A stretch of DNA of 62,308 nucleotides, counting the filler, from Sphacelaria rigidula (lineage: Eukaryota): assembly GCA_964200075.2 (NCBI GenBank). It is 10 parts of 10 records of this genome, joined end to end, with 100 filler letters (N's around TTAATTAATTAA, not from the genome) between each part and the next. Parts side by side here need not be neighbours in the genome. Positions count along the whole stretch, not along the records: positions 49,930 to 56,069 come from CAXNAA020021976.1; 9 more parts are not named here. The stretch is one strand, 5' to 3'. The notes below the pieces were generated by a model. That model was not told the DNA's origin. It ran no database searches and saw only the letters and a list, made by a program, of their open reading frames with translations. A program made the position numbers and the translations under genes. The number at the start of each line of letters is the position of its first letter. Within the stretch, counting starts at the first letter, position 1. Below, piece after piece: positions 1-62,308 of this stretch.

Positions 1-65
1 CGTAGCTCATTACGTTTCTTCCATACATTACACAAGAAACTCTTACATATCTTATCCACGTCCTC
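1..65 (-). mobile_element. Short fragment resembling the C-terminal end of a non-LTR (LINE) ORF
   Basis: Minus strand reads DVDKICKSFLCNVWKKRNEL, which carries the W-x-x-R-N motif typical of LINE ORF2 C-termini. It is very short and at the contig edge. Confidence 0.4.
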
Positions 66-178
66 GCGCGCTGCCTTGGGGGAACCTTTTCGGGGCTTCC
101 TCTTTCGCCGTGACGATGGTCGGGGAACTTCCAAAACATGTTGGAGCAACACAACTGCGTCCAGTCGTGTGGGTGGGG

Positions 179-883
179 TCAGCATCGGGGCATGCTCGGC
201 GAAGCTTGTGGACTTTCCGTTGGCAAGCTTGGCTGAGGAGTCATGGCCGATTGTAAATTGGGACGGTTATTCCTGGAACCTATCAGGGGTAGTTTCGCGT
301 TCTGTAATAAACACGAAGAACAAACTCTTCCGAGCTGGCTGGGTGTTACTTGGCCCGAACTGGTCAAATTGAGACCAGCGGAACTTGAACCAGTCGAGTG
401 AGATGCATTACTGCCTGCGCGTGCGGTGGCTGAGGGAAGCCTTTGTCTCAGGGACGGGCGGCTGGTGTTCCCACACCTCAGATTTACACTCAGTTCTGAA
501 CGACCAAGTCCAGAGCCGAGCGAAGAGCTAAGTTGTGAGTTTACGCAACTGTTACGCTGTATGCGAGGAGGTGAAGACGGGGGTCGATTTGAGCGGCCGT
601 CAGTAGTGCTCCAGCAAAGTGTCGGGGAGACTGAGCGAGAATTTCTTCTCGCTAGTTTCGCGGGCTATGATGAAAAAGTCTTCGAAAGTGCTGTCGGCGG
701 CACCGAAGACTTTAGGACGCCGACATTTTCGCGTCATGGATCTAAGCGATCCGAAGTGAAGGTACCCGAGTTTCTGGTGTTGGGGTTCGAGCTATGTGTC
801 GGTCCCGTTCGCTGGTGTCTATCAGCGGGACCATAATTGGCGCGAGAGGTATTATCTCGTTGGCGAGTGCCAGGATTATGGTT
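179..883 (-). pseudogene. Decayed Ser/Pro/Arg-rich reading frame, possibly a retroelement ORF1/gag
   Basis: One minus frame runs about 230 codons with two internal stops and ends in ORF 179-367. No diagnostic motif was seen. Confidence 0.25.
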
Positions 884-1084
884 GTCCTAAGTACTTCTCA
901 GTGCTCAATCTCTCTCGCTAAGTCAATCAGTCTCACCGGAGATGTAAGAGTTTTCTTGTCGGGATGAAGCGGTGTGTTACCGAGGGCGATCTCATCGACA
1001 ATCATCCCTCGCTATATACGAGTTTAAACCCGTATCTGACCAACTCTGAACAGACCTGCCATCTTGGAATAGCCCTGAAATACC

Positions 1085-1104
1085 ATATATATATATATAT
1101 ATAT
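1085..1104. repeat. (TA)n microsatellite
   Basis: Direct reading: atatatatatatatatata. Confidence 0.9.
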
Positions 1105-1475
1105 AGACATAGCTAGACCTGCCAACGGGTCTGAGGCGGCATGATAACAAGCTAATATGCTCCCTCATGACAAGGTACTCTCATATTCCGCAGTTTCAAT
1201 TGTCTCAGACGCATCAAGAGCTCGCTTCACGGGCGGTGTGAGGAGGTGGAAAAGGCACCATCATGCACGAGACCCGTCACAGCACACATCGCCAGCGATT
1301 GCTACTGAAAAGAGATCGCGTCCCCGTAGTACAAGGCGAAGTTGTGCAGGGTTCTCAACATGCCGGCCCCACCCCGCGCGCACGGATTTCAAATCATACC
1401 TGTATGATACCGCTTGCTGTCTGTGTGCACGTGTTGTACCACCCCTCGCTCCGCCACATCTTATACAGCGGTTGG

Positions 1476-1600
1476 TGTTGCAGCTCAGCGTGCATTTGCC
1501 CTAGATGGCGCACGCAGAGTGAAAGACCGCCTCTGCCGCTGTAACGCCGACTTGTATCTTGAGCGGAGCTGTATGGTAGCATAGCTGCTATGGCGCGCAA
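1476..1600 (+). repeat. Dispersed repeat, also at about 58260-58385
   Basis: cagcgtgcatttgccctagatggcgcacgcagagtgaaagaccgcctctgccg matches cagcgtgcgtttgccccaagtggcgcacgcaggagtgaaaggccgcctccgccg in contig 10. Confidence 0.8.
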
Positions 1601-2544
1601 GGCGGCTGTAATAATTCATACCGTGGAGATTTCTACACTGCCTTGGAGTGATACTGCGCGCAATTCCCCATACGGGTACGAGTATTGCGCACGTCGCAGT
1701 TGGCCATAGCTTCTACACTATCCGCAGTACATTATTTTAAAAGTAGGTAATAGCTTCCATACTGCCCACAGTACGTTCTTTTAAAGTATATGCTGACTTT
1801 AGAAAGCTCTTGTCCAGGGCGTGATACATTTGCACATACATTAGGCGGTAAGACCGTGAAATAATCCACAGCGCATGGCCGAAGGGAAGAGGGGAAATTA
1901 CCGAAATATTCACGTGCAAAGTCTGTGCGGCCGTACTCTAAGTTGATAACGCTAGAAGGACACCAGTGCTACGATCATCCCGGCTCTCAGCCAGTTTGCA
2001 AGGCTGTCCCGGTAGTGGTGGGACTATCTGCACCGGGATGTAGCCCGCAGTGCCAGATACGCCGGCAAGGGTCCGTGGCACTACCCGCACTGGTCGCGCG
2101 ACAGGAGCCTAACCTTCGACTGTCGACCTTTTGGGGGCGGAAACATTCAGCTCCCAATCCTCACATATATAGCGGATCATAAACGATGCTTGCTTGCTGG
2201 GTTTCTTCGAGCGTCCATCCATAACTGGGCGAAGATTGATGATGAGGCCGGCAGGATCCTTCGAAGTCTGCGTGCTCGACTGTCACTGTACCTACGCTTC
2301 GTGGGTATCCACCGTATCAATGCAGACCGGACCATCAGCGACTTTCCCTGCAGAAGCTGTGAATTTGACACTTCCCTCTAATACCAATCTACACATTCTC
2401 CAAGTTCCGGCATCATCTGACGCCAGGGGCGGATTCTCTTCACGCCTTAGTTGCTAAGACACCGTCTCCATATGATGGAAAAGGAATAATACCGTGTTGT
2501 TGTGCAAACGTCGAGATAATCAACAACTGCAATAGCATGCCCCA

Positions 2545-3190
2545 GCTTTCGATGATTAGATCCTGCCGCAAGCGCGCAACCGTCCTTGCTCGCATGTGTG
2601 TGTCAGAGAACAGTAGCGGAGACGGGAACATCACCCTGCTTTTCGACGACGTGCTCTACTGCGCACAGAGGCACTTCCTGTTCAAGCAGAGAGGCAGAGA
2701 GAAACTGAATTGGTCAGCGCCATAGACAGGAGACGACAACTGGGAAATCCCGCGATGTTGTTTACGCTGCTGTGCTACGATAACCCGCCAGCCCACACAT
2801 GGCAACCTGGGTATGTGCTGGTACTAGGCCATGCTACGATATGGGAGGAGAGGTGTTCGATTCTACGAAAAAATGTACTCGTAGATACGTCAAACTACCT
2901 GACACACTCGTGGGGAGCTCATATTTGGGTAAAAACGGTGTATAGCGGTATGAGTCAGCGTTATTTATCGGGAACAAGCACGTTCGAACGGCTGTTCCTT
3001 TCAACGGCAATCGAAGTGTAATTTCGTGGAAGAAAACGACCCGAAATAACCTCCCGCTATCGTAGCATGACTCTATAATAACATGATGTCAATCTCTATA
3101 GCGATTGGGAATCGCCGAACGAGGACGGGCGAGGAGCTTCCTCTCCGACGTTGCTCCTCTGGTGATATCGTCATCGACACGGGTTTGCAC
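2545..3190 (+). repeat. Dispersed repeat, homologous in reverse orientation to about 33190-33560
   Basis: gtgtgtcagagaacagtagcggagacgggaacat...agaggcagagagaaa (2600-2705) and gaggagcttcctct...tatcgtcatcgacac (3130-3180) recur as reverse complements in contig 6. Confidence 0.7.
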
Positions 3191-3989
3191 GTCATTCATG
3201 TCATGCACCAAGCCACACCGGCGTAGCTGCAACAGAAACTCTGCCTGCGAAGATAAATTCCCGTGGTGATACTGTTTGGCGTGAATTCTCGGTTTTTACA
3301 GACGAGTTGAACACCATTTTAGTGTTCAACCCCAAAAAACAGAATCGGCTGTCGGTTACTCATGAAACAAATTTTTGAAAATATACACCGGTGAGGAAGG
3401 CCTATCGTTAGGGTAGACAGCGTACGGGGGAGGCCGTCGTCCTGATGCCGAGGAAACTCCGAGGCTGGCGATGATTTCCTGATCTTGTGATATGTAGGCA
3501 AGAAGTTGGGTCAGACGAGAAGAAGTCGCCTGGGGGCGACCAGTTCCTCGGGGGATATTGGTCCATCCTGATATCAGGCCCTTTCCTGGCATCATCCCAA
3601 GTTGTGTAGTTTCGTTGGCATTACAGGATCCTCGGTAATCTGGTCCTTTCGGACCGTTCCTACCTTGTACCTGCCTGCGCTGGTTCTTCATACATGTGTG
3701 GCATCAGTCTCTGATGTCACTGCAAAGATGTATCTTCCACATTTCCTCCCCCTTATGCGCCTCAAACCCATCAGGACTGTGGTTGGTGGGACAAAGCGAT
3801 CATCAACTTCGCTGATGATTAAATCGTGGAAGTGTCTTTCAGTGACAATCATTGATTGAGTCACACCACCGCTAATCGCAAAGGTAACCCTTCTCTATAC
3901 TGTGGTATTGAGTAAACACCCCCGGTAAATTTTAGCTGCCTGAGGTCCGTAACAGTGCATGCATTGCAAGCCCTTGACTTTGGTTTTCT

Positions 3990-4790
3990 CTGTCATGTAA
4001 CTGTGCCGTGTGTGACATATCACCATCGGATGCTTTTTTCGCACTTCGGTGTTGCTTTGCGTCTGGCGGTCATGCATGACTGGGCACTGAGACGCTGAAC
4101 GAACACCGTAAGACCAGGTTCTCGGGTAAGTAACAAAACGGTGTTCAAGATGTGTTTAGCCTGTGAGCGTTGTGCGCTTTTGGCTAAGCACCGTCAAAAT
4201 TGCCCTTGCTTCTTATTATTTAGTGTCATGTAACTGTATCGTGTGTGACACATTTTTTATGGGATGTATTTGAACTTTGGTGCTGGCTGCGTCCGTTAGG
4301 TATACATGACTAGACACAGGGACACTGATCGGTCCCCGGGCGCTTGAGGTATATTCATGCCCAGGTTCTGGGATGCCTTCGGTTCCACTGACACCGGAGT
4401 ACGACAAAGTCCTCGCGTTAGTAACAAAGCGGTGGATCTGATGTATATATTGTGAGCATTGTGCTCTTTGGTGAAACATCGACGTGATATTTGCTTCTTA
4501 TCATTTTGTGGCATGTAAGTGTGTCATATGTGACCTATTTCCACGAGATTCATTTGCACTTTGGTGCTGGATGCATCTGCTGCTTATATATGCCTGGGCA
4601 CTAGGACACTCATCGGTCCACGGGCGCCTGGGTTATCTATGTCTCGGTTCTGGGATGCCTTCGGTTGCGCTGACACCGGAGTAGGACAACGTCCTCGCGT
4701 TAGTAACAAAGCGGTGGATATGATGTTTATCTTGTGAGCATCGTCCTCTTTGGCTAAACATCATCGAAATTATCTTTGCCTCTTGTCGTC
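3990..4790 (-). repeat. Three degenerate tandem units (period 282 bp between the two full units) downstream of the Gypsy chromodomain
   Basis: gtcctcgcgttagtaacaaagcggtggat and ggttctgggatgccttcggtt recur 282 bp apart. tgtcatgtaa/tggcatgtaa marks unit starts near 3991, 4224 and 4509. Confidence 0.85.
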
Positions 4791-4974
4791 GACTACTCCC
4801 ATTACTGAGAGGCGAGCTTTCTTGGGAAGTTGCACCCTCGTCACCGCTGACATGTCAGATATTCTTTCGTTCATGTCTGCCTTGCTCTAACGTCGTTTTA
4901 TGTGTGACTGTCATTGACCTCCGAATTGTGACCCCAGGCTACTGCTCAACTCTTGAGCGTTTTGCTCGGACGCT

Positions 4975-5735
4975 TCAATAGTCTGTTGAACAGTCACGTC
5001 CGTTTCCGTTTCCCGGTATTTTGGATCTTGACTGCGGACGTGAGCACTCTGCTAACCCATTGTCATGACGTAATATCGATGAGATGCTTGCGTATTCGTC
5101 AGCACGATAGGTTAGGTCAGCTGCTGGGCTGTAGGCTTTGAGTCTCGACCGATATTTATCGTTATGACGACTTCTCTGACCTGGTCCTAGACCGTGGGCT
5201 ACCACTTTTTCGACAGCGCACCATTTTATCGTGGACAACATTCCGTCTGATTGGTCTCTCTCTGGTAGAGGTATCCTTTGCCTAGGGACAACTCGCTCGA
5301 CTTATCGAAATCTGATGCGGGTGGCGTTTCTCGCGAACGATATTTCTTCAACTGAGCGAGATGTACTGACATTTCTTTAGAGCCGTCGCCTATTTTGATT
5401 CTGTACACGCCCGGCGATCGTCTCTCGGTTATCATGAAAGGTGCCCCCCATGGTAATTGGAGTTTCGGGTTCGGCCCTTCTGAATCCTGGTATGGTCAGT
5501 GCAGGAGTACCTTGTGACCGGGTTTGAAGACTGGGAACAGTTTCTATTTTTTTTGTTTTCTTGTTCGTTCGCTCTTTCTCGTAGAGCTTGTCTCGCCATT
5601 TCAAATCCTAGACGTAGGTTTTCCCGTGTTTCTTTGGAAACTTCTTCGGGTGTTGCTGCTTGGCTTCTCTCAGGTATGCGGAGGGTGATGTCGATTGGTA
5701 ATCTGGACTGTCTTCCGAACAATGAAAAATAACGC
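4975..5735 (-). mobile_element. Decayed Ty3/Gypsy integrase C-terminus (GPY/F-like region) plus chromodomain-like segment
   Basis: Frameshifted pieces LFGRQSRLPID...MARQAL, FKPGHKVLL, KLQLPWG, FMITERRSPGVYRI...VHLAQLKKY, then VEKVVAH...KYRSRLKAYSPAADLTYRADE. Confidence 0.85.
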
Positions 5736-6142
5736 ATCTTCGCTACTTGACCTCCCGAACGATGAAAAATGACACACCTTCCCAGCTTGTAATAACGTAT
5801 CTCCTGCACCGGCTTGCACCCAACCTGTCGGTAGTACAGCAGGCAAACCCGATCATAGCTAGCTTCCGTTGCTGCACCGAACTTGCTCCCGTCTGCTCAG
5901 AGAAGGTAGGTCACCGTAACAACATGTACCGATTTCGCAACAGCTATGAATGCTAAAACGTTTGATTTTTCTCAAATACATCCGCACAATTTGAACGACT
6001 CTCGAGACCTGAGGGAAGGTGGCCGCATTGGGTCCGGTCAAACATGTGAAGATACCGTCGAAGAGCGATAAACAGCCGATTTTGAATTTTGGGGTTCATA
6101 CAAAATATGGGGTTGAAGTGGCATTTCTCTCTTGCACGGAAG

Positions 6143-6242
6143 NNNNNNNNNNNNNNNNNNNNNNNNNNNNNNNNNNNNNNNNNNNNTTAATTAATTAANN
6201 NNNNNNNNNNNNNNNNNNNNNNNNNNNNNNNNNNNNNNNNNN
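6143..6242. other. Artificial contig linker (N44-TTAATTAATTAA-N44); also at 12385-12484, 18626-18725, 24867-24966, 31108-31207, 37349-37448, 43590-43689, 49830-49929, 56070-56169
   Basis: Nine identical 100-nt spacers with stops in all six frames. The segments between them are 6142-6139 nt in descending order. Confidence 0.98.
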
Positions 6243-6259
6243 CGGGTTGGAGAAACAAC

Positions 6260-6440
6260 GAATCGGTCGGGCACGCGAGTCATTGCTCGTTGTGGAAAAA
6301 ACGAATAGGGCGAGCACTCGAGTCATAGCTCGTTGTGCAAAAAACGAATAGGGCGAGCACTCGAGTCATTGCTCGTTGTGTTTTCGGAAAACATCAACGA
6401 GTGCACTCGTCTCGACGAGTGATGGCTCGCCCGACGTATG
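6260..6440 (-). mobile_element. MITE-like element (partial, at contig edge) abutting the 5' LTR remnant; same family as 19508-19717 and 20568-20720
   Basis: Ends in ctcgcccgacgtatg and has internal repeats gagcactcgagtcattgctcgttgtg shared with the other copies. Confidence 0.75.
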
Positions 6441-9400
6441 AAAGCTTTATACACATTTCTATCTCATCTTGTTTGGCAGTCAGCCGTGTCCATTGATCGA
6501 CTATCACAGTCGTGTACATTGATCGACTATCTGAGTCGAGTCTGCAACCCATCCTCTCACGGGGTCACGAAGCTACAAACACTCTAGAGCCTCTACCCAA
6601 CTTGGGAGCTTTATGGCCAAGGAACCGATGGCAGACTGGAGCACCACGGAGGGACACTCGGTCGTCGTGGGAGACACATCGTCTCGAACGGAAATGCTGG
6701 AGGTGAAAGAAAATGTAGTCAGCTTGCAAGGATCGGTGACAGGTAGCTGGCGGAGCTGAGGATGATGATGTCCCGATTAGTGCGCGGGACATCGTCCACT
6801 GGCCCTGGAGCGGCAGCGGACGGGGAGGGAGAGTTAGGCGACGGGAGGCACACCGTCGCCGGTGCCGGGACAGGAAGGGTCCGGTTACCACACGGAGAAG
6901 GGATTGGATCAGGCCCTCTCCAAGGATCCGTGGGCGATGGATCAGCCCAAGTAAGTATAAACGAGGGGTCCCCGGCGTACTACCCTCATATTGGCGTGAA
7001 GAACTATTTACGTGTAGATGAAAAGTTTGACGGTAGGGAGGAAAATTGGTCGTTGTTCCGTGATTATTCCCTGACACAAGTCAGTGCCGCAGTTTTCATA
7101 AGCGCCTCACGTGACAGACGGGCAATATTTCCGTATGACACAGGAAACTGGCAAGGGAAGTTGAAAAAGGAATTTACAAGGGAGCTCGGGAAATACGGGG
7201 GATTCGAAACCTGATGGGCGTGAAAATGGTTCTGTGAAGGAGAGGCGATGTTGGATTTTCCGGAAGCAAGAAACACACTTCGCGCGTGATTGTCCAGAAC
7301 GACATTGCATGGGATGCGGACTAAAGGGACATTCGTTTCAGAATTGTAATACAGGAGAAGACGAAGATACAGCGATGGCAGCAGGGTCGTCGAGTAGTAG
7401 CGATTCTTCAGTATGCTTGGCAGCGGACGCAGAAGCTTTTTGAAAATGATGGCACGAGACCTATGCATGACTCAAATACCCCTTTGATATTGTTATGTTT
7501 TGAGTGTTCGTAGCCATCATGCAGATAGCGATTTATGTACCCAAAGAAAAGTCGATGCCAAGGTGGATCGAGATGTTGTTGGACATCTCTGGACCATGCT
7601 GAGACCATATTTTTGATATGGAGACCGAAACTCAGTGTTGTTGATGTTTGACGAATATTTCCGTCTCGATGAGTGCAGACTTGCTTTGCGCGCTTTTTTG
7701 ACTCGTGATGAATAGGAGATCGTCTGCCGTTTTTGTGAGTGTGAGAAAAGCGGGGCACCGCGTCTTGACTTGACTGTGGAATGGTGTCGGTGAAATTGCA
7801 CAGAATGGAGGTGCGTGAAGAGTGTTGAGGACATGTTTCGACATGGATGCCGAAACTCAAATCTTATGTGTAACATTGTTGCCACCCCGATGAGCGTAGG
7901 ATTGCGGGGCACCGCATCCTTACTCGATTGGTTGAGGTGGAACCTTGTTCGTCGCCTTGGTGAGTACAGGCACATAGGGCACTATGGCCTGACTAGACTA
8001 GAGGGTGATGTCGGTAAAAAGTACCGCACAGGGGTATGCGGATGAACGATGGTTGAGACCGCAAATTTTAGGTGGGTTCCGAAAGTCGACATCTAAGTGA
8101 AAAAGTTGTTATTATTTGGAGAGGTGCAGGATTCGCGAGGCATCGGTTTCTTGACTGGATTGGTTGATAAGACTCCGTTGTTATGGTAGGAGCAAGGACT
8201 GGGTAGCGCAATACGAGCCACTTGACCTGATCATGATAATTTCGGAAGAGTGATTGTGGGCACAAATGAAATTCCTGTGCTACAGATCAGCAGAACACAT
8301 GTGATCCATATTTGATGGTTGATAGATAGAGCTGACATTATGTGCGAGATGCGGTGCATGTGCACAGCATGCTAAAAGAAGGGTGCATTGTATCACCCAT
8401 ATGAGAGTTGGTCGTTGCTCGATTGGCTGGCCAGGCGAAATCCATACGGGTGTACACATGTTGGCCCGGCATGTAAAAGTAAAAGTGTACTGTTTTATGC
8501 AACCAGGATGCTAGCGGCCGAACTGCTATTTGATCCATGTGTGGTATGTGAACGAGAAGTGAAGAGTTGAAATAATGATTGTGCTGGATCCGGGTGCGAT
8601 ATGTGGGTGTGCGTTCGTGGGTGCCGTAATGCGACACCACAGTACGGTACGTGGTAAAGTATGTTCATCGGTTGATGATTGATGCGCCCGAGTAACATGG
8701 ATATTCATACTTTTCTTTTCTGTTGTCCCACTGCCCATCCCCCTCGGGTCTACACGATGTGTGAGACGCTAAGCCTTCAAGAATGTTTTTGTCCGACACA
8801 GGTGCTGTCTGTACGGCCGAGACAAGCACGGGATGAATGTTTTTGGAGGACGGTGACCGACAAGGATTAAGATCAACCCCCTCGCTGCAAACCTCCCCGC
8901 TATAGGAGAAAGATGATGATGGATGCAGCACTCCCTCCCCGTGACCTAAAGGCGGGGGGAGAGATGTTGATGGCAAGAATTGGGGGGGGGGGGGCTGATG
9001 CTGATCGTGTGTTTTGTCTGGAGGCGCTTGGTCTCGCATGCATAGTGCAGGTTACTCGAATGCTAAGTACGACCACCCACGCTATTGTAAGGAGCATGGG
9101 CTAGTACAGGTGCGGAATTTGACTTGTGTTTTGCGTGGACTGGCCATCAGGAGCTAACAGTGTGGTGGACACACAGCTCATGCGTCCCTGTTTTTTTTGT
9201 CTTGGTGTGCGGAGAAAGATATCGATGCATTTGGTTCTTGGCTGGTCCTATAGTCGTTGGAAAAAGTGACGAGTTTCGGGATTTACGGTGGTTTTGCGGT
9301 TGCTAATGAAAATCATTTCTTAATAGGATACACCTGTTGAATGCGCCGTGAGCGGAAGAGTTCTTTTTTGGTGGATAGGTCTGTTTACTGAGTATGGTCT

Positions 9401-9761
9401 TTGAGTTTTCCCGTTTGACACCCAGTCAATGGGGGGGGTGTTCGTAGGATGGCCTGGGGTAATCAATAAGATACACCTTGTCAAGATAAGGTACAATAGT
9501 CCAGTGACACACCTGCTTGAGTTCCGGGTACTACGCGGGATGACTTTATATTGTGACGTTAGTGACTCGACATACGTGAGTGGTGCTTGTCGCATCTTGA
9601 GACCTTGACCCCTACTGGGGCCACTCTCCCTTCTTCCCTCTTCATCAACAAAGCTTTATATACATTTCTACCTCATCTTGATCGGCAGTCAGCCGTGTCC
9701 ATTGATCGACTATCTGAGTCGAGTCTGCAACCCCTCTCACGGGGTCACGAAGCTACAAACA
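6441..9761 (+). mobile_element. Non-autonomous LTR retrotransposon (probably Copia-derived): 5' LTR remnant 6441-6581, full 3' LTR 9439-9761
   Basis: 6441-6581 and about 9650-9761 are near-identical and both end gaagctacaaaca. The 3' LTR starts TGTTCGTAG right after a G8 polypurine tract (9431-9438) and ends CTACAAACA. The interior is only about 2.9 kb. Confidence 0.85.
6762..7443 (+). pseudogene. Disrupted gag with tandem zinc knuckles
   Basis: EKFDGREENWSLF (gag-like), followed by RRCWIFRKQETHFARDC and CMGCGLKGHSFQNC (CX2CX4HX4C). The frame is broken near 7214. Confidence 0.75.
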
Positions 9762-10322
9762 CATGAATGCACGTGACCCGCGTTTATTGATCGAAGTCGA
9801 CAAACGATACGAGCTAGGTCGGCCTCAAAGCTGAAATTCCTCCCAATGAACTGTAGGCAAATTATACCAAGCCGTAGGTTTCAGTAGAATCGCATGCGTG
9901 ATTGAAGCAGTGGCAAGGGAAAAAGGATCCTGGATTAATGGCCCTTTTCCGTGTGGGCCCTTGCTGTCTGGCTCGTAATGTGATCTGTTGAGGATCACTC
10001 CGTGATAATAGCAAGTAAGAAGAAAGGACTTGTCGAGCACGAGGCTAGTGATACTGGAGGAGTCCCTCGTTGAAAGTCCTTTGGTCCAGATCGTTTGGCA
10101 GAGGCTAGAGCCACAATATCTAGATATTCTTTTCGGCACTCTGTTGGAGAAGTTTGGCTGAGGAGAGGGACCGCAGCTGGAAGTCAGTTTGGGCCACAGT
10201 CGGAAGGAGACAAACTTGAAGCCAAGTTGAAGCGCACAACAGCGGAGCACGCTTCGTGGGCTGGAAGACGCACAAGTCAGGCAAGAATCTCTCCGTGAAG
10301 TAGTGTTTGAATCCCACACGAC

Positions 10323-12384
10323 ATGGCTTAAGCGGCGGCAGCGCCGCTGGTGTTAGGTGAGCCGCTAGACCCGCCAAAGTATGGCGAAGTGTGGATAGAG
10401 GAAGCATCGAGAGTTTTCTACGCAGCATATCTCGACTACATAGAGAGATTGTACCTTGCAAAAGCTCAGGAAGTTGCAAGGCATGCTAGGGTGAGCATAG
10501 ATCAACTCATCCCTACGTACATTCATCGGTGCTTTGAAAGCATGCACGAGGACCGTCGGGTTATGACCCCTGACGAATTGCTAGATGCTGTGAAGCAGCA
10601 TGCTGGGTACACCACAACCGGCGGCAAGCATGACACTGTGCGGGCTGCAGCAGACCTGCGTAGAGTGCTTACAACACGGGATCTTACAAATTGGGGATTG
10701 ATCTTATATTGAGGATGAGAAACCCGGAAAATTAGAATATCTGTATCCACACCAAATCTTCGAAATATGGTTCCATTTCTTCATATACTGATAGCTATTG
10801 ACAACTACTACACGTCATAGAAATTTGAATTTCGATCACCGAAAAGTTGGGGTCCTGAGTGAAAAACAAATATCGGAACCATTTAAGCGTCCGTTGGGAC
10901 ACCCGGAATTCCCCAAAATTGATTTTTCACCTGGGACCCCAACATTTCGGTGATCGATATCCAAATTTCTATAGCATGTAGCAGTTCTTAATAGCTATCA
11001 GTAGGTAAAGAAATAAAACCATATTTCGAAGATTTGGTGTGGATACAAAGATGGTAGTTCTCCGGGTTTCTCAATACCAAAAAAAGATCCATCCTCAATT
11101 TGTAAGATCCCGTGTTTTACAGTGCAGAAAAGCGGTGGGACATCCGTCAAGGGTCGAGCGATGATGGTCAGCTCATCGATGAAAAGGTTTCCCTGCAAAC
11201 CTCACGGTGCAAGCCATGTACCGTGCGGAGGACAGGAGCTGGTTGCCAGGCCCGGCCGAGTCGGTTTCCATAGCTTCGGTAGACGGGATTTCGCCCCCAG
11301 AATTCAAGGCGTATGTTAGAAGCGTACTAACGTATGTAGACGGCTGGAAAAATAATCCAACGGTGGTATTCAACACGATATTTGATGCCGCCGACCAGTG
11401 GAAATTCATCGAGGCGCATGACCGGCGCGACTCTGCGGCAAATGCAGGTGGTGCGCGCCGCAAACAACAACCGCAACAGAAATAGCAGCCGTCTTCGCGA
11501 GCGTCGTCCACTCGCGCGTGTTACAACTGCGGCGACAACGGACACCTGATTACAAACTGCCCCAAGCCTCGCGCTCAAGGCGCTGCTCAGGGCAATGCGC
11601 AAGATTCATCATGATCTCGAGGCGGTCGTCACGGTGGACGGGGCCGTGCCAACCATGGACGCGGCCGCGGCGGCCGCGGTAGCAAGCAATCGGCGGCGGA
11701 TGGTGGTTCCTCCGCTCCTGTATCTTCCAATAAGTCATCAGGTGGTGACTCTGGATCATATAGTTCTTCCGTGCCGGGGCGGACAGTGTATGTGGGAAAT
11801 TCAAATACTCCGGCCGGGAGTGCCGGAGCGAATAGTTTGCAGCCCCTCGGCCAGGCAGGATCCGTGTCTGGTGCATTTCCTACTACTGCGACGACTGTAA
11901 CAGCGCCGTCTGCATATTCGGTGACTTGGTCTGGGTGGACTGCCGATTCTCAATTATCGATCTCAATAGCTGGAGCGCAGCCCTGGCGTCAGGTGACTCT
12001 TGGTACCGATCAGGGCCGAAGGTGCGATACCTGTTGATCGCAAGGCAGAATGTTTACGCCCAGATCTTTCCTTGCCTGGTTCCGTAGGTTCGTTCATGGC
12101 CCGCGTTATTCCGGAATCTGGATCCGCGCTCACGTCGACTGGTGCGGGGTTGCTGGAACAGATGTCTTCAGGCGGCGCTCAATTGCAGATTCCGTTCGAA
12201 AATGGACCGCAAACGACACAGACCGCCACGGGTGCTCCCGTGATGGTTACACATCAAACGGCGCCGATCGCTGTCAGCGTGCGTACGCCATGGGGGGCTG
12301 TGGAGTTGCAGCCTGTGACGCTAGCCAGCGCTAGAATGACAGCGTCAATATGCTTGTTCGAGGGACTCCCCAGCTCTCGCTGGC
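10323..12384 (+). mobile_element. Decayed Ty3/Gypsy-like gag-protease region interrupted by a MITE
   Basis: ORF pieces at 10350, 11122, 11207, 11771 and 12000 join through stops and frameshifts. CYNCGDNGHLITNC knuckle near 11518-11560, an RGG-rich tract, and a protease-like ARVIPESGSALTS...VRTPWG segment. Confidence 0.8.
10674..11115. mobile_element. Fold-back MITE with arms of about 190 bp, inserted in gag
   Basis: Termini acacgggatcttacaaattg / caatttgtaagatcccgtgt. Flanks are cttaca / tttaca. Removing it rejoins gag in frame (LRRVLT-VQKSGG). Confidence 0.9.
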
Positions 12385-12527
12385 NNNNNNNNNNNNNNNN
12401 NNNNNNNNNNNNNNNNNNNNNNNNNNNNTTAATTAATTAANNNNNNNNNNNNNNNNNNNNNNNNNNNNNNNNNNNNNNNNNNNNCAAGAGATGGTCGGAT
12501 TTTGCGTGTTGGGGGCACTGCGGGGGG

Positions 12528-12568
<41 letters not shown>

Positions 12569-13500
12569 GCAGAATGAAACACACTTCAACAAAATTCGTT
12601 GGAAAGGATGAGGAAATACATGTACTTCGCGGTCAGTCTGTCACTGTAAGCTCGAAAAAGGCGCAAGTTGTCCTCACCGGCGGCAATACGGTAATTGGCT
12701 CTGCTTCAGCCGTTGATATGTGTTTGCGGTTGGCTCTAATTCTATGCGGTGGTGTGATCTGCTTCACCTACTACTGTAGCGAGTCGTGTTGAACACCGCA
12801 AGTGTTGCTGACCCATGTTGACAAGCGAGCAGCGGAGTACGTGCCCCCCGTGACGTTCGCTGCCCCCTTTTGCCCTTGTCCGTTTCGCAGGCCAGGACTA
12901 TTTCTGGGGTATGCCATGTAGAGATGCGCGTTCCGCGGCGAGGTGGGCAGGTGAGACTTTTGTCGAAGGTTATTTTTGCAGGCCGCGAGATGAGGGCTGT
13001 GTTGGGCGTAGTTGCTCTTTTGGGAAAATGGTGTGTTTGTCGATAAAAGTCGACATTTGATGAAACGGTCCGCATTCTCGCAGCCACGCCCTCATGCTGC
13101 TGTAGAAGATATTTTTGTCCACTACCTTGCGACGTCTTCAGGTTATCTCTTTCCTTCGAAACAGTGACGGAAACATTCTCATATGTCTCCACTTCGATAG
13201 ATAAATAGTTTGATGGGTGATGACACTGACGTTTCCGATACCAATCCAACAGGGGTCACGAGATTGACGCAGCCATGCTAAACGAAGCGGAGACACCCTT
13301 CGTGAGGGAAAGGGATGGCGAAAAACAAGGATCGAAGTATACAGAGCGCTAAGAGTTCGTGTTCAGCAGTTACAGCCTTGTGTAATTTCCGAAACGCAAA
13401 ATCTACACTCCTCGAGACGCAAAATACCGATTTCAGCCCCTCCGCCGTTCTTCCTAACTGTGTGTTTCAAATACCTCCTCCAACGACACTTGTCCCTTAG

Positions 13501-13731
13501 AGTCTGGTGCAGCGATCCTACAATGCATACGCTGTCAGAGTTCTCGATGCCTCTCCAGGCACGGCCGCTGCCATCTCAGCTAGGCATACTCTCAACGGAG
13601 TCCCAAAGATCGTGGTGCCAGCGGAAGATATGGAGGAAGGGGAGGGTAGCGATGGTGATCTTTGCGTGGAGATGCGAATACGGCTGTACGATGATGGGGC
13701 AATGAGCAAGCTCCTTAAGTGTTTGGCCACC
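13501..13731 (+). CDS. FNR/cytochrome b5 reductase-like oxidoreductase, FAD-binding exon
   Basis: tag| acceptor and |gtgagt donor, 77 codons: SLVQRSYNAY...VEMRIRLYDDGAMSKLL (RxY and GxMS FAD motifs). Confidence 0.8.
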
Positions 13732-14311
13732 GTGAGTGCCGAGGCAGTGATATTTTAGAGTTGTTTGATCGAAATCCAATGCACTTTCGAACTCTAGTCA
13801 CCACTTTATGCTGGTGCTGTCTAGCAGTATCGTGCACTTTACACGCATTATGTTCCCCCTCCGAATTTTCGCATGCAGTACTGTCGCGGCGCGATCAGAA
13901 CCAAAAGTAGGGTGATCGCAACTCTTCCTCTAATTGCGTTGTAAGTGGCAGCCTATGTATACTATTTTGTATAATGCAGCACTTCGTTTGATGGTAGGAG
14001 GCGAGCGATGAGGCGTCACCTCCCGTCGCATTGTCTGTCGCATCGTCGTCATTTGTTGGATCGATTGCCGAAGAAAGATATGTGAACACGTTGTGAATCT
14101 GCTATAGATTTTCATATGCGACGATAAATCAATCTAGTATATTGAGTACTTCCATGCCGCAAGAAATTGTGGCTCCTGATGGCCACAGCAGGTTGAAAAT
14201 GTGGTGTGCGCAGTTCGATGGCCGCCGTCAGTATTTCCTATGACTCATGTCCTGAATGTGTGGTTTATGAATAAGGTACAAATGATTTCGTACCCTGTAC
14301 TGTTTCTTCAG

Positions 14312-14426
14312 GAGTCCGATAACCCGGCCGTGCAACTGCGAGGACCTTTTTTTGTTGCCAACGTTACACCTCCGCCGGTCAGGCGTCACGTCCTCATGCT
14401 TGCTGCAGGCACCGGCATCAATCCCA
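14312..14426 (+). CDS. FNR-like oxidoreductase exon (start of NAD(P)-binding domain)
   Basis: cag| and |gtgagt. VQLRGPFF...HVLMLAAGTGINP matches the GP and AxGTGIxP motifs. Confidence 0.88.
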
Positions 14427-14544
14427 GTGAGTCTTAGCGCGTTCATGGAGCATCCCTACTTTCTAAAGTCATTGTAGGTCTATCTTCCCTTTTTCTTTTG
14501 TTCTCTTCACTTTTAATCAGCGAGTGTTTCGGTTTTGTTTTATC

Positions 14545-14620
14545 TCGGTACGTCCGTCGTGTGACCACGGCTGGATCCCTGGGGGATCAGTTAAAGTATG
14601 GCAATCAAGCAAAATAAAAT
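14545..14620 (+). repeat. Dispersed short repeat (retroposon tail-like), also at about 45535-45607 and inverted near 46028-46068
   Basis: ggtacgtcc...gaccacggctgga(t)ccctggggg...caatcaa recurs in contigs 3 and 8. Confidence 0.7.
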
Positions 14621-15040
14621 TGTGGCCGTTTCGGAATTTGTAGCAAAATGCGACAAAGAGTCAATCACCCATCAAGTTGCTTGTGGCACTATCTGCGCAT
14701 TTGATGGTAGTGCTTATCGCGTATAATGAGCCATCAGCAGCATGCGTAATGTCGTCGGTGTTTCTCAAGTGGACGCTAGGTCTACGGAAACACACGGTTG
14801 TGCTGTTGAATCTGTGGTAGTGTTCCTTAACGGTGAAACTGCACGCTCAGCTAGTCTATGCCGTACCCAGAAAAAAAGAAAAAAACGGTTTTCAAGAAGC
14901 CGTCTTCGACCATGTCACTCAAAAGAATCAGCTCGGCGCCAAATAAGTTACTCGTTCGTTGCCCATCACGCCCTGCATGGTTCCCATTCATTCATGCCCC
15001 ACTTGCCTGTACATGTTGTGGTGTTCGCATCGGTGCTCAG

Positions 15041-15077
15041 TGGTGCAAGTGATTCGGGACTACCAGAGGTACACAAG
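15041..15077 (+). CDS. FNR-like oxidoreductase micro-exon (MVQVIRDYQRYT)
   Basis: cag| and |gtgagt. Phase-compatible with the previous exon, giving GTGINP-M-VQVIR. Confidence 0.8.
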
Positions 15078-15570
15078 GTGAGTTGGTGGCATAAAAGAAC
15101 TCCCTACTTTCGTAGAAATCGAGCAAGTGCTACACAAGCGGAATGTCAATTTTAACATCATCGCTGAACAGATGATCTCCCGCTACTATTGCTTACGCGT
15201 GCATGCTGGTGTAGATTGCGAGTCGGGACCGGTGAGAAATATCCGAGCGCATTTTTTGTCAGACATGCTTGTTGCGGAGTGAGTATTGTAGGTCGGTTTC
15301 GCGTGAAAGGTTGAGGAAATTGACACTGCTTTAGCGGTTTGTTTTGCCGTTTTTGTTGCTGCCATGCGAAAACGAGCTCGGGTACTCCGATTGAATCCAC
15401 GTGCATTTCCCGAGTGTTGAGCATTGGGCGCATCGTACCCAGTCAAAACACCAAAACATAGTTCGGAAGCGACAACCGCACGTGCTGTTCACACACGGAA
15501 CTCTCGCACCGCAATTGCTAGAATCTGACCAATATGAACACGGAACTTGCTGCTCTTCCAACGAGGCTAG

Positions 15571-15664
15571 TGACGAAGATGAAGTGCTACCACGGCTGAC
15601 TTTACTCTGGCAGAGCGTATCGGAGGAGGACATGTACTGCAAGAAAGAACTCGAAACCCTGAAG
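15571..15664 (+). CDS. FNR-like oxidoreductase exon (5' boundary uncertain)
   Basis: RLTLLWQSVSEEDMYCKKELETLK followed by |gtatgt, a typical NAD-domain strand and helix. The acceptor at 15570 fits phase 2, while the one at 15520 does not. Confidence 0.7.
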
Positions 15665-15964
15665 GTATGTATTTGTCAGTTTCCTGTGTGTGGTCGTGAG
15701 TTCTCGAATCGGCGCTGCGGTATGTCCCCCGCTTCGCATATTTCGACCACTTAAACATACGCAGCACGTTATAGGGATGGCACAGATTGTTCCAGTCAAG
15801 TCAATGCACCAGAGCATGAGCAATTACATTTCCAAGAGCACGGCGTCAACATCATGCGCAGCTAAAGGACGACGTGGGGCCTAATAGTCCCTCACCCCTG
15901 GCGTCCGCAGGGACTGCGCATGATTCAAAGTTGCCATTTGGGTGTCTTGTTCCCATCTCGACAG

Positions 15965-16741
15965 GAAAAAGGACCCCTTCGACTGGAGACGGTCTATCTT
16001 ATCAGCGGAGATCTTCAGAATGTTTATCCTGGGGATCATACCGTTAGCGACCCAACAATCACGAGATCTCCGACCGGCCACTGGTCGCCACGACAGTCTC
16101 GAGGAGGGCTAAAAGCCGCGGACAGATCGGAACTCGCGGGTCGCCGCAGCAGCCTCATGATCAGCTCGGCAGATCGGAAAGCATTTCAAAGGACTGCGCC
16201 GTGGATGAGAGACGATCGCCCTCAGATTATGCCTCTGTCAACCGGCGACCTCGGTTCCTCGTCTGTAGTTGACGAGACTTGCCGGCGAGCTGGTGAGAGT
16301 CTGCGAGGGTCAGAGGAGCCCGATATGGAACAAAATTACGAACCGTCTTCTCCCTCACACAAAGAACCCGTGCCTCGTTCCCATGGTGCTCGCCTGGAGA
16401 ATGATGCGGGCATCCTCGGCCCTACGGACTGCACGGCAACCACCCGTGTTCGTGACGGTGAGAGTCAAGAGCATTTCGGGGCTTCTGCGTCTGATCTACG
16501 TCAGGGTGGTGCCAGCACAGCTGATTGTGATGGTAACACGATGTCCGGCTGGATGAGATATAGACCACTTGCAAGAATGCCTTCCTTTCAACGGGGGAAG
16601 GCTGGGACGAAGAGGAAGGACGCGTCTTCGGTGACAGAAGCGTCGAACTGTGCACCTACAGCGCCGAGAAACTCAGAGCCTCCGGTGGACGTGCCAATGC
16701 CCGTCCTCCCATCCGAGCGAGTGGTGTCGACTGAGGGGCAG
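15965..16741 (+). CDS. FNR-like oxidoreductase large exon, mostly a low-complexity insert
   Basis: cag| and cag|gtgtgg, 259 open codons, phase 0/0. Starts EKGPLRLETVYLISG, then becomes S/P/R/D-rich. Confidence 0.7.
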
Positions 16742-18295
16742 GTGTGGATCTTCTCGAGGGCTAAGAACGATAACTGGGGGCATTTGTGTTGTGTGGAGTT
16801 GTTTCAAGATGCTGAGTTCTTCGCAACGCATGAACGCCGAATGAGGATTGGAAAAAGCAGCTTCCTTCCCGAGTAGATCCTACCTTGTTGTAGTCCATGT
16901 GTTATCTTTCGCTGAGTCATTCTGTTGTAACACAATCGCCGTTGATTCCCGCGTGGTTTGCTTGACCGACAGTTGAAGTGTTGTCTCGATCCTTCCAAAA
17001 CACTTTCGGGAAGTCTTCCTCCTTACATTCTATGCGGTGTGGATCCAATGTGTGGACGAGTTGGACTTTGTTCTTCGCCTCTCGTCGCGATGCGTATAGT
17101 CCGAAGATGACAATCCTACCGCCTCCGTGCCGCCCGCGCTGCATCACAAGCATAGTGCTTCGCCTCAACTGATTCAATCTACTACTAGACGGCGTGATAA
17201 TCCTCGGTCATACTGCATAAAATACAACGGAATAAAGTGAGTGGGATCTGTCATTTTCCCTCTGAAAATCGAGTGTCAAAATACAAACGATGGCGTACGC
17301 TAGTCGGGGGGACAAGGTGGTTGCGAAGAAATAATGTACCAAGCACAAATATTTCACTATGATCTCGAGTTCCTTCATTCACTCGACTATTTTACTGAGG
17401 GCTTGAGGACAGAATCGAAGTGCTGTTGAAACGTTTTTTCGTGCCCAGGTGAAAATGGGTCTGAGCATGCTGGTGCATTCCGATGAGAATATCAAAGTTT
17501 ACTACATCAAGTTTTCCTCGCGTGATGCCCAGCGAAACTATTAGTTCGTGTGTGAGCATCCCACTGCAGTAACCAAGTACGGCTGACTCACACTGCCTCG
17601 AGTGTTGACTTCTTGCTAACGGCGTCCACTGAAGCTCTGTGACACGTCAAATATGCAAATTGAAACTTTCGGCGAATTTCGGCTCTGCAAATATCTGTCT
17701 CAAAACAAGACGCTAAGGCGCTGATCCTTTTCACGTACCCTCCACGGTCTTGCATTATCGTGCGACTGCCAAATGAGATGTGGATGTCCCAGATGGATAT
17801 CTCAGATGAGCATTTTTACCTCAGATTGATGTCTCAGATAGATGTGATATCCAAGATGGAGGTTGGACGGTAGTGCAAGACTCAGCTTCACGTCGCTAGT
17901 AGAAGGTACAACTAGAATCGTCAGATAGCTATAGCTATCCGCCTAACGCTGGAGTAGACCATTGCCTGGTTACCACCCGACCCCGGCTCACCGTGTACCT
18001 GTCGGCAATCGTGTATCGAGCACAAACACACAAAGCAAACGTGTGAGAGCTAACAGACGAGAAAAGCGTGTTTAGTCCCGCCCGAGATGTCCCGTGGTAG
18101 CGTCAAGCCAGCGATTTGCGCGCGGCAGGCATCATAACAAATGTTCTAGTTCACGTGGACGTGATTGTGGTGATGCACAAGTTTTCATTCCGACTGAAAC
18201 GCACCCGTATGGAGATATCCTCATTTATACTTCTGATATTGCCGTCCTTTCACTGTGCGCTGCACGTAACAACACCAACGTCATGGGCCTTGAAG

Positions 18296-18472
18296 ATGGC
18301 GAGAAGATCGAGGGGACAGGTGACCCAAGCACAGCTGCAGTCGCTTCTAGGAGAGTCTCCGGCGGAACGTTTGGCGGAAAGTTCTTACACGCAACCACTT
18401 TCCGATAGAGTGATCGATGAAGATTTGCTATACGATGGTGCGAGCGGCACTGATGATACTGGGCATCTGCAG
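18296..18472 (+). CDS. Probable further exon of the FNR-like gene
   Basis: RGQVTQAQLQSLLG resembles the GRI...L motif of FNR-family NAD domains. Ends cag|gtatgc, phase 0/0. The acceptor (aag) is weak. Confidence 0.5.
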
Positions 18473-18594
18473 GTATGCTGTAACTACTGCCGTGTGGGTG
18501 TATAAACATGTCTCATTCTTCGTCACACTTTCAACCCCTCCCCCCCCCCGCCCCCCCCCCCCCCCCCCCCCCCCCCCCCGCCCCCCCGGGGCCC

Positions 18595-18625
<31 letters not shown>

Positions 18626-19294
18626 NNNNNNNNNNNNNNNNNNNNNNNNNNNNNNNNNNNNNNNNNNNNTTAATTAATTAANNNNNNNNNNNNNNNNNNN
18701 NNNNNNNNNNNNNNNNNNNNNNNNNAGAATCAATATATTACGAGCAGAGGCACCAGATGCCCTAAATCTGGATATCGCGTCTCAGTTTTTGAGAGTTGTT
18801 CCATAAAATTTCGTGTGGTAAACCGCTAGTGAACAATTGGAAAAAAAACATCTTGTTACCTTTTTTTTTCTTGTTTTTAGTGAAGTTTTGAGAAGAAATG
18901 AGCAGTGCTCTTAGGCCTTATCCCAATATTTTAGCACAATTTTTAGAATTGTGATTTAAATGATGAAAAGGATAAACACAACCGTGTGCTGAAGAAAAAA
19001 AATGGGTCTTCATTTTTTTTTTTCATAGGGGGTTGGGGCGTTCTCGTGAAGAAATGGTCTTGTGAAGAAATGCTCTTCACCATACCAAAACGCCCTCAAC
19101 CAGTCGAGGAAATAATTGAAAAACCCGACCCACTGAGTGTTGTTAATTATGTCGTGGAGAGCGCCCACACAAAATTTCATTACACGAAAACCAAACGTGG
19201 GCCGGTGAGTGGCCTTCAAAATACTGTTCCAAATTTATACCGACCCGGTTTTTGAAAGGCCCATGCTCAGCCCAATATTCAGAGTTGGAGCGTA

Positions 19295-19505
19295 AAATTT
19301 GGTACGGAAAAGGCATAAGCATGGAAAAAAAATTACGTCGGTACCGAAAGTTTCCTTTTTTTCATGAGTGAAGGCCAACAATCAGCTTTCAGGTATCAGT
19401 AGAATTCCCTCAACTCATGAAAAAAAGAAGGAACCTTTTGGTACCGACAAGGTTGGTACCGACGTAATTTTTTTTTCATGCCTCATGCAGGGTCCATACC
19501 AATTT
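19295..19505. mobile_element. Palindromic (fold-back) element
   Basis: aaaaaattacgtcggtacc (about 19327-19345) pairs with ggtaccgacgtaatttttt (about 19455-19473). Inner arms are ttttttcatgagt / actcatgaaaaaa. Confidence 0.75.
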
Positions 19506-19507
19506 TT

Positions 19508-19717
19508 CACACGTCGGACGAGTCATTACTCGTTTAGACGAGTGCACTCGTGGGTGTTTTTCCAAAACACAACGAGCATGACTCGAGTAGTGTCGCCCTA
19601 ATATTTTTTTCCACAACGAGCAATGACTCGAGTGCTCGCCCTACTAATCTTTACGGCCAACGAGCAGCTCAACGAGTGCGAGTGTCACGAGTCACAATCG
19701 CGCTCGTCCGACGTATG
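19508..19717 (+). mobile_element. MITE with 15-bp TIRs and internal short tandem repeats
   Basis: cacacgtcggacgag ... ctcgtccgacgtatg. Homologous to 6260-6440 and 20568-20720. Confidence 0.8.
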
Positions 19718-20567
19718 AAGTCTTCCCAGGTTTCCAAAGCCATGATGCTCGGAGCATGGCTTATCGTATTACTTGCATTCAGTATAGCGTTCCCGGGATT
19801 CCCCAGGAGGTGTTTTGGGTCGCCAGACTATACTAAAACGTATCAGTTACACTAACACAGGGTGCATGGAGTGGGCAAAACCGGGAAGGAGTGTACATGC
19901 CACAATGTGGTCATTTTCACGAGGCACTAAACCCAGGTGGGTCGTTGACAGACAAAATGAGCTACCGTCATGAATTCTGCTCATCCCTCTGCCAATGACT
20001 TGCAGCACACTGTGAACATGTATGTAGTGGATGGGGATGAACAAGCTGTGTATAGGCAGCTGATCTCCGTCGCTGACAACTACCCAGAACGTGCAAGGGA
20101 GTATGCAGCGGCAGCTGCTGCTGCATTCGGAGAGGCGCACTGCACTGTTTTGTACTGTTGCATGTATGTGCACCGCAACGCCCATATCCTTCCAAGATAA
20201 TTTGCCGCTTGCAACAAGGAGGGAAATGGCGGCCCACCCCGACCCCAAAGGGCTGTGTGGAAAGGTGATGGGGGTAATAACATCATCCAAAGCCACAAGT
20301 GGCGGGCTGCCCGCCGGTCGCCGCATCCCATTGAAAGCTCTCTATCGTCCGGCGACACATATTGCTTGCTACATCAGATGTACATTACCTAATGCGCACC
20401 CTGCCCCTGAAAAAAGATTGCATAAAACTTTCGGTCTTCGTCATAACCTTGTGGCTACATACGCGGATTTTCAGCAACATGTCACTGTTTCGTACAGACG
20501 CCAGACACGCCATTACTAACCAGCCTCATTGGTCGTTCGGGAGGCCTGGTCACAAAGGGGTTAATCA

Positions 20568-20720
20568 TTTCCACAACGAGCAATGACTCGAGTGCTCGCC
20601 CAATTAATTTTTTCAACAACGAGCAATGGCTCGAGTGCTCGCCCTACTAATTGTTACGTCCAACGAGCAGCCCAACTAGTGCGAGTGCCACGAGTCACAC
20701 TCGTGCTCGTCTGACGTATG
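20568..20720 (+). mobile_element. 5'-truncated copy of the same MITE family
   Basis: ccacaacgagcaatgactcgagtgctcgccc repeats, ending ctcgtctgacgtatg. Confidence 0.8.
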
Positions 20721-21787
20721 CAACTGTACGCTCCAACTCTAAATATCGGACTGAGCATGGACCTGCAAACTTCAAATCCGCCTCTAGGCTGGCCCAGCTC
20801 GTATGCTGCAGGGTTGCCGTGGTAGCCGAGGATGAGTTGTGTGGGGTTTGCATGATCCTGTGAATGGGTGACTTGGCCGAATGAGTACCCCCTCCCCCCG
20901 CCCCCTAGAAACCCCCGGATGTCCCTGGACTGTCAGCCGATGAAACTGTTCCGAGGCGTCGTCCGCAGGCTTAGGGGGAATATGGACCCTAACTACCCAC
21001 AATAATGAAAACGGTAAGTTGTGTCAGTTGTACAAGTACACCGCGGTGAAATAGAGAGGGTCGACATCGTGCCTAGGGTGTGAATGCATCACTGAAGTGT
21101 TCACTCGTCCCTCGTACAGAATCCGAGGTCTCAGAAGATTGTCAACATATCAGAAATGAAGGCAAGGTCAACGAGAAAGAGCGTATATTTATTTACGCTC
21201 ACTTTCTTCTTCATCGGCGACCGCTCAAAGGCCGCGCCGCTCCGGCCGGAGGCCAAATGGTTTCGCTAAACAAATTCTTATAGAGTCGTACAAGGCCCTC
21301 TACTAAGTGCAGGATTGTATACACTCTCCCCTGTCTGGGTAACGCTGATGATGAGGTCGACGCGGGTGGGGGATGGTTTGTGGGATAATAAAGTCAAGGG
21401 AATTAGTTGATTCCATACGACAGCAGGGAAGTTCACAAAATCGCTTACACCTGGTCGTGGCAAGAGAGGCCACAGCTATACCTGGGTAGTCATTCTCGCC
21501 AGGCTTGAATGCAGGACTTTCATGTACAGGTTTCGGAGAGAAGGCAGAAGAGGCAGGTATACCTGTGGCTGTTCTCGCCATGACCGGGAAACGTCCAGGT
21601 ATACGTGGATCTGTCGTTCGCACTCGATGATTTGTCCTCGTTGGTGACAAGTTTAACGTTGCACCAGATTCGCAGTGAAAAAAGAGGGAAGGTGAACGAA
21701 CACCGCAGAAAGAATGTGGGAGACTCGAACAAAAGGACAAAATAGGATCTCTTGTGTTGATCTCCCTCATGTTTGCCCCCCCAGCTG

Positions 21788-21858
21788 ATGCGCCCACATA
21801 TACCGAAAGGTGTAGACTGCGGTGCAGACTAGATGGAACGACAACACTTTCACACACA
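21788..21858. repeat. Dispersed repeat, also at about 44790-44835, 58378-58447 and 59483-59545
   Basis: Shared core gcgcccacatataccgaaaggtgtagac...agatgg(a/g)acgacaacac in three contigs. Confidence 0.8.
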
Positions 21859-22946
21859 CCGCGGAGAAGGCCATACCCCCTTCCAACACGAAGCAGATAC
21901 AGAAATCCTCGATTTTGAGCCGCTCATACTCGGGTGATCCCTAGGTGATGGATGCTTCGTTCAATCGTTTATTTTTTACACTTGCCGAAAAACAGCAAGG
22001 AGAAGATCAATGCCGGCATACTCTCTCACTATCAAGGCCCTTCCAGCGGGAAGGATGGAGGGGGGGTGGGCTGTACGCGGAACACTCCAGTTGGTACCGT
22101 CCTGTATGCCGTGTAGCACTGTTTGTGAAACTTTACTCAGCGTTTTTGCGAGCCCTTCTGTCGGAGTGTATGTGAGCGGTGTCCGGGTCTTTCTCGATCA
22201 CAGCATGGCTGCTTTAAGTGCCCACCGTGAGCATAAGGCATTGGTTTTTCCTTCTTCATACATCTGTTGGTCAGTAAGCTGCAGGGGCCGGCCATTTCCC
22301 CTTTTCATGAGTATCACCTTTTCATATTTTGAATATTTTTTTCTTGTCTTCCTCTACCTTCCATCCCCCCCCCCCCCTTCCCCCCCTGTTTCTTTTCCTT
22401 CTGTTTTGTTTTGTTTCATATGTCGTGTTTGTTCAGTTTACTGAGGCTATATATTTTTTCCATCTATTATTTCAGCAATGGTTTGCCCTTTCTGTAGTTT
22501 CCTTCCGCGAGTGAGTGTGTTGCTTACCTCGGATAGGCCCATCTGGTGGCCCCCTGGGGATCCCTGGGGAGTCATTGAGTGTGCGCCTATCATCAATCAG
22601 CCCATCATGAGACCGGTACAACAGACAGTAAAGCGCATTGGCACCCGCATCGCCGTAGTTGTGCTGTGCGAATGACCGGAGGCAACCATGTACGTAACGG
22701 ACCGTCCCGTCAGAATCGCGGGTACAAAAACATGTGGCGAATCACAACTTGTGCACGAACCGCACTTGGGGAGTTTTTGATAATTAGGCGAAGAAGACAG
22801 ACGAAGTCATGATGTGACATTCACTCTACACATAGATCGTGTTATGTCCAGTGCCATTGACCAATACCAACACTGTCGTTCCCCCTCCCTCCCATTGTAC
22901 GCCGATTGAAATACCGTGTTTTTCATTTTTTTTTTTTCAAACGCAG

Positions 22947-23043
22947 TTGCAAGGATTAACGGACAAGTATTTCACGGATCTTGAGTTCCTTTCGAATGAG
23001 TTTACCAAGCTGGAGCAATCGATTGCCCCCGAACCGTCAGAAG
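22947..23043 (+). CDS. Isolated internal exon of an unknown protein
   Basis: Strong pyrimidine tract, gcag| acceptor and aag|gtgagg donor. Encodes LQGLTDKYFTDLEFLSNEFTKLEQSIAPEPSE. Confidence 0.55.
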
Positions 23044-25060
23044 GTGAGGGAGTACACAGCAGGGGCTAGGGGCCTGTTGATTTGACACTTTAGCGAGCGG
23101 GGGGCTCGTAGTCGGGGTCTAAACGCCCCCACCTGCTTGTTGGGGGCTGGATGCTGATTGATTGATGATCGGTCCATCGTCGGGCATGGGTGGGTCTGGT
23201 ACAAAAAACAAATATCGTCACGAGAAGGGTGTGCTTGAGGTCTGCATGATCGGTAACGCTAGCTCGCTGAGGGTCAAATCTAAAAAGGGAAAAAATGTGT
23301 AGAGGAGGATGGAAGTAGAACCAAAGCAAACTGAAGAGAGAAGGAGAAAATAGAAACGTGCTGGCTGGTCCCAGTACTTGACAACTCGTCTCCGGCGATG
23401 GATCACTCGAGGATTGAGAGCAAGCACCTGAACCGTTGGGAAGGGGTGACATCCAAATCGATCATTCACATGAAGGCCATCGCCATCGCGGCTTTTACTT
23501 GATATATGTGTTGGGTTGGCACCATTCGACTGATGAATGAAAACGAAAAAACTGCTCTTACCCGCGGAATACAACAGAAATGAAGTACCTCACCCTGGTG
23601 ATTGCCTTAGAGTTGTCGATCCACCCACTTATCAAAATGTCGGGTTTAATTATCGAACTTTGAGCGATCGACTGGGCTCCAGTACCTCCGGCAAGCGGGG
23701 ACAATTTTTGGTCCCCTCATGAGAAAAATAGTATGATTTTACTCTCTCGTGTGTGTTCCTCGAAGAAAACTGTAATCCGCTGTGCTCGTATGTCCGATGC
23801 GCTGCTGATGCAGGCCTCGACAATTCTTCAGACTCAACTCGTTCTTGAAAATAAAAAAAGAATGTTGGCTCGAAGAACTCACTATCCCCGTCGAAAGTGT
23901 ATCAGCCGGCAGATCTTCAATCTGCGTCAATGGCCAAGCATGGTATGCGACGCACTCCGGAGTGCTTTTACAGTTATTATGGGAATCTTGCTACCTCCAC
24001 AGCCCGTCTTCGTGCTATGTGGCCCGAACTGAGAGTATTCAGCAGACCAACGGTGCAGAACAAGGGCCCCGAGCTGAGACCACGAAGCTCGCGGCGTTGA
24101 TGATGCCGATTCAAATAAGAATGATGCCTTTCAGATTCTGTAAAAAGCAGAACTATGCCGATACTAACTTGGATAGTCAGGGAGTGCGTGCCTGATCACA
24201 ACCCGTTGCCGACTCGAAAACTGCGAAAACCGGCACGGGTGAAAAAAAATGAACAGAAGAAGTTGGAACCCTCTGCCCTGACAGCTGGCTCTGTCGAGAT
24301 AGCACGACTGTTGCCCTACACATCAAAACGCGCTCGAGAGGTGTTCAAGCTCTGCCACGAACAAAACTAGTATGTGTGTCGTGAAGTAGCAGCGCTACAA
24401 CGGCAATGCAGAGGTAGGGGGGGGTACACAGCTGGCAGGGAAGAAGTACAGTTGAGACGATGGGGCATGCGTGCGAGATCAAAACATGCTCGAGACATGC
24501 CGGTCGTGCCCCGAGAGGAAGACTGTGTTCAATGGAGAGTGGTAGCAGGAATTTATCTTGTGTCGTCTGATTTTCAAATTGAATACGATGTCGACTCAAT
24601 CTTCATGTGAAAACGATGCCGATTCCGCACATGAAGAGTTGTCGAGATGAATGACGGTACCCCTGACTGTGGAAGGATCCGCTGCGATGTGGACACGGGA
24701 AATCTAACGGAACGCATCGCAACGCCATGGCGCCCTGGCGCCATTCAGAACACGATGCAGAAGGCAAATGTACTCCGAACCCAAGCACAACTGAAACGCA
24801 TCCTCATGTCCAGCGATGCAAGGAAAGATGCACGGTTAGGACAAATCATCACGACTCAAAATCATCNNNNNNNNNNNNNNNNNNNNNNNNNNNNNNNNNN
24901 NNNNNNNNNNTTAATTAATTAANNNNNNNNNNNNNNNNNNNNNNNNNNNNNNNNNNNNNNNNNNNNCCATTCTTCTCCCTACAGCGCCGCCCTTGGTCTG
25001 TTTCAGGGCCTTTTTCCCCCCTGTGGGCCCTTTTTTTTTTGGCATCCCCCCCCCCCCCCC

Positions 25061-25192
25061 CCCCTATCGTGTCAATGGTCAAACGACTAAGGCAAGCAAC
25101 AAATGAGTACGCCCCTATCGTATCGAAAGGGATCCGTGGTCAACGGTCACACGACTCAGGCAAGCAACAAATGAGTACGCCCCCCCCATCGT
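25061..25192 (+). mobile_element. Two tandem 5'-truncated retroposon 3' ends with a CCCCTATCGT target-site duplication
   Basis: Copies 25071-25111 and 25123-25179 both end aggcaagcaacaaatgagtacg. cccctatcgt lies at 25061-25070 and 25112-25121, and C8-atcgt follows copy 2. Confidence 0.8.
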
Positions 25193-27480
25193 AGCATGAC
25201 TCTCCCAGTGGGTGAGTATAGAGTGGAGTTTTGCTACTACAACAGAGTTAAAACTATTCATACCACATGTGGCGGAAACTCTGTATATCGAACCGTCGCT
25301 GCGTGATTTTCGCGGTATATTAAGGCCGGTCAGGATATTGTACGTGTGAATATTTAGTACTGTAATTCTTCGCAACCGTTTAAAACACATGACAGGATAT
25401 TTGCGTACGCTGACCTTGAGCAGATTGCGAGGGTGAAAAAGCAATGGATGTGACCTACACAGCGTAGAAATCAAGCGCAGAACGCGTCAATAAGTGTTGC
25501 GTTTATCTTGTGATCGTGAACACAGTATACCCGACGCCTTATGTGTATCGCGCCCCGTGCCATCGGGACTGTTGTGAGTTATCAATATGCACAGTGGCGC
25601 GCCAAGCCGAATGTGCACATCGCTCCGTCTCTGCAAGATATGGGGTACTCAGAGCAATACAAGTCAGTACAAAACAAGGAAACATGCTTGTGTAGTAGAG
25701 CAGTTGAGCTCCTGCTGGTGAGTGCTGGGTGATTATTCTAGTCGGCAAGTGGTACCAAAGAAGGCCAAGAGTGCGCCGGCCTGATGAGTCAGATCCAACT
25801 ACGTGCAAGAACACAAATATCCTGCTCTTCACTGCGGTACGCACAGTACCTGCCGTCATCTACAGGTTCTACGCGCCCAAACGTTCCTGTTGTGGCGCAC
25901 GATGCATTGGATATGTTCGTTCGGGGGAATTACATTGTAGCGTCGGTGTCGCTTGATCGCTGATTTTCTCTACGCCTGCTCATTTAGACAGGATGCCGCC
26001 AAGGATTTTGGTTTGGCCGTTGAGAAATTGAACTGACGTCAGCGGTTGAAACCTCAATACGATACTGCGACTGCTCGACATTCTTTTGCATGCGCAGCAG
26101 CTGCAGCACTGGGAGGATCGGTCTTGTGTGTCAAAACACGCCTTCCAGCTGCTGACAGGCGCTTCTTCCGCGGGATCGAACGAGCTTTAGACGATATTCC
26201 CTGCGCGGTTTCGGTATGGAGGCATAGCCCAGAGCAGGTGAACACCCTCCGGAGAACAGGTGGTAAAGGACGAATTGTGATCGTCCCAACGAACTGTACG
26301 CTACTACAACCGTACTCCGTGTTCACCACGTGACGATCTTCTGTTCGTTGGACTCTCTGCTGTGGTATTCTCCAGGGTCATGGGCGATACTTCTGCGGAC
26401 GAGGTGAGGCAATTTCGCCATGAATCGGACAGCTCAGTGGTGACTTCACTCGAAGAGGGACGGCGCGGCTCCAAGGTGAAAACACACCCGAGTGGTTGCA
26501 GCTACCGGGTATCTGGGGTCACTTGCTGTTGTGTAACGCAAGGATAATCCAATATGTGGTGCGAAGAAACTCAGCACCAGATCTGCTGAAGATGATGCAT
26601 TACACATGGGACACACTCCCCGGCTTGCAAGTTGTACGGATGTTATGTATATATATATATATTCCATGTATGTATGAAACATATATGTGTACAGATCACA
26701 AACATCCGATGCCTAAATCGTCCTGTGTTACAAGCGAGCCCCTGAGTAGGATTGTTCTGGCCGGTTGACCAAGTGCGTATGCACAGATAGGGAGGCGCCT
26801 ATAATAGGGAGAGTGGAGTACGACGTACGTGCGAGTCGAATATTGAGACGGTGACAGGATACACTGAATAGTAGACAATCTCTTCCGGCTGATGATCAGT
26901 TTGGGAAACCCATTCGATTCCTGTTCTTGCTTCCCCCCCTTCTGCTGTGCTATACTGCACGAGTGAGTATCGTTAGTACTGTTGGTCAACTTCGAACTCT
27001 TGCTGCACAGTGACCTCTTGTTTCAAGTCTTCTCCCCTACGCCCTTCCACTCACACACAAACCATCGGCCATGCGCCTCCTCTCGCTCTTGCGGCACATT
27101 CCAACGGAAACTGGCTCTTTTGCCGAAACAACGCCGACCGCATCTTCCCAACACACGCACTACTGATACTAGTTCTGTGATAGAGCGCGATGGCATACAC
27201 ATGCCACAAGGGCAGCACGTGATAGATGATTCGTGCAGAATTACAATGTCCTCCTCGATGTTTGTGATAATTAGTGGTGTCACCCGACGGTTTCCGACAC
27301 CATATCTCCCGGTACCCTCGTGTCTGCCCCCATGACCGCACCCAACAGAAACTTTCTCTTCCTCCCATACAGAACGCTCCGTGCAACCCTCAGCTACTCC
27401 TCTCCCCGGGCGGATCGGTCAACCCAGCTTTTTCACCTACATCCTCGAGCGTCTGTACCGCGGCGGGTACACCAAGCACT

Positions 27481-27546
27481 GCAGCAGCAGCAGCAGCGGC
27501 GGCGGCGGCAGCAGCAGCGGCAGCAGCGGCAGCAGCAGCAGCAGCA
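27481..27546. repeat. (GCA/GCG)n trinucleotide repeat
   Basis: Direct reading. Confidence 0.9.
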
Positions 27547-29732
27547 AATGCTAGGTGTGTGTGAAGGCTTTGCGCGACAAGGCAAAAGCGCGGCACTGCC
27601 CACCACTCGGTAGCTCTGGCTGACAAAGTTCTTTGATCGTCAAGCAAGAGATGTCCACGCAACTTCATGGATGATGGCGACGCTGCGAAGCGTCGGTGAA
27701 GACGATTTTCAATAGTATCCGAGGATAACGCAGGCGAAAACTCTCAGACGAAAATTCGACCAAAGTAGCAAAACTCCACCGTGTACCGTTGCCCATGACA
27801 AACAGTCCCTACACTTCAAAGGGACGTGGGTGAGGTCAGACGTCGACCGAGAAGTATTGATCAATCAGATTTCCTTATTTTCGTTCGATGGCCAGTCGAA
27901 ACACTGCGTTCCTCACCACCCCCACCATCCCCCTCCCTCCGTCTGAATGCTTCCTCACTGAATCGTTCAACCTCATCCCCGCGGGCATGCCTGTACACAA
28001 CGACGGCCGCTTGATGGGCGCGTAGCGGCGAAGTCCCAAAGCAAAATAGCTTCACCACGCTTGGTATCACGACAGCGATTGATGGTATATCTGGAAGCAA
28101 TAACAGCAGCAGCAACAACGACAGTGTAGCCGCGGGTGGAGCAGAGTTCGAACTACGTACCGGACAGGGTGCGCAGCTTGGGCCAGGGTTCGATGCCGGC
28201 CTGGAACAAAAAGGTGCGAGGAGCTGTCAAATGTCCTACGAAGCACCAAAAGCCACGTCGTAATAGTGATGTTCTGAAGCATTGCGTGGAAATTTTCACG
28301 GACGTCTGTCCGTCCTCCCTAGTCCCGGAAACCCCTCTGTAGGACCCCGCGCTTGTATCGCCTACACACATAATACTGCCGCATTTAACCCCGGTAGTGG
28401 GTACGACCCCGAACTTCGACCACGAGTTAAGGCAGCATCATTCGCTTTTAGCGCAAAGGGCTTCCCACCCTGACTCTCGGAGTCTGGCCCCCGCGTCTCC
28501 CGCCCGCTCCCCCTGCCAAGCCCACCTACTGTACTCCAACATGTCCCTCATGCACAACTTCGACTCGAATTCCCTGTTCAGAGGTTTGTGGAGTAAACAC
28601 GCCTATATCACAACGTTTTCTCCAGAGCGCTAGAACGATGTTCACGGACTTTCAAACCAAACGCGCTCCACATGCCCTCCTCTCCCCCTCCTCTAACATG
28701 GGTCAACTGCCCCCCGTCACCTTGCAAAACCAACGGGTGTCCCTACCTCCGAGGAGTCGATAGCGGGCGTCGCGCAGTTGGCGCGATTTTCAAGGGTTTG
28801 GTTTCAGAAGTTCGGCTTATGTAACACATTTTCGATCCGTCTCATTCCTCGGGACTCGAATGGGGACGAATCTGTGGGTCCGAGACATCAATACGTCTCT
28901 CCCCCGAATCTGTCGAGTGAAACGCTTCCCGGATCGAGTGGAAAGCGAAGGATGACGTAGTAATCTTCATCTTCGAAATCCAATGAAGACAGGGCCTGAG
29001 CGCAAATCAGGAGCCCCCCCCCCCTGCTCGCTCCACAAATCCAACCCCGCTCGACTTGCCGACTACCCCCAACCCTGCGGACATTAGGCTCCAGTACCTT
29101 GTGAGAGTCGGCAGCTGGTGGCCTGTTTCGGTCACTGACACCCCGTAAAACAGCAAGAGTCAAAGACTGAATTACGTGCACGACGCAATGGTCCATGTTT
29201 GAAAGGGGGCGTGGGACCTCCGTTGATGTGTTAATTACCCAGTAGAAAAGTGTATATTATACTCTCCATGTAAAATGTAAAAACCCCATGTATTCACTCC
29301 GCTCGCACACCGCACACTGAACACACACACTGAAAAGAAGTGGGGTAGTCATTCCTGGGGAAACGCTCATACAAACATGACCCGTCATAATCCCATCTCT
29401 TCGCCACGCAAGAAAGCATGTCCCCGTCAGATACCTACTGCAACCATGATATCGGGTATACCTCAAATAACAGAACTGTATCTCTTATTTGTATTTCCTC
29501 TGTACGTTATGATCCAATCTCAATATCAATATCTCTTGCATCCAGGCAGGTAAACTGTTACAATCCTTGAGCGTAATCATACTCGATTAAGATTGTCAAT
29601 ATGTCACCAAGCCACCGCCCCCAGCTCCGCCAGCATAAACTTGCCGTATACAAACAGGGGCTACTGCTGTATCTGAGAAACCACCGGCATGTGCCCCGGA
29701 TATTATCAAGAATACTAAGGGCGTTGTTCCAG

Positions 29733-29961
29733 ACATGGATGAGGCAGAGGATGACAGTCCACAGCGCTTGTTCATAGCCTGGATGCAAAGACGACAGAGA
29801 GAGTGCGTGACGATCATTAGCCTGGGCTGCGTGACGGGGTATTTCGTGGCCAACGTGCGGGGTGATGTCGTCGGTGGCGGGCTGTTCGGTGTAGCTGTCA
29901 CTTTTCTGCCGATCTCCGTGCATCTCTTGCTGATTTGGGACAACTGGCAGCGGTGGAACAG
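29733..29961 (+). CDS. Possible exon of a membrane protein
   Basis: ccag| and cag|gtgata. Two hydrophobic segments, CVTIISLGCVTGYFVA and GGLFGVAVTFLPISVHLLLIW. Confidence 0.4.
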
Positions 29962-30145
29962 GTGATACAAGGGCCAGTGCATATCCCCTATAATGTTTTG
30001 CGTGTTTCAAGACTCGTCAACGTATACAAGAAACGCATCGTTCTACTCAAAATAGAACAGTCAGGTTAGAGTGTATACGAAAACGATTGTATATCTGTAA
30101 ATGTCTTGTTTCTCGCGAATAACTGTCTGGGACTTCATCGTCCAG

Positions 30146-30356
30146 TGTAATGCGTGAGAGGACCGCGTGCTTAGAGGACTGCATCTGAATTTGAACACCC
30201 CTATGGTTAGGGTTGTGGTTAGTGTTAGTGTTGGGGCTCGGGTCAGGGGCGTGGTACTTGCAGGGACTGACCCGATTGGTTTTGGAAAACGTCGATCCTG
30301 AGGTATTTTGTACTACGGTGCGGTCCTCTAAGCACGCGGTCCTCTCACGCATTACA
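30146..30356. mobile_element. MITE with TIRs of about 38 bp (TGTAATGCGTGAGAGGACCGC...), 6-bp TSD GTCCAG and an internal telomere-like tract
   Basis: tgtaatgcgtgagaggaccgcgtgcttagaggac / gtcctctaagcacgcggtcctctcacgcattaca. gtccag at 30140-30145 and 30357-30362. Interior ggttagggttgtggttagtgttag. Confidence 0.9.
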
Positions 30357-30844
30357 GTCCAGGACCCCAGCACCTACGTTTCAACGGATTATCCCGCCCT
30401 GTGGTCAAACCTCGTGCGTGGGAAACCCCTAATCAGAGCTTCCTGCGAGCATAAAAATTCGGCCTTACCTGTTCCGTTGCCCTTGAGAAGCTCGGCGCAG
30501 ACACGTTCACCACCGACGAGTGTTATTCCCTGTACCCTGTCTGACTGTAAGGCATATATCACGGGCGCACTTCGAACATATACGGCACGTGTTCCTGCGT
30601 TTTGTTCGAACCTAGTTTCTTGTACGATAATGGCCAACATGTGCGTACTTCCATGTTCCGCCATCTCAACACATGAAGGAGCAGACATACCCTGGGTATT
30701 GTGCAAGTTTTTACGTCCGACATTGTTGGCGCGCATGTTACATCCGTTAATGGTGCCTGAGCCATGAGTATCTTCTGAGACAACTTGAAGGAGCTTTCTC
30801 AGCTTCGTCTGAAACAATAACGTAAAGCGTCGATTTTTTGTTTT

Positions 30845-31107
30845 CTGTCACACTCTGAATCCCTCTCCTTCCTCGGAACCAGTCCGTATCTCAAGGGATC
30901 ATCCCATCTCTCCCCCGGTACACGCCTTACATTTTGGTCTCGCGGATTGGGTCAGCACTCCCGCACCGCGTCAACTCACGCCAAACAAAATCAGTCGACT
31001 ACTTTGTTTCCTCACTTTCTCACGCTTTCCACGGTGGAAATCAGATATTGCGAAGAGAAACCCAACGCATCGGAAATCGAACCCTCGTTCTCTCCTTCCT
31101 CATGGCG
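30845..31107 (-). mobile_element. tRNA-derived SINE (head cut by contig end)
   Basis: Colinear with 48630-48940. B-box-like GGTTCGATTTC on the minus strand. Confidence 0.75.
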
Positions 31108-31750
31108 NNNNNNNNNNNNNNNNNNNNNNNNNNNNNNNNNNNNNNNNNNNNTTAATTAATTAANNNNNNNNNNNNNNNNNNNNNNNNNNNNNNNNNNNNN
31201 NNNNNNNATCAGGCGCTGTATGGCCATTTGTTTCGTGAGACTTTTAGCTGGTTTTGGGGGGGGCTATCGTTGAAAGTGTCCCTTGCGTGTATACGGCCGT
31301 TTTCATCCAAATGTCGTTATCTGCCCGGATTCACCGTTTTCCCGCGCATAGGCTGCGGCGGGTGTGAATGGTTGACATTACGTAATCGCACAAACACATG
31401 GTAGGATTACATTCATCCTTGAAAACTCAGCCAATGTCTTGTTGTCCGTGGCGCCTTAGCAACCATCCACATTTTTTGTTTCTTTGAGAAATTGCCTTGA
31501 AGAAGTATGTGAACAAGAAAATACCACTTATTTTAGGATTCCCGGTAGGATCGAACAAAGAACTCATCGCCGCCTACGTTCGTGATATCCTGCCCTACAA
31601 CAAGAGAAATTTGTTCGTTGTTACAGCCTTGTTGTGAGCTGCTGCTGAGTACGTCTGCTGTTTCGTGTGTTCAGCGCTTTAGCTTGGGTTTCTCCTGAAT
31701 TTGGCTCTGAAGGCGTTCGCGACCTGTACTATCTTACTTGCATACCTCAC

Positions 31751-32048
31751 CTGCAAATAGGTTACGTCCAAAATGAAAAACAAACCTGTTAAACATGGGA
31801 TGTTCCACCGTGCGATCCACTGTTCAAGCTGCTTCTGCTCACCTCTCGTGGGTCCTACATGGAGTGCAACGCCACCACGGACTGCATGGCCTATATCTTC
31901 GGCTTTTTCAGTCTCCAGGGCGTTTAGGAACGCAAGAGACTCACGAAACGCCTGGTGGCCCTTCGCCGTGTTCAGACATGCCATACAGCACAAAATCGGG
32001 GACGAGGAATTCTGCGCCTCGACAATAGTACACAAGTAGGACACGCGG
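31751..32048 (-). CDS. Probable internal exon of an unknown protein
   Basis: gcag| acceptor at 32049 and cag|gtgagg donor at 31750. Open frame RVSYLCTIVEAQ...WNIPCLTGLFFILDVTYLQ. Confidence 0.5.
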
Positions 32049-33189
32049 CTGCACAGCTATCGCGTGACATATCGTAGCATATACACTTTCTACTATAGCC
32101 CCCCCCCAAAAAAACATGGCTGGTTTGGGGAGGAAAACACTACGCTTCAGTCGGAATGAAAAGAGCCGAGCATAACGAGCAGCTGGTAATTCCCACGCTT
32201 GGTTTCGGCTTCGCCCATGTCGCCAATATGAGGAGCTTCATGCCGCCTGAAACCAAACATCTGGCGCTGTATGGCTGTTTTCTCCGTGCAGGCTTTGGCT
32301 GGTTTGTTTCTGGGTGCGGTTATCGTAGAAAGACTACATGCATACACACACTTGGGCAGACATCACCCAGTGGGGCACGTCTATAGGGTTCATACTGTGC
32401 AGTGTTTTCGCGGCGAGCACGCTGTGGGGTGCTTAATTCATACTGCGCGGAGAAATTCACAGAGTTTCGCACTCACATACGAACACTCGAACACTCACGC
32501 ACGGTGACAGGTCTCGGAAGGTTTGATTCATGGGATATGACAGAACCCTCAGTTGTGCACAGAATCCTATTCACCTGTAGGCAACCGGTCCCACGATGTA
32601 AGCCTGGCCGGCATCGGTAAACCTGCCGCTACTTGCAGCTAGTTGCCTCGGCGGTTTTCTACGAGCGGCGACGACGATGACAGCAGCAGGGACTCAGCGC
32701 TGCATGAACGCGACGTCTGCGAAGATATGTGTTTGGCACATGTACAGGGACGTGCAGGCCTTGCAATGGTGTGACATGCCTCTGTGACCAACAACCTTGG
32801 GCGTACCACAAATGAGCGGACATGCCCCTGTACATGCATCGTGTGAACTGCAGCCTAGGTAGCTGCTGAAAAGCTTCGACACTGTGCGATTGATAGCATC
32901 TTGAGACCATCCGAACGACTAGACACACGCTGCCGTTAAGCTCCTATTTGAGAATACTCTATCGTATTTTTTCCCCTTTGCAGGGAAAAATGGCCCTCCG
33001 GACTGCTCCGAAGGATGACATATCATCTCACGGCGGATCCTGAAAAATGGGGTTGATCTCGAAAATGAGGTTCAAGTGGCATATCGTTTTTGCGGGGATG
33101 ACGCAAAACAGTAATACAGACATAAACCATATTTCCCCCCAAATCTCTGCAACTGTGAATCATCACTTGTGGCTAAATGAACCGAACTA

Positions 33190-33800
33190 CTGCAGTGTAC
33201 GCGAGTATCGATGACGATACCATCGAAGAGAAGTAACGACAGAGAGGAACCTCCTCACCCGTGTCGTTTGTGTGCCTTCGCTGGATGATTGCCAATCGCT
33301 CGAGACACTGGCATCATGCATGTTATCAGCGTGCCGAGTTTCTCATGTACCGGTAGGTATCCCAAAATGACATCGAGCTGTGGAGAGAGTTCGTCTTTTG
33401 TTGTCTCTGGAGGTCATCAATGTGAAGATCGATTTCTCTCTGCCTCTAGTTTTGGACACGACGCGCCTTTGTGCGCTGAAAAACAGAGCAATGTTCCCGT
33501 CACCGCTACTACTATTCTCTGTCACACACGTCAGCAAGGAGGGTGCGCTGCGGCAAAAATGACAGATGGTCCAATTTGAACTCGGGGGGGTCTTATTCAT
33601 CGTTGATTTTATCCTGATATATCTGACCATCATGGCACCCGACCACACGAGCCTGACACAGGCCAGTTTTTGTGTGTGTGAGAGAGAGAGAGAGAGATCA
33701 ACCCCTTGTGGAGACCTTCTTGACATGCAGAGTGAAAAATGATACCTATGGTGATGACCTAACTGTTGCTAACGTGGTGCAGAGGGGCACGTCAGCTGCA
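33190..33800 (+). repeat. Repeat copy whose 3' part recurs inverted at about 37090-37348
   Basis: gagagatcaaccccttgtggagaccttcttgacatgcagagtgaaaaa and tccaatttgaact...ttcatcgttga match reverse complements near 37100-37330. Confidence 0.8.
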
Positions 33801-35735
33801 ATCTGGAGCTTTCGTTGCTCTACTCTTCTGACTCCCGTTTGCAGAGCGTCTACCGACAGCGGGTCACACATGGTAACAACATGTTGTTGTGTGCCTATAT
33901 TCGGAACAGCTGTGGAAACAAAACAGTTCGGTTTTTCAAAGTACGTCCACATCATTGAAATGACTCTTGTTGCCTGAGGAACTGCGGTTTTCCTGTCCCC
34001 CCGCTAGGTATGAAAATAGACGACATAATATTTGGGAGTGCATGTAACGGCCACGGGGGAACACAGAGTTCATCGTGTATGAAACTCCTCGGTTGTCTAC
34101 CTGCAAACAGTTTCATGCCCGTTCCTTTCTAATAAGAACGTTAAACTGTCGATTTGTGTTCCGTACTGTGCTGATTGGCGGATGCCGATGGCAACAAAGT
34201 TTGATAGTGCTGTTCGACAGTATCTTCGAACGTTTCAACGGACCCAAAGCGAACTCCTTCTTTCTTTGCAGTACGGTTGAGTCGTGCAATACACTATTCA
34301 CGCTGTGCATCGGACGTCGATTCTTCAGGACAGTGGACGCCCAATCATCCACTCGGCACATCACTGCGTTGGCAGTGATATCCCCCCACCACGTCACTGA
34401 CAGCACATTACTGACCTTACTGACAGCAACGTGACGCCCGAGATTTTGGTCTAGACACGAGCCTCGAGCTGAACAACAGTGAAAACATCCGTCGACGATC
34501 AAACAAACGTGGTTATACTCCGTCGCCCGCAGCTAACCAGGGATGGGCGGCATGTGAAACCACGGACACACTTCCTACTCCTCCTCAAAATTGCGCATCA
34601 GCAGTGTCGTGCGGTACTCCTGAGGGTTTTTGGTCATTCAACGGCTAGGGTCTTCAAACCTCATTTCATTGATGAACCTCATTTCATAGAATCCCCTGCT
34701 ATAGATCATGTACAGTAAATGTTTTGCGCAACACATGCGGTTTACTGCACTGTCCTACAATGCACGACAATCATGCTGTGTACACAGGCATTTTTCACCT
34801 GATTACCCAAACTCAATCATGCTTACCAACATCTGCGTAAAATAGTAAGCATCAAAAAATCATTTTACACACTATACTGGTGTGCCTTTGCTGTGTTACA
34901 TTCTCCGCCCCAACGCTTGTGGGCGAAATTGTGACAGCTGGTTCATACTCGACTTCAAAGCATATCTGCCTAGTGCGCAATCAACAACTTCAGGACAAAG
35001 GTTGATGAATGAATTCACCCGTGTACGGTACAATACTCGCGGTAGATTATTTTCAAATAAGGCAAGGTCCCGCATACAGACCAGTGCAGTAATATTAACA
35101 CAGTAACGAAACTTCAAATTCATTACTCCGCTTGCCAACGATGCGCTACGCTGTACAGTACAACCGATCAATTTGTTTTTCTCGAATAATTTCTCGGAGA
35201 ATTCCTGGTACTGCGTACAGTCAAATAAAGGATATATGTACCACATTACCATGGTTTCCTGCGCTACGTCAAGCATTCAGTAGTAAACGGTAAGTAGTGG
35301 CGATCGTTGGTGTCGCTGGGTCCGTACTTGATAACAGCGCTGTAGTTGTAGTGGCGTTCGTTGATCTTGTTCGGTTCGTTCGTGGCGGTGTTGTAGTATA
35401 GCTGCTCGCCTCATTCCGTGCTCCCACTCGATCGTGGTTGCTGCTGTAGTAATGGTGTAAAAGATTCCGAGCAGTGAAGGACACCTGACAGCACTGACAA
35501 ACAAGTGTTGCCGTTTCAAATGAAACGTGGAGAGTTAGAAAGTTCAAGTGACATAATGGTGTATGTGCTTCGAGAAGAGCGATGTTGCTGGTGATGCTCG
35601 AGTGTGCTCAAGATATGCTCCTGGATGCTGGCTTCTTGATAGTGGATGCTTCCCTCGGGCTTGCTGGTGTAGTCGCTTGGGGTCGTTGCTTCTTGATAAG
35701 CAGGTGATGACTTTCATTTGTTGTGCTGATTGCCC

Positions 35736-36960
35736 TTACTGATGATATTTTTTACCGCGCTTCCTGCGCTCAATCTTCCTGGGATGTTTAATCGCCCCGC
35801 TTTTCACGTAGGCAGATGAGGGAGCTGGCCCCTGCCGCAGTACTGAAGGGCCTCTTTTCTTGATGTCAAGCACTTCTTTGATGTACCCTTTCTCCTCTCG
35901 TGTCTTTGTAGCTTCGATGTCGGAGCTGCCTGGATGCGATATTTTGGGCTGCTGCTGCTGTTGCTGCTGCTTCTGCTGTTGGTGGTTCGGCTGCTGCTCA
36001 TGCTGTTGATGGCGGCTATGGGACTGCTCCTGGTGCTGATCACGGGCCTTCTGCCGTGAACTTGTTAGTCGCTTCCTTGTAGGCGATAGAATAACCTTCG
36101 TTTCTGTACCCCTGTTGTTATTTCTGCGCGTGCTGTTTTCTGCTGCTGTAGAATTGACCGGCCTGTTCTTTCCATGGGATTTCAAATTTCATTTATTATC
36201 CGTACTGATGCATGCAGTTGTAGGCTTGGTCGATGGAGATCTAGATCTACTGTAGCTTCTACTCTTGCTCATTTTCCCGGCTGAACAAGACACAGATTTG
36301 ACGTTTCGGGCGGCTGCTGTCCGAGGCGGTTCTACGATCTTGACGGTTCCTGTCTTGTTCGGCGGAAACACTACGGCTGATAATGCTGTTCCCATCCGCA
36401 AAGATTATCCGGATAATACACTAGTCGTGAGTGCTGACTCGATCCTTTTGTTCAAGGTTTTCGAATTTTAAGCAACCTGCATGCCAATGTAGTGTAATGC
36501 TCCACCGCAGTTGCTAATGGGATTTTTAAAATCTCCGAGGTCTACGTAGGAATCACCCCAAAAGACGGTTGACGCTCCTTTCGTTACTGCCTCTACAGAG
36601 GAGAAGAGATGTCTCCCCAGACCTGGAACAATTACGGCAGGAAGTTGAACAGAACGCTTGATTCCTTCAGAATCAGTAAGGATGGTGTTAATAACACCTC
36701 TTCCCGTACCCTGTAGGAGATGGCGTCCGGCAGTAAGAATGCTCAGGGATGGATCGAGCTTCACGTAATCAACCATCTCACGTTCGATATTCGGCAATAG
36801 CTGATTTTCCAAAACATGTCCGTTGGAGCCACTGTCAACAGCCATCTTGAAGGAAATGTCGTCGGCTGTACAATGATCGGCAGTGACATGCGAACCTGAA
36901 AGAAATTCCGGTGTTCAGAACCGTTTCGATTTTGTGCATGCAGATCACAAAACTCAAACC
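35736..36960 (-). mobile_element. Ty1/Copia remnant: protease followed by a low-complexity frame
   Basis: MAVDSGSNGH...ILTAGRHLLQGTGRG...AVIVPGLGRHLFSS is a Copia-type aspartic protease (DSG; VPGL-x-x-x-LFS). No integrase or RT motifs follow. Confidence 0.8.
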
Positions 36961-37599
36961 CTCTTGCTTCCGCAGGTCTTGCGACTGCGATGCAACTGAT
37001 TACCGTGACCCATGATCTCCTGACATCGGAATATTTATTACTTATGGAAAGGTACTCGTACTGTACCGAGCTGTTCACGTGACCAGCGTGCTGCACATTG
37101 CCTATGCGCCATGCTAGCAACAGCTAGGTCACCACAATAGGTATACTTTTTCACTCCGCATGTCAAAAAGGTCTCTACAAGTGTTTGATCTCTCATGCAC
37201 CCCCTCAACTGGCGTGTGGCAGGCCCTCCTGTTCTTCTGCTCGGGCCCCCCGTTGGGAGAGGTCGGCGAAGCTCAACGATGAACAACACCCCTCAAGTTC
37301 AAATTGGATCTATCTGTTATTGCCGCAGCACCGCCCTTCCTGGTATGTNNNNNNNNNNNNNNNNNNNNNNNNNNNNNNNNNNNNNNNNNNNNTTAATTAA
37401 TTAANNNNNNNNNNNNNNNNNNNNNNNNNNNNNNNNNNNNNNNNNNNNTAATCTGTGGAGATCGCCGTAGATTTTATTGCACACAGATTATTGTTCGGCG
37501 GCCACACTCGAAACCTTGGGGTCAAGCGAATCTGAAAAGGTGGGCTAGGCTCCTCTCTGTGGGGTGATGCAAAGTGTCCAAGACGTGTGTTGGAGATTT

Positions 37600-37700
37600 T
37601 CGCTGTTTGAGGGTCAAAAACGGGATCAAACGTCCCAAAAGTGAGCAATTCGTGGGCCAAAAATCTGTGTGCCATAACATCCGACCTGAGACTGAAAATT
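37600..37700. repeat. Dispersed repeat, reverse complement of about 49722-49829
   Basis: tcaaacgtcccaaaagtgagcaattcgtgggcc...tgccataacatccg matches contig 8's end. Confidence 0.75.
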
Positions 37701-38785
37701 TGCACACATGTACTTGAGAACATTACGAACCTTTAAAGGACATATTCATGTTCAGTTCTATTCGTGTCGCCGGTTATCGGGGGTCCCACGGGTGCTGGGA
37801 ATTTTTACGGATCACCGGCCCTTCTGGGACCCCCGATAACCGGCGAAATGAAGCAAAACTAGAAGAACCTGTCACGGAGAGTTTCGTCATGACCCAGAGT
37901 ACGCGTGTGAAATTTTTTAAAGTCAAGCATCAAAAGCCGGCATGAGGTTTTCCGGATGAGTGTGCCCGCTACAGCCTCCTGACCTGTTGATTTTGGTATG
38001 CTATGAAAGCGCCTTTTCCGGTTACGTTTGACGTGGGAATGTCCCCCTTTTATGGGTTTGTCGATTTTTTAGAACAGAACTTCGTGCAAATGCTCCTTAG
38101 ACTACCCCGGGACTAGCACATTTTCACTTTTTGCCCTGGGGCGTTCTGTACCGGCTTCCCGCCAGGACCCCCGGATGCCGGTAAAAAGTGGAGAAACGTT
38201 GTAATAGTCTTGAAAGAATATATTTTTCTGCTTGAGAGCACAAATATCTACCGAACTGCAGGGCTCGAGGGCCGTCTGAGCTTCTCCGCGACACACTTAC
38301 ACATATATACATATATAGATATATTTATATGTAAAGGAAGCTGTCAGGAGGTGTTTGGGTCATCAGAAACCCAACGATGCGGAAACCTCACCTTACCGAC
38401 GTAGCACTGTCGTGAATATATTTTGATCCCCCAGTAACCGTTTTCAAGTGTGTTCCTTCTGTTAGATTCCCGACCTGATGGTGGTTGCGGCAATGTAGAG
38501 CAACATATGGAGATAAAGTAATAAACGGGCTGGGAATTCGTACTTTTGTTTTCAGTACAGTTTCAAGGCCGCTGATTGGTTGAGGTACCTTTTCGCCCTT
38601 GGCGCCACCGCTATGGCCTTACAGTAGACATAAAAATACGGTTCTGCCACTATCTTCACTTGTCCAGGGCGGCCTGTATGATACCATGTATGCGACGATT
38701 CGGCAAGTGTTTTGGCAGGCGTCTACATGGTGAACTTGAGGTGATGGACGTGAACCGGCATGTACTGAATATCTCTTGTCCAGAG

Positions 38786-38996
38786 TGGAATGCGTGAGAG
38801 GACCGCATGCTTGGAGGACCGCATCATAGTTCAAAACACTTCAGGATCGACTTTTTAAAAAAACAATTGGGTCAGTCCCTGCAGGGACCACGCCCCTGAC
38901 CCCAACCCCAACACTAACCCTAACCCTAACCCTGACCATAGGGGTGTTTATATTCTGATGCGGTCCTCTAAGCACGCGGTCCTCTCACGCATTACA
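38786..38996. mobile_element. Second copy of the telomere-repeat MITE, in opposite orientation
   Basis: Same TIRs as 30146-30356 and the same 211-bp length. Interior ctaaccctaaccctaaccc. Confidence 0.88.
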
Positions 38997-39803
38997 CCGG
39001 GTGTAGTGAAAAGTACAAGTAGAGGTACCTTTGCTTGCTTGCTTATTTGCAGATACTTTCGCACATATATATATTTTTTTATATATTTTCTCCCGTGTGT
39101 TTTTGTATTCTGGAACAAGTTTTACCTCGCGATGCAACAACGGTTAAATGCTCCATGCCCAATGCCCAACACCCAACGCGCGCATTTTTTGCGAACATGA
39201 TGTTTCCAAGGGTGTAATGGGTGGAGTATTTTGCATGGTATGTGAGTATTTTGAAGAAACATTCTCTCAAGCTTGGGGAGAGTGTTGAAGTCCTACTCAA
39301 CAAAATCAGACAATGAGTGGAATATTAAAAACGTACCTCAAATTACGCAGTATTTGGGTAGAATTTGGAGATTGGATCATCGCAACACAACATACGGGAG
39401 AGAAAATACCCGGGTATCGACCCTACTCAACACACGCTCGGAAGGTTCGTTTCTGTTGCTATGGCGCGCCTGGCAGTAAATGCAAGCTGAACTTTTGTCG
39501 AGTGGGCGACCATTTGTGGGGGAAAATCCCGGGCTGGAGAAATGAAGTGAGGCGAACGCTCTATATTTCGGAACACTTTCGATGCATAAAGATGTAAATT
39601 TAAACGCTTGCATATCCCGTTTTATTTTTTTCATCTTCTGTTTTGTTCGTCCTTCGCCTTTGCTCAGGTTACTCCGTTTTATCCGTCCTTTTTTTTTTTT
39701 CCTGACTCGAGTTTCGTTCAGCGAGTTTTTTTCTGTTAGATTTACCTTGGGTACGTCTATCTCACGCATCCTGGATAATGACAATATATGATATTGACAA
39801 GAC

Positions 39804-39929
39804 GTGTAACGCGTGCAGTATCGAATCCATCGTCTATTGCACAATTGAGAAAAAAAGTGGTACCGTGTACAGAGTCGAATCTGTCGTCTATTGCAATAGA
39901 CCGTCGATTCGATACTGCACGCGGTACAC
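39804..39929. repeat. Small palindromic element with 24-bp inverted termini and an internal duplication
   Basis: gtgtaacgcgtgcagtatcgaatc / gattcgatactgcacgcggtacac. tcgtctattgca occurs twice inside. Confidence 0.75.
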
Positions 39930-40814
39930 CCTTTGCTAATGCAATCCATTTTGTCATTATCCGGGGTTTGTGTGTAGTGTTCGTTCTGTGGGATATGTGT
40001 GAATATGTTTTATCGAAAATATATCATGCCCTCTTTGTGAAAAACGGATGAGAGTTACTCCTAAATGGAGTGAATGACCGCGATTTTGAGCAGCTTCTAA
40101 TGAAAATCGATGAGATTGGAGTCATGTGTTGACGAGAAATTCTTCGTTTGACGGTTCGGACGAATCGTCGCTAGTTCGAATCACCAAATCCCTAATCCAC
40201 GACTTTTCAGGTCTGATTGTCCGAAAGAGGAAAAAAATGTTGACCGCTGGCGCAAGAGGTCTCCACGCATTTTTTGCACCATTCCACGTGCCCGGGCTGC
40301 GCGTACCTACCTGGGTTGCAAGGCTGAAAACAAAGCGTGGGGATTGATTCGTATGGTATACGGATCAATTACATTAAAATCAAGTAATTTACGGGCGAAT
40401 CATCAATTCGTTCGACCGTTGCTTCGTTCCCCCACTGCTGTTGATCGTAACGCCTCCTTAGGTCGAAGCCCCGATGCAGCGAGAAACCAGCACAAGATGA
40501 TGGGACGCCCTCCACGCCTGGTAAGAATGAAGAAAAAAAGGACTTGATGTTCTGAAAGAGACCAAGGATGTCTGCTTCTCACACAGTTCATATCAAGAAT
40601 CCATCAATCCCCTTCTGAATTATATTCAAGCATACAAGTCATTATCCAGTCAAAACCATTCGTTCTTGAGCATACCCGCATCACTGTTGTACTTGAAACC
40701 TCACTCGATTTTTTCCCCCTATGCGTTGAGCTACTTGCCTCCTCCATTTATGTTCTGTCCCCCCTTTTTTTGATATCCCATCGCCCGTCACCCCCCTCGT
40801 CTTTGACGTTCAAG

Positions 40815-41252
40815 GTTAAAGCCCGGCGGCCACCGCAGCTGGCGGCTGCTTCCTCTCTTGAGACCGCTGCAGCTGCGGGCTTTGCAGCTGCGAGCATGGC
40901 AGCGGCGGGCGTTGCGGCTGCGAGCATTGCAGCTACGAGTGTCCCAGCCGCGAGTGTCGTTAGTGGTGGTGTTCAGCCGCTGATTACTTGCAGTTCGAGT
41001 TGCACGGGTGGAGATTTATCGCCGGAACAACAGCTACTGCAGCAGCAGCAGCAGCAGCAACAACCACAGCAGCAGGAACAACAAACACTGGAACAAGAAC
41101 AGATGCCGCCTCATCCTCGAAAAAGGAAGAGACAGCCAAAGCAGCCGAAGACGCCCAAGAAGCAGTCCAGGGCGCCGAAGACCCCGAAGCTTTCCAAGCA
41201 CGCTCAGCAGGCGCAGTTACGCGCTCAGCAGGTGGCGCAGCAACAAAAAGAG
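40815..41252 (+). CDS. Exon of an Ala/Gln-rich protein with a basic NLS-like segment
   Basis: caag| and gag|gtgggg, 146 open codons. Contains polyQ and PRKRKRQPKQPKTPKK. Confidence 0.6.
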
Positions 41253-41334
41253 GTGGGGTCGCGAAACAATTTGTGGAGCGGAAGTGGGTGAGCAGGTAGA
41301 TGGTACGGGGATAGGGTGCAGTGGCGACGCATTT

Positions 41335-41420
41335 TTTTTTTTTTCTCGTCACACTTTGAACCGCTCCCCTCCCTCGGGGCGAGTCCGTGGTCTCAAGGGA
41401 TCATCTCATCTCTCCCCCGC
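41335..41420 (-). mobile_element. 3' fragment of the tRNA-SINE family
   Basis: A T-run followed by tttgaacc...gagtccgtggtctcaaggg...atctctcccc, as at 48650-48712. Confidence 0.7.
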
Positions 41421-43083
41421 TTCAAAAATGGGAAGGCAGCACCAACAGATCAGAGGCGTTATGCACATGCATTTTTACGGGTGCCCACGGAAAGTTTCTC
41501 CAGCAGGCATTCGTATCCGCGCAAACTGAAGATAGATCCACCTTACTGAATATAGCAGGACTGTGGACTTGATTTGGATCGATGGGTGAAGGGCACAGTA
41601 ACGGGTGCGTCATTGGATTGGAGAGGTGGGCAGCATGGCAGTTGTGAAGCTTTCTGGGGGTGAAGAAGTTATACCGGGTAGCGGTGCAGTAGGAGGACGG
41701 GAACGGTGGTTCATTGGAATGGCGTGAAAAAGGTACACTTCGAGAGTGTAGCCAGCCGCTTAGACCGTTGAAGCTTAACTCTTTTGGAACCCTCCCGTCC
41801 CGTCCCCGGTCCAGACGCGTTATTATTTTAAGCGCTGACAAAGAAGAGAAGATGAGAAAAAGGAGATACCGACAACAACCATTTTTACGGCGGAAGGCCA
41901 CAAAAGAATCCACCGACATACGTCATGGTCGCACCGGAAATGTCACCCGGGTGCGCTTGCAATAGTTTTATCGAATGAGGGGACGCAACGGGTCGAATAT
42001 GTTCGACTTTGTGCACACAGCAAAAACCAGCACCGCGGCCTCTGAATCCCAAACAACACAAATCTGCACCACCCGTGTATTTTCCATATATATATAGTCC
42101 CGTATGGCACACAATTACATTCATGCAGGTGACGCACCCCACCGGAGTATTGTTGTGCTGCAGTCCGGAGGTCGTACCCGCCCAATACTCGGCAAGCGTG
42201 CTAAGCCACATCACAGAAAGAACGTAGTATGGCCGAGCACACAGATATCCTCTCGCCACACGTGGAAGGGTCAAGGTGTGAAACAGTATTTACGCGATTC
42301 ATCGCCAGTTGGAAGCGGTCGCGGGTCTGAGAAACACGCCTTGGGCAAAATAGTGGTCCTTGGAAGCTGCAAACAATCAACCATATGTTGTTTGAAAAAA
42401 AACAGCACATCGAAATCAGCACTTTTCCATCACCAGTACCAAAAGGGTTTTACGGCACGACGGGGGAAATTGTTTTGTTCGTACTTCGCAAGCTTCGTGA
42501 CGATGAGAAAGGGTAATTGGACACTGTATGAGCTATACACTACCAAAGTGTAGGTAGCAGCAGCATGGGGAAAATGTGGGTGCCGAAAATGAGTTTGGCG
42601 AAACGGTTGAGTTGCATGGGGGCAAAGAGCATGGGAGCATGAGGAGGACGTATGGAATGAGAGAATGACTGGAAGGGTCGGATACAAGGAGTATGACGAA
42701 GAGGGTACAGTAGTGGGACGAGAAAGGGTACAGTACTGCAGCCGGGTCAAACGTGCAGGCAGGCACAGCGGGTGAAACTGTGTTCACAAGTGGCGAATCG
42801 ACCAAAATAGATGATCGGTACTTGAACCAAAAGTTGTTGGCTTGGAAAGGGAATGTAAGTGTTCGTGAATGCCAAGCACACACGAACAAGACACTCGCGC
42901 GCGCGCCATCACCCGATGTATAGCAGCATTTGCTCAGCAGTGGTTTGTTTGCCACTCCGCCGCGTATTTCATTCGTTTCGCATCGTTGACATGTGCCGTT
43001 CGCTGGCCTTCTCTTCGCTTCATGCTGTCCATTTACGTCCGTCCGTTCGCTCCCTTGCCCGCTGGTCGGTGGTTTCTCACAAG

Positions 43084-43236
43084 GTGGAAGCTCAGCAAGC
43101 AGAACTAGCCAAGCTCCAGGCCGATCTGCAGGCAGAGCTGCAGGAGAATGAGATGCAGCAGCAACAGGTACAGCAGGCGCAAGCGGCGATGCTCATGAAT
43201 TCCGCACATGTAGCGCATGCAGCGCCACTCGTCCCG
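43084..43236 (+). CDS. Next exon of the Gln-rich protein (may extend to about 43335)
   Basis: caag| acceptor, phase 0. Coiled-coil-like VEAQQAELAKLQADLQAELQENEMQQQQ. Candidate donor ccg|gtgagc. Confidence 0.55.
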
Positions 43237-43420
43237 GTGAGCGAGGCCTTTCCGCTCACTCACGGCCAGCGTCTGCAGAAGATGCAGCGGTCTCTGCAGC
43301 TCGCTCCAAAGCAGAAGCAGCAGCAGAGGTTGCAGGCGAGCGAAATGCCCTCTCCAAGTCTGCATCCCGTCTTGTTCTATCGAGACGCTTGCACGCAATT
43401 GGTATGCCCCCCCCCCCCCC

Positions 43421-43517
43421 ATGCCTGGTCCGGTGATAACCCCGCGCGCTCCGTCCCGGCTTCGTAGGGATGCGAGGTCAATGATCTGATGACTATGGCA
43501 TGCATGATCATGAGTAC
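43421..43517 (+). mobile_element. Truncated retroposon 3' tail between two C-tracts
   Basis: gcctggtccgg...gctccgtcccggcttcgtagggat...ggtcaatg...catgagtac, with C14 before and a C-rich tract after. Confidence 0.75.
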
Positions 43518-43905
43518 CCCCGCCCCCCCCACCCACCCCCCCCCCCCGGCGGGGTCGCGCCGCCACGTTCTAACCCCCACACCCACCCANNNNNNNNNNN
43601 NNNNNNNNNNNNNNNNNNNNNNNNNNNNNNNNNTTAATTAATTAANNNNNNNNNNNNNNNNNNNNNNNNNNNNNNNNNNNNNNNNNNNNAGAAAAGTCCT
43701 CAACAAAAAAGATCAACACCTTCTACCAAATAAAAAAAGTCAAAAACTTTGAAAAAGAAGAAGAAAAAAAAAAAAAAAAACAGGTTCGTCTGCCAGATTA
43801 TTTTGGAACAAGTACCCTGGTACACGCAGGTAAACTGGCACTTGCAAATATCGACTCTAGCTTCTTGTTAGGAGGAAACACACACACAAAACGACCAAGA
43901 TTCAC

Positions 43906-44133
43906 CTTGTTCAGGGCAATCACGAACGGCGTGCGCTTGGAACGCAAGAGGTTGAGGCTCTCGATGGTCTGCGGCTCCAGACCGTGCATAAGGTCCACCA
44001 CCAGAATGGCGATGTCGCACAGGGAGCTACCCCGCGACCGCAGGTTGGTGAAGGACTCGTGGCCGGGCGTATCGATGACCAGCATACCAGGTAGCTTCAC
44101 GTCCACCTTCATGGTCTCGTTCAGCTCGGCCAC
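43906..44133 (-). CDS. eIF5B: eIF5B exon (G3 to G4)
   Basis: [50 protein letters not shown]...FVIALNK. cag| and aag|gtgaat, 76 codons. Confidence 0.96.
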
Positions 44134-44983
44134 CTGCACACGGGGCACGCATTGGCATGTACACCAAAATAGCGTATGTACATGTGTGTGTTGCAACACG
44201 GCCCTGTAGGATGATCACGATACTCGGAAATCACAATGCGAGACAGGAAGGGCCAGGCGTTCAAGATAGGCAGTGTACTCGTGTCTAAATTTACACGTAT
44301 AAGCACTGACTTTTTACTTTCACGAATCCTGCACGTTAGGACGTATTAAAATCAACTGCGACGTGAGAAAAAAACGACTGCGTGCGCGCCGTGCAGACTT
44401 GTTCCTTCGACATTTCTTTCCAGCATTTCTCTTTTCAAGCCTTCATATTGATTCACCATTGCAAAGCCCTGTACTTGAACACCTCATCTTCAAATTGCAC
44501 GTTGTTGAAGACAGCTATCTCCCCCCCCAGATATTTGTATTGAGCAATAGTAAAAAATCGCATTCCGGTTTTGTACGGTTTGACGATAGTACATACATAC
44601 CGCCAGATCGGCATAATCAACTCATCGCGAAAAATGTCGGCGGTTGCGCCTTGAAGTCTTAAGAAGCAAGGCCACGAGCCCGATCTCACTTCTATTGTAT
44701 CACGACTTATTCATACGTCGTACTTGAGAATTAAAAAAAAAAAAAACTCGTGTGTTGGCCTTCCCCCTATTGCGACCACGGCTGATGGAATGGTGTAGAC
44801 TGGCGTCCAGAATGGATGGGATGACAACACACACATTCCAGAGTACCTTACAGCCGGTGGAGACAAGCTGGCGATGATATTACCGGTAAGATCTCCATCG
44901 ACCCATCAACCCGGAACAAAATGGCGTTTCCGCGCGCGTTCCTCTCAACTCCACGTGCATTGTACGTTCACGTTCTTTTGCAC

Positions 44984-45099
44984 CTTCTCACAAAGCGTTT
45001 CCTTTGCGAAAAACGTAGCTCCGATCTGCTGGGTGATCCCGCCTGCCTCTCCCTCCTGGACGGACGTCTGCCTAATCTTGTCCAGCAGTTTCGTCTTAC
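44984..45099 (-). CDS. eIF5B: eIF5B exon (end of P-loop, G2)
   Basis: [31 protein letters not shown]. Phases fit both neighbouring exons. Confidence 0.95.
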
Positions 45100-46682
45100 C
45101 TGTCAAAAGCACCGCAACATCGCCGGTGAACGACGACACGAACATCACGACAACACCATCAGAGTACCCTACAATACGGAGGATAACACCCCCGAGATAC
45201 AAGCTTCAGTCTCGATTTCCCCCGAAGACTACGGTGCTTTAGCGATGACGCCGATAACTGCGTCGTTGATAAGGATCCATTGAAATTTGTTCATAAGCCT
45301 TGGCTCATCTGACAGCACAACGGTTCTTCTCTTCTCCGACGAGTGATCGAGCTTTAGATAGAGACAAGCATGGGACGAAACGGTACGTTATCCTCCATAG
45401 CTGGGGTCACAATCTTGATCCTTTGACCGTCCGAGGTTTCAATTTGTGATAACGGTACGACTTTCAGTCCTTATTCAAGTAAAAAAACATTTCAGTTCTT
45501 CTTTCCTTCAGGGAGTGTTTCACTTTTGTTTTTCTCGGGTACGTCCATTATGCGACCACGGCTGGACCCTGGGGGGTCAAAGTGCGACAATCAATCAAAT
45601 CAATCAGTCAGTTGTGTGGCAAATGAACAGCTCCGCCCGTCAAAGGGTTGAAAGGGCCATGCGGGGTAAGTATGACCAATGACACAGACAGGAAACTCCA
45701 CTAAAAATAAACAACGTCATTAACTACCATGACCTTCTCGGGAAAAGTAGAAAGCCAACAGGGGGCGAGAGACCCGAGCACCTAATGGGTGCTGCACACT
45801 AGCATCGCAAACAAACCAGACGGGCAGAACTTTGTTTGGCTGTGCATACATGCATACGGTCTTGAGCATCCCATGACATCATGGACTTGATGATCATGGA
45901 GCTCCAAGGCACACATCCAACACACGAAGCATGACTACAGCTATTTCACAATCTACATTTTGATATTTTTTCCATAATTTCGATTGACCTGATTGTCGCA
46001 CTTCAACTGATCGCCCACGAGTCATGATCCAGCCGTGGTCATTATCCACATGATGGACGTACCCGACACAGAAAAGAAAACTGAAATATTCGTTGAAAAA
46101 AAATAAGAAAAAACTATAACGAAGTCGACCTTGTAATAGCATTTCCGTTTTTCGCAGCAGATCGTCGGGCCACGTCGATCGGAACTTCGTGCGCAACACT
46201 AGTAGGCTGGGTTGTCCAAGCTCGGGCCATTTTGTCCATGGTTCGACACATGTTTGAAATAATGGTAACCCTAGCCCTAATGATAACCCAAGGCATACCG
46301 AGAACCCTCAGGGAAAGGGGGTGCAAAGGGTACACTACGGAAAATTTGCTTAGCAGCCCCCCTCCCTGTGAAGCCGATATAGGCACAGCGTCTCGAACCG
46401 GTATTACACAACTGTCGGGTACCGGTATGAGAGGTCATACAGACCTTACAAAACTATCGGGTACGGGTACTACTCGGGGTAAATACCCTCTGTATAGAAA
46501 AAGTGTACCCTACAGAACACGATCTCGTATCTACACAGGTATTGCAGACACATGCTGGTTTACACGGCTAAGGCTGAAGCTATTCCTAACGTACAGAGCA
46601 GGTTCCCTCAACGCACACCTCCTCATGTGTGATCTACGCCACAAGGCTCCACTACGCAACGTGCATTCGGGCGTGACTTTAC

Positions 46683-46791
46683 CTGTATCGACGTGTCCCA
46701 TGATGCACACAATGGGAGAGCGGAGGGAATCGGCAGTTCGTGAAGCACGCGCGGCATCCTCTCGAGCTAATCGCTGCCGTCGTGCTTCCTC
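46683..46791 (-). CDS. eIF5B: eIF5B exon (start of G domain)
   Basis: EEARRQRLARE...LRSPIVCIMGHVDT-G. cag| and cag|gtaaag. Confidence 0.93.
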
Positions 46792-48409
46792 CTGACTCCA
46801 CCAGTAGTCCAAGACGAAACGAAACGGCATGGATTGCATCATTCAACGACAAGTGCTTATGCAATGGTCGTAAGAATGGCTGACAGGGCGTTCTCTCGAA
46901 TGTATTGCTTTGAACTCAAGCTGGCCCTAACCCCAACGCATATCAAAGTATATGAGAACCTTTGTGCAAGGGGGGTGCAAAGGTTGCTGCAGGCAAAGTG
47001 CGTATTGGTGAATCTCAAATCAGCACCTGCAGCGCCGACTAGGATAAAACTAAGTTTTGGGAAAGCTAGGAGCACTTAAAAATGTCAGCGACTCTCAAGA
47101 TCCGAATATCAGTGTTCACTTTATAATAGAGTAATCAACAATTCCTGCCACCATCGAGCAGGCTCTACTGGATCCAACTTCTCAAGGGAATAGCAGGAGG
47201 GGGGGAAACAGGGGCACACACGCAAGGTGGATTGCGTGGACAAGTACATATCCAATCGCGTCATTCTTGCGTTTCCGTTATGAACGAGGTGGCTTTTATA
47301 AAGAAGCTCTGCTTCGGACCGCGAACATGTACTGATAAAAACGTCTGTGACAATTCAAAGTAATCTTCGAATTCACAAATACAAAACACGGCGAAATCTT
47401 CATGCTCCCGAATTGAAAAAAAAAAGTGCAGGAGTCGACGGTATCAGTGCATCAACGCCCGGAACAGAGAATTCCGTAACAGCTACATGCGACGAAATAG
47501 AAGCATGACGAATAAAAATATATGTCGGCGGAAACACGCGAACAGTTTACTGCGTTAATTCGTGGATACCACCCTCCCTCTCCCATTTCTCGAGTTTCTT
47601 GAACCTAAACCTTACACACGTCGGACAGCTCTTGAGCTACCTGGATATTACTTCTTACTAGAGTACTGATCAGATCATGACCTAGCTCATTTGTTCACTA
47701 TTTCCGTATTAGCTCCCAAGAGCGATGGGCGCCGAGCACGCGGTGTGGCGGGAAGGTAACCCTTGGGCTTTTCGGACGCTATTGTCACGTATTTTGGGTT
47801 TTTGTACAAGGGATCTGAGAGTTATCTTCGATTAGTTGTTTCTGGTAGCTCCTGACGTGTCCCACGTGTGAAATATTACCTCAACCCAGCCGCCTTGAGT
47901 ACGTCAATCTCGTGACCATACTTCAACTCGAAGCGCATCAGCTCATGCGCGACAATCAGCTACTCGATTTTTTTTGTCACCGTCTCAATACAGCGGATTG
48001 ACTCTCTTCCACAACGCTCCATGCCCATTTTCTGTTGCATCAGTCCATCGCGCACAACACACCTACTACGAAAAATATTCGAGTGATCACTTACACTCGC
48101 ATACAACAGTGGATTCGACCACTATTGTAGGGGAGCGATTGCAGTGAGTCGTACAACAAGAGCATATCTTCAAGTATGTCACACCATTACCACATCTCAC
48201 CCAGAGCGCAGCAGTGCGTGACAGAAAAGGTGAAGCATACGAAAGGGTACACACCCTGGGCAACACATTACTCTGTCCAAAAGTGTACCGCGTACATTAT
48301 CGACTACTGGGTCTTTTGAAATAGAGAATATATTTCACACTGTACGCAATACACTTCTTGACAATGTCGAAGCTTGTCCAGGGTGTGAAAGGATACAGCA
48401 GTGCGTTAC

Positions 48410-48467
48410 CTTCTTCATCTCCGCCTGGAGGATTTCCCGCTGCCGCTCCGCCTCCTCGGCACGATGC
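48410..48467 (-). CDS. eIF5B: Probable eIF5B charged N-terminal exon
   Basis: HRAEEAERQREILQAEMKK. cag| and aag|gtaacg, with a phase 0 end matching the next exon. Confidence 0.7.
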
Positions 48468-48629
48468 CTGATACACATCGTACGAATCACGGAAAACACA
48501 TCACAAGAAAATGAAAACAGGTTGAAAACGGAAAAGAGCATTGCACGACGTCCGTGCGTGGGCTTCGCAAGCCCACATCGCCACATCAAGGGAAGAAAAT
48601 ATGAACCATCACTACGTTTTTGTTCACAT

Positions 48630-48940
48630 GTTTTTTCTTTCCCTCATACTTTGAACCCTTCCCCTTCCTTGGGATGAGTCCGTGGTCTCAAGGGGTCAAC
48701 CCATCTCTCCCCCGGTACGTGCCTTTCATTTTGGTTTCGCGGATTGGATCATGACCATCACTACCGCACCGCGTCAACTCAAGTCACACAAACCCAGTCG
48801 ACTACTTTGTTTACTCACGTTCTCACGCTTTCCACGGTGGAAATCATACATTACGAAGGAAAAACCCCACGCATTGGGAATCGAACCCCCGTTCTCTCCA
48901 CCCTAATGGCGACAGTCGGGCGATTACACCACCGGGGCGC
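48630..48940 (-). mobile_element. Apparently full-length tRNA-derived SINE
   Basis: Minus-strand head gcgccccggTGGTGTAATCG (A box)...GGTTCGATTCC (B box). Body shared with 30845-31107 and an A-rich tail. Confidence 0.8.
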
Positions 48941-49929
48941 GGCGGCACAATGTGTGTGTAGATAATGATACCCTGAGTATTACAAGCGTCTATCTTATCC
49001 AAACACTCGGTCGACTTTGTTCACAGCATCACTGATAACTGCAGTCATGACTTGACGTGGCCTTTCAAGGCCCGGATGAAAAACATTACACTCGTCTGAA
49101 AATTGCTTGCCTCCAGTGTAATTGATTCGTAACATGGGGCTGGCTCTGTTTTCAGCGTTGCACCCCAGGTATGCGCACCACAGGCAAGTGGAATAGCGCA
49201 AAATGTGCATCGAGCTTCTTCACCCGCCGTCAACTTTTCCGCCCCTCTTTCGGGCAATCAGATCTCAAAATCGTAGATTTGGTGATTCCAAGCAGCGATG
49301 ATTCGTCCGACTTCTCTAACGTTGCATCCCCATTGTCAGCACTTATTCGCTTACTTGAAATGCATCAAGATGTGCCCTTCCAAAACCCACTGCGGACTCT
49401 CTATGACCTTCGGTTTCACCCCAATTTTCCCCGGGAGCTAACCCCTCCCCTAAGATGCGTTTCAGGCGAAGGGTTGACGTTTCGGACAACATAGCCCCTT
49501 CCGATGGACCCTGGGTCAACTCGGCACAACAAGAAGTACATACGAAAGACAAGTACTTAGACTATTCAAGACAGTATGGTACAATATATTACGCGGTATG
49601 AAGGTATCACGGAATGTATAGTAGTACTAGTAGCAGCAGCAGCAGCAGCAGGAGCAGTAATCTAGTATTACAGTAAATGGTCTTTGAGGATACTTGCTGC
49701 TTGAAAATATCAAATGAATGGTTCCTCATCTTTAGGCCGGATGTTATGGCATACGGATTTTCGGCCCACGGATTGTTCACTTTTGGGACGTTTGACCCAC
49801 CTTCTGACCCCCAAACAGGGAAAACCGCCNNNNNNNNNNNNNNNNNNNNNNNNNNNNNNNNNNNNNNNNNNNNTTAATTAATTAANNNNNNNNNNNNNNN
49901 NNNNNNNNNNNNNNNNNNNNNNNNNNNNN

Positions 49930-51035
49930 GGCATGCAACATGATTAGTACGCCCGCCTGCTCCTCCACTCTCCACTGGGGAAGCCACTAGCTCCGAGTCC
50001 CGAATCTCTCATCCGGTCTCGCTCCACCTGGGGATGAAGGTCTGTCACGCTCTGGGAATGGAGATCTGCCACACTCTGACCCTGATGCACTCAGAGACGG
50101 ATTTCAGAGAGACCTCTGCTCGACTGTTTCGACGTCAATTCGTCCCTCTGGCGATTAACACATACACTTGTATGTGTTGATCGCCAGAGGGACGAATGGA
50201 CGTCGAAAGAGTCGGGAGAAGTTCTCTATGGGATCCGTCTTCGAGGTTGTGTGTGTGTTGATCGCCAGAGGGACGAATTGACGTTGAAACAGTCGGGGGG
50301 AAGGTCTGTGGGATCCGTCTTTGAGGTTGAGCTTTGATGGCATCAGGGTCAGAGCGTGGCAGACCTTCATCCCCAGGTGGAGTGAGACCAGACGAGAGAT
50401 TTGGTACTCGGAGCTGGTGGCTTCCCCAGAGGGGAGGAGTTGAAACTGTTGTAGGCTCGGGCTTGAACCATGGAGACTCATGGCACTGTCCATCTACGAA
50501 GGTACTGGGTCGAGGTCAATGGGAGCCTGGTCCGGCGAAAACCCGGCGTGCTCCGTCTCGGCTTTGTAGGGATTTGATATTGATGGTCTCATGAAAACAG
50601 CATGCAACATGATTAGTACGCCCGCCTGCACCTCCACCCTCCACTGGGGAAGCCACCAGCTCCGAGTCCCGAATCATCCGGTCTCGCTCTCTGCCACGCT
50701 TTGACCCCGGTGCCCTCAAGGATGGAGGCCAGAGAGACCTCCGCTCGACTGTTTCGACGTCAATTCGTCCCTCTGGCGATCAAGACATACACGTGTATGT
50801 CTTGATCGCCAGAGGGACGAATCGACGTGGAAGCAGTCGAGGGGAGGTCTTTGTGAGATTTGCTTTGAGTGCATCAGGGTCAGAGCGTGGCAGACCTTCA
50901 TCTCTAGGTGGAGCGAGACCGGCCGAGAGATTTGGTACTCAGAGCTGGTAGCTTCCCCGGAGGAGAGGAGTTGAAACTGTTGAAAAGTCAGGCTTGAACC
51001 ATGGAGACTCATGGCACTGTGCATCTATGAAGGTG
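49930..51035 (+). repeat. Tandem hairpin-plus-tail element, subfamily B (about 2 rearranged monomers)
   Basis: gcatgcaacatgattagtacgcccgcc at about 49931 and 50599. Near-perfect palindromes centred near 50168 and 50791. Confidence 0.85.
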
Positions 51036-51574
51036 CTACAGTACTGGGTGCCCAATCTTTTCAGTGTGCAATTTATTTGTGATAGGCGACATTCTGAGGC
51101 GTTTCCGCTTGCCACCGCTCATCACATCAGGGATCGGAGAAAAGTTGTATCCGCTCCACATTCACCGAAAAAAAACACCTAGTGTATGATATTGGATGAC
51201 TTATGGGCTGACTGATCACCCTGCGTTCTGACACGTTCCAACCCAGATTCTGAGTCTTCGGTGTTTCCGGTCGATCGCGCCTGTCTCGATGTTATCCGTG
51301 AAGAAATGTACTTTTTTTTTTATTTCACCTACTCATTGGGCTACACCCGAAAATCTGTGTTTCACGGTCTATGACACCCTTGTGGTATATGAGGTATCTA
51401 CTCGTATCGCCAGACACATTCAACTTAGATTCACTTGGGCACTGGAGGGGGGGAGACGATACGTCCATTTCACCAAATTAACCGACGCTAGCACCTTCGA
51501 CTTGTATCGAACGGTACTCGCGATAACAACTCTTATGAACGGAAGATAGTTCAGGCGCCCACTACTGAAGGTCG

Positions 51575-53369
51575 GGGTCGATGCGATCCTGGTCCGGCGG
51601 AAACCCGGCGTGCCCCGTCCCGGCCGTGCAGGGATCCAATGTCAATGGTCGCATGACTACGGCATGCAAGATCATTAGTACGTCCCCACCTTCACCCCTC
51701 TTCGGGTAGACCACCAGCTCCTGGTCCCGAATCTCCCGTGCAGTGCCGCTTCACCTAAGGAAATGTGTCCTCCACGCTCTGACCCTGACGCACTCAGAGA
51801 CGGGTCCCAGAGAATCCTTCCCTCGGCCGTTTCGACGTTGGTTTGTCCCCCTGTGGATTCACACGGTAATCTCCAGAAGATCTGAGTATAAGCGTGGCAA
51901 TCCTCAGAGGGAAGGATTGGCGTCGAAACAGTCGAAGGGAGGACCCTCTGGGATCAGTCTCTGAGTGCATCAAGGTCGGAGTTGGAAGACCTCATTCCCT
52001 AGGCTCAGCGATACCACGGGAGAGAGACGGAACTCGGAGCTGGTGGCTTTCTCGGAGGAGAGAACTTAGAACTGTTGCAGGGTTGTGTGTGAACCGTGGA
52101 CGCTGATGACACAGTCCATCTACGAAGGTGCTGGGTCGAGGCCAATGCGAGACTGGTCCGGCGGAATCCAGCGTGTTTCCTCCCGACCGTGTAGGGATCC
52201 GATGTCAATGGTCTCATGGCTACGGCATGCAAGATCATTAGTACGTCCCCACCTCCACCCCTCTTTGGGTAGACCACCAGCTCCCGGTCCCGAATCTCCC
52301 GTGCAGTGCCCCTTCTCTTGGGAGAATATGCCTTTCACGCTCTGACCCTGACGCACTCAGAGACGGGTCCCAGAGAATCCTTCCCTCGGCCGTTTCGACG
52401 TTGATTTGTTCCTCTGTGGATTCACGCGGTAATCGCCAGAGGATCTGGGTATTAACGTGGCAATCCCCAGAGGGAAGGATTGGCGTCGAAACAGTCGAAG
52501 GGAGGACTCTCTGGGATCAGTCTCTGAGTGCATCAGGGTCGGAGCTTGGAAGACCTCATTCCCGAGGCTCAGCGATACCACGGGAGAGAGACGGAACTCG
52601 GAGCTGGTGGCTTTCTCGGAGGAGAGAAGTTAGAACTGTTGCAGGGTTGTGTGTGAACCGTGGACGCTGATGACACGGTCCATTTACGGAGGTGCCGGGT
52701 CGAGGCCAATGCGAGACTGGTCCGGCGGAATCCAGCGTGTTTCCTCCCGACCGTGTAGGGATCCGATGTCAAACGTTTCATGGCTACAGCGTGCAAGATC
52801 ACTACTGCGTCCCCACCCCCACCACTTTTTATGTAGTGCACCAGCTCCTGGTCCCGAATCTCCCGTGCAGTGCCCCTTCTCTTGGGAAAATATGTCCGCC
52901 ACGGTCTGACCCTGACGCACTCAGAGACGGGTCCCAGAGAATCCTTCCCTCGGCCGTTTCGACGTTGATTCGTCCCTCTGTGGATTCACACGGTAATCGC
53001 CAGAGGATCTGAGTATTAACGTGGCAATCCCCAGAGGGAAGGATTGGCGTCGAAACAGTCGAAGGGGGGACTCTCTGGGATCAGTCTCTGAGTGAGTCGG
53101 AGCTTGAAGAAGACCTCATTCCCTAGGCTCAGCGATACAGGGCGAGAGATTCGCGACTCGGAGCTGGTGGCTTTCTCAGAGGAGAGAAGTTAGAACTGTT
53201 GCAGGGTTGTGTGTGAACCGTGGACGCTGATGACACGGTCCATTCACGAAGTGCTGGGTTGAGACCAATACGAGCCTGGCCCGGCGGAAACACGGCGTGT
53301 TTCCTCCCGGCCGTGTAGGGATCCGATGTCAGTGGTTTCATGACTACGGGATGCAAGATCATCAGCACG

Positions 53370-53370
<1 letters not shown>
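51575..53370 (+). repeat. Tandem hairpin-plus-tail element, subfamily A (about 3.2 monomers of 564/564/559 bp) ending in a long C-tract
   Basis: gg(t/c)ccggcggaa at 51591, 52155, 52719 and 53278. Each unit holds an imperfect inverted repeat of about 380 nt. Poly-C runs from 53370 to 53509. Confidence 0.92.
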
Positions 53371-53416
<46 letters not shown>

Positions 53417-53433
53417 CCCCCCCCCCCCCCCCG

Positions 53434-53465
<32 letters not shown>

Positions 53466-53662
53466 ACCCCCCCCCCCCCCCCCCCCCCCCCCCAAACCGC
53501 CCCCCCCCCNNNNNNNNNNGGGGTTCCCCCCCGGCGGGGTAGGGACCCGCGGGCCGGGGTTTCCCCACCCCGGGGCGCCAGATCCTCCGCCCCCCCCCCC
53601 CCCCCCCCCTCGCCCCCTCCTGTCTTCGCCCCGTGTACGTCATGCGCACATCCGACCATCAG

Positions 53663-54079
53663 TATCAGTCCGCGGGATCGTTACACGAGGATCCAGACGT
53701 CCGCGAGCAGCAGATGCTGCAGAAGGCAATCGCGTCGGCAGTGGAGACCGCATCCCCCAGTCCACCCCGCACACGCAACAGGATCACCTCTTTATCGAGC
53801 TCCAAAGTCACGTCTATATCAAGCTCCAAGCCACCGTCGACCAAAGCTGCCGAAGTCGCGCACTCATCATGGTCATCCTCTGCTCCGGTTCAGCGAAGTA
53901 GTCACGGTGCATCGTCATCTTTAAAAGGGGTGGCGCAGCAGACGTCGAACTCCGAAAGTGGGGTAGCGATAACCGTGGAATCCAACTCGTCTCCGCCACC
54001 CCGGCCGGCGCAGCAGCAGCAGCGCACTCATGGCGGCGGACCCGCCCCGGGGTGCTTGTTGGTGTTACACTCCGTGCAG
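53663..54079 (+). CDS. Ser-rich exon of a putative RRM-containing protein
   Basis: cag| and cag|gtgtgg, 139 open codons. UIM-like EQQMLQKAIASA, ending CLLVLHSVQ. Confidence 0.55.
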
Positions 54080-55066
54080 GTGTGGTGACATCGAATCGCT
54101 GTATTTCCTCGTGTGGTGAGAAGATCGAAGTAAGATTGCAATATCAAGTTGGTGAGAAAGTGACGCAAGATTATATCCCTCGAGACTTTTTTTCCTCAGC
54201 AATTATGGAAATGAGATCGGCCGCTAGAAGTGAAGCTGCGCATGATTCCCGGGGTCATCGTTTTCCAGGTGGCCGAATTTCAAGTCAAGTCCTGGAAAAG
54301 GGGAGAGGAACACGCAAATCTTGTAAACCTTTCACGCGTGTGCTGTACTCCCTCATTCGAAGTGTTGGTCTATTCAGAAGGTGGGGGTATATTTGAGCCG
54401 TAGATTACTATGTTGTTCGTGGCCATCCGCGGTATTTTTTCGCAGAGGTAAAAAGGTACACAAGTGTTGGTCGTTCTTCATTGTTTCCGAATTTGGAAAA
54501 TGACCTGACCTGACAATTCAGAGCTCATCGGTTGCGCTTGTGCTCGAGCATATGATGGTGTCGGTGTGGACCCTGAAGCCTGCAGCTCAGTTTGGAAAAC
54601 GGCGATGTGTTCATGTTGATGACGGCATCAAGTCGTTGTGCACAAAGCGAAAGGTATCCAGGGTCCTGCTAGTAGCTGTCATCTTGTTGCCTGTTTTCGT
54701 TGATGTGCGCAGCCGCATCGAAATATGCTTCGCTGGGCGAGCTGGAGGCAAAAACCGCGAACACAGCACGTGCTTTCTAGATGAAACTACAGTGCTTGAA
54801 AGTATGTAGCTATTGCTATCTTTCTAGCGTATGTATCGATTAAACTTAGTTCTCATAGTCTTTCGAGAGAGTCATCACACGCGCACACAGGTATATACCG
54901 TTTACAACCCAGAGTTGGACGAACTGTACGTTCCGTCAGGTTCTCACCTGGCCTGTAATGAACATCTGATATTTCTCAACTTTTTTTTTTTCCATATTTT
55001 TTATTGATGCAAAGGGATGCCCTTCACCTCTTTCATGTGCATTTCAAACTCATATCATCACTTCAG

Positions 55067-55230
55067 GCTGGTTTGGGGCACGATGCCGTTCTGGAGCGCC
55101 TGAGAACGCTCGTTCCTCCGAGGACTGTTGTCCGTGTGAGAGCGGCTACATCGTTGGAGGCGAAGGCGGCGGGGGTGGCACAAACAACCGGTACTCTTGT
55201 TGCGGAGTTCCGCACCGAACTCAACGCCAG
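55067..55230 (+). CDS. Exon continuing a divergent RRM-like domain
   Basis: cag| and cag|gtatgt. The spliced peptide LLVLHSVQAGLGHDAVLERL...VVRVR...GTLVAEFRTELNAR fits a beta-alpha-beta-beta-alpha pattern. Confidence 0.55.
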
Positions 55231-55949
55231 GTATGTTCGGAGCGGGGAGGGCTCGTGTGTTCATTCAAAGTTCATCTTTCGTTGCCTTTGGTAGTGGTGG
55301 TGGTCACGTCTGCGGTTGGTTGTATGGTGAGACGAATGAAAGACGAGGCGGTGCTCCTCGTGGTGGGTCGTCGATGCCATTATTACTTGTAAAAGTAGTG
55401 ATAGTGGTGGTTGTGTAGCACTAGCCGTAGCGGCAGTAGTGGTGGGTATTTGGTGCATGTTGGGGTAGTGTGAACAATTCCAAAATCAAGCAGTGCGCGT
55501 TATTTTTGGTAGTAGTGGCGGTATCAGAAGTCGTGGTGGTGGTGACATGGTGGTAGCAGCCGGGGCAATAGCAGTAATCTTTGATATCAGTCATGGGCAA
55601 CGTAAGTGTAGTTTCGGGACATGACTGACCTTCGCAAGCGCAATGCACCACGATTCATGGCCCACCGATGCATTTGTAGTGTCCGCTTTGTATATGTGCT
55701 CGTAAAGCTGGGCGACTTGATTTCGAGCTCAACGCGTAGACGGATAATCACATGCAAGCTGCTCCAAACAATGGTAGCGCTGGTGATGCTAGTTAGTGCT
55801 GGTGTTGGAGGCGGGGGTGGTGATGGTGGTGGTGGTAGTGGTGGTGGTGGTGCCTATATAGTGGAAATAGTAATGGTGATACTACTGGCAGTTGTAGTGG
55901 CAATGGTGACGGAAATGGTGGTGGGCAAGGTGCCGGCGGGGGAGAGCGG

Positions 55950-56069
55950 GGGGTGTACTCATGACAATGCATGCCGTAGTCATCAGACCATTGACCTCGT
56001 ATCCCTACAAAGCCGGGACGGAGCACGCCTGATTTCGCCGGACCAGGCCCGCACTCAACCACCAAGCGC
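55950..56069 (-). mobile_element. Retroposon 3' tail (same family as 43421-43517)
   Basis: Minus strand reads gcctggtccggcgaaatcaggcgtgctccgtcccggctttgtagggat...catgagtacacccccc. Confidence 0.8.
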
Positions 56070-56565
56070 NNNNNNNNNNNNNNNNNNNNNNNNNNNNNNN
56101 NNNNNNNNNNNNNTTAATTAATTAANNNNNNNNNNNNNNNNNNNNNNNNNNNNNNNNNNNNNNNNNNNNAGATGCCCAGTACCAGTGTACCGCGCAGATA
56201 TCGAAACGGCTTTTAATGTGAAGACAACAACAACAACAACAACATATCACTGCACATTGCTTTTGAAAATCCCGTGGTCCGCAGTCTACCAAAATCACTC
56301 AACCGAGTATGCTTTTGTTATGAGAGGTTTTTGCTTGATAGTTACTAGAAGCACAAAATATTCACGTCGCAGCAATAAACCAGGTAGCTCAATATGCGAA
56401 CTGATGCACCCCGAAGCACGAAATCGTGAGCCCGAGACCCACCGCTGTAACTTCTTGACCGTTTTTTTCTGCCAGTACCATGTCCATGCTGTATGGAGTA
56501 TATTGTATGTGCGCTGTAGACGCTGTACAGCATATTAACAGCGATGAATTCTACACGGAGTGACG

Positions 56566-56722
56566 AAACCCTGTGAAGCGCTCAAAATAATACTCTACAG
56601 TCAAATCCCCGCGAGAAACACTGCACAGTTTCCCTGAAACCCTGTGAAGCGTCCTGTGGGGCGCAAAAAAAGAACTACAGCCAGATCCCCGCGAGAAACA
56701 CTGCACAGTTTCCCTGAACCCT
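56566..56722. repeat. Two-copy local duplication (about 72-80 bp)
   Basis: aaaccctgtgaagcg and atccccgcgagaaacactgcacagtttccctgaa each occur twice. Confidence 0.85.
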
Positions 56723-59194
56723 ATAGACATGCCCCACAGGGTGCTATTTGTCCACGTGTGCATGCTTGGAGCACAGCCCCCATAAAAGATGCGGATTTCG
56801 GTTTCCGAACGAAGGTCAAAATGAACCAACTTACCCCCCCGAATGGTGAAGTATACTGCGTCAAGACGACCCAAAATGCAGCATAAAGTCGTCCGCCCAC
56901 TTTCGCTGAAGCCACAAGCCACCGAAGCTCATTCATGTCTTTCAGTGGACCCACCCGTCCTAGGACACGCATCTATTGTATCGGCACTGGTGGGTAACGG
57001 ACGACCGTTTGTTCTCATTCCCTCATGCAACACAATATCTTTGGCGTCTAGACCGCGAGGGTAGTCCATCTGGACCATGTACACTTTTTTCAAGTAAAAA
57101 ATGAAGCCGATTCAACATATGTATGACCAACCGTCGCGGTCAAAGAGCTAATTAATATCATATTCATCTAATGAAAAGCCATGCTCACGGAACAACAAAT
57201 ACACTTGCGCAGCACGAGTCATTCGTCCGACAAAAGCTGTGGAATCGTGGCAGCCGATAAATCAAGCTCCTCAAACCATGACGAGGTGGTGGACCAACAC
57301 ACGCCTAGCCCGCACTACACACCCGGTGACTATTTGTACTACTCTCGTCTGTGTAAGGGCCGTCTTCGTTGAAGTTCATCAATGCATATGGCTTTGTCCC
57401 ATGTTGAGCGCATCATGTTGACCCAACTTTGATCCGCATCCCCCCAAAACAATGGTTCAGCTTCCTGGTTTCAGTTACCGGCGTTGGGCTACAAATGTTC
57501 ATGGCTGATATTACTTGATTTGAGTGCGTACGATGAGAATCGGAATTTTAGTAGGGATGATGGTCCCGTGTGCTCCTCGGCTGCGTACAACGCGTTTTCA
57601 ATGAAATCGGTGCCACAGGCGCCGATTTGGGGTCTATCAAAGCCTCACTTTCTACAGGGAATGTATCTACCGCCCTTGCCCGAGTGTTCTCGGTGTGCGT
57701 CGGGTTTGTTCAACCCAACCAGCCTCCTTTCATGTCAGGGTATCGCAGGCGCGGCCGAAAAGCGACCCAGTGGCATGTAATAAATGAGGAACAACAACGG
57801 AAATAATGGTAGGGTTCTGATTTTTGAATGCAGTACACTCTTTCTCGACATGAATTTTGGATCCATGCCGTTCTCTCCGATGACGTAAGGCACATTTTAC
57901 CCCACGAGTCTGGATAAGCCCCAGAAGTCGGTCTGTTCGTGTCTGTTCGTACTTTTGGTCAGTGACACTTTTTTGCCCATTTTGGGGGGTCAGGCGCGCC
58001 CATAACTGTGTACCAAACGCATCGTGAGGTATTCGGCGGTACTACCTTCTCACTGCACAGCGGTAGGGTGCAGGGTGACGAAGCACACCGCAGGACGTGA
58101 CATCCTTAGCCTATTCCTGTCCTGCATTGATCTCGCATTGTCCTATGCAGTTCGCCACATCATGAACTCAGTCGCTTGTAACTGCGGCAAAGGTGTAGGC
58201 GGGATATCACGCCACGCGCTACAGTATATCGCTACGTCACATTTTGTAAAGCTGTCCGTCTTGAAGCTACAGCGTGCGTTTGCCCCAAGTGGCGCACGCA
58301 GGAGTGAAAGGCCGCCTCCGCCGCGTAATAGCTGCCTGTATCTTGGGCGAAGCTGAATGGTAACACAGCCGTAGCTGGTGCGCCCACATATACCGAAAGG
58401 TGGAGACGGGCGTCCAGAATAGATAGAAAGACAAAATACACAACACTCTGTATACATTACACTTCCAACATCGTGTTCGTACTGACTGTGGAAATATTTC
58501 GCCCACGGTTGGGTACATTTCCATATATAATGCAGGGTCTGGCACATCTCACTTATAATGTGACGGAGGGTCTGGGACATTTCTACCTGTACATGTATGT
58601 AATATTGTTACTTGGTGGTATCGAGAAACAATCCACAACATCTGGGCGAACTCTAGGTGAGGCGCAATCGCCAAAATATTCACCTGCAAACTCTGCTCCA
58701 GTGCTCTGTAAGTTGGCATCGCTAGAAGGACACTACTATAACAACCTTGCCGGCTGCCAGACTGTCCCAGACTCTCAGGACGTAGGATCCGCTAACATTG
58801 CTACTGTCTGTACGTGGGTGTTGCCCCCTTGTCAGGTACGTTTCGGAGCAGGATTATATATAGATGAAGATCACCCTTCCTAGTACACGAGCACCAAACG
58901 CTGGGGGTTCTCACTCAAGACTTCGATTTGGACAACCATACTACGTAGACAGCGGCAACTGCTGTGTGTCCAGGTGTCCCTTGGAGCAGGATGCGGTTGG
59001 TGTCCGTTTGACAAAGTTATCCCCCAAAAAATGAAATAGATAAGGGTGTCAGACTGGGAAAATCTACCAAAACAAATATCGCAAGGATCCGATCGTAAGA
59101 ATCCCGATGCAAAAACGGAGTTGCGAAAAACCTCCAGTCGATTTTTTTCCGCAGCAGAAACCAACTTCACTTTGTGAAATTGGAATGGCCGATC

Positions 59195-59420
59195 GCCCCG
59201 GTGGCTCAGTTGATAACCTCGAACCCTTCTGACGAATGTATTGTGGGTTCAGTTCTCGGAGCGATCTGGGATGTTTTCTTGCACCATGCCCCAACAGTGG
59301 AGAGCGACCTTGACGTGGGTAGACAAAATTCGACCTCGCGATCGACGAGCGAAAGGGTCTGCTGAATCCCTCTCGCGATAAAAAGTAAAGGAAAGCACCG
59401 CAAAAGGAAGGTGGGGTACT
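59195..59420 (+). mobile_element. Second tRNA-derived SINE-like element
   Basis: gccccggTGGCTCAGTTG (A box) and GGTTCAGTTCT (degenerate B box) with no clean cloverleaf. Confidence 0.55.
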
Positions 59421-59796
59421 AATTACAAATATAAAAGAAGAAGCTCCCGTGTCGATCTTCCTCCTGTGTGACCCCGGCTGCTGCGCTCACACACACCGAA
59501 AGGTGTAGACCGGCGTCCAGAATAGATGGGACGACAACACACACTATTAACATCCAAATACAATTTGCCACTTGTAGGGAAACCTTCGAGTGAAGAATTT
59601 AACTCCATCGTGCAAGAAGTGGCTCGACACCCCCTCCCACACACACACACACTCTCCCTCGCCAACGGTAGCATCAGTCCCTATTCATACACATAAAACC
59701 TGTGGGCATACACACACGGGGTAGACAACCAACGTTCACGGACACAATGCACCCTGATGGCAGGGGCTTGCCAGTCACCAGCAGGGCGGAACATAC

Positions 59797-60650
59797 TGCC
59801 CTGCATCAGATCCAAGGGTATGGGTTTCCGATGTGACGCCTTCATGACTCACCACGAGAACGCGTTCTTCATACTGCGAAGTTTCTCCCGATGTCGCCGT
59901 TTTGCCAAGAGAGCCAAAGGCTGCGGAAACCTTTTTCAGGGTGTTTTCCAAGGTCTTCTTCAAGGCGAAACGTTTGCCGGTGCGCCCTTCGAGTTCCGCT
60001 TCGAGGTCAAGCTGTCTTGTCACGGTCGACCATATCTCCAGTGCAAATTCCTTGGTGATCAAGTTATGCTTTGCATACCCGTCAATGGGCACGACGGGTT
60101 CGTCGTACGACTGCGCCGCCACGGCAGGCTCCCCACCCTCACGCAAGGCCATCGCCATGGCCCACACCCTACGCCACAATACCGGGACGTTTTCGCCGAC
60201 ATTGGGGAACAGGCGTTTACCGTCCTCGTCAAGCCCATCCTCCCCTGCCAGACTGCAGATCTCATCTCGAAGGTGGTGGAGACCTTCCATGCTGTATCCA
60301 GAGGCCTCCACGACACCACACACAGTTAGGGACGGGACTGCCTGCGGTGTACGGTCGGTATGCTGTTCGATAGTGAGTTCCGGCGCCGTGTCAGTGCCCC
60401 ACTCGTCGCGCTTGAGCTTCAAGTGCCCGTATACCTCCTCCTCCAGGAAACTTAGAGCTGCCGCGACCTGGATATCGTCCCCGTCGAAGCTGTCTGCGTG
60501 TGTTGCAACGACGAGGACTGCGCATCCAGGCACTCGGCACAACAAAACGTCCAGCCAGGTGTACAACGCTTCCCCTCGATGAGAAATATCGTTATGGAAC
60601 TTGAGCAGGTCTACGACCAGAAGGTACAGAGCTCCGCTGGTTAAAAAGAA
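59797..60650 (-). CDS. ROCO protein exon: second half of the Roc GTPase and downstream helical region (3' boundary uncertain; frame stops at 59775)
   Basis: ccag|FFLTSGALYLLVVDL...WLDVLLCRVPGCAVLVVATHAD (Roc G4)...FPNVGENVPVLW. Candidate donor gtatgt at 59796. Confidence 0.88.
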
Positions 60651-61190
60651 CTGGTTGTGCATTGGAAGTGCACCAGCACATCGCGCGAATGGAAGAGGGA
60701 CGTAAGTGTAGTGTCGGGAATAGCAGATTCCGCAGTCCTCCCGCAGGCTGCTATCGAAACCAATTCCACACAGGGCAGTCCCCACAGACTTAGGCATGTA
60801 GTGTACTACGGTCAAGGACCAGTAGCCGATTCTGTGGACAAATCCGTCAGTATCAAAAGAAATGTTTACATGCACGCCAAGTGTATGCTCGGATGCAATA
60901 TTCAGCGTGCTCTGCATAACAATATTTTCGATGCGAACACCCCGACATTGTGAACAGCGGTTGCGACTCCAGAAGCTGATACCAAACGAAAAGCAGCTAC
61001 CTCGACGGCTCGTCTCAATGCCTGTACCCAAAACAATTCAACATACAACCAAATTTCTGGAACCTGGGTGACCTACCGGAGCCCAACAACGTGAAAAGCG
61101 GTTCACCGCCGACAAAACTCGGAAACCAACCGTGGCAGTAGCAAATCCTATCAACCCAACGCAAACACAAGACAACCTGGTAGCCCTCAC

Positions 61191-61591
61191 CTGGTGAGTC
61201 GAATAGTACTGGGCGTGTCCCGCGAAGTCCCACATCAACACCTCAAGCGGCTTAGTAGGATTCGGCCTCCATGGCTCAATGTGAACATCGACACCTCGAG
61301 TGCGCTCGCTCTCCGCCGTCGGAGTCGGCTTGCCCTTCCGTAGACCCCTCGCTAGAGTCGTTTTCCCGGCGCATATCGCACCAATCAAAACCATCTTCAA
61401 CCCATGATATGTGGTGGCCCCCGAGCGTGTCAGTGCCTGGTAGTAGCTGACGATTTGTGTCCATCCGCCTTCGACAACCGCAGATGGCGGTTTGATCCAA
61501 GGATTATTGTATACTCTTGTTCCCGTAAAGTTATAACCAATGCCCACTTTGGGTATCAGAGCAAACCTCTCAGCAGTAACCCTGGGTACAC
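61191..61591 (-). CDS. ROCO protein exon: LRR-cap/linker and first half of the Roc GTPase
   Basis: NNPWIKPP..., KMVLIGAICAGKTTL (P-loop), RTRGVDV, WDFAGHAQYYSTHQ. Donor cag|gtgagg. A 540-nt phase-0 intron (60651-61190) gives THQ-FFLT. Confidence 0.92.
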
Positions 61592-62308
61592 CTGTACGTG
61601 TTCACACGAAAATCCAATAGGCAGTACAACATGTTCAAAGCCACCCAGGGGGGTTCAATCATGGTGGTGGTTCCAGTAGAAACCGTGAAAACTGCTTGTT
61701 GTACCGCTGGCGCGATCGGCAGCAAATCGATCCATCAGATAAGTGACGACTGTCGCACAAGAAGTCATGCCCCCCCTCGAGCGTCATTCTTCCTGTAAAA
61801 CATCAATCATACAAGGCGGTCATACACAAACGTTGATTACTTCTGTTCCCAACACCGCAGGCTCCGATGCCGAGGACAGTATCCACATTCCCTTCTACCA
61901 ATACCAAAGGAGTAAAAGAGAAGTGTACCAGGCGATTTGATATCCAAGCAACGTAAGGTGTGGTGAGGGCGAAACATGAATCATCGCGACAGTCAAACAC
62001 CGAAAACATGTCAAATTACGATTTGTAGGGCGGACGTGTCATTATCGGCCCCGAGCAGCACGTCAACCAAGGTATAGTGGTAGTCAAGGAATGGTGCGAC
62101 GATAAGGGGGGTAGACTGAGCTTTGTGATCAAGAAAAAAAGCGTTAAGTTACATTAGTACTCGGCTTTCGAAGTGCATTAATAAAAGACCTGTGCACAGG
62201 GGAGGTGGGGGGGGGGGGGGGGGCTTTTTCCAAAAAGCCAGGCACAGTGGGCACGAAAAAAAAAAGACAACGCCAACAGGGAAAAACCTAAGGCCCTGCC
62301 CCCCAACC

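Follow-up and report, generated by a model that had tools for sequence, protein, structure and literature searches.

A short tandem array in Sphacelaria rigidula, probably built from a LINE-dependent, (C)n-tailed retroposon

Background

The closest described systems are the RTE-X-type elements listed in the supplement of an Ectocarpus transposon study (PMC12477816). In excerpts of that supplement, RTEX-1a is entered with a "(C)n 3'" end and RTEX-2 with "(C)n termini/TSD", and the TSD column of RTE-X entries reads "C-rich"; RTEX-N1a (607 bp) and RTEX-N1b (604 bp) are non-autonomous, the former with the remark that it "can be present in tandem", and RTEX-N1_Ec32 has more than 6000 copies (PMC12477816). 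The literature on poly-C-tailed retroposons yielded nothing relevant beyond that study, though other publications may exist.

To judge by anatomy and description, the Sphacelaria locus reported here would be a new member of this already known kind of element; the array is fairly ordinary, because elements of this kind have already been catalogued in a brown alga. Compared by description in the same excerpts, it resembles RTEX-N1_Ec32 in its non-coding unit of ~600 bp (607/604 bp there, 564 bp here), RTEX-N1 and RTEX-N2_Ec32 in a 3' end common to other elements and in the (C)n 3' terminus, and these elements also in very high copy number and tandem occurrence, while RTEX-N2_Ec32 (188 bp, similar in the tail alone) parallels the tail-only and short copies found here. 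The differences are that the excerpted entries mention no foldback body for the Ectocarpus elements, and that the hairpin-bearing unit here is low-copy, at ~5-15 x single-copy depth, with hyper-abundance confined to its tail. C-rich target duplications, listed for the Ectocarpus elements, may also accompany some tail copies here; none was found around the array itself.

Two further systems are comparable in part. SINE-derived satellites (PMC10702118) are likewise tandem repeats made from portions of a short retroposon, at modest copy number; their source is pol III SINEs in squamate reptiles, whereas no pol III head was found here and the unit contains a whole tail plus a junction. The retrozymes of plants and animals (PMC4918200, PMC7229834) are also non-autonomous, non-coding repeated units of a few hundred nucleotides, with strong secondary structure and a need for another element's reverse transcriptase, but the hammerhead ribozyme that defines them is absent here, and the monomer is not rod-like.

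The window, meaning the whole stretch of DNA analysed (62,308 nucleotides including filler, 10 parts of 10 records of assembly GCA_964200075.2), contains the locus in the part taken from CAXNAA020021976.1. With a probability of roughly 0.7, we consider the locus to be a short tandem array, now in decay, whose unit is a (C)n-tailed, LINE-dependent retroposon that is non-autonomous and non-coding. Such an array would be a worked example of a homopolymer-tailed, LINE-dependent retroposon turning into a small satellite, and (C)n-tailed retroposons, so far noted from the supplement of a single study on Ectocarpus, may be dominant in a second algal genome (10^4-10^5 tail copies, a rough figure). The C runs and tail arrays also break assemblies, as seen in the gap and degraded copy at 53510-53610, and the long inverted repeats of such retroposons can be mistaken for structured-RNA genes.

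Structure of the array

The array consists of three units and a fourth tail, all on the + strand, followed by ~140 C and then by an assembly gap. The register starts lie at 51570, 52134, 52698 and 53257, giving the head-to-tail spacing of 564, 564 and 559 bp that the initial annotation had described. Within each unit the 5'-to-3' order is a foldback of 333-337 nt, a linker of ~100 nt, a tail of ~95-115 nt and a short, impure C-rich junction; these junctions (CCCCACCTCCACCCC-like) are homologous across the units, and also between this array and the older one upstream of it. U1 (51570..52133, 564-bp register) has its hairpin at 51711-52046, followed by the linker; its first ~130 nt, tail plus C-rich junction, are read as a 5'-truncated copy of the retroposon. 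In U2 (52134..52697), the tail, with its core from 52153, and the C-rich junction are followed by the hairpin at 52274-52610 and the linker. U3 (52698..53256) is 559 bp long, with its hairpin at 52838-53170 and an uncompensated deletion in the right arm, and U4 (53257..53369) is the last tail only, with the terminus ...ATCAGCACG. The array was said to start in mid-tail and to end at the tail terminus plus poly-C; this agrees with a left end lying ~20 nt ahead of the tail core and with the C run directly behind U4 (53370..53509, + strand), which has a few G or A interruptions and adjoins a 10-N assembly gap (53510-53519).

Past the gap lies a tail-like stretch, 53523..53610 (+), followed by 20 C. 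It matches the U4 tail at 52 of 74 aligned positions, and 19 of the differences are A/T-to-G/C with none in the opposite direction; judging from its sequence, it is probably a further tail copy, poorly resolved. A target-site duplication was sought around the array and the flanks shared no word of at least 8 nt, the right flank being the one behind the gap and the badly resolved stretch.

Units next to each other are the most similar: pairwise identity is 91.5% for U1/U2 and 91.4% for U2/U3, against 86.8% for U1/U3. The 91 variable columns of the U1-U3 alignment form a mosaic. The first 70 alignment columns hold 15 differences private to U1, while over the next ~70 columns U1 and U2 show 4 differences and U3 alone differs at 15.

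The older upstream array

A second array of the same type of unit, overlooked in the initial annotation, occupies 49930-51062 upstream of U1. Its two diverged units, both on the + strand, are 86% identical to each other and 70-72% identical to U1-U3. O1 (49930..50507) has its hairpin at 49984-50420, with an internal duplication of 81 bp (50169-50329) derived from the inner right arm; its left edge is cut at the piece boundary of the window. O2 (50508..51062) consists of tail, C-rich junction, hairpin (50653-50951) and linker, and its last few bases already belong to the tail that follows; the tail core of O2, at 50523-50573, comes nearest to the tail family that is abundant genome-wide. The O1 and O2 palindromes are better preserved than those of U1-U3, with arms 82-87% alike, and the inverted repeat continues 9 nt further in both (in O1, CTGGGGAAG pairs with CTTCCCCAG). 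The spacer between the two arrays, 51063..51569, is unique, with no other match in the window, and is represented by one contig of 503-506 nt (51106-51611) that has single-copy depth in three runs (X1, X3 and X5) and reaches into U1.

The tail family

The tail also occurs alone, as had been reported. One such copy (43407..43589, +; tail 43425-43517) has 14 C immediately before it and a C-rich run after it and is cut by the end of its piece, and another, belonging to the abundant subfamily (55938..56069, - strand; tail ~55954-56046), is cut by its piece end on the 5' side. A related subfamily is represented at 25046..25187 (+) by two 5'-truncated tails placed head to tail, in the arrangement C19-TATCGT..GAGTACG-C4-TATCGT..GAGTACG-C8-ATCGTA; a C run plus TATCGT precedes each of these tails (25065-25187), and the 3' flank is ATCGTA. 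Tail copies end in (C)n: within the window, C runs or C-rich stretches lie behind the tail termini of U4, of the copies at 43425 and 55954(-), and at 25065-25187. C-rich target duplications may be marked by the C runs on either side of the 43425 copy and by the C run plus TATCGT that is repeated at 25046-25187.

In the contigs of the three runs (4367 in X1, 8197 in X3 and 5771 in X5), summed contig depth over the tail-core bin 50508-50603 comes to 1.42 million, 5.15 million and 2.91 million, respectively; depth over the single-copy spacer contig is 14.6, 78.8 and 32.3, so that the tail stands at ~10^4-10^5 times single-copy depth in all three, a summed depth being a rough figure and not a copy number. 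The consensus of loose ends past position 51675 is C-rich (5, 5 and 6 contigs in X1, X3 and X5), C runs lie immediately upstream of truncated tails at contig loose ends, and one X3 contig has a joint consisting of a tail end, 9 letters and a tail start. The tail is dispersed and high-copy, with 5'-truncated copies; many copies are arranged head to tail, following C runs. An RNAalifold consensus of 7 tails contains 18 pairs, with 0 compensatory changes.

A degenerate tail pattern picked out 117 loci in metagenome_contigs, none of which matches the array or the tails by blastn at E<=0.01; with 0/117 matched, all must be chance hits of too loose a pattern. With a stricter pattern covering 22 bases of the tail, neither viral_contigs nor genome_contigs contained a match.

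Origin and growth of the array

In the explanation that we favour, the tail would be the 3' end common to a (C)n-terminated retroposon family that is very abundant in this genome. A LINE of RTE-X type would most likely mobilise that family, on the model of the Ectocarpus RTEX-N elements; the partner and its clade are suggested by analogy. New copies of the family would insert preferentially where C is frequent, the C tail of a previous copy being one such site, and head-to-tail dimers would be seeded in this way. Since the junctions of the units, and those of the two arrays, are homologous, the 564-bp period would have been set a single time and the entire period copied thereafter. Growth from there would most likely have been by local unequal crossing-over or conversion, with retroposition of a multimeric template less likely. 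Comparable steps occur in coding LINEs with poly-A tails, unlike the (C)n-tailed unit here: in the Zepp clusters of Chlorella, each copy inserts into the previous tail to give head-to-tail, 5'-truncated nests, and in L1, twin priming lets reverse transcription generate an inverted duplication on the copy's 5' side.

That the array instead grew by retroposition, through serial insertions at one C-rich site or through template jumping from the RNA 5' end to the next C tail, is possible but doubtful. Its polarity is that of target-primed reverse transcription, since the (C)n-bearing 3' end is intact and the copy at the far 5' side is truncated; the tails at 25046-25187 resemble serial insertions with a common C-run-plus-TATCGT duplication, other copies have tail-to-tail joints, and unit variants other than U1, U2 and U3 are present at ~8 x single-copy depth (X1 record 7 has 12 differences in 263 nt). 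Independent insertions, however, should carry independent, pure C runs, and the junctions are both impure and homologous, while the greater likeness of neighbouring units and their mosaic similarity fit unequal exchange in place.

The inverted repeat

The foldback noted earlier in each unit is present, though not at its estimated ~380 nt: in U1-U3 an inverted repeat of 333-337 nt runs from CCACCAGCTCC to GGAGCTGGTGG. The arms of U2 are 167 nt long and 71% complementary without gaps, and the 564-nt unit folds better than all of 100 dinucleotide shuffles (z -9.44, 0/100 as good). Fold strength is alike on the two strands (z -9.4 and -11.0). The 7 G-U pairs counted earlier in one stretch are real locally, but over the whole arms the wobbles on the + versus - strand number 15/16 in U1, 17/11 in U2 and 15/10 in U3, with no strand bias (binomial p 1.0, 0.35 and 0.42; overall range 0.18-1.0). 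It had been suggested that the rest of the unit may pair with itself, so that a circular monomer could be almost fully rod-like. The 227-232 nt between hairpins fold no better than 200 shuffles (z +1.87, +0.79 and -1.54); closed into a circle, the monomer would therefore not take the form of a rod. A free-end alignment suggested that the inverted repeat extends into tail and linker; this was dropped, since folds there are no better than those of shuffles.

Double (compensatory) changes in the hairpin among the units are not above shuffles. Covariation counted by cell gives 14 cells versus 8.2 in shuffles (3/500 as high), and the covariation score is 0.164 versus 0.139 (2/500 as high), an excess that can come from relatedness alone, there being effectively two lineages only. 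The changes among U1-U3 look neutral. The hairpin lacks an RNA-structure signature and no RNA function is needed for it; as part of the favoured explanation, and at the same strength, it is probably an inverted duplication at the DNA level that has since decayed neutrally. The terminal inverted repeats plus target-site duplication of a foldback/MITE-type element were not found, and the flanks of the hairpin are not direct repeats. As to the initial proposal of a non-autonomous structured-RNA element mobilised by a LINE, the anatomy agrees with a LINE-type 3' tail, while the structured-RNA part is not supported, given the equal folding of the strands, the lack of G-U bias and the neutral-looking divergence.

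We regard it as unlikely that this is a hairpin-RNA locus, whose read-through dsRNA would be diced to siRNAs, be it as a regulator under selection or as a side effect of silencing. The five inverted repeats, 299-437 nt long, do share one orientation within 3.4 kb, and a run guessed to be RNA (X8) has one 178-nt contig on U2 (52520-52697, depth 4.2, 4 differences), a weak hint at most. That run also covers the tail core at high depth and has 0 contigs on the single-copy spacer, cover which cannot tell transcription from carry-over of multi-copy DNA. Against such a locus, only 70% of the aligned positions in the U1-U3 arms form Watson-Crick pairs, each unit has 19-24 transversion mismatches, and pairing has not been kept since the units diverged. 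Quite improbable, too, is a combined reading in which a (C)n-tailed LINE has the 564-nt unit as a live parasite with a hairpin for its body. The LINE's reverse transcriptase, primed on G/C homopolymers, would pass from one template's 5' end to the following template's C tail and so copy the unit as multimers; retroposition would seed satellite arrays directly, and the long hairpins would feed the siRNA pathway of the host. If true, such an element would live much as retrozymes do, but lack their ribozyme.

Support for the assembled array

The chance is very small that the array is an artefact, a single unit or dimer expanded by the assembler beside a homopolymer and gap. The 10-N gap after the C run and the one-directional A/T-to-G/C differences past it, typical of poor consensus, would fit, and with no contig spanning more than one unit, the unit number is as assembled; missing contig cover in some runs (e.g. 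51756-52139 in X1) carries no evidential weight. The three units, however, differ at the 91 alignment columns noted above, and contigs cover the left boundary (51106-51611 in X1, X3 and X5, from two studies), the tail-to-hairpin junction (X1 record 6, 52209-52315) and the U2/U3 period boundary (X3 record 16, 52565-52797; X5 record 23, 52666-52741).

Ribozyme, pol III and coding searches

Next to no weight can be given to a retrozyme-like cycle, in which monomers are cut out of a multimeric transcript and closed into a rod-like RNA circle, from which the reverse transcriptase of a retrotransposon makes multimeric copies: the tandem layout with a 5'-truncated first copy and intact 3' end, the large hairpin per unit and a CTGATGA word in the linkers of U1-U3 (52103, 52667 and 53227), which we take to resemble a hammerhead core, would suit it, but that word is CTCATGG in both O1 and O2, no ribozyme family was found on either strand, whether in the window at the Rfam gathering score or in 49930-53509 at E<=10, as the initial annotation also had it, the hairpin decays neutrally with no strand preference, the part outside it folds no better than shuffles, and compensatory change does not exceed that in controls. 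None of the 9 sub-threshold Rfam matches in 49930-53509 is a ribozyme, and no hammerhead was found in the repeats.

Models of tRNA, 5S, 7SL and SINEs (Rfam, E<=10) likewise gave no match in 49930-53509, and ARAGORN found 0 genes in the window. No pol III head of the kind that a strict SINE carries was found; GGGTCGAGGCC, upstream of the tail, is presumably B-box-like by resemblance only. The array units are non-coding, with 0 Pfam families for the 6 ORFs (6/6) inside the arrays, and neither an autonomous LINE nor a reverse transcriptase was found in the window among 88 ORFs of at least 110 aa compared with Pfam. Those 88 ORFs did include one GTP_EFTU exon and one Roc domain, the only Pfam matches among them.

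Anatomy of the array

The window, 62,308 bases in all, consists of ten ~6,140-base pieces rather than one continuous locus, joined by N44-TTAATTAATTAA-N44 spacers at nine sites (window 6143-6242, 12385-12484 and so on to 56070-56169), so that features in different pieces have no physical linkage; elements are truncated at piece ends, as with O1 at 49930 and a tail at 56069. The array is located in piece 9 (49930-56069). Largely as first observed, it is a tandem repeat derived from a retroposon, decaying and ordinary except for the (C)n-tailed family to which it goes back.

An anchor of 36 nt is repeated at 51570, 52134, 52698 and 53257, with spacings of 564, 564 and 559 bp. This recurrence and the pairwise identities of the three units (U1/U2 91.5%, U2/U3 91.4%, U1/U3 86.8%) establish the tandem repeat proposed in the initial annotation. 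Every unit contains an inverted repeat of 333-337 nt, running from CCACCAGCTCC to GGAGCTGGTGG (51711-52046, 52274-52610 and 52838-53170 in U1, U2 and U3); the fold-back is thus real in each, at less than the ~380 nt originally given. A fourth tail (U4, 53257-53369) is followed by a C run of ~140 nt and then a 10-N gap, in keeping with the earlier description of an end at the tail terminus plus poly-C. The stretch behind the gap (53523-53610) is tail-like, matching the U4 tail at 52 of 74 aligned positions, with 19 A/T-to-G/C differences from the normal tail and 0 in the reverse direction; it looks like poor consensus beside a homopolymer rather than biology, and the gap-side end of the array is badly resolved. 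Read as a retroposon, the unit would comprise, in order, foldback, linker, tail and C-rich junction, and the array would start with a 5'-truncated copy and continue with three full ones, the last of which bears a long C tail.

An older array, previously overlooked, lies upstream and consists of O1 (49930-50507, cut at the piece boundary) and O2 (50508-51062), which are 86% identical to each other and 70-72% identical to U1-U3; between this array and the younger one lie 507 bp of unique spacer. The hairpin interior of O1 has an 81-bp tandem duplication of the inner right arm (50169-50329, 2.0 copies, 86% matches). The tail-only copies reported earlier are indeed present, at 43425-43517 (+) and 55954-56046 (-).

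The tail family and its relatives

Most informative was the comparison of Logan contigs from four public sequencing runs with 50508-53375. A single contig of 503-506 nt (51106-51611; depth 14.6, 78.8 and 32.3 in runs X1, X3 and X5) covers the spacer; since it extends into U1, the left boundary of the array is confirmed in two studies. The bin holding the O2 tail core (50508-50603) has summed depths of 1.42, 5.15 and 2.91 million in the same runs, from thousands of distinct contigs (4367, 8197 and 5771 placed per run); this corresponds to ~10^4-10^5 single-copy equivalents of the tail, a rough figure since summed contig depth is not copy number. The U2 hairpin part reaches only ~5-15x single-copy depth, and X1 record 7 (depth 122) is a hairpin variant unlike U1, U2 or U3 (12 differences over 263 nt). 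In each of these three runs the loose ends that follow the tail terminus are rich in C; C runs often precede truncated tails at loose ends, and one contig joint links a tail end to a tail start with 9 letters in between. X1 record 6 bridges tail, C-rich junction and left arm, while X3 record 16 and X5 record 23 bridge right arm, linker and next tail; none of the contigs compared with 50508-53375 is long enough to cover more than a single unit.

About a dozen C or G homopolymers, each 10 nt or longer, are scattered over the 61 kb (8982, 12529, 18540-18625, 22365, 25046, 29014, 43407, 43536, 53370-53509, 53590 and 62207). Several adjoin no recognisable tail; such runs may be what is left of (C)n-tailed copies after extreme truncation, or sites favoured as targets.

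An Ectocarpus transposon study describes RTE-X LINEs whose ends are given as "(C)n 3'" and whose target duplications are "C-rich". Among non-autonomous elements it lists RTEX-N1a (607 bp) and RTEX-N1b (604 bp), the former with the annotations "can be present in tandem" and "60 bp 3' end 83% RTEX-1/RTEX-2", as well as RTEX-N2, of 188 bp with a similar tail; RTEX-N1_Ec32 is the most abundant family in that genome, at >6000 copies (PMC12477816). The present family is like RTEX-N in every anatomical feature tested: C-run terminus, C-rich sites, truncation, abundance and tandem habit. By its anatomy the unit works like, and probably also is, an RTEX-N-type non-autonomous element. The defining trait of RTEX-N is a 3' end common to an autonomous RTE-X LINE, whereas the likeness here is one of anatomy and the window contains no LINE; the unit is therefore filed as RTEX-N-like, short of a proven member. 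The LINE dependence suggested initially was therefore right in kind, though the partner is absent from the window: none of its 88 stop-to-stop ORFs (110 aa or longer) matched a reverse transcriptase in Pfam. SINE-derived satellites (PMC10702118) offer a looser parallel to the array.

Growth of the array

Head-to-tail dimers are accounted for by the tendency of the family to insert at C runs. This is plainest at 25046-25187, where a related subfamily has two tails, both 5'-truncated, in head-to-tail order (C19-TATCGT..GAGTACG-C4-TATCGT..GAGTACG-C8-ATCGTA), the two tails and the flank each standing behind a C run plus (T)ATCGT; they apparently share a C-run-plus-TATCGT target duplication. The junctions of the array itself are impure, and homologous among units and across both arrays; neighbouring units are more similar than distant ones, and the similarity is mosaic, the 5' half of the U1 tail departing from U2 and U3 in 15 of 70 columns and its 3' half being nearly identical to that of U2. 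These three features favour unequal exchange and conversion, through which a 564-bp period, already fixed, would have been copied. Retroposed multimers are a serious alternative, though distinctly the less probable one. The foldback may have arisen by snap-back or twin priming during reverse transcription, or by DNA palindrome formation.

Tests of the hairpin as a possible RNA structure

The structured, perhaps circular RNA that the initial annotation also proposed finds no support: each test performed on the hairpin says no or nothing. The 564-nt unit folds at -287 kcal/mol vs -212 +/- 8 for shuffles (z -9.44, plus strand), and the minus strand folds equally well (z -10.99). Plus/minus wobble positions over whole arms number 15/16, 17/11 and 15/10 in U1, U2 and U3 and 10/4 and 9/6 in O1 and O2, with no strand bias in any of the five units (binomial p 0.18 to 1.0); the 7 G-U pairs noted before are present as a local cluster and do not extend to a whole-arm bias. 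Watson-Crick pairing in the arms amounts to 70% in U1-U3 and to 82-87% in the O units, and when the two lineages are compared, neither arm is nearer to its own side. On an RNAalifold consensus of the five hairpins (effectively two lineages), 9 of 129 pairs changed on both sides vs 7.3 +/- 1.7 when shuffled (120 of 500 shuffles as high); two cell-level covariation measures lie above nearly all shuffles (3/500 and 2/500 as high), which relatedness alone can cause. Unit-specific changes at paired columns of U1-U3 comprise 7 transitions from Watson-Crick to plus-strand G-U, 8 that break the pair (G-U on the minus strand) and 5 pair-breaking transversions, which is the neutral expectation. The U3 right arm has a deletion without compensation, and an 8-bp helix kept in U3 is lost in U1 and U2. 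Compared with shuffles, the 227-232 nt that separate the hairpins show no better folding (z +1.87, +0.79 and -1.54), so a circular monomer would not be rod-like, contrary to what had been supposed.

Rfam gave 0 matches at gathering scores in the whole window and, at E<=10 in 49930-53509, only 9 sub-threshold matches (7 to microRNA-precursor and 2 to snoRNA families), none of them to ribozyme, tRNA or SINE models, in agreement with the earlier failure to find a ribozyme; ARAGORN found no tRNA-like genes. The linker word CTGATGA of U1-U3 is CTCATGG at the same place in the O units. Retrozyme identity (PMC4918200, PMC7229834) fails on the defining ribozyme.

Genes and other repeats

The window is eukaryotic and gene-poor, and one public sequencing run that contains the stretch bears the label algae metagenome. 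Pfam matches were found in only 2 of the 88 ORFs, and in none of the 6 inside the arrays: a translational GTPase exon (GTP_EFTU, 43801-44214, minus strand, E 6.5e-20), which we take to resemble eIF5B, and a Roc GTPase domain (61041-61601, minus strand, E 3.7e-08). A 43-44-bp tandem repeat family with the core CAACGAGCAATGACTCGAGTGCTCGCCC, on either strand, occurs at three places in two pieces (window 6252-6380, 19568-19666 and 20561-20652) and represents a distinct dispersed repeat, either a minisatellite or a small element. Low-complexity tracts, coding or non-coding, stand within open frames at 27481-27546, 35948-35998, 40868-41101 and 55796-55852 as trinucleotide (GCA/GCT/GTG) and GC-rich 15-30-bp repeats, and an interstitial telomere-like (CCCTAA)7 lies at 38894-38937.
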